A DNA stretch of 63,235 bases, counting the filler, from Globobulimina sp. (lineage: Eukaryota), in NCBI GenBank assembly GCA_003354225.1. It is 57 parts of 57 records of this genome, joined end to end, with 100 filler letters (N's around TTAATTAATTAA, not from the genome) between each part and the next. Parts side by side here need not be neighbours in the genome. Positions count along the whole stretch, not along the records: positions 27,796 to 28,806 come from PIVH01025855.1; 56 more parts are not named here. One strand, 5' to 3'. The position numbers and the translations under genes were made by a program. The notes beneath the pieces were generated by a model. That model was not told the origin of the DNA and made no database searches. It was given only the letters and a program-made list of their open reading frames with translations. Positions 1 to 63,235 of the stretch are shown here, piece by piece. How positions within the stretch are numbered: position 1 is the stretch's first letter; every line of letters starts with the position of its first letter.

Positions 1-16
1 TTTTCTGAGGTCAGTT

Positions 17-565
17 TTGAATGTTGATACCACTCAAAATGACACAAACAAGAAAAGAAATGCATTGCTAACAGAGAAACGATTACAAGACGCGTTTAAA
101 AATATGGATGTGGATAAATCAGGGGTTATAAATAAAGATGAGTTTATTCAATGTGCGGAAGTGTTGGGACTGCAAAATAATAAAAGTGCAATCTTGCAAA
201 CCTTTGATATGATGGATAAGGATAAAAGTGGCTATGTTGATTACGACGAGTTTCGGAGGATTGTGATTGGACCAAATAAATGTAAACGAATTAGTGTTTC
301 TGCACTTTATCGCATATTTGATAAGTTGGATACCGACAACAATGGTTTTCTGTCGTATAATGAGTTTGCCAAAGCCTGTAAATTTATTGGCTTTGCTCAA
401 AATGAAAATGTTAAACAATATTTCATAAGCATTGATACGGATAATTCGGCATCACTGAGTTTTGAAGAATTTGTAGTTGCAATATTAGGCACAAAACCAA
501 CCAAACAAGAAATGAAATATGCGGAAAAGCAATCAAGTTTGCAACAAAATATGCAAAAGGTATAG
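17..565 (+). CDS. Calmodulin-like protein with four EF hands (possibly 5' partial)
   Basis: EF loops DVDKSGVINKDEF, DKDKSGYVDYDEF, DTDNNGFLSYNEF, DTDNSASLSFEEF. Confidence 0.92.
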   Translation: MNVDTTQNDTNKKRNALLTEKRLQDAFKNMDVDKSGVINKDEFIQCAEVLGLQNNKSAILQTFDMMDKDKSGYVDYDEFRRIVIGPNKCKRISVSALYRIFDKLDTDNNGFLSYNEFAKACKFIGFAQNENVKQYFISIDTDNSASLSFEEFVVAILGTKPTKQEMKYAEKQSSLQQNMQKV

Positions 566-1012
566 AATACAATTGACAAATTTTTAAAAGCAGCCAAAGA
601 TGGATACAAATAATGTGAAATTAAATTTGCTAAATTATTATGAACATCGTAGTCTTTACTTTTTCCACTGGCTCGCAGTGGCAATGCAGTCTGCAGTGTG
701 AATAAATTCAACACAACATTACCATTGGCTTTTTATACCATAACAATTTCTTTTACCCATAAATGTACGATATTAATGCAGATTGTATAGAAATACTTTG
801 TTTGTCCATATTTCTAATTGGTAGTTATTTTGGGTTTTTTCCTTACGAATCAAAAATATCGCACACACTCAGAACCATTTTTGTGTTTTATTTCTCAAAT
901 GGTTTGCGATAGTATGCCACAAAACTCTGGAATTCCCAGCTGAGATAAACAGTCCATTTATGTTGTTGTCTCCGTTACAAAATTCCTACATAGCACTGCA
1001 GACACAACTATT

Positions 1013-1112
1013 NNNNNNNNNNNNNNNNNNNNNNNNNNNNNNNNNNNNNNNNNNNNTTAATTAATTAANNNNNNNNNNNNNNNNNNNNNNNNNNNNNNNN
1101 NNNNNNNNNNNN
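1013..1112. other. Artificial contig-joining linker (N44-TTAATTAATTAA-N44), repeated about every 1.11 kb through the window
   Basis: Identical spacer with stops in all six frames between contigs of 1010-1012 bp that decrease in length along the window. Confidence 0.99.
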
Positions 1113-1485
1113 AAATATAAACAAAAAATTGAAGAAATGCAAAATCAATTAAAGGGATATCTTGTAAAATATAAAAAATTACAACAACAGAATGAAAAAT
1201 TGATGATTGAAAATGAGCAATTAAGAAAATATCAACACGAAAATATTTTGTTAAAAAAACAACTGTCTCAGCTGCGTTTGCTGCCGTTGTGATTAACAAA
1301 TTCAACAAAATGCAATGGTAAATAGTAATGACTACAGTTAACTTTTTTGGCAAGGTTTTTGAGTGTGTTTTTCAATTCCAAATGCAAGGAAAAAAGCATC
1401 TGAAATATATTTCGTATACACTGTACAAACATGAACTTGTTTATTGCAAAAATAAATGTGTACATAAAATTATAAGTTACATATA

Positions 1486-2124
1486 TTAATCCAGCACCAT
1501 TCCTTGACATATCATACCATCTGCAACTTTCATAAAGCCAGCTGCATTTGCCCCCAATTGCAAATCCCCTTTACATCCTAAATCATGCGCTACTCTGCTT
1601 ATTTCATCATATATATGTTGCATTATTCCAAATAATTTCCCATCCACTTCTTTTCTGCTCCATTCCACTCGTTGTGAATTCTGCGCCATTTCCAATCCAC
1701 TCACTGCCACACCACCTGCATTCGCTGCCTTTGCTGGGATAAAAAACCTACACTTTTTTTTAAATATCTCTATAGCCTCCGGCGTGGATGGCATATTTGC
1801 GCCCTCAGCAACATATAAACACCCATTCCTCACCAAAGCAGCCGCAGCTTCTCCATCAATCTCATTCTGTGTCGCTGATGGCAATGCCATGTCACATACA
1901 ACATATTTCCATGGTTGTTCCCGTTCAAAAAATTGAGCATTTTTGTTTTTACCTTTGATCGACTCATAAAATTCACGCAAACGCCCTCGTTTATTCTCCT
2001 TAATATCTCGCAATGCATTGAACTCCTCCATGCTATATCCATTTTGTATAATGCACGCACCGCCAGAATCTGAGAAGGAGACCACAGAGCCACCCATTTC
2101 CAACACTTTTTCCGCAGCAAAAAT
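1486..2124 (-). CDS. gdhA: NADP-type glutamate dehydrogenase, C-terminal part (5' truncated)
   Basis: Motifs ALPSATQNEID, YVAEGANMPSTPEA, PAKAANAGGVAVSGLEMAQNS, GANAAGFMKVADGM. Confidence 0.95.
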   Translation of the reverse strand: MFAAEKVLEMGGSVVSFSDSGGACIIQNGYSMEEFNALRDIKENKRGRLREFYESIKGKNKNAQFFEREQPWKYVVCDMALPSATQNEIDGEAAAALVRNGCLYVAEGANMPSTPEAIEIFKKKCRFFIPAKAANAGGVAVSGLEMAQNSQRVEWSRKEVDGKLFGIMQHIYDEISRVAHDLGCKGDLQLGANAAGFMKVADGMICQGMVLD

Positions 2125-2508
2125 NNNNNNNNNNNNNNNNNNNNNNNNNNNNNNNNNNNNNNNNNNNNTTAATTAATTAANNNNNNNNNNNNNNNNNNNN
2201 NNNNNNNNNNNNNNNNNNNNNNNNGTAAGCATATGTTAATCATGTATAAGAAACATCCAATAAACATCCATACTAATATATGAGTTGATGCATCAGGGAA
2301 ATTCCATACAATGTCTGTCATTGTTTTTACAATGTTTTCAGGAGTATCTTAGGTAGTTTTATAACAATAATTAAAGTCGCAAACGATGCTAAGCGCGGAT
2401 TTCCGCAGTTGTTCTTGATTCGTCACTGCCATAATTATTACGTTTTGTTTAAACGCTAGATTTAGTTCAACCTCACTCAGTGATTACAAGTGCACTTATA
2501 TTAAAACT

Positions 2509-3236
2509 TCAAGACCGCCCAATCATAGTCGCAGAGTTACCAGAAAAGGTAAGAGACGCACCACAATTTTGAATATTATTTGTAACTCTCCAACTTGGCG
2601 TTTCAACCTGATTTTGTAAATCAGTCAACTTCATATTCCTAAAATAAAATGGTTCCTTATTAAACGCATTGCAATCCTTATAATTATAAAATTCGCCAGT
2701 CACACACGCCCAATTAAAGACACGTAAATCAGATTCTATATTTAATACCGATGCGTCGCCATTGTATGACTCATAAACATACGCAACACGTCCAGTTGAA
2801 TACGTATACGCATCTACCTATATTAATTGTGTTTTTTCAGCAGTTTAGAATTGTTATATAATTTATACAGTGGCTGTGTCCATATATACCTGTACACCTT
2901 TCGATAATTGCACCCCTTTTCCATACCAGGTTTCGCCGCTAGGGCAGCAATTCCATGATGCCATGGTCCAACCTTAGTGTCAGTGGCAAACAAATATTGA
3001 GGAATGTATATAGGCAAAAGGCAGCACACTCAAATAGCGCCTACCTCGGCCATAGGAATATCCACAGCCATTTGGACACCATGCGACTACGGGTTGGATA
3101 ATGGTTAAATTATTCTGTCCATTATCTTGCATTCCAATAAAATAATATAATATTTGACCTTCATTTGCTGGCTCTTCATTGGGTACAACATAGACGGCTG
3201 AAAAATTACCCATTGACGTTTTTGTAGTATATCCAC
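2509..3236 (-). CDS. Spliced gene for a G1 (glutamic/eqolisin-like) peptidase-type protein; introns 2973-3044 and 2818-2889; 5' partial
   Basis: Removing two 72-nt GT-AG introns gives a continuous frame ...YYFIGMQD..IIQPVVAW..GRG/WTMASWNCCPSGETWYG..VQ/VDAY..FNWACVTGEFY..IGRS*; splicing is seen directly, the family call is inference. Confidence 0.7.
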
Positions 3237-3475
3237 NNNNNNNNNNNNNNNNNNNNNNNNNNNNNNNNNNNNNNNNNNNNTTAATTAATTAANNNNNNNN
3301 NNNNNNNNNNNNNNNNNNNNNNNNNNNNNNNNNNNNCAATTTCGATAATTAATGAAATATCAGAATAATATTCAAACCGAATTAAAACGTGTGAAACATA
3401 TAATTGTGTGATAATTTTAATCGATTTGTTAGTGTTCAATGGTTGATACACTGCTTCGATTGTATTATTTATGGG

Positions 3476-3613
3476 TACTTTAGAATAGGACGTGTTTAGA
3501 ACACTTTTCTTTTGAAATTGTATACTTTATCCTAGCACTGTATGTAAATCTTCTCCATAGGATTTTAAATTGTTTAAACACGCGGTATGCTAAGCACGTC
3601 CTATTCTAGAGTA
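3476..3613. mobile_element. Small MITE-like element with ~29-bp terminal inverted repeats beginning and ending in TA
   Basis: Left TACTTTAGAATAGGACGTGTTTAGAACAC vs reverse complement of right end TACTCTAGAATAGGACGTGCTTAGCATAC (4 mismatches). Confidence 0.6.
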
Positions 3614-4448
3614 TTTTAAACTGTGTTTCACCATCTCTGCCAATATCAGGATCCATACATAAATTAAAGCAAACTGTATTTTAAACTGTGTGATTTGAGT
3701 AGGATCCCTACATAAAAGCAGTGCTCTAGCAATTGAGCTTCGAATTCGTCACATTTATGCAGCAAATCACAAACACAGAAATTAGATTATCTTGAAATTC
3801 GACAGGCGACTGTGTTCTGATAGAGTCATCGTTTTATTCTAGTCCTCGTTCAAATGTTTTTCGAAGTAAGAAGTTTATAAACTTTTGTAAGGAAAAATGA
3901 ACCATGCATATGCTGTGAGGAAAAGACGGTCACAATTATTAGTAAGTGAATACGTTAGAAAATAAATATTATTTATGGGGATATAATGTATGAAGAAATC
4001 ATTGAAATGTATCCTGGATGGAATGAAACACGAATAATAATTTGTAAAATGTAAATGAAGATGAAAAAAAATAAGTATATAATACAACGAACCCAAATCA
4101 GGGGAAAGCTTTTTAACTTGTGTCAATTAAGGTTACTTTCCTTGCATATTGGTTTGGAATCGACGTCTGATTCGAACAAGCAACCAAATTAAACGTTAGA
4201 TTACAATCTATTGAAGAAAACAATGTTAAATATATCAAAATATGCTAAGTACTGTAATTCGGATATTACAAACAAACGTTGGCAAAAACCAAAGAAAACC
4301 AAAAAAAATAAAAAAAAAGAATTTACATTTACATTTACATCTCCTCCTNNNNNNNNNNNNNNNNNNNNNNNNNNNNNNNNNNNNNNNNNNNNTTAATTAA
4401 TTAANNNNNNNNNNNNNNNNNNNNNNNNNNNNNNNNNNNNNNNNNNNN

Positions 4449-5388
4449 TGGTCGGCGACCGCGGAGTATTTGGTGTTTTTGGTGTATTTGTCACAGCGGA
4501 ATGTGGGAATTTTTGCGGAGCGTTGAAGCCAACCAAAGATGCCGCAAATTCCGGACTTTGTATATCTTCATTCGCCGCATATTTGGCATGGATCTCATCG
4601 CTAATCACAGCGATATCGAGTGTTTCTAACTTATTTTGAGTGCCAAACACATTATACTCATTTTTCCATTTGGTCAATGACCGATTACTGACATTATTCG
4701 CTGCTTCAACCACGGCTGTGTTGTTCACAAATATTAAACTATGGATTCGCAGATTTAAATTAAAGTTATACACTATGCTCCAATGCAAATTGCTGAACGC
4801 TGCGAAATATTTCATTTGTAGCTTTTTTAGTGTTGAATGCTCCTTCGGTTTGTCACAGGGTTTGCTTTGAAATCTGATCTGCTTCAAATGGGCCAATGCG
4901 TGCTCTGTGTCCACGTCATAGCTATTCACATATTCTAACACCACATTCAAATGATTTTTCATTTGACGAATGGTCAAATCACTCAAAGTTATATCACTCA
5001 TAAACTTGAATAAGTATGCAATTGGTTTCAATGAGATGCCGTACTTAACTTTGTTTTTATGTGTACTGCCAAACAAAGCATCCAATAACTTTGCTGGCAA
5101 CAGCTTATAATCTCTGATTGCAATGGATGCGGTGTTCATATTATTGCAGAAATCGTTAAATAACTTCTTGCCATAATTTGAAATATATTCTGTCTCTTTT
5201 TCGTCGTCTTTGCTGTCAGCGATATCTGTATTTGTCACTAGTAACTGATTAATGTGCTGTTGGTTTTTAATCACAGCGACCAAACCATCAATCATTGCGT
5301 CTTCGTCTTCATCCCAATTTACGTGTTGATTTTGTACCATATTTTGAAACTTATGCAACATTGACAATTCTTTCAAATGCGACTTCAT
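4449..5388 (-). CDS. Hypothetical protein, partial
   Basis: Open frame of >300 codons in AT-rich DNA; no recognised motif. Confidence 0.6.
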
Positions 5389-5735
5389 GTTTCTTGCTTC
5401 AATGATATCATAAATGGCAAAACCAACGTTTATTTTGGCAGTAACTTAAAAAAAAGTTCANNNNNNNNNNNNNNNNNNNNNNNNNNNNNNNNNNNNNNNN
5501 NNNNTTAATTAATTAANNNNNNNNNNNNNNNNNNNNNNNNNNNNNNNNNNNNNNNNNNNNCATAACTATCAAATTTTTCATTTTATATTTTTCTCTTTTT
5601 TCTTTTTTATAACGTACCAATACATCGTTTCGAAATCCGTAATAACCGATTCACACCAACTTGTTGAATAGTTAAAATGTCTAAACTTTTGAACAGTTTT
5701 TCCAGTCCACTCCAAAGTCAAACAAGCTCTCTACA

Positions 5736-6572
5736 ATGACCGAAACAGACAACGTAGCAACTTACGCTCGTATCCGCCCATACAATCCAGCCATCAATGA
5801 AGACAAACATTTAACCGCACGTTGTGTAGATAGCACAGCGATATTAAATATGCACAAAGATAACGAAGATCGATACAATTTCACGCGCGCTTATGACATG
5901 GACATGAGTACCATGGATCTATTCACCACCGGCATGAAACCCTTATTAGATTACAAAATCTTGGAAGGCATAAATTCCATATTTATCGTCTACGGCCAAT
6001 CCGGCAGTGGCAAATCGTTCACTTTGATTGGCGAGCACGGCCATTTAGGTTTATTCCCATTGGCATTGCAATACTTATTAAAACAAGAAAAGGTGCAGTC
6101 AGTCCACATCGCCTCCATCGAAGCGTATGGCGTGAAAGCCACTAAAATCGGTTTTTACGATTTAGTGTCACAATTAAAACTGAAACAAGCTGCCCCCAAG
6201 AAATTCGATGCGTACTCATCGAAGGATAATTCGCGCGTAAATTCCGGCAATGCGCAACGTATTGAAATCACAGAAACGAACTGCTTAGACATTATTACAC
6301 AACTTCAAGAGGTCTCGCATATGGCGCCGACTCTGAAAAACCCGCATTCTTCGCGTGGACACACCGTCTATTTTGCTTGTGTGAAGATGACCGGTTTGGA
6401 GGATGTCTATTTCATCGCTGTGGATTTGGCCGGAAGCGAAGGCCAAACTGCGTTGGGCTCGAAGGACGAGTTTGTAAATGGCTTAAAATTGGCAATGACG
6501 AAAGGAAAATTGAAGTTGAATAAAAAACAAATGAAAGGGTTTGATCAAATGTACAAAACGAGATCGTTGGCA
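5736..6572 (+). CDS. Divergent kinesin motor domain (N-terminal motor, 3' truncated)
   Basis: ARIRP, P-loop YGQSGSGKSFT, switch I NPHSSRGH, switch II DLAGSE. Confidence 0.95.
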
Positions 6573-6672
6573 NNNNNNNNNNNNNNNNNNNNNNNNNNNN
6601 NNNNNNNNNNNNNNNNTTAATTAATTAANNNNNNNNNNNNNNNNNNNNNNNNNNNNNNNNNNNNNNNNNNNN

Positions 6673-7636
6673 TTTAAGTTTTCTAGGTCAAAATTTCGAA
6701 AATTAAACCTTGCTTCTTTATATGAACTTAGGCTATCCTCAGTAACTATTCCAACAGTTACATATTTTGGTCTTTGTCCTCTGCTAATAACAATAGGATT
6801 TATTGTCAGTTGATTCATTTGATGCGGTACTGAAGCAAAACATAGTTTTTCAGATTACAAACTAATTATTTTAATGCAACAAACTTTTCTTGGTCACATG
6901 ATGCAGAAAATTATAAGAGCGGGAAGCAATGCGAGAGTTTTTTGGAATGATTTGACCAACTGTTAGATAACAGTCTTGAATATGAATGACATATTTACTG
7001 TTTTCAGCAGTACTGATTAGGCATTCCTCTGGCGAAGCAGGATAGAGGGTGAAAGTTAGAGAAACTCTATCCAATATGGGCTTATCAACTTGTAAAGTGT
7101 CTACTAGAAGTTTCCCACTCAAATGAACTGTTTTACTATCTCTTGCCGCTCTGTTGCGTGAATAAGCACCTAGGTAAATAATTTTTCTGTTTTCCGAAAA
7201 TGCAAAATTTAGGTCAAAAATTATTACCAGGATTTATTGATTTAATGGCAGGATTTATTAATTCCATAGCGCCAGGCCGATCCTCCATATAGAGGGCAGC
7301 AGACAAAATATTTTCTCGATCTGCCTTACTAGTGCTCAACATTAGTGCGATGTAAGTTTTGTAAGCATAATATCCATAACTTGTTTCTTCTACTGTGTGG
7401 TTAAATGATACATTTATTTCCTAAAGTTTATAATTAACTACTATTTCCGTGCTTTCAACACATTTAATTAACAAATTTACTTTGAATATAGTATAAAGCG
7501 GAAGTTGTTCCAATGCAACTGGTTCAGCATCTGAGATATTCTCAAGCGTTCCGTCTTCTTTCAGTTTAAAAAGCTTTATTTCCAAATTTATATATATTTC
7601 TTGTGGGTCAATATAGATATTTGGAGCACCAGAAAC
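6673..7636 (-). CDS. Polinton/Maverick (adintovirus-type) major capsid protein, spliced: exons 7636-7481, 7420-7228, 7169-6885, 6829-6673; partial at both ends
   Basis: Three GT-AG introns (60, 58, 55 nt) restore one frame: VSGAPNIYIDPQEIYINLEIKLFKLKEDGT..LYTIFK/EINVSFN..YYAYKTYIALMLS..LYMEDRPGAM..NP/GAYSR..DSKTVHLSGKLLVD..DKPILDRVSLTFTL..YVIHIQDCYLTV..KK/IPH..RGQRPKYVTVGIV..RFNFRNFDL; motif order follows the Maverick MCP pattern as recalled. Confidence 0.8.
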
Positions 7637-8646
7637 CTAAATAGATACGTTTTAGTTCCAAAACTATCAAATTTCTTAAAAATANNNNNNNNNNNNNNNN
7701 NNNNNNNNNNNNNNNNNNNNNNNNNNNNTTAATTAATTAANNNNNNNNNNNNNNNNNNNNNNNNNNNNNNNNNNNNNNNNNNNNTGTTTAAAGGTCATAC
7801 AGTATTGTTTATGGATTTATAAATGCCACTCATTAATAAAAGGCAAAACAAACACGCACAGTGTATGTATGACCCCTCAGCTCCTAGTCATTCATCAGTC
7901 AAGGTATCAACATAAGTTTTCAAAGCTTGTTTTTATAGTTTTTAGATTTTCCTCCATTTACATGCAAAAGCAATAAAGAACTGAATAAAATGGTGGTCTA
8001 AAGCCTCATAACTTTAGTAAGGTTGCACAAAACTCGATTAACTTTACATAATTGGTCCCTTTCGTTATCCTTCTCGTTATTGGTCCCGAACACCACCTTA
8101 AATATACTGTACTTTAACGTAAATTGCCCAAATTAAATGTTTGTCCAATCTGGTCTCGCAAGGAATGAATCTCAGAATCGAAAGATTTACGCGGCGATTC
8201 AAAATCGTGATAATATGCAGTTGAGAATAAATGTTATTTATTCGAGAACCATACCGTAACATGACATGGTATTTTATCCTTCTAAATTGCCCTGTATCAG
8301 GCATCATAACAATAACAACAAACTCGACACATACCTCGCCATCGCTGAAAGGTAACCTTCTTCTTGTTCTTTTGGACCCTCACTTCCTCTTTCTTCAATA
8401 TGCCTTTTGGAAAAGTTTTCATTGTTGTTGATTTTGCTTGGTTCTGAAAAACATCACATAATATCACGGGAAAATCCAGATGGAGACCAGGCAGACCAGG
8501 CACAATTATTTGTCAAAAACCGACTTTTGGCCCTTTTTTTCAGTTTTTTCAAAAATAAATGGTCAAAATCGGCTATTTTGCCCGTTTTTGCCCGTTTTTG
8601 GACCTTTTTTTTCGTTTTTTCAAAAATAAACGGCAAAAGTTGGTTT

Positions 8647-8796
8647 TTTCGTGCCGGTTCGTGCCGGTTCGTACCGGTTCGTACCGGTTCGTGCCGGTTC
8701 GTGCCGGTTCGTGCCGAAGAATTAGGGTCTAAACTAGAAAAATAGGCTAATTCTTTTCGATTATTTACAAGTTCGTGCCGGTTCGTGCCGGTTCGT
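8647..8796. repeat. 10-bp tandem repeat GTGCCGGTTC/GTACCGGTTC in two blocks
   Basis: About 6.5 copies at 8647-8716 and more at 8771-8796 running into the contig end. Confidence 0.9.
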
Positions 8797-9432
8797 NNNN
8801 NNNNNNNNNNNNNNNNNNNNNNNNNNNNNNNNNNNNNNNNTTAATTAATTAANNNNNNNNNNNNNNNNNNNNNNNNNNNNNNNNNNNNNNNNNNNNAGAA
8901 TTCAATTTTGACTTTCAATGTTTTTATTTTGAATAATCTGTAAAAAACTGTAAATTCAAAGAGTTTACAGTAAAAACAGTAATTTCAAACTGAAAAGCAA
9001 AAAGTTAAATGTTACGTTTAACATTTTATTATTAACCTATTTTCCTTCCGCCAAATGCCCAATTTTGCATCTCTGGCGATCTTCTCAAAGACATTGAAGG
9101 TGGCAGGCACGCTCGACCTATTCAGAGAGGCCCAACCATACTCATATGTCCATCCAAATTCAGATTGCGTTGGCCTTGCTCCTTTTTGTTGCCACGGTTA
9201 AACCTACGATTGGGCGCTTGCGTGCTGCCCGTACTCGTGATCTCTAATTCGATGTCGCGTTGCAAGATGGTGTTTCGTTAAAATAAGATTGTTTCCATCA
9301 TGTACCATCAATTCTGGACGTGTACCAACTGCAATCAGGTTCTGAAACAAAAGGGATCGGAGACATGATTTTGCAAAAAAAGTCACACTGTGACCGTTAC
9401 ATTTAATGTCTCCTTAACAGTCCATTGGCGAC

Positions 9433-9586
9433 AATGAGAAAGCAAAGCCGTCATATATTAAGGCGGCGAGAAAGAGAAAAGCAATGCCGTCATATATTAA
9501 GGCGGCTAGAATGAGAAAGGAAGCCGTCATATATTACGGCAGCGAGAATGAGGAAAGCAAAGCCGTCATATATTAAGGCTGCGAGA
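9433..9586. repeat. 37-39-bp tandem repeat, 4 copies, core GCCGTCATATATTA(A/C)GGC
   Basis: Cores start at 9447, 9486, 9523, 9562. Confidence 0.9.
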
Positions 9587-10148
9587 TGAATTATGTGGTT
9601 CTTTTGATGATGGCTTAAGGCATCGCCATCATCACCACAACAACAAACAACCCAAAATTTGAAAAAATGGGAAAAAATGAAGAAAAAGATGGTGGTATTG
9701 GATCACCACAAACTGAATGAAAAAAGGAAAAAATTGAGAAAAAATTAATGAAGGAAAAGATTGGTGGTGATAAGCCACCGCGGATTGAATAGAAAAATTG
9801 TAAAAAGAAATTTGGGAAAAATGGATTTATGGTCTTGGCTGACCACGAAATGAATAGAAAAATTGAAAAAAGAAAAAAGAAAAAAAAATGAATATAATAT
9901 ATTATGTTNNNNNNNNNNNNNNNNNNNNNNNNNNNNNNNNNNNNNNNNNNNNTTAATTAATTAANNNNNNNNNNNNNNNNNNNNNNNNNNNNNNNNNNNN
10001 NNNNNNNNAGATTCAGTTTAGCAGCATAACGCAATTCGTAATCCAACTCAGCACCGTCATCCACTGCTTTTTAATCTCCTTATTTTAGCAACAAACAAAC
10101 AAACAGTTAATAAAAAGCAAAATGAACAGGTTTATTTTAATATAATAA

Positions 10149-10686
10149 CAATTTTGCTGAAACGGAACATAGATAATAAGATCAAAGAGAATATAAAATA
10201 ATAAATTCATTTGGAGTAATATTAGTTGATTAAAAATGGTCGATTATGGAATTTTAATTGATTGTTTTGTAGTTTGTTTGTCATTTTTTTGTTTGTGTTT
10301 TGTTATTATTTTAGTTTCGTTATGTCATAGTATTTAAACATTTGTGGTTTGTGGTGTGCCTTGTGATGCCTAGTAATTGTGGCAGATCATAAACGTGTTT
10401 TTGAAGTTGCGGACTTGATGAAGTTGCTCACAGAAACTAACAACATACTTTTATATTCAGCGTCAAATTCTGAGTCAAAAATAGTTCACAAACAACAATA
10501 AATAATACTCCATAATGTAACTAAAATAATAACAAAACACAAACAAAAAAATGACAAACAAACTACAAAACAATCAATTAAAATTCCATAATCTACCATT
10601 TTTAATCAACTAATATTACTCCAAATGAATTTATTATTTTATATTCTCTTTGATCTTATTATCTATGTTCCGTTTCAGCAAAATTG
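10149..10686. mobile_element. Foldback/MITE-like element with ~170-bp inverted arms (10149-10324 / 10511-10686)
   Basis: Near-perfect reverse-complement match with a few mismatches, mostly at the inner ends. Confidence 0.7.
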
Positions 10687-11225
10687 AGTGAGATTCGCAA
10701 AGATTCTCAACTCCAAATATCTTCAATTTAAAATACATAAATTATAAAATTCGTTGCTGTATACAATAATTTTAATTATATACATCAATTAATAATGGTA
10801 TAAATATATGGAAACACTGCTAAAATGAGTCCAACAATATGGCCAACAATGAATCCAATTGTACTGCCATGATAAAAACTATTAAATATAATGAAAGCAA
10901 TAATATTAATTATAAATATAATAAAAGCAGTGATATTAAATATGGATAACAAATAATGATATTTTCTTGTTTGAAATTGCAGGAAATTGGCAGTTGCAAT
11001 TGATTTGGTTCAAAGTGTGCNNNNNNNNNNNNNNNNNNNNNNNNNNNNNNNNNNNNNNNNNNNNTTAATTAATTAANNNNNNNNNNNNNNNNNNNNNNNN
11101 NNNNNNNNNNNNNNNNNNNNCACGATGAGGAGGATAATCCCAATGATGATCGCAATAACAATAAAAATAAAGATGTCTATGATGAGAATACAATTTATAT
11201 CCAATTAACAAAAGGGAGATTTGCA

Positions 11226-12132
11226 TTGGATGAACATGGAGAAAATGGGGATTTTTTTTTGAAAGTTGATATGAATGTATATCCAAATAAATATTATCAA
11301 ATTACGATTAAAGATGGAAAAGAAATTAAATCAAAACCAGTGAAAAGAGTGACAAAAGAAAATTCGATAAATATGGTGATATTAAAAGATTCGAATTCTG
11401 TGAGTGATAATATTTTATCATCGCTAAAACAGGCAAATATTGATATGTTAAGCACAGTGATCGAAAATAAACATGATTCCACCTCGTCGTATATTATTAT
11501 GAAAAATTTATACAAACAAAATTTATTAACTGATTTGTTATTAACTGCAATGAATTTAAAGTTACGCCATGGATATGATCAAGTTTTAGTGGCAATATCT
11601 CGATTTTTTCGCAAAAAAAGCATTAATTCATCCTATAATCAGAAGGGAAAGCGGATAAATTTTACCTTTGATTATTTTGAAATTGAGGATAATTTGAACA
11701 AGATCGAGGTGTTAGGTATTGATGTTATAAATATTATATTGCAAATTAACAATATGAACACAGACGAGATAAATGATCAAGAAATAACGCTATGGATGAA
11801 AATACCAAATGAAAATAAAAGAATGTTAAACGATTGGAATAATGTTTTAATTTGCACTCAAAAAATTGATAAATCGGATTTAAATAAAGCCATAAAATTT
11901 AATTGTCACTTACAAGAACATTATGCGTTGGGCTATTTTAACCCATCTTTGTTAAATAAAAACGCATCCAATAAAAAGATTGAATTTTATATTGAAATGG
12001 CGGCAGATATTGGACTCCATCAAGTGATCCAATCAAAGTTAAAGGTTATAATAAATCAAACCATTTCAGAGTCGAAATTTGAAAAAGTGCATAAAAAATA
12101 TACAAAAGAACACTCCATTCCAAAGTGGCAAT
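11226..12132 (+). CDS. Hypothetical protein, partial
   Basis: ~300-codon open frame; no recognised motif. Confidence 0.55.
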
Positions 12133-12233
12133 NNNNNNNNNNNNNNNNNNNNNNNNNNNNNNNNNNNNNNNNNNNNTTAATTAATTAANNNNNNNNNNNN
12201 NNNNNNNNNNNNNNNNNNNNNNNNNNNNNNNNT

Positions 12234-13244
12234 AGCATTATTAGCAAACAAGAGTTAGTCGACACCCTTAAGAATGTTTTAAATGGCGTACCAGCGTTTG
12301 CTTTGATGCTTGGGTTGCAGATAGTCTCTCCTCAGATGAAAAATATCTTAGGGTGGATCAATGATTTGCGTATTAAAGCCCATCAAATATCTGCCAACAC
12401 ATGTGATCTGTCGGCTCTTTTAGTGGGTGGCATGGTTTCGCGAAATGAAGCCTTAAGTGCACATTGGTGTGCCATGGATGCGGTTAAGCACGGCAAGCTT
12501 AGTGGTAGAGCTGCTGCGGTCATGTGTGGTCGTGATCCAAATTATAGAAGTGGCGTTGAAAAGCTGGCGCAAAGTAGAGGTAAATGGGAGCTAACTGATA
12601 ATTACAATATAGCACATGAAGCTATGAAAAGAAGTGACGTATTGAATTCCCTTGATGCAGAAACTAAAGCTTTAGTTATGACAATCACCGGTTCATTTGT
12701 GGTGAAAGATGGAAAGCCTTATGCAATACATGGTGACGCTAAAAATGGCATGATTGCTTTGTACGAGGGCGGGCCTATAAAATTAATTAATTGTGCTGAT
12801 GATTCTTGTTTAACAACAAAAAAAACCGAGCTTTCGATCCCTCCGAAAAAATCATTTTCTGGTAATTATTATTCTATTTTAGTGGCGTTAGCAGAGGCTT
12901 TGAGCGATGGTGGCGGGATAGATGACAGTACCAAAATTAAAGTTAATGTATTGCTTAGTAATACTAACTTGCCTATCTATGACAATATGCAAGCCCATGC
13001 AGTTGCAGTTGGCTCTGTGCCATACGGTAAAATCCAACAATATTCCGAAGTCTTAGCCCTTGATGTGATCAGTAATTATCTGGACATGATAATTAGAGAA
13101 ATGAAAAAAGGGCTAAAGAGTTTGAAGCCTAAAATCAGTCAAGATGTAGTCGTGCAGGATTTTGAAAAGGGATTGAATGATGTTATACGCCTTGTGCGTA
13201 CATCTCAAGGCAATATCCGCAAGAAGGTTGGAACTAATTATAGA
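12234..13244 (+). CDS. traH: F-type conjugative transfer protein TraH, internal fragment (bacterial)
   Basis: SIISKQELVDTLKNVLNGVPAFALMLGLQIVSPQMKNILGWINDL..ISANTC matches the TraH N-terminal block; also ALVMTITGSFVV, LINCADDSCL and TNLPIY; no introns, higher GC. Confidence 0.8.
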
Positions 13245-13436
13245 NNNNNNNNNNNNNNNNNNNNNNNNNNNNNNNNNNNNNNNNNNNNTTAATTAATTAA
13301 NNNNNNNNNNNNNNNNNNNNNNNNNNNNNNNNNNNNNNNNNNNNTAAAAAAATAGTTAAATAGACTTGCACCACAAAAAGGTGATAAAAAACATGAAAAT
13401 ATCAATCGCAAAAGAAAAAGAAAAAGATCACGGAAA

Positions 13437-14057
13437 GTGTGGGAGAATCAGGAGTTAAAAGATGAATTAGAACGCAATAAAGCAGAGAAACATAATAATA
13501 ATAATATACAATTGCAAGATGATAATGCCATTCGTGCAAAAACTAGAGTTTATTTACACAAAATATTATTAAATAAATTTAATGAATTAAATAATTTATG
13601 CAATGAAATCGAGAATGCAGTTTACATGAAATGCGATGAAAACATAAATAAAAACTATATGGAGCATTCAAGGAATTTGCTATTTAATTTAAAAAAAAAT
13701 AGTTTATTGCAATCAAAATTAATCAAAAAAGATATTGATGGAAAGAAACTGGTAAGAATGAGTTATACTGAATTGGCGTCTGAGCAGTTAGCAAACAAAA
13801 GAAAAGTACACAAAAAGGAAACATTGGAAAAAGTGAATTCAACGCTGTGTGGAAAGAATAATAATTGGATTGAATGTAATACTGTTCAATGTTCAAATTG
13901 TGGAGCAAAAAAATGTAAGTATACACCAAAGAAAGCATTGATTTTTTAAACTACTAAATCCGTTGTGTTTGGGTCGGTATCCAGCAAACAAGAGAATGTT
14001 GATATGGTATGCACAAAATGCAGTTATTCCTTCAAGTACGAGATTTCTTTCAATTAA
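13437..14057 (+). CDS. TFIIS central domain plus C-terminal zinc ribbon, with an in-frame TAA at 13947-13949 (pseudogene or readthrough)
   Basis: EIENAVY..YMEHSRNLLFNLKKN..LVRMSYTELAS; CSNC before and CTKC after the stop in the same frame. Confidence 0.7.
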
Positions 14058-14457
14058 AGTTCAAAGTTTTCAACATCATTTATGATGACAAAATCTCTGA
14101 GAAACCATCTGAATGTATGGCAAAACAGTCATATCATTGATATTGTGCACTTGCTTGTAAACCTGACTATTGTTTAATACTTTATGTTTGAAATAGTCAA
14201 TAATTGTATCCATAACCTTTAAATGATGAATATTAATACTTTTCATGTGGTGGAAAATCTCCAATGACTCTTTCATATGGTTGCATAATACATATTGTTG
14301 CAAATTAAAACTGAATGAATGCGTATCTAAATATTTTTGACTATCATATTGTTTTTNNNNNNNNNNNNNNNNNNNNNNNNNNNNNNNNNNNNNNNNNNNN
14401 TTAATTAATTAANNNNNNNNNNNNNNNNNNNNNNNNNNNNNNNNNNNNNNNNNNNNT

Positions 14458-14538
14458 ACAATTATTGTCTATGACCGAATTCGCGAGAACCTGGGACCGG
14501 AAACGGTAACCTATAACCTGAACACCCTGACCAATAAG
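14458..14538 (+). CDS. secF: Bacterial SecF/SecDF fragment (chimeric piece)
   Basis: TIIVYDRIRENL signature. Confidence 0.65.
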
Positions 14539-14660
14539 CTGGAAGACGACATCAATCATAGGTGTCATGTCTACGTCACAGCCTTCTGCGTTTTTTCGTT
14601 TGCCCATGGCGAACTCCTTCCCGCTTTAGACTACTCTTCTACGACTTCGACGTCCAGGGA
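14536..14660 (-). CDS. exbD: Bacterial ExbD/TolR N-terminus preceded by the end of an upstream gene (likely ExbB/TolQ) and a GGAAGGAG RBS (chimeric piece)
   Basis: ..DVEVVEE* then RBS then MGKRKNAEGCDVDMTPMIDVVFQL. Confidence 0.75.
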
Positions 14661-14697
14661 TCATAGGAACCAGTTCAATCAATGTTGATTCGATAGG

Positions 14698-14805
14698 TGT
14701 TGGTGTTGTGCGCCAATCCCATATTTCCTCGACGACCTCAAAGATGTCAAACATTATTGTTCGCACTGTGACACATATCTCGGTTGCAGAAAGTTTGCCT
14801 ACTGA
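14698..14805 (+). CDS. LITAF-domain protein, last exon
   Basis: After an AG acceptor: CWCCAPIPYFLDDLKDVKHYCSHCDTYLGCRKFAY*. Confidence 0.75.
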   Translation, partial: CWCCAPIPYFLDDLKDVKHYCSHCDTYLGCRKFAY

Positions 14806-14811
14806 CTATAT

Positions 14812-15468
14812 TTAAATATTTATACATATACTAAACTTATTTTGCAACACATCAGCTCTCGCTAACAACGGCGTGTCGTCAGGTTTTGGCAAAAAGCATA
14901 ACAACAAACTGGTCACAAAATACAACACACATAGTGTACAAAACGCAGTGGGATATTTCTGGAACACATTGCTCGCATTTAAGTTTCGTAAATCCCGCGT
15001 CGTAATCATATTAACCTGCGGCCTAAACGCCTCTGCAACGCCTGCGAATGATGTAAAATGAGTACAACTGCACCATACTGTATCTCGCGTATAATTCAAC
15101 GTTATGCAGCCCGCAGAGGACCATGCTTCAATAGCGACATCATAAAACTTGCAAGTTGGGATATAAATTGTTTTATTTGCTTCAGCTTCGATATCGTCAA
15201 AGAATATCGCACTTGCATCCGTTGTTAAGTCCAATGAGAATACAATGGATTCACAGGCAGTTAATGTGGCATTCTCATCGAGTGTTACAATGACATCCTC
15301 GCTTATTTGCAGTCTGCGTCTTCTCCTCTGTCGTCTGCGTTGATTAAATGAGTATGACACACTGGGATCGGCCGCAACCACTCCCTCATTGTCATCAATT
15401 GCCAATACATCGAATTCAAATATTTCTGTACTTACAAATGCATCAAATCCGAAATAATCTGACTGCAT
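14812..15468 (-). CDS. GPS/GAIN-domain membrane protein (polycystin/adhesion-receptor-like), fragment
   Basis: PTCKFYD..WSSAGC..VWCSCTHFTSFAG followed by a hydrophobic segment. Confidence 0.85.
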   Translation of the reverse strand: MQSDYFGFDAFVSTEIFEFDVLAIDDNEGVVAADPSVSYSFNQRRRQRRRRRLQISEDVIVTLDENATLTACESIVFSLDLTTDASAIFFDDIEAEANKTIYIPTCKFYDVAIEAWSSAGCITLNYTRDTVWCSCTHFTSFAGVAEAFRPQVNMITTRDLRNLNASNVFQKYPTAFCTLCVLYFVTSLLLCFLPKPDDTPLLARADVLQNKFSICINI

Positions 15469-15570
15469 NNNNNNNNNNNNNNNNNNNNNNNNNNNNNNNN
15501 NNNNNNNNNNNNTTAATTAATTAANNNNNNNNNNNNNNNNNNNNNNNNNNNNNNNNNNNNNNNNNNNNTG

Positions 15571-16580
15571 TCCATAAATCCCCATTATGATATCGTAAAA
15601 ATTAGCAACAGCGACGAGAATAATAAATCTTGCAACACCAACACATGAAGACATTGAATATGAGCCATTTGCAACAATCAGCAAAGTATTAACAAATGAA
15701 TATGATGCAATAAATTTAGGATTTCATTTTATTTTACATGAAAAAGCAACAGATCAACAAAACCCAACAGCTGGAACGAAATCTGGCTTTACCATTGGAA
15801 AAGTTGACGATTCGACGGCGGCGTTTAGACGTTTACGTTTATTATGCAGCAATAATTTAGTTATCAATGACCGAAGTGATCCATTATGGGCGGCTACGGA
15901 CTCAAATAATCGTGCATTCCCGGACTCGACGGATGACTTTAAATGGTTATTAGTAAAGAAAGTTAAATTGCAGGCTATCAATATCATCGCGGCAACGCTT
16001 ATCGATTACTTTCAAGAACAAGACTTCGCATCGCTACAATTAATGGAGAATTTATTAATATCGGCTCGTGGCACACCGAATAATTATGATTTAGGACAAG
16101 TTAAACAATACGCTGAATTTGCTCGTTATATATGGAATGTAATGATCAATCAATTCAATCAATTTATAAGTGATCGAACGAATATGACGTTTAAGAATAC
16201 GCCAAAAAACAAACTTTATATTTATTTTGGTTTAACAGAGACAACAGTATCTTATAAGGCGGCGAATTTCAAACCTGATTGCTCGAAATTAGGCTATGTA
16301 ATCCAACAATTAATCGATCCTTTGAACAAAACAGAAGAATTCGATTTGTACAGAGAGAAGATTTTAAACAATCTCCCTACAAATAAAGTGAACAATAATC
16401 ACAACAGAAACGCCAACACAAATTCCAACACAAATTCCAACACAAATTCCAACACAAATTCCAACATTACGCCAATTGCCAGTGAGAGTGAGAATAAATC
16501 AGAGGAGAAGTCAGGTGGTTCGTGGTTGGATAATTTAGGCAATATCAATAACAAAGCATTAAATGCGGGAAACAAGAGAG
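15571..16580 (+). CDS. Hypothetical protein fragment, open across the whole contig, with an (NSNT)n tract
   Basis: Frame is open upstream of the tracked ORF; 12-bp repeat AACACAAATTCC around 16414-16465. Confidence 0.6.
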
Positions 16581-17386
16581 NNNNNNNNNNNNNNNNNNNN
16601 NNNNNNNNNNNNNNNNNNNNNNNNTTAATTAATTAANNNNNNNNNNNNNNNNNNNNNNNNNNNNNNNNNNNNNNNNNNNNACAGGTTAGGATAGATTAGT
16701 ATGGATTAAGACAGATAGAGTAACTCTTTTCAACAAAAACGTAATCAATTACAACTAATATTATATCTTTTTAATAAAACCACTGTTTAAAAGTCAATTA
16801 CAGGTACCCCTAGTGTGATATATGTTATAAAAAAGATAATATGGTTATGAATATTTTTTTTTTATGTTTTTATGAATAATTTCATTGAGTTACATTTCTT
16901 ATTTTCTAAATTTCAATTGATTTACAAAATTATTTCAAAATTATACAACATGAAATATTTATTTCAAAATCTGAAATGATTACATGAAATATTTCATTTT
17001 TGATATATCTTAGATATATCAAACATATATCTAATATGATATCTAACCTCGATTATTGTTGGATTTACAAATATATTGAGTGAATTATATAATCGCAACA
17101 TATCGATTCTTATTCGCTTCAAATCGATGCCATAATGCAAATTACTGCAAACATATTATGCTGTCATTGCTTGGTGTGGTCGGCACACAAATTATGGACA
17201 ATAACATCCCTAATTCGACGACATCAGTCATGACTTTATTATCTGTTTTTACATCATCTGTTTTTAATTGTATTATTGTATACATGATTGATTCCAATGC
17301 TTCATTGTTGTCAGCTGTCGCGAAAATTGGTATAATGAGTTCGTAGGTGATAGGAGGACTGGATTATAGCGTCAATCAATATTTGC

Positions 17387-17575
17387 ATGCAATATTTTGC
17401 AAACAATGAAGGAGACACAAAAACCAGGCCGCAAAATGAAGAAATAAGAGATTATTTTATGAATATTGAACTATTCGCTGATTTCAACAAAGAACTAGCA
17501 ACAAAAATGAGTGCAATTTGGAATGATCCTGGAATTCAAGAAACATTAAGATTATCATACAAATATCAAATAGTT
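17387..17575 (+). pseudogene. Heterotrimeric G-protein alpha helical-domain fragment
   Basis: ELATKMSAIWNDPGIQETLRLSYKYQI; similarity is lost afterwards. Confidence 0.6.
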
Positions 17576-17792
17576 GAAGTCAATCGAATACCTGCAGATT
17601 TACAAGGTTATTGCGGCCAAGAACGAATAACTAGTTTTCTATCTTGCGCAAGCTGACTAAGTTATAAGTAGCTTTTATCAGACTTTGAAAACNNNNNNNN
17701 NNNNNNNNNNNNNNNNNNNNNNNNNNNNNNNNNNNNTTAATTAATTAANNNNNNNNNNNNNNNNNNNNNNNNNNNNNNNNNNNNNNNNNNNN

Positions 17793-18380
17793 TGGAATCA
17801 GACCTCAGGCCTGATTGAATTTTGCCCCAATTGACCACTCTGACTCTCACAGTCTCACTCTGACTCTCACTTGTTTAGGTAAACAAAATTATGTGATGAC
17901 TATGACGACGAAAAACAACATGAAACATTTAGCAAAATAGACATAGAGAATAGAAGAACGATACTCTTCACCGATTCCATGAGTAACTTCATCTCGCTCC
18001 TAATAACGCCACGCAATAAAAAGAAGATGAAATATAAAGAATTGTACCGCAAAACCCAAAAATACATAATTGACGCACATATGATTCCAATCCCACACCA
18101 GACCGCGAGAGCAGGTTTTCAATGCAATTGCGGACAGAATGGCCAATTAATATCGGTCGACTACATCCAAGGAATAGCAATCTAATTATCCCATCCATCA
18201 ACTCCAGAAACTGTGCGAAGCTAAGAAGCTTCGTTCTGCCCTCGGATCCTCTTTTGGATTCATTCAAACCCTCACAGGGATGTTCGAGCAATCTGTGAGT
18301 CTGGAATCAGACCTCAGGCCTGATTGAATTTTGCCCCAATTGACCACTCTGACTCTCACAGTCTCACTCTGACTCTCACT
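17793..18380. repeat. 79-bp exact direct repeat (17793-17871 and 18302-18380)
   Basis: TGGAATCAGACCTCAGGCC...CTCTGACTCTCACT present twice. Confidence 0.9.
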
Positions 18381-18429
18381 CTGACTTTTCACTCTCACAA
18401 ACAACATAGATATTTCAGACACATTCATG

Positions 18430-18554
18430 AAATATCTAACAAATATTTGAAAAAACAGAAACTCAAAGTAAAAGATGAGGAAATTCAATTTATAATCACA
18501 GTGCCAGCCATATGGAACGACGAAGCAAAGAATAAAATGAAATCTTGGGCATGA
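18430..18554 (+). pseudogene. HSPA12-like Hsp70 fragment
   Basis: EEIQFIITVPAIWNDEAKNKMKSWA* ends in a premature stop. Confidence 0.65.
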
Positions 18555-21128
18555 CGTACAATATTAAAGCAATTAAATCCCAACAAATACAAACAAAAAA
18601 AATTACTCATCAATATCTCCTCTGGTGGAACATCAATATCGTTTTGAGGATCAGTTTCTGTGTCTGTACCAGTGTCAGCATCATATGATTCAGATTCATA
18701 TTTCAATGTTTTCTCGTTCATGTTTCAATATCGCAATGTTTATAATAAATGTGAATGATCCGGTTTTCCATGGTATTTTACGCATTGAAGATTAAAGGAT
18801 TTGCNNNNNNNNNNNNNNNNNNNNNNNNNNNNNNNNNNNNNNNNNNNNTTAATTAATTAANNNNNNNNNNNNNNNNNNNNNNNNNNNNNNNNNNNNNNNN
18901 NNNNAAAAAAGTGAGACAAATGACTGTTTTTGCTACACATGATAAAGAATATGATGTCTCTAATCACGAAACAGTAACGAATAAGCAATCAAATGTTGCA
19001 TATGATGAATATGGTCAATAACCAATATGAAAAAACACAACATCATTCATTAGGCGCTCACACAGCTACGTTTGTGCCATATTCGACTGTTGAACAATAT
19101 GTTGCTGCTAAATGCTAATCATACAATATTCAATTAAACCCAGTGAACATGGTGATATAAATGAACCCAGTAAAAAATGAATAAGAATCATGGTGATATA
19201 AATGGAAAATGTAAACTAAGAAATATTTGCTGATGTAAGAGAGGGCAAAACTGTAAATGGAATCATGTTGTTTCAATTATTAAGACTTACAAATATTGAA
19301 TATCTTATTATATGTTCCTTTCGGTGTTAGTAACTAAGAAGTAAAACGTTTCTGGTTTGTCTGGTCGTTAGCACATAGTACAAATATTTCTGGAAACTCT
19401 CGATCGGGAAAAATATTTTTCGAATTATTCAATTCTAATACCTCTTACTTATCAATTTTAATTATTCAATTCTAAATTTTCCGATTTCTAAAAACAGTTT
19501 TTTAAGCTTCGTTCAACTTTAGCAGAAAACTTTTGAATATCAAACATCATCTTTCCTTGACCCACAAATTAAGTTTTCATTTGTGTGAAATGGGTAACAC
19601 GAACAGTAAAACAGTGGATAGTAGAAGAAAAAAGAAATTCAAAACAAGAAAGGGGGGAAGTAAAAGAAGAGAATGTGTATCAACGAATGGAGCAACTCAG
19701 AGTTGAATTGGAGAAGATGTTGAATTGGAGCGAATTTTTGTGGGATTTGTGCTTGGATTTGGATTTTTTCTTTGATTTATGCCACTGCCACCCAAAACAA
19801 TTAGAAGTTTCATTTTTTATCTTTTGAGATCCGATTTGATACGGAAATGTTGGATTGATGCGAATCACATGATACGGATATTTACCAAAAAAAACGCAGT
19901 AATTAAGACATTACCGNNNNNNNNNNNNNNNNNNNNNNNNNNNNNNNNNNNNNNNNNNNNTTAATTAATTAANNNNNNNNNNNNNNNNNNNNNNNNNNNN
20001 NNNNNNNNNNNNNNNNAAGGCTCAACGCTGCGCAACGCCACAACGCCGTGGTACGCGGTTTAAAACGGCGCCCATATAAATAATGGCTTTTTGCGATCGC
20101 GGAAATCAGTCAAACGTTGTGTGCGTGGTCGTGTTGTTTGCTCTCATTCTTTTTCTTTGCAAAATTATTATTTTCCCAAAAATTATCATTTTTATTAATT
20201 AGAATGGCGAATAATTCAACAGGAAAATTTCATCGTTGATGGTTAGTAGACACTGACTAAGTTTCAGATTTGGATGCTAAAAAGTTATAACCGTGTAAAG
20301 ACCTGGAAAACACCTGCTCTTTTCGGCACGCGCATGCTCAGTCGTGTATGCGACTTTTGCCAGAAAAACTTCTGTCATACTTAGCCCAAATATCATCCAC
20401 AGAAAATTTCATAACAAAATTCGAAACTCGCGAACTGACTCTTAATCCATCAAGCTAGAAGGCTGAAATTTGTACAGTTTAGTGGCTATATGTCAGGCTT
20501 TCAGTCATATACTGTTTGTTCCGAGAATGCCACTTACCAATAAAAAATAACGAAAATGGTAAAACGTGTTTTTTTCAACCTTATTTTGCCTTTGGTTGGA
20601 TGTATATTTTACTTGTGCACATGTTTTGTTGAGTATTTTCTGCTAAATTCAAATAAATAAGAAAACTTTTGCTGACTTTGTCGTACTTCTTCTCATTGCT
20701 CAGTTTAGGATTCGAAAAGCCTTACTTTTCAACACTTCATGTTCATGGAAAAACAATGGATTCCAGGGAAAAAATGCTCTTGGCATGTAAAATGGTAGAT
20801 ATGGTGGGTGAAAACGTCTGTAATAACTGTTATAAGCTAGGGAAAACTACCTTGAGTCTGGTGGTGTAAAAAGATGGACTCTTACTTACATGGGCAGGTC
20901 GATCGGCCTGGTGGGTCAAAGTCCAAAATTTCGAATCGGGGGTTCAGAAAATTTCACCCAACATCGTATTTTTTCGAAAAAATGACGTTTTTCACCATTT
21001 TTTACCTAAAAATGGCCGATTTTTGACCNNNNNNNNNNNNNNNNNNNNNNNNNNNNNNNNNNNNNNNNNNNNTTAATTAATTAANNNNNNNNNNNNNNNN
21101 NNNNNNNNNNNNNNNNNNNNNNNNNNNN

Positions 21129-22140
21129 CCTTTTTTATTATTTGCACCATTACCACGAAAACAAAGAAGATCCATTTATTCGCACTCGTAATCCGCAATT
21201 GTCATTAATCGCAAACTATTTCTTAATGGTATTGCTATTCATCATTGCACCAATCCAATGGGCTGAAATAATATATTTTGAATCGTACAATTTTGGCAAA
21301 CTTCGAGAATATTTACTTATAATCCGAGTGGTTTGGGAACAATTATCAATGTGGCTGCGCTTAATAAGATATTGGCATTTATGGTTCAAATATAAATACC
21401 AAAAACACCGTGCACTCTCTGTCTATATTAAAGCAATCAATATTGACGCAAACAAATCCAATTATTTTGTGCGCCACAAGCATACATTTGGCAGTCTAAA
21501 ATTTTTGTATTTCATTGTTTTAATCGTATGGTGCATTCAAATCATATTTTGTATTTTTATTTTGCTAATATTCCAACACAAACACTCATACAATGTCATT
21601 ACGAGCATAGCTGTCTTATTCTATTTGTTCCAATGCATTGTCTTCGTGGCATTATCCTTCACAATCAACAAAATCCAGGACAAGCTCTACATTCGTAATG
21701 AAGTGTTTTATGAGTCCATCGTGGCTGCCTTCTCCTGCTTGATATTGCTTGTCATCCTTTATTTCAATTACACCAATTCCTGGATTTTAAGTAATAAATA
21801 TTTTATCTCTTTGATCATGTTTGTTGTGCCTGGTTTTGTCTGCTATCCGTTAATGATTTGCATTACTTCGTTATGGGTCTATTCAAAGATGAAACATGAG
21901 TGGAAAATGCGCGATTTGCGCCAGAAAGCGATTGAATTACAGAGGTTTAGTCAGAAGAGCTCGAGCTCGGCGGGTAACATGTCATCAATGCACGCTTTGC
22001 CCTCACACTCACGTTCAATGACAATGGCGAGTATAACCAGCAATGTCCATGGTGTCCATTCTGCAAATTATTCCATCACTGAAACCTGCTCTAAATTAGA
22101 CATCGATGACAAGATTGACCCTCAATTAAAACATGCACTC
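21129..22140 (+). CDS. Multi-pass 7TM receptor-like protein, probably the membrane part of a 7TM-RGS; partial
   Basis: FIRTRNPQL and IQDKLYIRNE motifs, ~6 hydrophobic helices, Ser-rich tail. Confidence 0.7.
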
Positions 22141-22400
22141 NNNNNNNNNNNNNNNNNNNNNNNNNNNNNNNNNNNNNNNNNNNNTTAATTAATTAANNNN
22201 NNNNNNNNNNNNNNNNNNNNNNNNNNNNNNNNNNNNNNNNTATAATTTTTAAAACAAACAAAAGGTATACTATCAGATTGTGGTAAAAACAACATAAAAA
22301 AGATGGGACTAAGTGTCAGATTGTGCACAAAAAATACACATAAAGAGAATACATATATTTTCAGTGTCAGAATAGAAAAAGAAAGATAAGATAAGATAAA

Positions 22401-23251
22401 TTAAACTAAGTCAGCAGACGGCGTGTTATATTTAGTAAACTCTTTGGAGCGAACAAATCGATATTTTACATCAAGTAATAAAAGAGCTGTTTCACGTAAT
22501 ATCGGATCATATAATTTTAACATTTCATCCATTGTTAAATTCCAACCTTCAACAATATAATATGCGTCATATTGTCTTCTTGAATCATAACAAATATTTA
22601 CTTGACGTGGTGCAGTATCAGCAATATATTTTTCATAAAAACACATAAAAATTTGTTTGGATACCTTTTTTAACTCATCGTCATCATAATTTTTGTTTAA
22701 ATCTAATTTATCAAAAACAATCTTACTATGCGGTATTTGATGCATTTTATGATCAGGAAGTTGATATAAATATGAATTGATATCATTCTCTGTAGCTTTA
22801 CATTTAATAAATTTAACAAATACATCCCTAAATTGCTTCATCTCAATGTATGCAAAGATATTTTCAGCAGAAAATTCATGCAATGCATGACTCACAAATA
22901 GCTGCAACAACGCGGGTTTCTTGAAAATGGTTTGCATAGAAATGGTTGCTGGATTTGCACGCATTTCTGACAACGATTCGTTGAGTCCGGAACTAGTCGA
23001 TGCTAAAAATTTCATTTCCTTATTTATATGTACGTTCCATAACGGATTCAATGTGATCATTTTAGGAATAACCAATGCAGATAATATGGAGACTGATGGT
23101 ATGGAATAAAGGACAATGAAGCATAACGAAAGGGAGGCATAATATATATTGAACCAAAAGACCACCACGTTACAAAAATAAATGGTTAAGCCAGATATAT
23201 AAAACCAAGCTGATGTTCTGAATTCGAAATAAAATAGGAATTTATCTCTGA
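22401..23251 (-). CDS. Membrane-anchored RGS protein (7TM-RGS type), C-terminal part
   Basis: TM helix, then LFVSHALHEFSAENIFAYIEMKQFR..FYEKYIADTAPRQVNI. Confidence 0.85.
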
Positions 23252-23351
23252 NNNNNNNNNNNNNNNNNNNNNNNNNNNNNNNNNNNNNNNNNNNNTTAAT
23301 TAATTAANNNNNNNNNNNNNNNNNNNNNNNNNNNNNNNNNNNNNNNNNNNN

Positions 23352-23973
23352 GAGGAGGCGCTAATTTGGTTGGTAGTGGCTAGGCCAACATCTGCGGATA
23401 AATACAATTTCTCGCCTTTTCCAAATAAATTACGAATACCAGCCGACAATGAACCATTTAACTGCGATAACTGATCCATATCATGGGTCGCTCCAATTGT
23501 TGCAGTTAAACGTGATTTCTCTTTGACGGTCAAGTCGCATATTAACGAGGATGCATTTTCATTGTCAATATCAATTATTGCATCTGCTGTACTTATTAAA
23601 TCTAACTCGTCTTTTAATCTCTAAAAAATATGTCTATATCTATATCTATATTAAAATAGAAATTTCGAGAAATAAACTCAACATTAATTCCATCAAATAT
23701 TTGAATTGAACAATTTTCAATGGTATTTGGGGTCGACACATTTAATTCTTCCTTTATAAAATCATATTTTGTCGTCTGGTTTCCATTAATGTTCAATTCA
23801 AATGTTTTAACACTTTGCGATAAAATTTTATTCAATTTCTCCATTCGTTGTGTTTCCGTTTGTTGCTGCGATTTATCTTTTTTTGATCGCAATTGGTTTA
23901 ACAAATCCTCAAACTCATATGATATCGCAACACGTTGTTCTGCATTCCTTACTTGCTTCATGTTTCCAAACAA
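23352..23973 (-). CDS. Sam50/Omp85-like protein, N-terminal POTRA region and start of barrel; intron 23621-23682
   Basis: LNINGNQTTKYDFIKEEL..DGIN/RLKDELDLI..LTVKEKSRL..AGIRNLFGKGEKL; a 62-nt GT-AG intron joins the two ORFs in frame. Confidence 0.75.
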
Positions 23974-24462
23974 AATCTTTAATTTACAACTATTAATAAC
24001 ACAATCAAAAAACGTACAACTATTAATAACTCCGTCTCATGGGTTTAGGACAGTACAGGTCCTGCCTGATTGGTGTTATTCTTGCCATACTAATTTAGGC
24101 CTAAACTTTCAAAAAAAAGCACATTCGTTACGTATACACGTATTTTGTATTTTGTAATTTGTATTTTTTTTGTTTTTAATACACGAACAAATCGTTTGTT
24201 TGTACGTAGACGACGAGAAGCTAAAACTAGACAAGGTCAGGGATCATACGTATGTGATGGTGTATGGTTGGTTGGATTGTTCGCTTTTGCTGCACTTGGC
24301 TGTGCCCCTCAATTAACATTAGTTGTAAATGTTTGTGTTTAGAGATGTTTCCATAACGAGATNNNNNNNNNNNNNNNNNNNNNNNNNNNNNNNNNNNNNN
24401 NNNNNNTTAATTAATTAANNNNNNNNNNNNNNNNNNNNNNNNNNNNNNNNNNNNNNNNNNNN

Positions 24463-25473
24463 AAATGACTCCAAATAATGTTCATTATTTCATCAGTCAA
24501 TCTTATATTTGCATTTCTGATTGCTTGCTGATACGACATTTTTGCAATTTGGGCCAAAATATGAACCTTTTTTTTATATCGCCGCTCATATATTGCATAC
24601 ATTTTGTGATATTTGAGGGAAATATGTATTGGAATACAACAACAGGCAATTTTTCCCAATTCGTCACAAAATACAAAACCATTGATATGTAATGCATTTC
24701 CATTATTATGTGTAATCTGTCTGTGTTTATAATTTCTTTTTTTGTGTTTACCATCATATCCTAATCCAGCATTTGGACCTCTTCTTCGGAATGAATATAT
24801 TCCATTATTTGATTTATTTTCATACAATGCTTCTAATGTACCGCCCCAACCTGATTTAAGCAACAATTTGCCACCAATACCATTGATCGTATATTTCACA
24901 AAATTGCTCAAAACGTTACTTGCATTGTTACAATGTGAACAAATCTGTTTACGTTTTGAATGCATAACATTGCCTAAATAAATGCAAATAATATCCATTA
25001 TATTATCTCGTAAATTTATATTACATCTTTTTATTGATTCTGTATAACATAGCTGTGCTATTTTACTGTCAATAAAATTATTTTTAATTCTTTGTTTATG
25101 GAAATAACTTTTATATCGTTTATAAATGTTTTGTGAATTTTTAGAAATATGTTTTGGAATACAACAACAATTTTGGTTAACTAATTCATTCGATATTTGT
25201 AACAATATCTCAATATCTTCTTCAATGGTAGTGGCGAAGTAAATGGTCTCTTTCAATGAATTTAACCCAGAACGCACTCTACAAACCGTATCTACATTTA
25301 ATTGCACTGCAACATATGCCAACGATATCTGTCCTGCAATGTTAAGTTTAGAATCACTTAAATCAGTGACTGAAACAGCAGCGCTTATCTGTCGGATTGG
25401 ATAATATCGTAAATTGTCAACATTTAACTGTTCCACTCGTAAAGCATAAATGCCTTCAATTTTAAACTCAACA
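24463..25473 (-). CDS. Protein with a G-patch-like motif between two copies of a CCCIPxHIS domain; partial
   Basis: GIGGKLLLKSGWGG..NAGLGY; CCCIPKHISK..IAQLCY..NINLRDNIMDII and CCCIPIHISLK..IAKMSY..NIRLTDEIMNII. Confidence 0.65.
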
Positions 25474-25573
25474 NNNNNNNNNNNNNNNNNNNNNNNNNNN
25501 NNNNNNNNNNNNNNNNNTTAATTAATTAANNNNNNNNNNNNNNNNNNNNNNNNNNNNNNNNNNNNNNNNNNNN

Positions 25574-26204
25574 TGCTTTTACAGATTATTTAATTCCATT
25601 ATTGAATGCAAAACAGACCAAACAGACAAGAAAGGATTTGGTGGCGTGGCTGCTTTCGTATTCACTCAGTTTCAAACGCAAAGGAGGTTGGATACAAAAG
25701 CTATCGATGGACCTCTGTCCGTATGTAAATGTGTTGCTCTTCAAACAAAATCTAGAACATTTTACTATGTTGAATGGAGCGACAAAGCTGAGCCTTAAAA
25801 TGTTTCAATCAGAATATTTATTCAATAATTTAAAAGAAATGATAGCATATTTTTATTGTTTTTCTGTGTATGATTACGAAACCACTAATAATGGCTGTGT
25901 CGCATATTTGTTATCCAATAAAGACGCGTATAAATCAATCGTATCTCAAGAATTATACACAAAGTTAACAAAAGATGACAAGAATGTGGGTGCATTAAGT
26001 GATAAATATGAATATTGTTTGGATGATTTAAATGTATTTGATGGACTGTCAAATTTCACCAATTTATGTGATCAGAGATTGTTTGAGTATTTAAAAGAGA
26101 ATTTGTCATTAATTTTGGGAGAGTTTGACTTTCAAATCTGGTTTGATAAACGTTCCTGGTGGAGACAGCAAATTAGAAATCTCATCGCAACCAAAAAAGT
26201 TTGA
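25574..26204 (+). CDS. Hypothetical protein, C-terminal part
   Basis: 200-codon ORF followed by T-rich UTR-like sequence. Confidence 0.5.
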
Positions 26205-26436
26205 CTGTGTCTGTCACCTTTTATTTCAGTTTTAGTTTACTTTTTGTTTACTTATTATTGCTTTTACTTTTCTTTCTTTTTATTTTAACTACTCGTTTGT
26301 ATAAGATTTGTTATATTTTGTTGATCTGACAATTAACTGTCAGATTTATTGGGTCGATTATCAGTGATTTCAAAATTTTGAGATTTTTTGGGTACCAGTA
26401 CTAGTACTACTTTTTTTCGATTTTTTGGATTCCCTG

Positions 26437-26584
26437 AAAAACAATATTTCCGTGAAAACAATAATTCCCATGATTCCCTTAAAAACAATAATTCCGATGA
26501 TTCCATTAAAAACAATAATTTCCATATTCCCTTAAAAACAATAATTTCCATGATTCCAATGAAACAAATAATTTCGTGATTCTG
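26437..26584. repeat. ~27-bp degenerate tandem repeat AAAACAATAATTCCCATGATTCCCTT
   Basis: About 5 copies running to the contig end. Confidence 0.85.
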
Positions 26585-27329
26585 NNNNNNNNNNNNNNNN
26601 NNNNNNNNNNNNNNNNNNNNNNNNNNNNTTAATTAATTAANNNNNNNNNNNNNNNNNNNNNNNNNNNNNNNNNNNNNNNNNNNNGATATTCGATTGGATT
26701 TGGAGTGGTTGCATAGATGATATTCGTTTATTGCAGAGGTTGCATATATTTGGCTGTTGATTAAAGGCATAGAACAGCTCTCGATATTGGGGTATCATGC
26801 TATCGTTTACATACTGAAAAAACAATGATTTTTCTAATTCACGGTGTTACAGTATATGCACAACATTTGCTTTATAAGTAAACATTTCTATGCTGCTAAA
26901 CAATCCAAGGGGTGGTTTTGGATTTGCCTGACTTTGTGGGTAATTCAAATAAGAATTGTGGAATCAGTGGAAATCATTTAAATCTGTGGAAATCACTGGA
27001 AATCATTACTATTTCATTCTTATTCAGCAATTCATGTTCATTGATACACGCAGCACCATATTTTTCATATATTTATACTGAATTCTACAAATTATAAAAT
27101 CATAAATAATATCAATAAAATGTAATTTGATGGATCCAGGCAATATTTTAGTATTTATACTATTTGAATAATAAAAACATACAGAAAACCAAAATAAAAA
27201 AGGACGAGAAGCTGCAGTATGGGTCATCCGAACCCATTACACCCCATTGGTTGGCCAACATTGCAAATTTCCCCATTGCAAATTTCCGGAAATTTGAATA
27301 GCTCTCTGTGCAAAAGCAATTGTTGAATA

Positions 27330-27415
27330 TTCATTTTATGTGTATAATAATCTTCGACGCCGTTAAAATATCCATAAGCACTTGTCAAACCTCTGAAAGT
27401 TGGCGTTATCATCAA
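27330..27415 (-). pseudogene. Arylsulfatase-like remnant
   Basis: TPTFRGLTSAYGYFNGVEDYYTH resembles the arylsulfatase PTxRGFDxFxGY..EDYY.H block. Confidence 0.45.
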
Positions 27416-27795
27416 CGTACATAGCTTATTTACTGGCTTCATTGTAAAATGTCACAGAAATGTATCAGTAAAAATTAAAAATTTACAACAAAACAAAAAT
27501 TAAAATTAAACTCAATCAAAAAATCAATAAATATAAAAGTCCGAACAACAATTAAGATTACAATTGGTCAATACATAAGGTATCTTCTTTAAAATCAGAT
27601 GAATTTGTTGTGATATTTAATGATATTTTAAATTGTGTTTGATTTAATTGATTTAACTCTTTATTCATTGAAATATATTCATTATAAATCCAACTNNNNN
27701 NNNNNNNNNNNNNNNNNNNNNNNNNNNNNNNNNNNNNNNTTAATTAATTAANNNNNNNNNNNNNNNNNNNNNNNNNNNNNNNNNNNNNNNNNNNN

Positions 27796-28594
27796 TCAGA
27801 AAATTTACTTTCTATTCTGTTAAAGTTGTATTTTACTGGGATTCCCATAGCCAACTGCGAATTATAAGCATTGACCAAACCTTCTTGAACATCCTTTCGT
27901 ACTACTTTTATTTTGCATTCCAACAATTTAAATTTAGGATCTTTAGTTACATCAGTACTATTGTACATAAGCCTGCAATTATTAAAGTTCGACATTGAAT
28001 GTAAACATTTAAAGGTACCTAAATTTGTCTTTGGCATGTCTCAGTGTAATTCGCATTCCGACTTTGTTAATAAGCATTTTCAAACTTTGCATCATGGGAA
28101 AGGGAAAACGTCCAAAGGTTTCAATCGCTCTGCCATTTGACAGCCAATTCATTCTTGTTAAAAAGCCTTGATTTCTTGTCTTTGATTTATCTAATTCTAG
28201 AGTATCATATTGGCCATTTGTGTCTTTCGCAGAACACAGCGATTCACCTAGCCAAGATTTGTTGGGACTCGAACCATAACTGTATACATAATGGAAATAA
28301 GCATACCAGGGCCAATTTCCTAAAAGGTGTAAAATTTAGGAAACTGTTCATTCCAAACTTTAAGCTTTTACCATTTGTAAGAAATGCTATTTTGTCCCCG
28401 ACCTGAACAATAACTTCTTCCCACATAGAAAAATGTGCCATATTTATAGGTGCACAGGAAAAAGTATCAGGCAGAGCCTTGTCCGTTTTGGCATCATACA
28501 GTTTCCATTTACTCCACAAATCGATATCGAATGATGTCAAACTATGAGATGAAGGGTCGATTTCGAAAACAACTTCTTGAATATAGAGCCACAT
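27796..28594 (-). CDS. Second Polinton/Maverick (adintovirus-type) major capsid protein, spliced: introns 28320-28371 and 27973-28018; partial
   Basis: EVVFEIDPSS..KWKLYDAKTDKALP..APINMAHFSMWEEVIVQVG..TN/GNWPWYAYFHYVYSYG..AKDTNGQYD..NQGFLTR..IETFGRF..KMLINKVGMRITLRHAKDKF/RLM..KFKLLECKIKVVRKDV..AYNSQLAMGIPVKYNFNRIESK; 52- and 46-nt GT-AG introns restore the frame. Confidence 0.82.
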
Positions 28595-30017
28595 GATCTA
28601 AGCTGATGTGAAAGCCAATTTATGCTTTAAATTCCACGTGATGAGAGCCAATGAACCAAAAACCGCGCCGAGCTGACCCCTCCATGAAATCTCAGCCTCT
28701 CAGAAGCAGGAGCTCTTCTACACGCAGCTGAGAAAGTCGGTCAAGCTCAAGGAAGACGTCGGTCAGTACCGACGCGCCGCTACCGGGCATCCCGATCACA
28801 CCTACGNNNNNNNNNNNNNNNNNNNNNNNNNNNNNNNNNNNNNNNNNNNNTTAATTAATTAANNNNNNNNNNNNNNNNNNNNNNNNNNNNNNNNNNNNNN
28901 NNNNNNTGACACTGCAAAATAGTTATAATCATCTATGAACGGCGCCATGTTACTCTAATGGAATTAGAAAGATATGCGATTTTACAGATAATGCCTGTTA
29001 AAGAGCGTTTTTATTCAGGCAGGAATATTCTTTTGTATGTATTTATCGATCCAGGAGAGTGCCCAGCCTAGCTCACATTGATCTGCAGTATAGAACGGGG
29101 GTGGCTGTTTATTCGACGCGACTGAGCTCTTTCGTTTATGATTTTTAGTAAATGTATATTCTTCTATAATGTATATTTCAGAGGCGTTATAAACAATCAA
29201 CGGGTGATGATTTCTGCCATCAATAGGCGTCTACTGTCCAATAAGCCTCAAGGCGTAATGTGGAGAGAAATCCACCATTAATAGGCGTCTACTCTCAAAT
29301 ATCCCGAATGTATTAAATTCTCTTGTGATTTTGAGGAATGAGCCTCAAATAATATAATAAAAATAACTGAAAATATTGTTTATTCATATGCTTCAATGCT
29401 GCGCAATTGTCAGTCTGCTTATAATGACAACAATAACATGTTTGGTTCTATAATAACCTTTCGTGCATTGTTACGATACTGTTCATCTCTTCTTGTTTAC
29501 AAGCGCAATGTGTGCACATATTCAGAATGATGTTTTCTCGAAAACAGCGCTGATTCAACAATGTTGAACCCTACTCGTCAAATTATAATAGTGGCTATAG
29601 TAGCTATAACCAATTACAGCGGCCTACTTCTTGCACAAAGCGCGGGAAACCGTAAACAACTAAACCCCTCTCACCTTGTAGTATTACAGGCACCAACGCG
29701 ACTTTACATTCCCCTAGGATGAACCCTACTCAAGAAAAACTAATTGTTGTAACTAAAACTTGTTGAACTAATTTATTTTAGTACTACACTCTACTTTATT
29801 TTGCCGAAAAGACAATAGAATATTGTTAAATAACGCTGTTAGATTGCGAATTGTCGAAGTGATAGATGTGGAAAATAGATTGATGTTAGAAAATGTTGAG
29901 CTTAATGATGCTTATAANNNNNNNNNNNNNNNNNNNNNNNNNNNNNNNNNNNNNNNNNNNNTTAATTAATTAANNNNNNNNNNNNNNNNNNNNNNNNNNN
30001 NNNNNNNNNNNNNNNNN

Positions 30018-30575
30018 TTTAAAACATAATTTATCAATAAAATTTGTTAATGCTTTGCCTCGTTCTCTATTTATGGCAAAATGTATACGTAATTGTTGCA
30101 AAAATTTACCGTTTGCATTAAGATATTCTTTTTTGTTTCTATCGATTTCGCCTTCAATGTCTGCAATTCTTTTAATTACAGAGTGCAAATGTTCTTTTTT
30201 AATCTGTTTAAGTGCTTTTAACGGCCATTGATTGACAATAAGAGCAACTGTACGGATATTTTGTTGCTTTGAAGTATTACATGACGTGAAACACCACAAT
30301 GAATTTAATTTATAATGAACAATATTTTCTATATTGTCTGAATTCAATGAAATCGTTTTTTGATTTTGTGCATATTCTTCTAATGATTTGTCCATTTCAT
30401 GACATGATTTTGATTCGGTTTTATAATGATTATCACCACACAATTGAAAAAATGACACAGTTTGGAGCTCAGATAAGTTATTTTCTTTTGCTATTTCTGT
30501 CCTTGCATTCTCATTGGATTCACATAAATGTTTCACGAAAGCACCCAAACTTTCATACAATTCATTGGCATTCAT
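30018..30575 (-). CDS. Hypothetical protein, partial
   Basis: Long ORF; likely start at MNANELY; no recognised motif. Confidence 0.4.
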
Positions 30576-31474
30576 TTTTTTGCCATAAAACGCAAAGTGA
30601 AAATAAACATTTTCAAAAAACTGTAGCTGCCGGATTTGCATAATGAACAAGAATATTCTGCAAACATTTATACCCATTAAGAATTCCCATTTTATAACAC
30701 CAAAACTGACAAATGTATCGGATATGTTTTGGTTGAGTACAAACAATGATTCATTCAATTATATTTATACCGCGTTAACCGGCCAATTACAATCCAATTT
30801 GACAGAGAAAAATGTATTGTGGTCGCAATTTATAACATTACAAAATCTTAGAAAATATACTTTTGTGAATTTGCACTCTCAAATGAATCAAATACAATTA
30901 TTCCAAGACCATATACAGCGACCATCTGAATTGAAAAACGTTTTTCTATCACAATTGCCGGTTACTACAGTAAAATTGCCTATATTTAATCAGTTAAAAC
31001 CTGCAAAATATGCAGAATTTATCAGATCNNNNNNNNNNNNNNNNNNNNNNNNNNNNNNNNNNNNNNNNNNNNTTAATTAATTAANNNNNNNNNNNNNNNN
31101 NNNNNNNNNNNNNNNNNNNNNNNNNNNNATGACTTTTTTGGTCTTGCTGCTATAATGGTTGGTTAAAGAATGAGCATGCGGTGAATGTAGCAATTAAAAA
31201 AAAACATTCCTCGATTTGGTCAACATTGTACGACTGCACCATAAAATCGTGTAATAACTCAATGTTATATACACAGCACGTTTAAATGCGAATACATAAA
31301 ATAAATCAAATACATAAAATAAATCCGATACATAAAATAAATCAAATTCAATTTCCATATAGTGTTTAGAAGTGTGAACCTAAAAAGTCAAATATTTACA
31401 TTTTTTGGTGTTGTTTTGAAAACTATTGTTTTGAAAACAACCCAACTTTCACACCCTTGTTATTTTTCAAAGAA

Positions 31475-32053
31475 TTACTTTTGATCACGCTTTGCTTTGC
31501 TTTGCTTTTGACACGAACCATATCCCGTTGTTCGCTTGATTCTCATTAGCGATTCGCTCACCGCCTTTTGCAAATCAATCTTGAATACAAGTATTCCAAT
31601 CAATATAATACTACTCAAAAAATATCCAAACCCAATGAACCACCATAATGTATATAAACCATAATTAGAATACGCTCTCAAATCGAAATAAAACAATAAA
31701 ACGCACCCTATTGGCAATCCAATACAATAATGTGATACAAGCACAACATAAGCAGTAACTTGCGGATAACCTAAGCCTCGAAAGGTCCCTGACATTACAA
31801 TATATAAATTGAATGAGAGCATTCGTGGTATTAAAGCAATGACCACCAGAGACGATGCTAATTCAACAACATTTGCTTCATGAGTCCATATTTTAATTAA
31901 TGAATCTCTGGCAACATACAAAACCACTGCAAAACATAGCATAGTAATACTATTCGCGATAATAGTGCACTTTGCTACTCTTTTAGCACCATATAATAAT
32001 CCTGCTCCTATGTATTTGCCTAATCTTATATTGACAGCATTGCCCATTATCAT
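31475..32053 (-). CDS. MATE-family efflux transporter, C-terminal part
   Basis: AVNIRLGKYIGAG, MSGTFRGLG.P, HYCIGLPIG, GLYTLWW. Confidence 0.9.
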   Translation of the reverse strand: MIMGNAVNIRLGKYIGAGLLYGAKRVAKCTIIANSITMLCFAVVLYVARDSLIKIWTHEANVVELASSLVVIALIPRMLSFNLYIVMSGTFRGLGYPQVTAYVVLVSHYCIGLPIGCVLLFYFDLRAYSNYGLYTLWWFIGFGYFLSSIILIGILVFKIDLQKAVSESLMRIKRTTGYGSCQKQSKAKRDQK

Positions 32054-32265
32054 ATCAATGTGGAGCCCATGGGGCCGGGAACAACCGGTATGGGAAATTT
32101 CGATAACAATATTTTAAGATTCGAGATTGAAGAAGCGGCNNNNNNNNNNNNNNNNNNNNNNNNNNNNNNNNNNNNNNNNNNNNTTAATTAATTAANNNNN
32201 NNNNNNNNNNNNNNNNNNNNNNNNNNNNNNNNNNNNNNNAATGTGATTATGATAAAATTAGTGAT

Positions 32266-33070
32266 ATGCCAAATAACGAAGACGATGTAAAAGAAGCATA
32301 TACAAATGATGAGAAATACGACGAATCGTTAAATTTATGCACAGCAATGAAAAGGCTCCACATTGTATTGCAATATTTTGAGAGATTAACAGCGAATGTT
32401 AAGTGTTTCTGTGCGTTTATTTTTATGTTGTATATGTTTTATTTTTTTGTATATATACAGTTAGCAAACACACACAATACATATCCTCATACAATCCAAC
32501 AATTTTTGCAATCTTTGCCAGATTATGGAGTGGTGGAGTTATTGAATGATACACAGCATATCATTAGACATCAAACGCATCGCTTATGTAAAAATGGCAA
32601 AGCTTGCGTTTTGTTGAAACGAGCATCGCGATCTAGAGATAATGACTCGAATCTATCACAAAATGATAAATTGCTATTGTTCAATACTAACATAGCAAGT
32701 GATTGTATTTATATATCAATGTTGGATGAGGCACACGTTTTGTCCACACACTCAAAATATGATATTGTTACAGATACTTTCGTGAAATCATTAGCTAAAA
32801 ATGTCACAGATATTCAACAATATCACATCAATTGTAACCGCGATACGCAACTCTCTGTGTTTAATACCGGTGTATATATCAATTATGTGGAGACAATCCC
32901 TTTGTATCCAAATCTAAAACATGAAATAACGCGCAATGTATTGCATTCTATATCCACGGAGCAATTTGAAGATGAATTGAAATCCAGCAAATTCTTTATG
33001 AAAACTAACAATGTCGTCAACAAATGGCGAGCTTCAAAGACCGACAAACATCATGGAATCATAACCATAA
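32266..33070 (+). CDS. Hypothetical protist protein with a 63-nt in-frame intron (32398-32460); fused to a GC-rich foreign tail from ~33072
   Basis: T-rich GTTAAG...TACAG segment; abrupt GC shift near 33072. Confidence 0.6.
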
Positions 33071-33409
33071 CTCGGCCGTTCCAGGAAAAGCAATTCCCCC
33101 AACTCGGCAATGGTTTGATCCCACATCCCATCCAGCATCTCAACGGCCGTGAAGACCTCATCGACCATTGGTTCACCCGTGGACGCGATTCTCTCCAGCA
33201 GCGGTTTGACCTGCAACCGCAATTTCGCCAGCAGTGCCGTATGTCGGTCTNNNNNNNNNNNNNNNNNNNNNNNNNNNNNNNNNNNNNNNNNNNNTTAATT
33301 AATTAANNNNNNNNNNNNNNNNNNNNNNNNNNNNNNNNNNNNNNNNNNNNCTATATCGAGGTCCCGTAATGTTAGAGGATCTATGTGGTATCTTGATGAG
33401 ATTCCGGCT

Positions 33410-34361
33410 TCATCCTTTATTAAGACAACGATAGCAATGACCTTTAATTTTATCCCTGCGTGCTTTAAGGGTTGTATATTCAGTACATTCATCAGGCCAA
33501 TGTGGTTTTGTACAGTACACACATGATTTAGGACTGCGGGAATTAAATTTAGGCTTACCTGGGGTTTCAAACTTACCCTTAGATCCAGATCCGACAAACA
33601 GAGCTTCAGTCGTTGCTTTGTATCCACCTTTTTCTGAGCCATGATTTGGTTTTGGTGGATTTGAATAATTAGTGCTTGAGGCACCTGGGACCACTGCTGA
33701 TTCACTGGCAATGATATATTCACCCAATAGATTTCGCAAATTTCTCACTGTCCATTCAGTTGCCGAACCTTTATGCATATTGAGCTGTCGGAGAACATCA
33801 GTAGGTAATTTGCATTTTATCATAGAGACAAATTGTGGATGGTCCACATCTTGACCAATTGCTTCCAGACTTCGCATATGTTGTTCCACACTGTCATAGA
33901 ATTGGCGTAATTTATGCACTTGATTTGAAGTTGCGGGCAAATTAGTGAGCTTCATGTAGTGGGCATCAATAATAGCCTGTGGATCTCCAAATCTTGTTTT
34001 TAATAAATTCAATGCCACTGTATAATTTTCATTTGACAGTTGGATTCCCGAAATGGCTGTCAATGCTTCGCCTGACAATTTGCTCTTCAAATAATTGAAT
34101 TTGACTATTGAGTCCATATCTTCCCTTTTGTTAATCACCGAATTAAATGAATCCCAAAATTCAGTCCACTTCATTTTATTCCCATTAAATGTTGGCATTT
34201 CCAACTTGGGCATATGAGTGGCGATAGGAATAGTACTACGACCAGTACCAGTTGAAGGATTTCTTCTTTCAGTTGTTGTGGATGTACTTGCCACATTATT
34301 CTGATTGGCCATCAACTGTTGTACCTGTTGTTGAATTCTCTGCATTTCTGGATTTGGTACA
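33410..34361 (-). mobile_element. BEL/Pao LTR retrotransposon gag (DUF1759 plus zinc knuckles), partial
   Basis: LEMPTFNGNKMKWTEFWDSFNSVI..KFNYLKSKLSGEA..NYTVALNLLKTRFG; CVYCTKPHWPDEC; CYRCL. Confidence 0.92.
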
Positions 34362-35025
34362 NNNNNNNNNNNNNNNNNNNNNNNNNNNNNNNNNNNNNNN
34401 NNNNNTTAATTAATTAANNNNNNNNNNNNNNNNNNNNNNNNNNNNNNNNNNNNNNNNNNNNCACGTTAACTACGCAATTACTGTATACAAATACCAATAC
34501 AACTATGAAATCGTTGCAATCAAATACTAATTCAATGTATTCGAGAAGAAGAATTGAGACAAAATATATGATGACAACAATTTTAGTCTTTTCATCGATC
34601 AACCTTGCTCGTTTTGATTTTTTCTTTTTTTTCTTTGTATTTGATAGCGATTGACTATCCTAATTACTCTCATCATCAGCTTGCGCTAAACACCATCCTG
34701 GTAATTGTTTTTGCCTTGGAATTTTCCCAGGTGTCGCATATAACATAAAACCCGTAAAGCATGTCGATGTGAACAGTGAACAATCTCAGTACTAGCTTTC
34801 CCAATATATGAGTCTTAAAATCAAGAGAACACTGTGTATCATTCCAACGCCATCTCTGTTATGTCTATGGATGTTGTCACTGTTATTTCTGTGGATGCTC
34901 ATTCCATTGTTATTTTATAGTTTTATTGAATCACAAGAATTAAAATTAGCCCGTTCTTTTAAAATAATGAATCGGATCACACTTTTGTATTATTAATCTC
35001 TGGAATATCATATCCAATCCATCAA

Positions 35026-35472
35026 ATGTTTAACTTTGATTTTTCAGGTTATTGCTCCGATTTTAATGTAAAGCAAATAACAGCGCCAATAGCATTGGGT
35101 TCGTACATGATATCATTAGTTTGTATTTGTGGTTGGTATTTGGTTCGATATATTGTATCATTTTCTGTATCGACTGCAATGTCATTTATCCTGATCATAG
35201 GAATATTGATTCAATTTATTCCTGTTTTTATCACCATTGATTATTCAATAAAAGTGTGGTGGGCTCTACTCAATGAACCCGCGCATTATTTAGAAATTCA
35301 ACAAAATTTATCCATCACATTTTTAACATTTACTATTATGAATATAGTGTACAACATAGCTTTGTTATGCTTGTTTTTAAGAAAGATATATTTCCTAAAA
35401 CGAAAAGTCAAAAAATCAGATATAAATAATGTGTTACAGCCTTCTATCATATATTCATTATGTTTAACTGTG
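35026..35472 (+). CDS. Multi-pass membrane protein fragment (GPCR-like)
   Basis: Several hydrophobic helices; LLCLFLRKIY. Confidence 0.45.
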
Positions 35473-35903
35473 NNNNNNNNNNNNNNNNNNNNNNNNNNNN
35501 NNNNNNNNNNNNNNNNTTAATTAATTAANNNNNNNNNNNNNNNNNNNNNNNNNNNNNNNNNNNNNNNNNNNNATGCCGATACTTTGTAAACTTTTATACT
35601 TCCAAAGTCAGCAAATATTGTTATGGGAAATATATTTTTCTAAAATTATGATGAAAAAAGACAGTCTGTTTTGGTTTGTGGTTACAGGGTGTATCGGATG
35701 AGACTCGTGAGAGGTACTTTTATAATGTATGATATCACGGTTTACAACTTCAAAACTTTAAGAATCATTTGCATTCCACCTTTACTTCTTGTTCCTCATC
35801 CCCATCATCATTTTTTTCAACCCTAAATAATCTATAAAATAATCATTCCAAACCAGGTTCCAGCCCAACAGTTGACAGAAACGGTTTGCTGGAATATTTA
35901 GTT

Positions 35904-36400
35904 TTATTCTTTCCAATTGATTATTTTAACAGTGGTATATAGTTTATGACATCGTGGACAATGTTTTACATCCATATTTTTTTCACATACATCACAAACA
36001 ATGATCGCATCCATCCAGGAAAACTATATTTGGTCTCTTTGCACAGCAACAACAGCATTCAGATAAAAGCTTTTATGCGTGCTTTATCCGATTAATTCCA
36101 GATTGTAAATTTGTTTCCAAGTTATGCAATTCATTTAAATTCATTGTATGCACATCCTCTGATTCACCATAACATAGATCTATTTGTGTCTATTTGCTTT
36201 GTTTTCAGCGCAAACAGCACCTCAAAATCTTGTATTTCACATTGCAAATCGTCATTTTCAAGTTCTAAGCACTTATTATTCTTTTTCTCATTATTTAATT
36301 GCTTGACAGCAAAACTCTTTTCATTGTTTGATTTATTTAATGCACGATTTAATTGGGCGTTTGCTACTTTTAAGTGATCATTTTCTTTTTTCATTTCTGT
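35904..36400 (-). pseudogene. Coiled-coil plus C-terminal RING finger gene with disrupted frame
   Basis: ECCCCCAKRPNIVFLDGCDH, then a frameshift to VCDVCEKNMDVKHCPRCHKL. Confidence 0.6.
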
Positions 36401-36465
36401 GAAATAATTGATATGATCCACAAACGGATCGGACTTATTTTCTGTGACATTTATGTTATGATTAG

Positions 36466-36583
36466 TTGGATTGGAACATTGCATTGCAAATATGTTCTTT
36501 GTTCCTCTTGGAATTCTCGCTGGTGCTAACGTGACAATGGGACAGTTTGTACTCAAGAACCTCATCCCAGTAACACTTGGAAA
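36466..36583 (+). CDS. Formate/nitrite transporter (FNT family) exon fragment
   Basis: GLEHCIANMFFVPLGILAGANVTMGQFVLKNLIPVTLG(N), directly after a TTAG acceptor-like site at 36462-36465. Confidence 0.85.
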
Positions 36584-36995
36584 NNNNNNNNNNNNNNNNN
36601 NNNNNNNNNNNNNNNNNNNNNNNNNNNTTAATTAATTAANNNNNNNNNNNNNNNNNNNNNNNNNNNNNNNNNNNNNNNNNNNNTTCGATCCACCACACGC
36701 CATCGTTCTGATAATATTATATTTTTTCATTCACAAAACACAAACAAAACAAAACATAATCAAAACGTATCTGATTTTAGTTTTTTTGCTTTTCGCCATG
36801 TCTCATGATTTTAACATCCAGCTTACTACAGTTTTTAATTAAACATCTTAAACATCTGAACATGTACAAACAAAAGGGAATTATAATTTGATGATTAGGA
36901 AATTGCAATTCTAGCAGCAGCAGCTTGCGCTATAGCTATTTTTTTTTATTTTTTTTAAATGTATAAGATTTGAGGAAGATCGGAAGAGAAAAATA

Positions 36996-37021
36996 GAGAG
37001 AGAGAGAGAGAGAGAGAGAGA
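36996..37021. repeat. (GA)n microsatellite
   Basis: Direct reading. Confidence 0.9.
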
Positions 37022-39075
37022 TGAATAAATAATCCAATATACCAATTTTTAATAAAGAATAAATAATAAATAAATAAATCAATCCATAAAATGACGTTGT
37101 CGAGACAGCCTCAGCCGAATTAGGAACCGGTCAGGCACTGAGTTATAAAGAGAGGAAGAGGCATGACCCAAAGTTTCGACTCTAGTTACTGTCAGTATAC
37201 CGACAACGTGTATTTTGGCCAACGACGGTTGATATTTGAACCAAAACACCTATCCGTAATTAATTTGCGTATAAAATAATTACCATTTTATAATTAATGA
37301 ATTTAATTAAAACCATGCACCATTTCAAGTTTTTGAAGTCTCTGAAAAAAGTGTTAATTGGAAGTGAAAAAAGATATTTTACATTTGATCTCTATCTGGA
37401 GATCATATTAACTGATTACGGAATATATGCAATTTGGAATCTTAGTATCTTACCATACCCACCCACACCGCCAGCCGGCCACACCACACCCACATCCACA
37501 CCCACACACGCACCGCACCGCCAGCCAGCCACAACCAAAAGAGAGTCCGAATAGAAATCACTAGAATTTCAAACATGAAAATTAAAAATGTGTGAAAAGA
37601 TGATCATGACTGACTTCGTTGTTTTATAATGATGGAGATGTCAGATGTTATAAAATGGTCATATAAAATGTTAGTATGTTCTGTACATTATAATNNNNNN
37701 NNNNNNNNNNNNNNNNNNNNNNNNNNNNNNNNNNNNNNTTAATTAATTAANNNNNNNNNNNNNNNNNNNNNNNNNNNNNNNNNNNNNNNNNNNNGGAAAA
37801 GCATTTGTTGCCAAACAAGCTGAAGATCTCAAAAATCTGTTGGATGATATTCCAATTCCTTCAACAAGTATATTGAAGTAAATGTGTTTGTGTTGCATTT
37901 CATAATTTGTTGATTCTTAATTGAGCCACACTTGTGAAGTTTTGGAAATGTTCGGCACTTCAATTTTATCGAGATGTCACACTATCGATCTCCAACCAAC
38001 GCCATAACCCAGTCCTCGAATCATATACGAACTCATTCTAGCTATTTTCGCGAGATTTGTCAAGATTGAAGCATTGAAATCAATGGTGTATACAATTCTA
38101 TTCAAATGAAAACGACACAACATCCCGATCAGAAACGACAACAGATTTTAATCACATCAGTCGTGACAAACATTAATATATGGATTGTTTTGAAGCATTT
38201 TGTGAGTGGGACATTATAAGGAATGGATATCAATGTGATTATATTATTTATTGGATCATATATTTGTGATTATATTATTTATACACTATATTTGCCAAAG
38301 AACGTGTTTAATTTTTTAACTCGGTGCAACCCGTTCCATAGAGGTCGACCAAAATTGGTTCTTTGGCATTGACACATTATTTGTGAAGCATCAGATTACA
38401 TAAAACATATATCATTGATATTTAAATTTGATATATGTAAGAAAAGTTCTTGTGTGTTTGGAAACTTTGTTTTTTTGCGTTGTTATGTTGATGTTTCCAT
38501 TTGTACGCATGCAGAATATTGTCAGATCAGCGTGTACATGGAAAGATGAATACACAATGATCTGCCTTCTCAAATCTCGCGAAAATGTGACAGAATTGTT
38601 GTATTAAATATCTATATGCAACAACTACATAATATAATATTGAAATTCTAGTGATATGAACGCATTGCTAGTATGTTCAAATATGAATCCCAAAAGAAGC
38701 TGTTTTTCACAAGTGTGTGGCATTACCAAGCAAACAGCCAGATATTCTTCGATCAACTTCTGTAAATTTAACGCGAGGACTTGGGGAGAAACAGAAGTTT
38801 GAAAANNNNNNNNNNNNNNNNNNNNNNNNNNNNNNNNNNNNNNNNNNNNTTAATTAATTAANNNNNNNNNNNNNNNNNNNNNNNNNNNNNNNNNNNNNNN
38901 NNNNNCATAAATTAGCATAAATTATGAAGTTTTAAAATTTAATTTTACTCGAATATTATTCGGGACATTATGACCTCTAATTTGATCTATATATTTCTAT
39001 ATAATATCAAGAAATCGAAAAGTCGAAATTAGACAACTAATTAGCATAAATTAACATAAATTATTATCTCCAACC

Positions 39076-39178
39076 AATAAATCCCAACAACCCCCGTTTC
39101 AAAATGTCTCTGTTTGGAACAAACTAATAAATCCAAACAACCCCCGTTTCAATATGTCTCTGTTTGCAACAAACTAAT
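39076..39178. repeat. 50-bp tandem duplication
   Basis: AATAAATCC(C/A)AACAACCCCCGTTTCAA..TGTCTCTGTTTG.AACAAACT twice. Confidence 0.85.
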
Positions 39179-40016
39179 TTTAATTCATAAATAAAAGATA
39201 TATAAAAATATTTAATTCATAAATAAAAGATTCGAAAAGATCAGAAAATGTTTTGTCTATTTGTCAAAAATAAAATGTCAGAAATATGGATTCACAATTG
39301 ACCCGCCAGATGTGCTCGTGTCGCTCTTCTCGGCGTCAATAATTTGTCGCCAGACAACAATAACAAAACCCGAATACTAAATCTCTTCATCACTGGTTTA
39401 GGACCGTGCGTGTAGTTAGCGAAAACCCGAATACTAAAACACCAAATATGGTATATTTTTTGAACGTTAATAACTAATTATTGAAACAAAATTTTTAAAA
39501 TCCGAGAGCGCTATCCCCAATCATTTTCGATCAGCTATCCAACGAGCCATCGATCACTTCGATCCGTCAGACAGTTTTCTCAAACATTATGTCAACAAAC
39601 AACTCCAGCCACAACTCCACACACAATCACCAAATGTATAAGTAGATAATGATTTAAGTTTTGTTTTGTTATTTACACCTGTAAAATGAAAACTCCTAAA
39701 ATGTGCGGCTGCAGCACCCTAGTTGTCAAAATTGGTTTTGCTTTTTTTGACAATAAGGAATATCACTACCTTCTCTGTAAGGACAAACCTATGGCAATAT
39801 AAGTTCACATGAGGTTTCTTGTTCATTTCCTGTGAGAATATTCTCACACTTGCATGTGTTCTCATCTTGTGATGGATAGCTTACACAAATAACCGATGGT
39901 CCCTACAATTAATCATNNNNNNNNNNNNNNNNNNNNNNNNNNNNNNNNNNNNNNNNNNNNTTAATTAATTAANNNNNNNNNNNNNNNNNNNNNNNNNNNN
40001 NNNNNNNNNNNNNNNN

Positions 40017-40482
40017 ATTCTAATGTTTTTGTAGATATCAAATGTAAAACGGCGTATCTCCAACTTAATAATGACGTTAATTGTAATTTTGATGAGTAAA
40101 ACAAACAATAGACAGCAAATGAGATCAATATAGCAAATATAATGGCGCATAACCACAGCCATAACACCTCGATGGACGGTAAATAACCCATAAAATACGT
40201 AATTGAATAAACAATGCAGGATGTGATGATAATGGATATTAACAGCTTGGTGCAATTATTTATTCGTTTGTATCTAAGGTATGCGTTTGATATATTTGGC
40301 TCCGAATTTGTCATCAAATATTTTAAATCATTTAATACATTCTGTTGTGCGTCGTGATGGAATTCATGAAATGACGCACCTATTTTCTGCAATATATGAG
40401 TATGCGATGGAGATTTAAGATTAAAATGATATTCTAACACTAAATTGGGATGGCTGTATTTGTTTGGAGCTACGTTGCCCAT
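40017..40482 (-). CDS. Small membrane protein with two TM helices, 3' partial
   Basis: ATG start (MGN, possible myristoylation site) and two hydrophobic segments. Confidence 0.55.
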
Positions 40483-41127
40483 AATTTGATTAATTTCAGA
40501 GTGTTTTTTTTGAGTGACACTGTTTTCACTTTAATAAATAATGAAATAAGTAAATAATTAAACATTAATTTGTTTTTTTTTAAACGAAGGAATACGAAAG
40601 TTATGTTTTAGTTTGAATATTAAAAAATCATTTGGTGAATTCCATATAAATTGCCAATTTGGTCGATAATTACTCCATCGATTTTTAGTAATTAACATAA
40701 ATTTATCGTTTATTTTAACTCGATAACAACTTACTATTTTATCCTGAATTTCCTTCAAATATTTCCCAACAATTATTTCCAACGAATCACATGAACGAAT
40801 CCAAACATTTAATGATAATCCGACATATTTCAAATCATTAATTTTTTTAATATCGGTTTTAATATTTAACGATGTCGATGTTTGTACAAATTTTATTGTC
40901 AATTTAATATTTCTGAATGGTTCAAATGGTTTTGTTTTCATCATAAATAAATCCCATTCTCTTCGTTCCTCTGTAATAATATCATCCATTTCATATAACA
41001 AATAATTATCTCGATATAACATGTGTTNNNNNNNNNNNNNNNNNNNNNNNNNNNNNNNNNNNNNNNNNNNNTTAATTAATTAANNNNNNNNNNNNNNNNN
41101 NNNNNNNNNNNNNNNNNNNNNNNNNNN

Positions 41128-41316
41128 GTTCGATTGACCCAGTGGAGTTTTGGCGGCTCAACAAATCAAATGTTCAGATGTGTAAAATCTGAGCAGGGAT
41201 ATTTTATACAAGCAAAGCCTTCGGCAAAATATATATCAGTGAGTGGTACTAAAATAGTTCAATCGGATACAAAACAGCCTTTTGTATGCAGAAAAATTCC
41301 ATATTCAGCAGTTTAA
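41128..41316 (+). CDS. Ricin-B/beta-trefoil lectin-like C-terminal fragment
   Basis: LTQWSFGGSTNQMFR..GYFIQAKPSAKYISVSG..IVQ. Confidence 0.5.
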   Translation, partial: VRLTQWSFGGSTNQMFRCVKSEQGYFIQAKPSAKYISVSGTKIVQSDTKQPFVCRKIPYSAV

Positions 41317-42365
41317 AAATCCTCAAATATTACAAAAAATTGGAAAAATACAAAAAAAAAATTGGTCAGGACAAGAAATAAATTGCTTAGGACAAGAAAT
41401 GGTGCTTTTCCATAAAATAAATTGCTTAGGACACAAATTAAATTGAACATGACATAAATTATTTTGAATATGACATTGAGACAAAAAATAAATTGCGCAT
41501 AACAAAAAAAAAATTGAAGGGAAAGTAGAAGACAACCATAAAAGTGTAAACAAAACAACCATAAAAGTAGAAGACAACCATAAAAGTGTAAACAAAACAA
41601 CCATAAAAGTAGAAGACAACCATAGAAGTCTAAACCAAAAAAATAAATGTACAATAATCTCGGTGCAAAATAAATGTTGGGATTTAGACCCAAATCACCA
41701 GTTAACTGGTGGCTCTTTTTGAGCTACATTTATTTTTTTGTTTTACATTCTGAGCAATGTAAATTTGTGTACATATTTTCTTAGATTGGTGGGAATATGA
41801 AACCAGCTTTTTGTGCGTCTGTTCTGCCTGGCGGTGGAGCCCAGACTTTGTGCGTTTGTTCGGTCTGGCGGTGGAGCCAGGACTTTTCCGGTTCATAACT
41901 CCCCAACCAACACAATCCCAATATTAATATCCATAAATCACTCCAATCCTAATGCTAATAATAATATCTATATTTTGTATGAAACGTTTAATACAAACGT
42001 TTTTGTATAATAAAACATGAACTTAACTGACATATCCATAGTGAATACACCATATCCACTTCCTAGTTCTTTGCTGCAGAGTAGCATCGAAAGGATGATG
42101 CGTGATGTGTGATGTGTGAAGTAAGGTTAAATTCTACTNNNNNNNNNNNNNNNNNNNNNNNNNNNNNNNNNNNNNNNNNNNNTTAATTAATTAANNNNNN
42201 NNNNNNNNNNNNNNNNNNNNNNNNNNNNNNNNNNNNNNTACTTATGTAACTTCTGTATATATTTATTGTGAAAAGCAGAGCATAATAAGTTGCACATTTT
42301 ATTACCTTATTGCACAACGAAACAGACTTTAGTAGTTGTGGATCATCAAAAACCTCAAAGTAAAC

Positions 42366-43082
42366 ATGGGTTTCTTTCCACACTTGAATGCGGATAATCG
42401 TAATATATTGATTTGTTTGGGAACATTTATTGGAAGCCATACTATTATGTCTCACGGTCCAATTCGAGAAAAATTAGTTGCAGCGTGTGGTAATAACAAA
42501 ATTTTTTCAGCGATTTATGGATTGATAAGCCTTGGCCTATTAATTCCTGCATCGTATATTTATTTTAAACGTACGCGAGGAACTGGTGAGACGGTATCCT
42601 GGTTGGATGGAAATAAAGATTTATGCCTAAATATTGGATTAGTATTAGCAATAAAAGCAGCATTTATTATTCCTTTGTTGGGATCAGGCAAATTAGTGCA
42701 GCCCGCTATGAACAAAAAACAGAAACAAAAATTGGGAGCAGTGAGTTCATTGCGTGGTGTATTGAGAATTACGAGACATCCGCTGTTTTGGATGATTGGT
42801 TTATTTTGTACGTCACAAATACTTCGAGGTCAAAGATATAGCGATATTTATTTTTTTTTACCCTTTGTATTTGAAGCAATGATTGGTTCATTGCATCAGG
42901 ACCAACGGTTAAGACATTGGTATTCGGCGGAATTTTATGAGAATTCGTCATGGTTTCCATATTTTGCAATGTTGAAAGGAACACAGTCATTGCCACAAGC
43001 TATCAATGAAATTGGTTATTCACGTCTTGCTGTTTCATTTGCATTGTCTGCCATCACGGTTTGGTATCTCACAAAGAAATAA
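42366..43082 (+). CDS. nnrU: NnrU-family membrane protein, complete
   Basis: FIGSH..IREKLV..IYGLISL; GVLRITRHPLFW; IGSLHQDQR; FYENSSWFPYFAMLKG. Confidence 0.85.
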   Translation: MGFFPHLNADNRNILICLGTFIGSHTIMSHGPIREKLVAACGNNKIFSAIYGLISLGLLIPASYIYFKRTRGTGETVSWLDGNKDLCLNIGLVLAIKAAFIIPLLGSGKLVQPAMNKKQKQKLGAVSSLRGVLRITRHPLFWMIGLFCTSQILRGQRYSDIYFFLPFVFEAMIGSLHQDQRLRHWYSAEFYENSSWFPYFAMLKGTQSLPQAINEIGYSRLAVSFALSAITVWYLTKK

Positions 43083-44257
43083 TGTCAAATATGTACAATT
43101 AAATATAGACTTATTTATTATTTCATTAATATTTTACCTTTGCAACTGTGCGTTATTAAAACTAGTCATCACTATTGCAATTTTTTTAAATCAGCGAGTA
43201 TATCAAAATTTGAAATTTGAATATCTTGAATGTCATTGATTTTACAAATNNNNNNNNNNNNNNNNNNNNNNNNNNNNNNNNNNNNNNNNNNNNTTAATTA
43301 ATTAANNNNNNNNNNNNNNNNNNNNNNNNNNNNNNNNNNNNNNNNNNNNAGTAATCATCCAATGGTATCCAGTAGAATGTAAAGAATTAACGAATTTTGA
43401 ATTTTTTTCTCTGAATGAAATGGAACCTTGGAATATTTTCAATTTGAATTTAGTTTGTCATTTATTTTGTTCATGTTATTAACAATGGAATCTGAACGGA
43501 ATATTACATCAATGTGGCTAGGACTGCTAAGTGTATGGACTTGGAGAAGAAAAGGGATGGTGATTGGGTTGGCTCGAATACAAGGTACTGTAGCAATACA
43601 GCGTGAATCATGTATGGTGATGGGATACCATCGATTTGACCGAAACAACCTCAGGAAAGTGTATAGTGAAAACTTTCCAGTCTATCAGTGTTAGATAGTT
43701 TCGACTCCAATGTTCAACAGTTCCAAATTCATTGCAAGAATGGTATTGGCAAGAAGCAAACTAATGAATAGGCGGAAACGTGCGCACTACTGGTATCAAT
43801 AATGGAATTGCCTGGCACGGGGTATTCCTGGTGGCCGTCTGGAGCCAAAAAGGAAGTTTACTTCTTCTCAATATATTCAACCTACTCTCAAGGAACTGGC
43901 ACTTGTATAGAATAGAAGAACGTATTAGAAGTCTGATGTTTCAACGATTCGAAAGGAACACGGACCTGTATATACTATTAATTTAGTACACGCCTCAACG
44001 TTACCAGATTCAATGTACATATGATTAACCATTTTATCATAAAATGATGAGAAGAGACCAATGACTACTACAACAATATCTTGCAGAATGGACGGGGATT
44101 ATCTCAAAAATCCAATTGAACAACAACGATAACAACACACGACAGCACAACCAGATATGTAGAACTTCAAATCTTCTTTAGAATTCAATCCATAAATCAA
44201 CTATTCCAGCGGATTGAGAGACTTCGTAAACAACATCTTCAGAAGTAGCAAGAACTT

Positions 44258-44360
44258 CATCGGAGTGTGAAACTCTAGTTAACAAAATCTCTGGATCGGA
44301 GTGGACACTTCGTAATCAAAATCATCGGAGTGTGAAATTATAGTCAACAAAATCATCGGA
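44258..44360. repeat. ~30-bp degenerate tandem repeat with ATCGGAGTG core
   Basis: Three to four copies to the contig end. Confidence 0.7.
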
Positions 44361-44712
44361 NNNNNNNNNNNNNNNNNNNNNNNNNNNNNNNNNNNNNNNN
44401 NNNNTTAATTAATTAANNNNNNNNNNNNNNNNNNNNNNNNNNNNNNNNNNNNNNNNNNNNGATATATTATTAACATCATACAGTAAATGTAAAATATTAT
44501 GGCAGCAACAACAAAATAGAATGGAATCTGTTTCTGATTTTATTTCCGAAGTTGTTGTGCAAAAATACAAAGCAAAAGTTACTTTTTTTTATTTTTTATA
44601 CATTTATTACTTTGCCTGTAGTCTGCACATTGTTTGGAATGATCTGTTTTTCAGATTACTATCCTTGCACTCATTTTAGATCTAATACAATATTTTTGAA
44701 AATATACAGGAT

Positions 44713-45471
44713 TTGGTATCTGAAAATGAACAATTTTCCCGGGTTTCGACTACAAAGTATAATGAAGAAATTACCAAATATACAAAAACACAACAAACAA
44801 GATTGAAATTAGAAACTGAGTTAAAAACGACATTAAAAGAATTAAACAGATATTGTGATAAAGAAAATAAATTAAATAAACAAAAATGTGAATTATTGGA
44901 TTCGTTGAACATTTCGAGAACAGAGATGGATGGATATAAGTTAATATTGACCAGATCCTCTGATTTAATTAAACAATATCGACAATTTGATGATGTAAAT
45001 GAAGAAAATATTGAAAAAATGAAGAAATATTTTGAAAGCAAATGGGATAAATGTATGCAGAGTTGGTATGAATGGGATTGTGAATCAATTATTTGTTGGA
45101 TACAATATTTGCAGGAAAAGAAAGAATTAATGCTATCGAATGAGATCAATTTACAAAAAATATTAAAACAAATGAAAAACGCTAAAGTGATTGGAAAGTC
45201 TTTTTTAAAAATTGATAAAGATGATTTAAAATCCATTGGGTTTGAGATATTAAGTGATAGAAAAGAGGTTTTTAAGAATATACGACAATTAATATCAAAA
45301 TATCCAATTAATAAATCGGACGAAGGGCAGATAAATGATACAATGACAAAAAATAAAGTACCGAAAGAATTTTTATGTCCGTTAAGTAAAGAGATAATGA
45401 AGAATCCGGTGACAATATTTGATGGCAATACCTATGAATTGACAGCAATTAATGTATACTTAAAAAAACAT
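44713..45471 (+). CDS. Coiled-coil, SAM and U-box domain protein, partial
   Basis: WDCESIICWI..GKSFLKIDKDDLKSIGF; VPKEFLCPLSKEIMKNPVTIFDGNTYE. Confidence 0.9.
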
Positions 45472-45575
45472 NNNNNNNNNNNNNNNNNNNNNNNNNNNNN
45501 NNNNNNNNNNNNNNNTTAATTAATTAANNNNNNNNNNNNNNNNNNNNNNNNNNNNNNNNNNNNNNNNNNNNCAGT

Positions 45576-45917
45576 TTATTGCCTTTCATACTGAACACCC
45601 ATTTGAATAACGTTAGTGGGCAATTTCATAACCGCTAAAAATAAACTTACATTGCCTTGTCCATATTTTTTTGTTCCGTTTGGATAGCATTTTAATTTCC
45701 AAATTCCATCAGAGAATACAAATTCATTGCTTTCAAAACCTTCACCTGTTCCTGCGTTTAAAAATGCTTCAAATAAATCTCCCTCCACAGTCCATGTAAA
45801 TTCAATTTGACCATCAACTGATGATATCTCAGTCTTTGTATTGGATGCTTGATATGCATTTTTTAGATTGATACCAATATTAGCTGCCATGTACTTGTTC
45901 TCTGACCGAGAATTCAT
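45576..45917 (-). CDS. MATH-domain protein fragment
   Basis: FTWTV..FESNEF..WKLKCYPNG..GNVSLFL. Confidence 0.8.
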   Translation of the reverse strand: MNSRSENKYMAANIGINLKNAYQASNTKTEISSVDGQIEFTWTVEGDLFEAFLNAGTGEGFESNEFVFSDGIWKLKCYPNGTKKYGQGNVSLFLAVMKLPTNVIQMGVQYERQ

Positions 45918-46682
45918 TAAAAAACTTTTACTTTATTTAAATGGACAGTATTAGTAATATTTAAAATTTTTAAAATTGGAATTGGTTGAAATCTCTGAAC
46001 TGAATTGAAAATAGCATTCAATTGCAATTGTAAAGAGTTTTGTAGTTAACTTTGACAATATGTACAAAGAGATGCAAATAAATCTTTGCTATCAGAACAA
46101 AGCAGATAAAAAGAGTTATAAAACAATACAATTAAATCAAATCAATACAATTAAAGCACCAGTCTCATTTGTTTATTATTACTTTGTCCAACACCAATAT
46201 TCATATGCCCGGATATCAAATTATTATTATTATTAGTATTAGTATTATTTGACAGTGTTATAAATCCAGGAATTGCAGATGATGATGGTGGTGGTGCAGA
46301 TAATGTATATCCATTGCTATTTCTATTGCGATTGCTATTGCTACAATTATTTAAAGGAAATGATATTTTAAATGTATCCTCATTTATTATCGAATTTGAT
46401 GCCGTTTGAAATGAATTTAAACTTGGAATTGGTTGAAATGAATTTGAAACTGAAATAGCATTCGTTTGTGATTGCGATTGTAATGAGTTTGGGGTTGGTG
46501 GTATAAAATTTATTGGTAATTGCCCTGATAATGATGGCAATGGAAATGATATGCTATTATTATTCATTGGACATGGGAGTGGNNNNNNNNNNNNNNNNNN
46601 NNNNNNNNNNNNNNNNNNNNNNNNNNTTAATTAATTAANNNNNNNNNNNNNNNNNNNNNNNNNNNNNNNNNNNNNNNNNNNN

Positions 46683-47475
46683 GATAAATTAGATATTGAT
46701 AATATTGATATAAATTCATTGAAATGGATTGAAAATACAAAAGAAATAAAATCTAAAAAAAATAAATCTAAAAATAAATATAAAATTGAAGATATTAAAG
46801 CATTTCGTGCATATTTAGTCAGAATAAAAGCGAGAAATGAGAGTGGATGGGGTCCATATTCGAATATATTGACTGTAGTTACTAAAGAATGTATGTTATA
46901 TAACATAAAAATAAAAACCAATGTAATAAAATAATTGTTTAGGTGTAAAAATCTTGAAATTTAGTGATAAATTTAAGAGTTCGGATGGATTGATATTGTC
47001 GGACCATAGAAGAGCAGTAAAACGAACAGCAACGGGACACAAATATGTTTTGGGAGATATGAAGCCAGTGTTAAAAGGCAAACATTGTTGGAGAGTGAAG
47101 GTGAAAGATAATAAACATTGGATATTTTTTGGTGTAGCTGAACAGAAACAGCATACTGATAATAATTATAGTAATTCGTATGGATGTAGTGGCAGCACAC
47201 AATATTATAATAATAGCAATTCTGCTGTAAAATATAATTCTGCAAATACAGCTTATTTACATACTGCGCAATTTGTTGATATATTATTGGATGTCGATAA
47301 AGGTAATTTAAATATTTGTCAAGTTGGTAGTAAAGAAACAGGATCAAAATTTTGGGGGTTGCCAAAGATTGGATATGTTCCAGCGTTTAATATTCATGGT
47401 ACTGGGATTGAAATAAGATTGGCAAAAATTCCAGTTTCATGGTATGGTAAAAAGAAATCAATTAAATTTAGATAA
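46683..47475 (+). CDS. FN3 plus SPRY/B30.2 protein, C-terminal part; intron 46891-46942
   Basis: YLVRIKARNESGWGPYS; GTATGT..TTTAG intron; GKHCWRVKV..WIFFGVA..DILLDVDKGNL..YVPAF. Confidence 0.88.
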
Positions 47476-48174
47476 TTTTCAAACTATGTTGTTAAGAACG
47501 TTCGTTTTTACTCATCATTATAAAAAACACACATCTTTTTTTTTAATTTCTAGTAACTTCAGTTGATACATGATATGCGTTTGCTTCCTTTGATTAGATT
47601 TCGAGATTTTGATGCTCAATTGACTGATGATGAATTTTTTAAGCAATTTACGAAATCTTTAGGGAGAGAATTAATCACAAAAATATTATTTAANNNNNNN
47701 NNNNNNNNNNNNNNNNNNNNNNNNNNNNNNNNNNNNNTTAATTAATTAANNNNNNNNNNNNNNNNNNNNNNNNNNNNNNNNNNNNNNNNNNNNTAATCAC
47801 TGTGAAATTCAGATGATGGATCAAATCCTTTTTGTTGAATTTGTTCATCTTCTTCGTATGGATTAATAAATAACGTCTTGATGTCATTGCACAAAAAAAA
47901 CAAACTTGATGTGGTACATTCACCATACTCGCAATCTGTCATTCAAATTATCTGAATTTTTGCCAATGAGAGTTTTTGTAAATGAGAGTCCATGCAAATT
48001 TTGAGTGAGAGTTTTTGTAATTGAAGTTTTTTTTTCAACAACACCTTTATCATCCCTTCGCTTCATTCGCCAACCTGTATGATATTTGTCCTTTTGTTGC
48101 GTCACATAACTCACAAAAAACCCAAATATTGTTTTTGAAGTTATTTATTACCGTTGATATAGAACGCATAAATA

Positions 48175-48663
48175 ATGGCTTGGAGAGACAAAAAAATCAA
48201 AAAATGGACCAACAAAGACTTAATGGATTGGGTAAAAAGCATTGGTTTATCCGATAAATGGAAAAGCACAATGTGTGAAGCCCTAGAATTGACGGGGTGT
48301 ACCGGCCAGGATTGGTTTGCGCTAAAATCAGGCAAAGATTTAGCAAATTCATTCGATATCAAACAACCGATGTTAGCAAACCGAGTGTATCGCGAATTTA
48401 AGAAAATCAAAGAGGAGAAAGTAAAGAAAGTAGCATCCGCTGCAGCGGTTAAAGTGGGTTATGTGCCACCTCCAGAAGCTGACGAACAAAAAGGATTTGC
48501 ATTACAATTATTCGGACAGAGTAAATATTGGAAAGTACCGCAGAAAGTCACTGCCAATACAACCATACGTCGCGTCAAAGAATTATACAAAGCGGAATCT
48601 GGGGTTGGCACCGCCGTGGAAGAAATTGTACTCATCGCAAAGGCCAAAGTATTAGGCGACAAT
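48175..48663 (+). CDS. SAM domain plus ubiquitin-like domain protein, first exon (probable intron from 48664)
   Basis: KWTNKDLMDWVKSIGL; TTIRRVKELYK..EEIVLIAKAKVLGDN followed by GTATG. Confidence 0.75.
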
Positions 48664-48904
48664 GTATGCAATATATCATATACACATTTTCAGTTTCAAA
48701 CCGAATTAAATTAAAAATACAAATTTTTCGGTTTGAATTTGAAATCAAAAAAAAAAGTCCATAAAATATTTTGCAGTTTGAGACTGAAATTTGTTTTTTT
48801 TTTGNNNNNNNNNNNNNNNNNNNNNNNNNNNNNNNNNNNNNNNNNNNNTTAATTAATTAANNNNNNNNNNNNNNNNNNNNNNNNNNNNNNNNNNNNNNNN
48901 NNNN

Positions 48905-49800
48905 TGGGTATCTTTAATTGCATTATTCACAGTAATATTATGGTCCAAATGATCTTGTGACATTGATTGGGATTGTGATTGATTTCTAAAAGAGGTTTGC
49001 ATTACTTGAACGATCGGGTCCTCAACCAACGACTGTACTACTTTTTCTGTTGATTTTAATTTACTTTTCACCTCTGCATTTTCGACTTCGAGCTGACGCG
49101 TACGTTCTAATAAATTTTGATATGTCATATCGCGATTCTGTTCAACATTCGATAAATCTGTACGGGTTTGCGCATTTGTGAGTTTTAACTGCTCGATTTC
49201 TCTTCGTAAACGATCGTTTTCTTTATGCGCTTCCACTTCGGTTACTGTAGCTATGAATTGTTCGGCCGAATTTGGCTGATTTTGTTGCTTATACGACCAA
49301 GCACTCGAATAGCTAAATAAACTCGAAATAACACCCGTAAAATTGTCTACAAAACCGATTCCAGTCGAAAATACAATTGGTTTGCTCGATCCAATCGATG
49401 GCAATTCTTGTTCAGGATTTTCTTCCTGTTCGGTCAACGCATTTTGCAACTGATCATTGGGCTTTCTGTACATACAAATTTGGGATTCTTTTTCACTTCC
49501 GACCGCACCATTTTCGGCAATTTCGTCTCCTTTTAACGTTATGCTTAACGAATTTTGCAAAATATCGAAATTGTCAATAATAGGATTGTCTAATCTATCT
49601 TGTCTACTTGTCGACTGCAAATTTTCGGTCGCCTGTACTGTACGAAGTATTTCTGACGATGTTTGGTGACAATCAACGATTTGAGTTTGATACTCCGATT
49701 TCGATTTCTCTGGCAATTCGGAAACTGAACTACACGACAATTTTGACGCATTTGCACGCATTTTAGGACAAGGTAAATGACTTAAATCTGTTTCAGACAT
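48905..49800 (-). CDS. Coiled-coil hypothetical protein, partial
   Basis: ~300-codon ORF with heptad-like C-terminal region. Confidence 0.5.
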
Positions 49801-50389
49801 CTCGAATTGCGTGGTAAATAGGTCAGCATAAGAGGTACTTCAATTGCGAAGCCCGTAATTGACACAAAACAACACAAGTTAGCTGCCACCACTGTAACAG
49901 TATGATGTAAGTGAGNNNNNNNNNNNNNNNNNNNNNNNNNNNNNNNNNNNNNNNNNNNNTTAATTAATTAANNNNNNNNNNNNNNNNNNNNNNNNNNNNN
50001 NNNNNNNNNNNNNNNCCGAAAACACAGTTTTTGGCCGAGGGGGTGGTGGGTGGGGAGCCTCCAAGGCCAAAAACTGTGTTTTCGGAACACGTTTCTCAGC
50101 CAAGATAAAAAGTTGAATATGAATACGATGCTTTATTCCCAAAAATGACCATCCAATTTTTTATATCATCATAATAATAAAAATAATATATGCTTTCTGC
50201 TTTTTTGATTGAGTTTATGGGAAAAAATTGAAATACAAACATCCATCCACCTATCAACTCTGGGGGTTCACCAATGGACTATATCGTTAAGCTAGTCGGC
50301 TAGTACAGACTGTACAGAAAACTTGAATGAAAGGGATAAAAGTCTGAAAAAAGAAAGTGAGAGTGAGTCTGTTGACAATGTAGCATCAT

Positions 50390-51025
50390 TCAATCATATG
50401 CGCGAGCACGACTTGAGAAATCGTTCAATGGATCATCGTCCTCAATAACCGATGATGATGGTGGTATATTCCATGCATTATTATTATTACTATTATAATC
50501 TAAATCATTCTGTTCGATTATAACCCTGTCATTGCAATGATTATTATTCTCCATTTCATCCTCAATCTCATTCTCATTCTCACCAAATGGATTATTGGGA
50601 TTATGTGAATTATGGGTATTATTTGCCTCATTCTCATACACTGGATTTTGAATTGCTTCATATTGAGTATCTTTGTAATAATAAATAGAATCAATGCCAA
50701 TGAACCATGATATCAAAACAACCAAACAATGATAACATACGATAACATCATATCGCTTATCATCTAAATAAAAATATGATGAAATTAATGTGGCCGAACC
50801 AGCCAATATTACTAACAAACTATTTATTAAAATCAAAGTTTTCCGGTTACTTTCATTCATCAAACACGCACAGCAAAAACAGCAACATTTCGAATGATCT
50901 TTTTCAAAGTTACCCGGTGTAATATTCTCGTTGTTATAAGGATTGCTGTCAGAAAATGAACGAGATGCTGACAGCGTATGTTTATAATCGGAAATAACTT
51001 TTTTATGCTGGCATCCAACGCATAT
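50390..51025 (-). CDS. Membrane protein C-terminus with Asn/Glu-rich tail
   Basis: Two hydrophobic helices then a low-complexity tail. Confidence 0.5.
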   Translation of the reverse strand: MCVGCQHKKVISDYKHTLSASRSFSDSNPYNNENITPGNFEKDHSKCCCFCCACLMNESNRKTLILINSLLVILAGSATLISSYFYLDDKRYDVIVCYHCLVVLISWFIGIDSIYYYKDTQYEAIQNPVYENEANNTHNSHNPNNPFGENENEIEDEMENNNHCNDRVIIEQNDLDYNSNNNNAWNIPPSSSVIEDDDPLNDFSSRARAYD

Positions 51026-51321
51026 NNNNNNNNNNNNNNNNNNNNNNNNNNNNNNNNNNNNNNNNNNNNTTAATTAATTAANNNNNNNNNNNNNNNNNNN
51101 NNNNNNNNNNNNNNNNNNNNNNNNNGGGAATGTTAAAGGGAAAAAAAAAAGCATGAAGGAAGCAAAAATTCAAAAATCTGCTTCGTAATTATTTGTCCAT
51201 GGCACTTATATTTGCTTGCCATAGCCTCATAATGGCTCCATCTACGCCAGGTTATAAAGTAGAATGACAAAAAAACACTGATGATGAAGAATTTCTCTTC
51301 GTTATATATTTAGATAAAAAA

Positions 51322-51543
51322 TTGATGAAAAGATCAATTGAAATCAAAGAATTTTTGCAAAGTAGAAAACGGAAATACACCGTCATACAATACGCAATCA
51401 TTGATGATACAGATCTATTACAAGAATGCAAAGGTAACGATAAAGTAAAAAGTGTGATTGAGGGCCATTTCATACTAATTGATGGGTCCAAAGGCATAAT
51501 GGACAATGATATGCATGACATTATAAAATTGTTGAAGTCCTAG
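51322..51543 (+). CDS. HAD-superfamily (HAD_SAK_2-like) C-terminal fragment
   Basis: RSIEIKEFL..YAIIDD..HFILIDGSKGIMDND..IIKLL. Confidence 0.65.
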   Translation: MMKRSIEIKEFLQSRKRKYTVIQYAIIDDTDLLQECKGNDKVKSVIEGHFILIDGSKGIMDNDMHDIIKLLKS

Positions 51544-52397
51544 AACCAAGATTTTGAGGGTTGTTATTACGGATTTTGAAATGATGAAAAGTTGCTTTTT
51601 ATTATCTTTGGTCAAAAATCTTTCGAGGAATTCAGCTTTCTTATTTTCCCACCACTCCCACCCTGGATTGGTCGATTCGCAGTTATTCCGAATATATACC
51701 GAGTATAACTGTGTAAAGTTTCCCCTCTATATTTTACCAACTGCCCACAGACGTATTTATTGTTAGATTAAGCCTTTCCAATACTCACAGTAAACTCTTT
51801 TATTCCAAAAAACTCCTATAAAAAACTTTTATTTGCTACTATAAAATATATAAAAAGTCACTTTATTGCTTGAATACCTAATAAAATGATTATAAAACTA
51901 TTTTTATTCGCAATGTTATTTTGTAGACCATATGATATTTCATTTTGGTTCATAGAAGACCATATGCATGATTATATGAAGAAAATATTGAATGACTATT
52001 TTAAGGAGACAAAGATATCAAACATTATAATAATATTGATTAATAAACTTACCTTACTCATAAAATTAAGCAACCAATCACAAAAACATGCAAACAAAAA
52101 ATTAAATCATTGCTTAATTATCAAATAATCAGAATNNNNNNNNNNNNNNNNNNNNNNNNNNNNNNNNNNNNNNNNNNNNTTAATTAATTAANNNNNNNNN
52201 NNNNNNNNNNNNNNNNNNNNNNNNNNNNNNNNNNNCGGTATTTCATAACCAACAGCATAATCAAATCCTGCTCCACCTCTGACAATTGGCATGATGAAGA
52301 CAAAGCGAAGTAACGTTTTTTTTATGTATTTAAAAACTAACCGCATCGCATACATTGAAACCAACTGCAACGCCTACAATGAAGCAACTTATTATTT

Positions 52398-52911
52398 AAA
52401 AGTAAAAGAAAAAAGAAAAATATTTATAATATTTAAAAGTAAAATAAAAAAGTAAAATAATTATATTATTTATGAAATGTCATCAATGATTCATCGATAT
52501 CTCATCACCAAATCCGAAATCTAACTGGCACTTCAACTTTTTGTAATCAGCAGATGTTAAAACCCATTTAAACATAAAACCAATATATTTTGGTTGTTAG
52601 TTACAGTTACATTGTCATTTCATATTTTGATGTTGGTTTGTATAAAAGTTTATTACTTTGCTTTGTTAGGTTTGTATAAAAGTTGTATACTGCTCCTGTA
52701 CATAACGATGTCTATTTGCTGTTTTCATGTTATGATTTATAAAAAGTACTAGTTTTATGGTTATGTATGTTTTAAAATGTGCTGAATGCAAAAATTCGAA
52801 GTGCCAGTAAGATTTCGTATTTGGTGATGAGATATCGCTAAATCATTGTGATGACATTAATGACATTTATTGAATATTATAAATATTTTACTTTTTTCTT
52901 TTACTTTTTTC
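52398..52911. repeat. Diverged long inverted repeat (arms about 52398-52590 and 52741-52911)
   Basis: CGATATCTCATCACCAAATCCGAAATCTAACTGGCACTTC pairs with GAAGTGCCAGTAAGATTTCGTATTTGGTGATGAGATATCG. Confidence 0.8.
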
Positions 52912-53140
52912 TTTTATTAATTAATTGAGTTGTTTCTTGTTGAAAAACGTCAGATATGATTATGCAAACCGTTGAATATTTGAAAAGCTGCTGTTGTCAA
53001 AAAACGTTAAGTATGATTAACCAGCTGCCAAAAAGCGTTAAGTATGATTATGCAAAAACGTTAAGTATGAATTAAGCGGCGATAGAAACATTCATCAAAA
53101 AACTAAGCTAGCTAACCATGGATCCATGCCGTCAGCCGCT

Positions 53141-53245
53141 TAGAACTAATTGTAAATTCCACGGGCGAGATTCCCTAGAACTAATTGTAAATCCACGGGT
53201 GAGATTCCCTAGAACTAATTGTAAATCCACGGGTGAGATTCCCTA
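53141..53245. repeat. 34-35-bp tandem repeat TAGAACTAATTGTAAATCCACGGGTGAGATTCCC, three copies, cut by the contig end
   Basis: Copies start at 53141, 53176, 53210. Confidence 0.9.
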
Positions 53246-54455
53246 NNNNNNNNNNNNNNNNNNNNNNNNNNNNNNNNNNNNNNNNNNNNTTAATTAATTA
53301 ANNNNNNNNNNNNNNNNNNNNNNNNNNNNNNNNNNNNNNNNNNNNTACTTTTATTTTTTTTTTCGTGACACATTTTTATTTATAATTGTTGTTTTTTTTT
53401 GTTATATTTTTGTCATTCTGCAGTTAATGTAATTATTTAATAAAGAAATAAAGAATGACAATGCTTACTTTGTTTTTGCAATTTGCTTTTATTTTGTCCT
53501 AAAAAGCTTATTTTTCATTGGTTTTTTTTGTCTTTTTGTTTCAGCCATTTTTATCTAAATACACCTATTTTGTTTTATTTTTTTTTGTGTGTACCGTATA
53601 TGTTTGGTTTATTTTATTGATTGATTGTAGCAAATATTTTATTTATGTTGTCTTATATACTTAATCAAGTTCTTTTTTTCTTGAAATGAAAAATCTCACA
53701 ATTTAATTGCGTGCACTATAGGTTTTAAAGCAAGGTCGATTGGTTGGTTATCTTATGGGAAATTATTATATTCCTGAAGATTTGCAAGGGTCCGTTGTTT
53801 GTAAAGAATATTTGTAAAATTAAACGCAGCAAAAATATTATACAGCAACAGAAACAACAGAAACACCGTCAACATCAGTACGCTTTCCAATGTATTTCTC
53901 TATTCCCTTGAAATTATGCCATAACTGAATGATAAAGCGATAACAATAAAGGTACAATGCATCATCATTATGAAACATTAATGTTTGATTTATTAACCTA
54001 AACTCCGCGGATAATGATTCAATTTGAGATTTACTTGATTTGCATAATATAAATGCATGCCATATACCTCGCTTATTTATACCAATAATATTTGATAAAT
54101 ACAATGTGATTGCATATAAAAAGGACATTCTTACTTGTATTGGTTCCATTTTGTCACTGTAAAGTATAAACATTTCAGTCCAAAAATACATCCATTAACA
54201 TATATATATATATATTTAACTGAAATTGTAATACATATTTTTGTGTTCCATTCTCTTTTTTTCCACATTTCCAATTTAAAGCAGTTCCATAATGATTACA
54301 AAATGCAACCATTGTTAATTTCTTATTTTCTAAACTTGGGTCATAGACATCATCGNNNNNNNNNNNNNNNNNNNNNNNNNNNNNNNNNNNNNNNNNNNNT
54401 TAATTAATTAANNNNNNNNNNNNNNNNNNNNNNNNNNNNNNNNNNNNNNNNNNNN

Positions 54456-55367
54456 TATGAAGATCTAGAAGCTGAATCACATCACCGAATAATAGCAAGA
54501 GGTAATGTAGAAACACCATTGGACACCATACAGGAAGAAAGAACTATTGGTACCAATAGCCCAAATAGCCAAGAGAGCCATGTTGAAGAACTATTAACAA
54601 GAACAATGGAAGAAAGTCGTGCTCGATTGTGGAAGAATGCATATGATCAAATTAACTGTGATGCATCCAAGAAACAAGGAACAGAAGACGAACCATCACA
54701 AGCTGAAGATCAATCAGCACAAATTAGAAGGATAAATGCGATCCTAACAACGGAAGTAATACCAAGATCAGAAAAGAAAGAGAGCAAATCAAAGGCATGT
54801 GGTTATAAATGGTCAAGGAGTCACAAGAAAGGTACCTTATGTCATCAAGGGGAAAAAGACATCCCAGGACCAGGCTATGTTTGTCACAATTGTAACTCTC
54901 CGGGACATTGGCGCCATCTATGCACAGGACAATCAACAACAAATTCAACTGGATCATTATTTCGTGATATTTGTAGGGGAATAAATCGACGAGAATATTG
55001 TCAAGATCGCGATTACCCAATGATGACCAATGAACAAGCATGGCCAAATGTTCCCATGTCGATAGTACGAGAATACCAAGTACAAGCATTGAGAGTGAAG
55101 CGCAAATATCGCCAAGTTCAAGAGGATGTATCAGTAGAACGAACAGAAAAGATACAGGTAACAACAGTCGAAAGATGGCCAGACATATTGTTTTGCAAAG
55201 ACCCAAATGCATGGATATGTGAAGCATGTAAAGAAGAGCGAGCATGCCCATACTGGATAAGAATTTTAGAATTAAAAAATCAAGCGATCGAACAAAATCT
55301 ACAACGTGAATGCGCAAGTAAAGAATTTAGCGATTCACAGCGACTAGATGACCAACAATCCAGATAA
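54456..55367 (+). CDS. CCHC zinc-knuckle protein, possibly gag/ORF1-like; partial
   Basis: PGPGYVCHNCNSPGHWRHLC; intronless, A-rich. Confidence 0.55.
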   Translation, partial: YEDLEAESHHRIIARGNVETPLDTIQEERTIGTNSPNSQESHVEELLTRTMEESRARLWKNAYDQINCDASKKQGTEDEPSQAEDQSAQIRRINAILTTEVIPRSEKKESKSKACGYKWSRSHKKGTLCHQGEKDIPGPGYVCHNCNSPGHWRHLCTGQSTTNSTGSLFRDICRGINRREYCQDRDYPMMTNEQAWPNVPMSIVREYQVQALRVKRKYRQVQEDVSVERTEKIQVTTVERWPDILFCKDPNAWICEACKEERACPYWIRILELKNQAIEQNLQRECASKEFSDSQRLDDQQSR

Positions 55368-56348
55368 TATTAAAAATAGTACAAATTTTAGGTTACTAAC
55401 AAATTTTTATCATTTTTGTATTATTAAATTATATTGATGTATTTTATGTATTGAAGTTTTTTTGTNNNNNNNNNNNNNNNNNNNNNNNNNNNNNNNNNNN
55501 NNNNNNNNNTTAATTAATTAANNNNNNNNNNNNNNNNNNNNNNNNNNNNNNNNNNNNNNNNNNNNTCAATAACATATTATTCATGGGGATTTCCCTCAAT
55601 TATTATATCGTTTGTTCCATTTCAAAATACCATATGGCAAGAAATTAGAAATACGTACGGCAAACCTTAAAGTAGAGCGTCTGTCTTTGTACCAATTGTG
55701 CTGTAAATACCATTAATTTGCAAACACAATATGGACAAATAGGAACAATATACTGTCAGATAGAAACAATATAAGGTCAAATGGAAACAGTATTTGTAGA
55801 CTTGTACATACAACAGTATTGTTTCAGTTGTACATACAACCTTGTTTTAGATTTATTGGATGGCTCCGAAATTTCTTGCCAAAATTATTATTATTTCTAC
55901 ATTCATATATAACACCTCCACCATTTTGTGTATCCATACACGTATTTATTAAATATAAATGTGAATCATAATCTGTCTCAGACACGGAATCAATACTGCA
56001 GCCATCCTCCGCTTTAAAAATAATTAATTGCATATATTGTTGGTCTGAACATGTTTTTGCATCACAATTATAAGCAATAATATCAGAGTTATTTCCAGTG
56101 CAATGCATCGATTTTTGATAGTATGAATATTCAATCAATCCATACTCTGTGCAATACTATCATTACATTCATGTGAATTGCGCCACCATTTTATTATGAT
56201 CGGATCATTGTTTTGGTGTGTAGAATTAATTTAATTAATCATGGGTTGAAATTTTGCATCAACGAATCGCATCAAGTTGGCTTATTTAACATATAACTTT
56301 ATTTTATTACAAGTTTAGTTTAATTATTTTATGGATTAACTCACGATT

Positions 56349-56575
56349 CTAATCTAAACTCAGCACTTTAATTTGTATTGCATCATATTTCGGAGAATGT
56401 TCATATGCAATGGCAGGATAATATGTATTTGGCTGAACCATAACACTTCCACCAATTTTATTTGAATTAATATAAAACGATAACTGCAACTTATTAAAAT
56501 CAACTCTCATTAAAATGGTTTCGTTTGGGCATAACTGTTTGAATCCCATTCAGGAAACAGTGGTTTTCGTGTTGC
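56349..56575 (-). CDS. SPRY-like C-terminal fragment
   Basis: ILMRVDFNKLQLSFYIN..YYPAI. Confidence 0.6.
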
Positions 56576-58034
56576 NNNNNNNNNNNNNNNNNNNNNNNNN
56601 NNNNNNNNNNNNNNNNNNNTTAATTAATTAANNNNNNNNNNNNNNNNNNNNNNNNNNNNNNNNNNNNNNNNNNNNTGGTAAATTGGAAGATATTTTAATG
56701 GAATTATTTAGTCAAAGCACATTAGAATTCATTTCAATTAAAATTAGTGAGGATATGGAACCATGGCCAATAATGAAAGCGTTACAAAAAGTATCATTTT
56801 CAAAACGAAAAAGGTTAAAAATAAGGTTAGAAATTGCAGAAGTCGGAGAGAGTAGAAATGTAAATGATTATTTTGAAATTTTAGAAAGTAAATTTAGTAA
56901 AGATGGTGTTATCAATGATTGGATGGTAATATTTATTGGACCCAAAGTGCAATCAGTTAAAACTAATGAAAAATGTAAAATTAATGGTTGGAGAGAGAGA
57001 TGGTTATATTTTTGTGAGTGTTGTGATTGTAATACATTGAATTTGACACCTAGCTCTTTAGTCATTTGACACCAAACAAATTAAGTTATTGCAAATTGAT
57101 TTCTTATATAAGTTTTGAAGAATTATGATCATAATAAATAACTGCTACTCCGCCAAAAGTTATAGATTTCATTTAATATCTCTCCGGGCGCAGACTGTAA
57201 AGTTAATGTTGAGATGGATATTGGATAAGCTTTTCATTTAATTAACTCGTTTTCACTTCAAGTGGCTTTCTCGACATGCCATCGCACACCAAATGCAGGC
57301 CTTGTGTGGGATATGTTATTGTTGTGTTAATAGTAGCATATATATTTTTATATGGCCTTACACCGTCGAATCATTCAACGATTCGAGAGAATGTGGTCTA
57401 TAATGATAACGCCCGAATTGACACTGCCATGGCCACTATATCCAATTGGACCATATCAAAACCTAGAAATGTATCAATTCCACACATGAAATATATCAAA
57501 TACTATTTTATGAATCTATTCTGTTATCTATTACCAATATCTGTTACCATATCAAATATCATATCTAATACCAATAATGCTGTGGTGATGATTGCTCATT
57601 GGATTACAACAATCAACAATGCATGCATTTATAATCAATAACTGATGCACTGTTTTATTTTAGGATTTAGGATTTTAGCTGATCTNNNNNNNNNNNNNNN
57701 NNNNNNNNNNNNNNNNNNNNNNNNNNNNNTTAATTAATTAANNNNNNNNNNNNNNNNNNNNNNNNNNNNNNNNNNNNNNNNNNNNTGTATAATACATGTA
57801 CAATATGCATGAGTGCAAGGATGTATGTATTCTAAATGTTTCCTAAATGTTTCCATGTGCATAATTATTATCCTCTCCTCTTATCATCATCATCATCACC
57901 ACAACAACAACATAATATATTAAAAAAGCATCTGCATAAACATACTACAATACTAATAATGCTTAAAATAATCAAGATTGCCATCTATTCATATATAATA
58001 TATAGACTGTGTGATTGATGAATATAATAAAAAA

Positions 58035-58277
58035 CTAAACGATTAACCAAAACCACCAGACATATGAACATGAACCACAATTTCTACAATCTGCGGTTGT
58101 TATATAAGCAGGCTGACAAATCACACACCCAGAAAGATTACTGGGTGTAATGCATTCATCACAAAAATATTCATCATCACTTGTGCCATCACATTGTGTC
58201 TGTCCATTCACGAATCCAATGTAGACGCATAAAAATAATGTAATACTTGATATTATCAATTGACAATCGATTTTCAT
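58035..58277 (-). CDS. Small Cys-rich secreted or anchored protein
   Basis: Signal-like N-terminus, multiple Cys, hydrophobic C-terminus. Confidence 0.5.
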   Translation of the reverse strand: MKIDCQLIISSITLFLCVYIGFVNGQTQCDGTSDDEYFCDECITPSNLSGCVICQPAYITTADCRNCGSCSYVWWFWLIV

Positions 58278-58398
58278 GGCAATGATGTAACTTTTGTAGA
58301 AACAGTTGGATAAATCCGATAAAATAAATGTTACAAGAATCAATTGGAATAATTTGGTGTTTAAGTCAGTTTAACTCAAAAATATTTCATTATTTTGT

Positions 58399-58795
58399 CT
58401 AGTCGTCAACAGAAACTCCACCACTGCCTTTTCTGCGAAAACTATCTCTACAAACACGATATTGATCTTGTATATAATACATAGAAATAGCTCTCAATAG
58501 TCCTCCTCCTAACACTTCCGTCATTGTATCCAACAAAGAATGTGTTATCCCAAATCCAGCAGTTTCATTTTTCAATAACCATCCTTCAACACCCCATGAT
58601 CGATTATATGTTCCTTTTTCAACCATTAACATCATATCTCGTCCAACCTCATCAGGCTCAAATACCTCTGCCGCTGAACTTAAATCTTTAACACTCTGTG
58701 GAATATTCGCTCCTTTCTCCTTTTCAAATGATGGCGTTTTAACATCTGGCGGATATACAATTGATGTATAAATATTCATTGCAGCCAATTCTGCA
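58399..58795 (-). CDS. 3-ketodihydrosphingosine reductase (KDSR/TSC10-like SDR), C-terminal part
   Basis: ELAAMNIYTSIVYPPDVKTPSFEKE..IP..FEPDEV..GVEGWLL. Confidence 0.8.
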
Positions 58796-58895
58796 NNNNN
58801 NNNNNNNNNNNNNNNNNNNNNNNNNNNNNNNNNNNNNNNTTAATTAATTAANNNNNNNNNNNNNNNNNNNNNNNNNNNNNNNNNNNNNNNNNNNN

Positions 58896-59091
58896 CGAAT
58901 GTTTGGGGAGACCGGTGGTGAAGGATTGGTTCAATTGGTTTATGGACCAAGACGTTGCGGGCAGTGTTAAGATATTTAAAGGGCTCACGTTTCAGACTAT
59001 TAAGGATTGCGGACATACCATTCCTACGTATTGTCCTGCTGCGGGCTATTTGTTTTTTGAACAATTTAAAACTGGACAGTATAGTGGGTAG
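58896..59091 (+). CDS. Serine carboxypeptidase (S10), C-terminus
   Basis: WFNWFMDQDVAG..LTFQTIKDCGHTIP (catalytic His region). Confidence 0.85.
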
Positions 59092-59240
59092 TTTTGGGTA
59101 GTTTTGACATAACTTTTAAACTTTATCCTTGCACTTTACGTACAGTGTATACTAAATAATTCAAAGAATAGTATTAAAAACAGATTAGGTCACCCAAGTC
59201 ACTAACGCCAGTATTTTATTAGTAGTCAACAGTCATTCTC

Positions 59241-59905
59241 ATGTATTTCCTTGTTTTGATTACTGTGCTTATATATGTATACATGATAATATATACAAAA
59301 TCTGATATTAAACAAGAAGACGTTGAAAGAAACGCACTCAAAGATTTATATGCTTCTGCGAATGGACCGAATTGGAAATATAAATGGGATCCAGCAGTGT
59401 TAGACAATGGAAATATTTGTGATTTGAGTGGAGTGTATTGTACAATGTCGAGAGTAACAGGTTTAAACGTAGCGGATAATGGATTGATAGGAACTGTTCC
59501 CTCATCCATTGGTAATTTAATACAATTGACTGGTTTATATTTATTCAATAATAAACTATCAGCAACTATTCCATTATCAATTTGCAATTTAACACAATTA
59601 ACTACGTTACAATTATACAATAATGAATTTTCAGGCAACATTCCATTATCCATTGGTAATTTAATACAATTAAACCGTTTGAGTTTATACAATAATGCAT
59701 TAACTGGGAGCATTCCACCATCCATTGGCAATTTAAAGCAGATAGATCAGATAATGTTAGATCGCAACAAATTATCGGGAGTTATTCCACCATCCATTGG
59801 TAACTTGACAAAATTGTTTTATTTGTATTTATCTGATAATGCATTATCTGGCAACATTCCACCATCCATTGGCAATTTAAGACAATTAAATCGTGTCATG
59901 TTGAA
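59241..59905 (+). CDS. Extracellular 24-residue LRR protein with N-cap, 3' partial
   Basis: ERNALKDLYASANGPNW cap; repeats LxLxNNxLSGxIPxSIGNL. Confidence 0.92.
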
Positions 59906-60005
59906 NNNNNNNNNNNNNNNNNNNNNNNNNNNNNNNNNNNNNNNNNNNNTTAATTAATTAANNNNNNNNNNNNNNNNNNNNNNNNNNNNNNNNNNNNNNN
60001 NNNNN

Positions 60006-61015
60006 AAATGCAACAACATTCTGCCACTTCCAGGTATGCATTGGAGTGGTTATATCCAGCTCAGTTTGCCCGGCATCTTGCGAATAATTATAATTTTTTC
60101 TACAACAGCTGAATGCTGACGATATCAAATCATATTCGAGTTTGTATTTTGCAATCCATGCTTGCATAGAGTGTCGATGTTGGATATTATACAACGCATC
60201 TTCGGGCTTTATATGACTGTCTCTCTTCTTCTCCTCTGCATATTGCATGTTTACATTTGGTGTTTCTTTTTTTTTGAGCATAGATTTGGATAAAATAAAG
60301 TCATCGGATAGATCCTGTAGAAAATGTTGGTGTTGTTGTATAAAAATGTGTGCCGCATCCCTTTGCTTTGCGAGATTAATACTTTGCCCATTTTCTATTT
60401 TTTCGGCATATTCTAACCATTTACACCATTGTTTATGCATTGAATTATGTTTTTCAGTGTATGTTGAATTGTATAATAGATTTATTTTGGCGTGGTATAA
60501 TTCGAAATCTTCATCTCGATCTACATTGTATTCTTGACATCGATCAAAGAAACAATTCCGAAGATTTTCTGCATTGTTTGTATGGAATGGAGAGTTTGAA
60601 TGCAATAAATACGTGATTGCAATTTTTAACCTCTCTAAAATATCTGCTATCAATTCTGTTTCATGCACACTGCTTTGTTTATTATTTAATTTCTTTTCTT
60701 CATCGTAGGACGTATTAACTATTTCACATATATCTGCCTCATTGATTTGGAATGTGTCCGCCGTGCATGTGCATGTCGGGTTACTTTGAAGATTTAAGCC
60801 AGCCGTTGATGCAGAAACTTCTAGATGGTTTTTTGAATTTGGTGTTGGGCAAAATACGAGTTCGGAGGGTTCAAACAGTGCATCTATTTCTGCCATTGCG
60901 TAACCAATGGACGAGGTTGGTGTTGAAGTATGCGCATGTTTGGCATGTCCTTGCGACATGATGTCTGATGGTGAATTGATCATGGGAGATTCCTTAACTG
61001 TGGATGCTTTTAGTG
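60006..61015 (-). CDS. Hypothetical protein, partial
   Basis: >320-codon open frame; no recognised motif. Confidence 0.55.
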
Positions 61016-61157
61016 NNNNNNNNNNNNNNNNNNNNNNNNNNNNNNNNNNNNNNNNNNNNTTAATTAATTAANNNNNNNNNNNNNNNNNNNNNNNNNNNNN
61101 NNNNNNNNNNNNNNNGTTGAAACTTATGCTGCTACTGGAACGGCAACTTTACATGAG

Positions 61158-62125
61158 ATGGTACGGAGTGATAATTTGGACCAGTCATTATTTTCTCCTA
61201 TTGATTTACATCATCAGTATTGGGAAACTGGACCAACAACATCACCAGATCGAAGACACTCGATGGAAAGATCTGAACAACCATTAGAACAACGCACTGA
61301 AGAACAGAGAAGAGGAGCTGTACAACGTAGACAACGAGCAGTGCGAGAACTGGCAAGTGATCGATTGACAACAGTACCCAATGTCTTGAATAGTGTTGAT
61401 CAGAATGGTCTTATTGATGATACCCGGAATTTGCCTGACAGTAGTGACTTATCTCCAGACACAGATGATCTGCGTGAAGTTATGATACAAGCAAGACAAC
61501 AAAGAAAGAAGAACAGTCAGACTGTATGTAGACCTTCAGAAGACACAGTTAACTTGAATGGACCAAAGCCACCCCCACCAGATCAATCATTGTTGGTACC
61601 TGAACCTATAGTGGTGAAATGTCATCCGTTACCCGATGCATGGAAGAACGTTGAGTATGTTCCACCGCCTGGTTGTATTAGAATTTGTGGTGTGATATTT
61701 GGACCATTACCAAAAGAGTCAAAATACTATAGATCGAACAAGATTAAAGCGATTCGAGAACAAATTAAAGATGCAATATTATGTTATATGGATGATAAAA
61801 AACCGACACAATATCGGATTGATGCTTATTATGTTCTGAAAGGTTTTGGAATTGATGCTTTTGAGTTTAAGGAAGAATTTGAACAAATGACCAAAAATCA
61901 CAGAGAACACCTTATGGATATTTATTTAGGGACAATGAATCTTCAAAAGTTGCCAGAATTATCACCTGAAATGGTACATCGAAGGTCCATGCAGTTACAA
62001 AGTAGAGTACGACCGCGAACTCCTGAACCTACTATTGCTGAAGAAGAACTAATGCAAGAAGAACTAAATATGCCTTGTTTATTGCCACTTCAAACCTTGT
62101 TTCCAGAAAGAACACAGAAAACTAC
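61158..62125 (+). CDS. Hypothetical Pro/Arg-rich protein, partial (possibly a mobile-element ORF)
   Basis: >320-codon intronless A-rich ORF; no recognised motif. Confidence 0.5.
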
Positions 62126-62225
62126 NNNNNNNNNNNNNNNNNNNNNNNNNNNNNNNNNNNNNNNNNNNNTTAATTAATTAANNNNNNNNNNNNNNNNNNN
62201 NNNNNNNNNNNNNNNNNNNNNNNNN

Positions 62226-63015
62226 GATATAAATAATATATTCCCCAATTCTTCTTCAAAACATCTGATTTTATCGAATAATTTACAGAAAGAAGCAAAC
62301 ATAAACAGGCCCACAAAATTAAAAATATATAAATCCACAGCCAATCTTTGCACTTATTTTCGCCATCATCCATATCATCCAATATGTGAGCGGAAATGAG
62401 CGGTGTTTTGGACAATGCATCCATTCGAATTGAATGATGTTTGGATTTTTTTTGATGACAATAAATTACAATATGCAAAACAATGAATGTAATCAATGGC
62501 ATAAACATTGGTAATAAGGTGTTTAATGTCAATATGAATGGAGTGTTTGAACGACATTTAAACACTTTAGCACATAAATATTGGTCCTCTGGGAATACAT
62601 GGATTTTGTGCAGGTCTTTGCGATGATGGTAATAGGATAAAATGAGGATCAGTGTGGATGTCAGGACAATGTTTAAAATAAACCAAATAAATATTATCCA
62701 TTTCTGCAGTGAGTGATAGTTGACTAAGTTGTATTTATTGAAGAATATAAACAATCCGCACAATGATGATTGAACTAATACTCTCCAAATATCATCATAA
62801 TAATATACTTGGTGTTGATTGAAGTACCAATCATTGTAACTCAACGATAAATGTTTAAATACATATCCAATGGATGTGAAAAATACGCATCCCAATATTG
62901 CAAGGATTGTAAATGTAAATAACGAACAAAATGATGATACATTTGATATTTGAGATATTGATGACTTGGATAGATAGTAAGAATAGTTGTCATTGTTCAC
63001 CGGAAATGAAGGCAT
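62226..63015 (-). CDS. Multi-pass membrane protein, 3' partial
   Basis: Five or more hydrophobic helices after an ATG start. Confidence 0.65.
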
Positions 63016-63235
63016 TTCAGCTTTTGTTTTTGCTAAAAAATACTAAATATCATAATATACAGTATACATATACAATATACAAATACAGTATACTCTTTAC
63101 ACAACATACTGACGAAAATGCTGAATGTTACAACTAAGAGACGTGCAAAATACAAGAATAGCACACAAATGGATGTTTCTGCAATTAGATTTACACAGAA
63201 AAGTATTAATGATACATTTAGTAATGGAACACCAA

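Follow-up and report, generated by a model that had tools for sequence, protein, structure and literature searches.

The capsid gene fragment studied here, which we call copy 2, sits on a single contig of 1011 bp at positions 27796-28806 of the window, that is, of the whole stretch of 63,235 bases that was analysed. The window, with a GC content of 25-36% throughout, consists of 57 unplaced contigs, each 1010-1012 bp long, which are sorted by length and chained via N44-TTAATTAATTAA-N44 linkers. Since it is a chain of separate contigs, adjacency of features across linkers is without meaning. Copy 2 is read on the minus strand, where three exons alternate with two short inserts; positions in the protein are given below in the coordinates of a family profile of 436 positions. 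Exon 1 (28372-28594, 223 nt counted from the ATG at 28594) corresponds to the first N-terminal jelly-roll strands at profile positions ~41-114. It is followed by intron 1 (28320-28371, 52 nt, GTAAAA..TTTTAG, phase 1, 29% GC) at profile position 115 and by exon 2 (28019-28319, 301 nt), which holds the middle of the first jelly roll with a tyrosine-rich helix and a variable loop. Intron 2 (27973-28018, 46 nt, GTACCT..TTGCAG, phase 2, 28% GC) falls at profile position 210, and exon 3 (27796-27972, 177 nt) brings the end of the first jelly roll, reaching to profile position ~263, and stays open to the contig end. Our preferred reading, which we consider probable, is that the contig carries the central part of an endogenous Polinton/Maverick-type double jelly-roll (DJR) major capsid protein (MCP, 'PY') gene, split by two short spliceosomal-type introns.

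Joined, the exons give 701 nt and 233 codons with 0 stops; given the base composition of the copy 2 exons, the chance of an open frame of this length is ~1.4e-8. The original prediction, in which introns at 28320-28371 and 27973-28018 join three exons into one frame, was exact in its coordinates, and the MCP motifs that it listed are present in the copy 2 sequence. Enumeration of the GT..AG pairs around both junctions yielded 19 x 8 = 152 alternatives, only six of which (6/152) leave the frame open; scored with the family profile, the chosen pair ranks first at 106.4 bits and the runner-up reaches 95.8, while exons 1, 2 and 3 alone score 9.4, 51.5 and 15.3 bits respectively. Left unspliced, the frame of exon 2 meets a stop 3 codons into intron 2, and the 52 nt of intron 1 shift the frame. 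With the introns removed, the alignment to relatives runs gap-free through both junctions.

A second capsid gene fragment (copy 1, described below) has three further interruptions, and all five in the two window copies have GT..AG ends, a length of 46-60 nt and 23-29% GC versus 36% in the exons; in ends, length, and restored frame and homology all five look as spliceosomal introns do. None of them occurs as a repeat elsewhere in the window. These sequence properties argue that the copy 2 inserts are probably spliced. In the contigs of one public run, which are DNA-like, no spliced joint was found at either copy 2 intron. A divergent short contig of the same run has an odd joint, in which 27931 is followed by 93 other letters and then by 28016.

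Copy 2 does not contain the full coding sequence of ~430-490 aa: its 233 codons are ~49% of the protein. The C-terminal ~170 profile positions, i.e. the second jelly roll, lie beyond the contig end, and copy 2 lacks the N-terminal 40-50 residues that are conserved across the family. A profile search of the 209 nt upstream of exon 1 (E<=10, filters off) found no family-like N-terminal exon in any frame. In the upstream flank (28595-28645, minus strand) an in-frame TAG (28598-28600) directly precedes Ile-Met at 28597-28592. The same flank has a possible 3' splice site, TTAG/ATC, which could be a third acceptor, and there is probably a third intron upstream of exon 1. Further out, at 28646-28806, GC content rises to 54-66% versus ~24-50% elsewhere on the contig; this stretch has no recognisable relation to the gene, matches no Pfam or Rfam entry and is not repeated elsewhere in the window. 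It could mark a junction or a truncation point, or else result from chimeric assembly. Taken together, the missing N-terminus, the TAG and the GC jump mean that copy 2 is 5'-truncated or rearranged, mis-assembled, or provided with an unusually long first intron; on this contig the gene looks 5'-truncated or rearranged. To call the frame intact, as had been done originally, was therefore an overstatement: it extends over the middle half only (214/436 positions), with a TAG before the ATG and no N-terminal exon upstream.

These features bring up the possibility, which we regard as somewhat doubtful, that copy 2 is a dead relic, a truncated and decaying pseudogene of an old Polinton insertion that is not expressed and whose inserts are irrelevant introns or simple insertions. 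It would account for the in-frame TAG before the ATG, for the lack of an N-terminal exon in 209 nt when none of the five modelled introns exceeds 60 nt, and for the abrupt change of composition at 28646, and it suits a 1-kb unplaced contig of a repetitive family with ~91% identical variants in the public run. On the other hand, a decaying gene is hard to reconcile with 233 stop-free codons or with inserts that both have exact GT..AG ends and whose removal restores collinearity. The same GC jump, unexplained as it is, could also point to an assembly artefact or foreign DNA, in the form of a chimeric contig or of another organism in the sample. The public run (of unspecified kind) contains 0.44 of the sampled words of the copy 2 contig, but its contigs cover 27800-28476 only and none lies on 28476-28806; moreover, at least one other window contig carries a bacterial-type TraH gene. 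Yet this gap in contig cover proves nothing, the coding part of copy 2 shares the low GC content of the window at large (36% in exons), and one Logan contig in the public run matches 28210-28426 without a difference. We thus consider an artefactual or foreign origin quite unlikely.

The preferred reading, an intron-split Polinton-type capsid gene, rests in the first place on homology of the spliced product. Against a profile built from 68 'F54H12.2-like' proteins (alignment A1), the conceptually spliced copy 2 scores 106.4 bits (E 1.4e-31, local hmmsearch), and the match is a single collinear domain that runs across both junctions over profile positions 50-263 of 436 (214 positions). The profile search thereby places the spliced protein in the 'F54H12.2-like' MCP family. 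The family had been reached through exon 2: phmmer against 1.84e9 representative proteins returned 16 matches at E<=1e-3, nine of them family members matched in a single stretch, including P0001 (153 aa), P0013 (451 aa) and P0014 (498 aa). The other seven (P0003, P0004, P0005, P0008, P0009, P0010 and P0012) were dropped as repeat proteins with several matched stretches; the one that was checked, P0003, is a BspA-type LRR/Flg_new protein. P0014 is named 'uncharacterized protein F54H12.2-like [Lingula anatina]' at NCBI and has 85 relatives at E<=1e-5, among them proteins of the same name from scallop, leafhopper and fish as well as many unnamed metagenome proteins of ~435-445 aa.

Annotation resources have little to say about this family. 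Single exons and ORFs of copy 2 gave nothing relevant with Pfam and PHROGs; a sub-threshold sCache_2 match (E 0.013) was taken as chance. Neither PF21738 (DJR-like_dom) nor PF16903 (Capsid_N) was matched by the exons (hmmscan, E<=10) or by P0013, P0014 or the metagenomic MCP of locus L052 (hmmscan, E<=0.1), and the full-length P0013 and P0014 matched no Pfam or PHROG model. The family profile had 0 matches among PDB sequences at E<=10, a word-indexed search with exon 2 brought up no longer protein, and among the papers listed for F54H12.2 / F54H12 none was recognisable as dealing with the 'F54H12.2-like' family. As a language-model lead only, clusters indicated by the ESM Atlas features of exon 2 have PF21738 in 10-15% of their members.

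Structure prediction links the family to known capsids. An AlphaFold2 model of P0014, computed with the 68-sequence alignment A1, has a pLDDT of 84.8 and a pTM of 0.81 and is almost all beta, disorder being confined to the basic N-terminal 71 residues. Its top Foldseek matches in the PDB are the MCPs of PBCV-1 (8h2i, 5tiq), Sputnik (3j26_A) and grouper iridovirus SGIV (8hif), at E 5e-16 to 3e-15 and probability 1.00, among 251 matches at E<=1e-3. In BFVD the best match is a Cotesia sesamiae bracovirus protein, which at 31% identity is a sequence relative; adomavirus LO7, a MELD-virus protein, virophage MCPs and many giant-virus MCPs follow. By its predicted fold, then, the 'F54H12.2-like' family is one of DJR capsid proteins. 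The structural evidence proposed originally was obtained through a relative, P0014. Mapped on the P0014 model, profile positions 50-263 take in the first jelly roll plus the initial strand of the second, i.e. copy 2 would cover most of the former and the start of the latter.

Gene neighbourhood provides context. Metagenome contigs were scanned and yielded 400 relatives, from which 80 loci were kept (L001-L080), and ORFs of >=150 aa were clustered in the 35 loci of >=4 kb. All 35 have the MCP ORF (35/35), always as one uninterrupted frame of 418-493 aa. A penton protein (cl0) accompanies it in 33/35 and an rve-chromo integrase in 31/35, followed by an adenain/Ulp1-like protease (23/35), cl4 (19/35), an A32/IVa2-like ATPase (17/35) and a pPolB of PF03175 (3/35). 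Pfam supports these names with rve + Chromo for the integrase, Pox_A32/Adeno_IVa2-like models for the ATPase and, by weak matches, Peptidase_C5/C48-like models for the protease; the large ORF found in 3/35 loci (1300-1470 aa) matches DNA_pol_B_2 at E 1e-48 to 7e-50. Among the loci listed, the module lies on one strand in the order ATPase, cl4, integrase, cl0, small ORF, MCP and protease, L045 being a partial exception. The cl0 model (pLDDT 85.8) is that of a penton: VIA-align Z scores are 15.8 with the PBCV-1 penton, 15.6 with the adenovirus penton base, 13.1 with the mavirus penton (6g41_A) and 11.9 with the Sputnik penton, and BFVD matches include adomavirus LO5 and the mavirus minor capsid protein. 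Two components of the modules are conserved but match no Pfam entry, namely cl4 (~250-290 aa), which lies between ATPase and integrase (e.g. L052:920-1675), and an ORF of 160-290 aa between penton and MCP (e.g. L052:3766-4554). One pPolB, at L068:400-4800 on the minus strand, has N-terminal C2H2 zinc fingers (PF00096, E 6.5e-9).

This is the defining gene set of Polintons/Mavericks. According to Krupovic, Bamford and Koonin (2014, PMC4028283), PBCV-1 Vp54 is the HHpred match of Polinton PY from Hydra and Danio; PY and the copy 2 family are alike both in their structural match to PBCV-1 Vp54 and in their penton, protease, ATPase, integrase and pPolB neighbours. The MCP neighbours together with the PY-Vp54 match show that the family assignment made earlier is right: profile match, family fold and gene neighbourhood all bear out copy 2 as a member of a Polinton-type MCP family. 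We infer that it belongs to a Polinton with both pPolB and integrase.

Copy 2 is only 25-28% identical to full-length relatives whose context was examined, and its nearest relatives (P0001, P0002 and P0007) are known only from contigs of 1-3 kb. It is conceivable, but in our view unlikely, that copy 2 is the capsid gene of a polinton-like virus, an adintovirus-like virus or a virophage and not of a classical Polinton/Maverick, which has both pPolB and an rve integrase; the structural neighbours of the family do include MCPs from adomavirus, MELD virus and virophages. Virophage MCPs (Sputnik 3j26_A; mavirus) have the DJR fold in common with the family model (Foldseek E 6.2e-16, TM 0.56), whereas sequence identity is ~10%. 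Virophage genes are not known to contain spliceosomal introns. Adomavirus LO7 is a BFVD neighbour of the model at E 1.9e-18 to 4.3e-18 and, according to PMC13696692, has an HHpred match to PF21738; from adomavirus LO7, the hexon-like proteins of adintoviruses and MELD viruses, and PF21738 itself, our family differs in giving no PF21738 match by hmmscan. Against these alternatives also speaks the profile matched at E 1.4e-31, since it was built only from a family residing in modules of integrase, penton, protease and ATPase (plus pPolB), and a scan of IMG/VR viral contigs, both with A1 and with exon 2, revealed no relative.

The window holds a second member of the family. Copy 1, on the contig at 6673-7684, was detected with the family profile only, a tblastn search of the window with spliced copy 2 having found no paralogue. 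It is modelled on the minus strand as four exons (7636-7481, 7420-7228, 7169-6885 and 6829-6673; 128.5 bits spliced), with GT..AG introns of 60, 58 and 55 nt between them at profile positions 100, 161 and 265. Copy 1 is open at the contig end, and an AG acceptor precedes its first modelled exon. Compared in an hmmalign alignment to the A1 profile, the two copies are identical at 30 of 203 aligned residues (15%), and blastp of copy 1 against copy 2 gives no match; the deep divergence noted between them is real. Since copy 2 has its introns at positions 115 and 210, no intron position is shared. Judged from these sequences, the copies are two old lineages, each with putative introns of its own. 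It had been argued that an intact frame despite such divergence suggests purifying selection. This does not follow, as the divergence is that of two old viral lineages and carries no information on selection in place. We suggest, tentatively, a more specific picture in which two ancient capsid lineages (15% identity) persist in one AT-rich eukaryote, copy 2 with two to three introns and copy 1 with three to four, none of them shared.

The closest relative of copy 2 is P0001, a protein of 153 aa from a Logan/ENA contig of 3025 bp. Its identity is 59% over 153 aligned columns to spliced copy 2 (blastp) and 68% to exon 2 (phmmer). Exactly at the site of intron 1, P0001 has an unrelated insert of 16 residues, and its ORF ends at the site of intron 2. 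Such a pattern, read from the protein only, is what a prokaryote-style gene caller would be expected to produce on an intron-bearing gene. It suggests that the same two introns may exist in another genome, and that mis-called fragments of the copy 2 subfamily may be present in protein databases.

More closely related sequences come from the public run, in which we found several variants ~91% identical to copy 2. In the comparison of copy 2 with such a paralogue, 13/33 of the exon differences listed are synonymous, against an expectation of ~22% that assumes random substitutions and ignores transition bias (one-sided binomial p 0.019, differences drawn from more than one contig). Outside the variable loop (codons 113-129), about half of the copy 2 changes among the differences listed are synonymous. 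A comparison among paralogues thus does show a synonymous excess, but the list leaves out 18 differences and the test is weak, and purifying selection on copy 2 is weakly supported at best. This excess nevertheless speaks against the relic interpretation. On the preferred reading, copy 2 presumably is or was functional.

Alternatively, a capsid-derived gene could have been domesticated, i.e. retained for host use, and have gained introns like any nuclear gene. Several short introns, compared with uninterrupted ORFs in 35/35 metagenomic relatives, would be explained in this way, and intron positions that differ between the window copies are as expected of long nuclear residence. However, copy 2 is multicopy, with ~91% identical variants in the same sample as is typical of a mobile family, and lies on an unplaced repeat-like contig; we find domestication very unlikely. 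For an endogenous Polinton-type gene as we prefer to see it, the introns have consequences of their own. Being intron-split, copy 2 would, if expressed, need nuclear transcription and host splicing, and it would fit an element integrated long ago better than a recently packaged virus genome.

Eukaryotic genomes commonly contain capsid genes of the Polinton/Maverick type, and the copy 2 gene as such is therefore expected. What is beyond routine annotation is only the intron content and the link of the 'F54H12.2-like' family to the Polinton capsid. As to the latter, a large and mostly unannotated family is now tied to Polinton capsids by fold and gene neighbourhood. As to the former, copy 2 stands apart from the metagenomic relatives of the Polinton MCP, uninterrupted in 35/35, by its two introns, by covering only positions 50-263 and by belonging to a divergent subfamily (25-28% identity). 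Introns are said to have been mentioned in some Polinton genes by Kapitonov and Jurka in 2006 and, reportedly, by Pritham et al. in 2007. Within a Polinton capsid gene, the retrieved portions of the Polinton-intron literature describe no spliceosomal introns besides the introners of dinoflagellate proviruses. These eupolintoviral proviruses have introns derived from introner transposons of related sequence (PMC12166617). They resemble copy 2 as integrated Polinton-type elements with spliceosomal introns; the dinoflagellate introners are, however, mutually related, whereas inspection by eye reveals no evident similarity among the five introns of copies 1 and 2.

Should the introns be spliced and the genes be expressed, polintoviruses or polintovirus-derived capsid genes would have evolved for long as intron-bearing nuclear genes, and the locus would offer a handle on how integrated virus-like elements turn into ordinary nuclear genes. 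There is a practical side to this as well. Endogenous-virus surveys with prokaryotic gene finders assume intronless genes, as stated in the methods of PMC10120064, and intron-bearing capsid copies, if true, would be largely invisible to them. With capsid genes interrupted repeatedly by short introns, as in this genome, calling that ignores introns yields fragments and undercounts elements.

On the remaining 56 window contigs, profiles of the penton, integrase, protease, ATPase, cl4 and pPolB clusters found no other Polinton gene in a six-frame search (E<=0.01). Their content is mixed. The bacterial-type gene mentioned above is a contig-long ORF at 12234-13244 (plus strand) that matches the conjugative transfer protein TraH (PF06122, E 8.8e-30); its presence means that the assembly includes some non-host or transferred DNA, with a symbiont, a contaminant or a transfer as possible origins. 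Retroelements are represented by a BEL/Pao-type gag-like ORF at 33410-34360 (minus strand), with DUF1759 (E 6.3e-36) and a zinc knuckle, and by a second gag-like ORF with a CCHC zinc knuckle at 54456-55367 (plus strand). Kinesin and plant-type LRRs are encoded on other contigs. Finally, a fragment of an NADP-glutamate dehydrogenase lies at 1486-2124 (minus strand) and indicates that the collection searched includes no close sequenced relative of the source organism: the top matches of the fragment, protist-type proteins from EukProt and metatranscriptomes, are <=65% identical, and the best named ones come from the foraminifer Ammonia sp. (58%) and from tunicates (57-58%).

Follow-up and report, generated by a model that had tools for sequence, protein, structure and literature searches.

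Two contigs of the Globobulimina sp. assembly GCA_003354225.1 carry capsid-like coding sequence interrupted by short segments with the appearance of introns, which raises the question of whether the two genes acquired their introns independently. The window, i.e. the whole stretch of DNA analysed (63,235 nucleotides), is made up of 57 separate contigs of 1010-1012 nt, each divided from the next by a spacer of the form N44-TTAATTAATTAA-N44. Its Pfam content, as scanned on 226 open reading frames (ORFs) of at least 60 aa, is mixed and comprises eukaryotic, animal-like domains (EF-hand, kinesin, GPS, fn3, MATH, DUF1759, LRR and G-alpha) together with at least one bacterial contig, on which a full-length open frame for the bacterial conjugation protein TraH occupies positions 12234-13244 (E 8.8e-30). 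The assembly is thus a mixture of bacterial and eukaryote-like contigs, and the host of the capsid-like genes, judged by the Pfam domains on the other contigs of the window, looks animal-like.

Capsid homologues in the window

Major capsid protein (MCP) genes had been predicted on two of the roughly 57 contigs, those at 6673-7684 (copy 1) and 27796-28806 (copy 2), both of which are read from the minus strand. A phmmer search with the second exon of copy 2 returned 15 matches, eight of which are real relatives; the seven spurious ones, all bacterial repeat proteins (six with Flg_new_2 and one with PKD domains), were dropped. The relatives include P0001, matched at E 3.8e-41, and P0013, the source name of which is 'uncharacterized protein F54H12.2-like [Lingula anatina]'. 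A search from P0013 yielded 85 relatives, mostly of about 434-445 aa, the named ones coming from scallop, leafhopper, fish and wasp. Of 543 pattern matches in a metagenome scan for the family, 539 were relatives; 80 loci were kept.

In the longer of these loci the capsid gene comes fifth in a row of six ORFs that share one orientation. Its neighbours carry rve and Chromo domains in all five loci scanned, DNA_pol_B_2 on two of the four polymerase-sized ORFs scanned and weak matches to Adeno_IVa2, Pox_A32 or helicase-type ATPases in three of five loci, and by its domain content the neighbourhood is recognizable as the Maverick/Polinton gene set. The compact layout, with six ORFs on one strand, was observed in L057, L063, L064, L051, L065, L021, L026 and L016, in the order pPolB (~1120-1190 aa), an ATPase-like protein (~215-276 aa), rve plus Chromo (~365-410 aa), a protein of ~265 aa without a Pfam match, the capsid protein (441 aa) and a protein of ~155 aa that is likewise without a Pfam match; in L026 the polymerase ORF sits on the opposite strand. 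A further ORF adjoining Maverick genes (L015:1980-2804) contains DUF5679 and a phospholipase A2-like domain (E ~1e-11 each), and may encode a cargo protein or a virion phospholipase.

The AlphaFold model of a family representative, P0024 (pLDDT 90, pTM 0.88), matched viral capsid proteins in the PDB, namely those of PBCV-1 (E 2.6e-16), Sputnik (3j26_A, E 3.2e-15) and mavirus (6g44_A, E 3.2e-14), as well as iridovirus and faustovirus capsids, with E values ranging from 1e-16 to 1e-12. Against BFVD, the same model matched a bracovirus-borne homologue (37% identity) and capsid proteins of adomavirus (LO7), virophages, adintoviruses and MELD-viruses. The family, which databases annotate in animal genomes as 'uncharacterized protein F54H12.2-like', is thus the Maverick/Polinton MCP, as seen both from a double jelly-roll like those of PBCV-1, Sputnik and mavirus and from the linkage of its members to genes for pPolB, a packaging-ATPase-like protein and an rve-chromo integrase, and the same structural neighbours are reported for the model of a nematode Maverick MCP (Widen et al., bioRxiv 10.1101/2022.07.12.499685). 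The adomavirus LO7 and adintovirus hexon-type capsids and the DJR-like_dom family PF21738 are also structural neighbours of the family model, a relationship that holds at the level of fold and remote profile only; LO7 is itself reported to match PF21738 by HHpred at 96% (PMC13696692). In the ESM Atlas, the clusters nearest to the exons of both window copies carry PF21738 in 10-15% of their members (11-14% for exon C of copy 1), and hmmscan gave no PF21738 match with the exons at E values up to 10, with P0012 or P0013, or with the capsid ORFs found in the metagenome loci.

When ORFs from all six frames of the 57 contigs were searched with an HMM built from 46 family members, only the contigs of copy 1 and copy 2 matched, exactly the two out of 57 that had been predicted. 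The matches run in column order, at E values between 6.1e-16 and 0.095, and the best other contig reached 0.57. Given these matches, collinear with the profile over columns ~42-317, and the capsid fold of the family, both window copies are identified as very divergent homologues of the Maverick/Polinton double jelly-roll MCP, the fold itself being assigned to them solely by homology to family members of the P0024 type. A giant-virus (NCLDV) capsid origin was rejected, since there is no Capsid_NCLDV or Capsid_N Pfam match and the neighbourhood of the relatives is that of Mavericks. The NCLDV MCPs share the double jelly-roll fold class with the family, but the latter has no Pfam match to them and, in the fold search, is 7-14% identical to them in sequence. 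Indeed, no Pfam capsid model matched any of the 226 ORFs at E up to 0.001, or three exon pieces of the window copies at E up to 10. Word-based protein searches with exon 2 of copy 2 and exon C of copy 1 gave no match, and no relative was found by scanning IMG/VR viral contigs with the family alignment, metagenomes with a smaller alignment of the copy 2 subfamily, or prokaryote genome contigs for either copy. In the literature, no paper matched 'F54H12.2', and the sources consulted, as far as their accessible text goes, do not describe animal Maverick capsid genes with introns.

Gene structure and intron positions

A tblastn search of the window with copy 2 missed copy 1, which is too divergent and was instead found through a motif in the original prediction, IFK adjoining a GT. 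All of its parts lie on the minus strand. The contig opens with what is probably the 3' end of an upstream intron (7684-7637), which closes with the acceptor CTATTTAG before HMM column 52; an in-frame stop lies directly upstream, and family columns 1-51 are missing from the contig. Exon A (7636-7481) covers columns 52-99 with a weak but collinear match (E 0.095), and is followed by intron 1 (7480-7421; 60 nt, GTAAAT...ACTTTAG), which lies in phase 0 between columns 99 and 100, after IFK. Exon B (7420-7228) covers columns 100-161 (E 4.8e-8 over columns 101-156) and is separated by intron 2 (7227-7170; 58 nt, GTAATA...TACCTAG, phase 1, column 162, NP/G) from exon C (7169-6885), which covers columns 163-265 (E 2.9e-13). 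Intron 3 (6884-6830; 55 nt, GTTTGT...GCTTCAG) lies in phase 1 at column 266 (KK/I) and leads into the partial exon D (6829-6673; columns 267-317, E 6e-5), which runs off the contig.

Copy 2, also on the minus strand, consists of three ORF pieces in differing frames that are linked by two GT..AG segments. Exon 1 (28594-28372) covers columns ~42-114 with a weak match (E 0.066) that is collinear over columns 49-110. Its ATG is preceded by a stop and by an acceptor-like CAGCTTAG, which points to either a further upstream intron or a truncated N-terminus, the first ~41 family columns being absent from this copy. Intron 1 (28371-28320; 52 nt, GTAAAA...CTTTTAG, phase 1) splits a codon at column 115 (TN/G), and exon 2 (28319-28019) covers columns 116-210 (E 6.1e-16); one part of this exon, 28090-28206, is hypervariable in the copies found in one sequencing run, X1. 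Intron 2 (28018-27973; 46 nt, GTACC...TTGCAG, phase 2) splits a codon at column 211 (KF/R), after which the partial exon 3 (27972-27796; columns 212-264) runs off the contig end; the ORF that contains it (27798-28040) matches the family HMM at E 3.3e-4 over columns 208-264. The interval 27973-28371, to which attention had originally been drawn, covers precisely the two introns of copy 2 and the exon between them.

The five complete introns are all bounded by GT..AG, are 46-60 nt in length, as had been stated, and are AT-rich, with a GC content of 0.23-0.29 (0.21-0.29 with the partial intron included) compared with 0.31-0.39 in the exons. The five sites proposed beforehand (IFK, NP/G and KK/I in copy 1, TN/G and KF/R in copy 2) were all recovered. 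Four of the five introns shift the frame, and the fifth, intron 1 of copy 1, has a length divisible by three, yet carries an in-frame TAG at its end. Excision of each complete intron restores the frame and leaves a contiguous alignment to the HMM. By a rough estimate that allows seven positions of slack per pair, the chance of finding five such GT..AG pairs is ~6e-10, and the ~262 and ~232 stop-free exon codons of copies 1 and 2 would arise by chance with probabilities of ~1e-7 and 8e-7, respectively, given the stop frequency of the window. There is accordingly a good indirect case that both copies are spliced, since their GT-AG ends and exact removability are those of U2-type spliceosomal introns. 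A search of sequencing runs for the stretch found 0.44 of its words in X1 and almost none in X2 and X3, and no RNA run was listed as containing it.

The interruptions could also be chance insertions that mimic introns in dead, decaying copies of Mavericks. Genewise is reported to label insertions in degraded Mavericks as 'introns', some of them shorter than 100 bp (Barreat & Katzourakis, PMC8097293), and the missing N-terminal columns of copy 2, with a stop ahead of its ATG, are what a pseudogene might display. Chance insertions would not, however, be expected to share GT..AG ends in five of five cases, to be alike in length and low in GC, and to be removable exactly, nor would dead copies be expected to retain more than two hundred exon codons each free of stops and frameshifts. 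The positions of the copy 2 introns are moreover conserved in P0001, which is 68% identical to this copy. Decay is consequently regarded as very improbable.

The positions were compared by aligning each exon to the HMM of 46 F54H12.2-like family members, which has 437 columns. The introns of copy 1 fall before column 52, between columns 99 and 100, and at columns 162 and 266, and those of copy 2 at columns 115 and 211, so that none coincide; the closest pair lies 15 columns apart and is anchored by a conserved Y-x-Y-x-A-Y motif. Within the overlap (columns ~49-264), copy 2 is continuous at three copy 1 introns and copy 1 is continuous at both copy 2 introns. The remaining copy 1 intron, at column 266, lies two columns beyond the end of the copy 2 contig, outside the comparable region. 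The absence of shared positions, at first noted from an alignment made by eye, thus holds on the profile alignment, and the differing places suggest long residence as spliced genes.

Relatives, phylogeny and the origin of the introns

The two copies are identical at 29 of 200 aligned columns (14.5%), and each has a higher identity to the ordinary capsids of Mavericks, which lack introns (medians 22-23%), than to the other copy; even with their nearest typical members they share only 22-27% identity. The two are homologues of one family but not close paralogues. Of the 80 metagenome loci, 72 have a single ORF over at least 400 of the 437 columns, and the remaining eight comprise four cut by contig ends, two that are truncated and two with a stop or frame break; an intron-like insert was found in none of the 80. 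The core genes of intact vertebrate and nematode Mavericks are likewise described as intronless in the published accounts (PMC8097293; bioRxiv 10.1101/2022.07.12.499685). Since ordinary members of the family lack introns, those of copies 1 and 2 are derived, and, ordinary Maverick capsid genes being single ORFs, they would have been acquired later.

Evidence that the copy 2 introns are inherited features comes from P0001, a 153-aa ORF on another contig, which contains a 17-residue in-frame insert at columns 114/115, exactly at the intron 1 site, and ends just after column 210, right past the intron 2 site. Two other members of the copy 2 clade, P0006 and P0007, have ORFs that run uninterrupted across both sites (columns 115 and 211). 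Fragment ORFs in this clade begin or break off near intron sites, P0002 at its start (column 117), P0011 and P0007 at their ends (columns 209/210 and 268, respectively), which hints that the sites may be more widely, if partly, shared within it. Near the base of the clade stands P0012, a full-length single ORF of 451 aa. The P0012 cluster contains 14 near-identical sequences from ENA, JGI and NCBI on contigs of ~1.8-5.3 kb, sizes that would fit transcripts.

In the maximum-likelihood tree, copy 2 and P0001 form a group (support 100), which is then joined by P0007 (93), P0006 plus P0011 (87) and P0002 (98). Copy 1 is placed on a very long branch apart from this clade, with a support of only 63-66, and a tree joining it to the copy 2 clade was not rejected by the AU test (p-AU 0.644); the joined tree scored 8.58 log-likelihood units above the quick free search. 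A single old intron-bearing clade is therefore a live rival to separate gains: such a clade would have gained many introns once, after which differential loss would have left complementary subsets in copies 1 and 2. Both the AU result and the ORF ends near intron sites in P0002, P0011 and P0007 are compatible with this history, which would nevertheless require at least six gains followed by at least five losses across the two lineages, as well as extra losses in P0006 and P0007, which are open through columns 115 and 211. That P0012, near the clade base, is one ORF also speaks against it, and the attraction of copy 1 to the copy 2 clade may be a long-branch artefact. On balance, differential loss of ancient introns appears unlikely.

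The non-coinciding introns are most economically explained by separate gains, as there is no shared position and the relatives are intronless. The independent intron gain put forward in the original prediction is thereby partly supported, with the qualification that differential loss is compatible with the tree tests. Both window copies are probably intact, intron-containing Maverick/Polinton MCP homologues, the introns of which were gained separately in two divergent lineages of long-resident, maintained genes. According to this proposal, both copies would reside in one host genome, where nuclear transcription would be followed by spliceosomal removal of the introns, which are short, AT-rich and of the GT-AG type. 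The introns would have been acquired after an ancestral, uninterrupted ORF, by gain rather than loss and separately in the copy 1 and copy 2 lineages, during the time in which the genes persisted under selection; the genes themselves may be domesticated capsid genes or belong to old Maverick lineages that have become adapted to nuclear expression with splicing.

The introns might instead belong to a virus or active element, i.e. to a nuclear polinton-like or adintovirus-like lineage with a spliced capsid gene, the two contigs representing two such viruses or elements, perhaps from different hosts in a mixed sample. The two copies are indeed just 14.5% identical, the assembly includes bacterial DNA, and the fold relatives of the family include viruses with spliced genomes, such as the adomaviruses. 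Intron-bearing cargo genes are also reported in nematode Mavericks, but the core genes of intact elements are described there, and in a second account, as intronless (bioRxiv 10.1101/2022.07.12.499685; PMC8097293). The lack of an intron-like insert in all 80 related loci and of any relative among the IMG/VR viral contigs further counts against this explanation, as does the presence in a single sample of several variants 91-92% identical to copy 2, which resemble genomic paralogues or alleles. It is held to be improbable.

Comparison with known elements and variation of copy 2

Their introns set these genes apart from the typical Maverick/Polinton MCP, which is a single ORF of about 434-441 aa: as known here from 1-kb contigs, copy 1 has four short introns (three complete and one partial) and copy 2 has two. 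The closest parallel is with the Maverick-Polinton-like viral elements of dinoflagellates, which are reported to bear introners, i.e. copies of repeated introner transposons (PMC11957031). These elements are likewise virus-derived, belong to the same broad group and have spliceosomal introns acquired after or around integration. In contrast to them, none of the six introns examined here recurs in the window, the host appears to be animal-like from the domains of other contigs, and lengths of 46-60 nt fit ordinary short introns. Indeed, when the six intron sequences were compared with the 57 contigs (57 kb) by blastn-short, only self-hits and exact chance words of 11-14 nt were obtained, and the possibility that the introns are repeated, introner-like sequences, raised at the outset, found no counterpart in the 57-kb window, where nothing introner-like was seen.

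Intact, divergent copies with lineage-specific short introns would mark capsid genes that have long been under nuclear expression and gaining introns, and with the ancestral intronless state known, such genes could serve as cases in which intron gain can be dated. Lineage-specific short introns in Maverick capsid genes extend known biology only modestly, because the genes are seen here as two 1-kb fragments and because integrated viral genes and transferred genes are already known to acquire introns in other systems, e.g. from the dinoflagellate introners (PMC11957031).

Further copies related to copy 2 were found in X1; the data for X1-X3 are DNA-type Logan contigs, among which none covers 28442-28806, and the variant contigs are of low depth (3-4.5x). 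One piece from X1 is identical to copy 2 and three are ~91-92% identical to it, one of these variants crossing intron 2 of copy 2 without a gap. The differences are concentrated in a segment of 117 nt within exon 2 (28090-28206), which holds 29 of the 40 differences shown and in which the X1 variants display a compensated 1-nt deletion and insertion. As counted on these 40 of the 54 differences between copy 2 and the X1 variants, with a few codons blurred by the indel pair, codon changes within the segment are seven synonymous versus 14 non-synonymous, and outside it nine versus two, changes in the flanks being mainly at third codon positions. The largely synonymous pattern outside the segment is a further argument against decaying pseudogenes. 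Thin as these counts are, they suggest that copy 2 combines a constrained core with a fast-evolving loop at 28090-28206.

A more far-reaching possibility is that the genes form a domesticated, host-maintained, multi-copy family derived from a Maverick capsid gene, with host-like splicing, purifying selection on the core, a fast-evolving surface loop and repeated gain of short introns, the product acting perhaps as a restriction or decoy factor against related elements. This more specific proposal is considered rather doubtful; were it true, the copies would form a natural series in which the gain of introns by an animal-like genome could be dated. The putative abundance of the family, proposed at the outset from two contigs out of 57, would rest on these and on the three copy 2 variants (~91-92% identical) in one run, X1. 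Repeats seem to be over-represented among these 1-kb contigs, which would bias any inference of copy number.

Retrotransposon-like ORFs were observed at 33413-34360 and 54456-55364, where DUF1759 (Pao-type gag, E 6.3e-36) and a zinc-knuckle ORF were recognized. Upstream of copy 2, its contig ends in a GC-rich tail (28646-28806, GC 0.58-0.60) with a plus-strand frame open to the contig end. The tail would be either part of an adjacent gene with a different, foreign base composition or the product of chimeric assembly. The mean GC content of the window is ~0.33, and the only other similarly GC-rich stretch lies at the end of contig 30 (~33040-33250).
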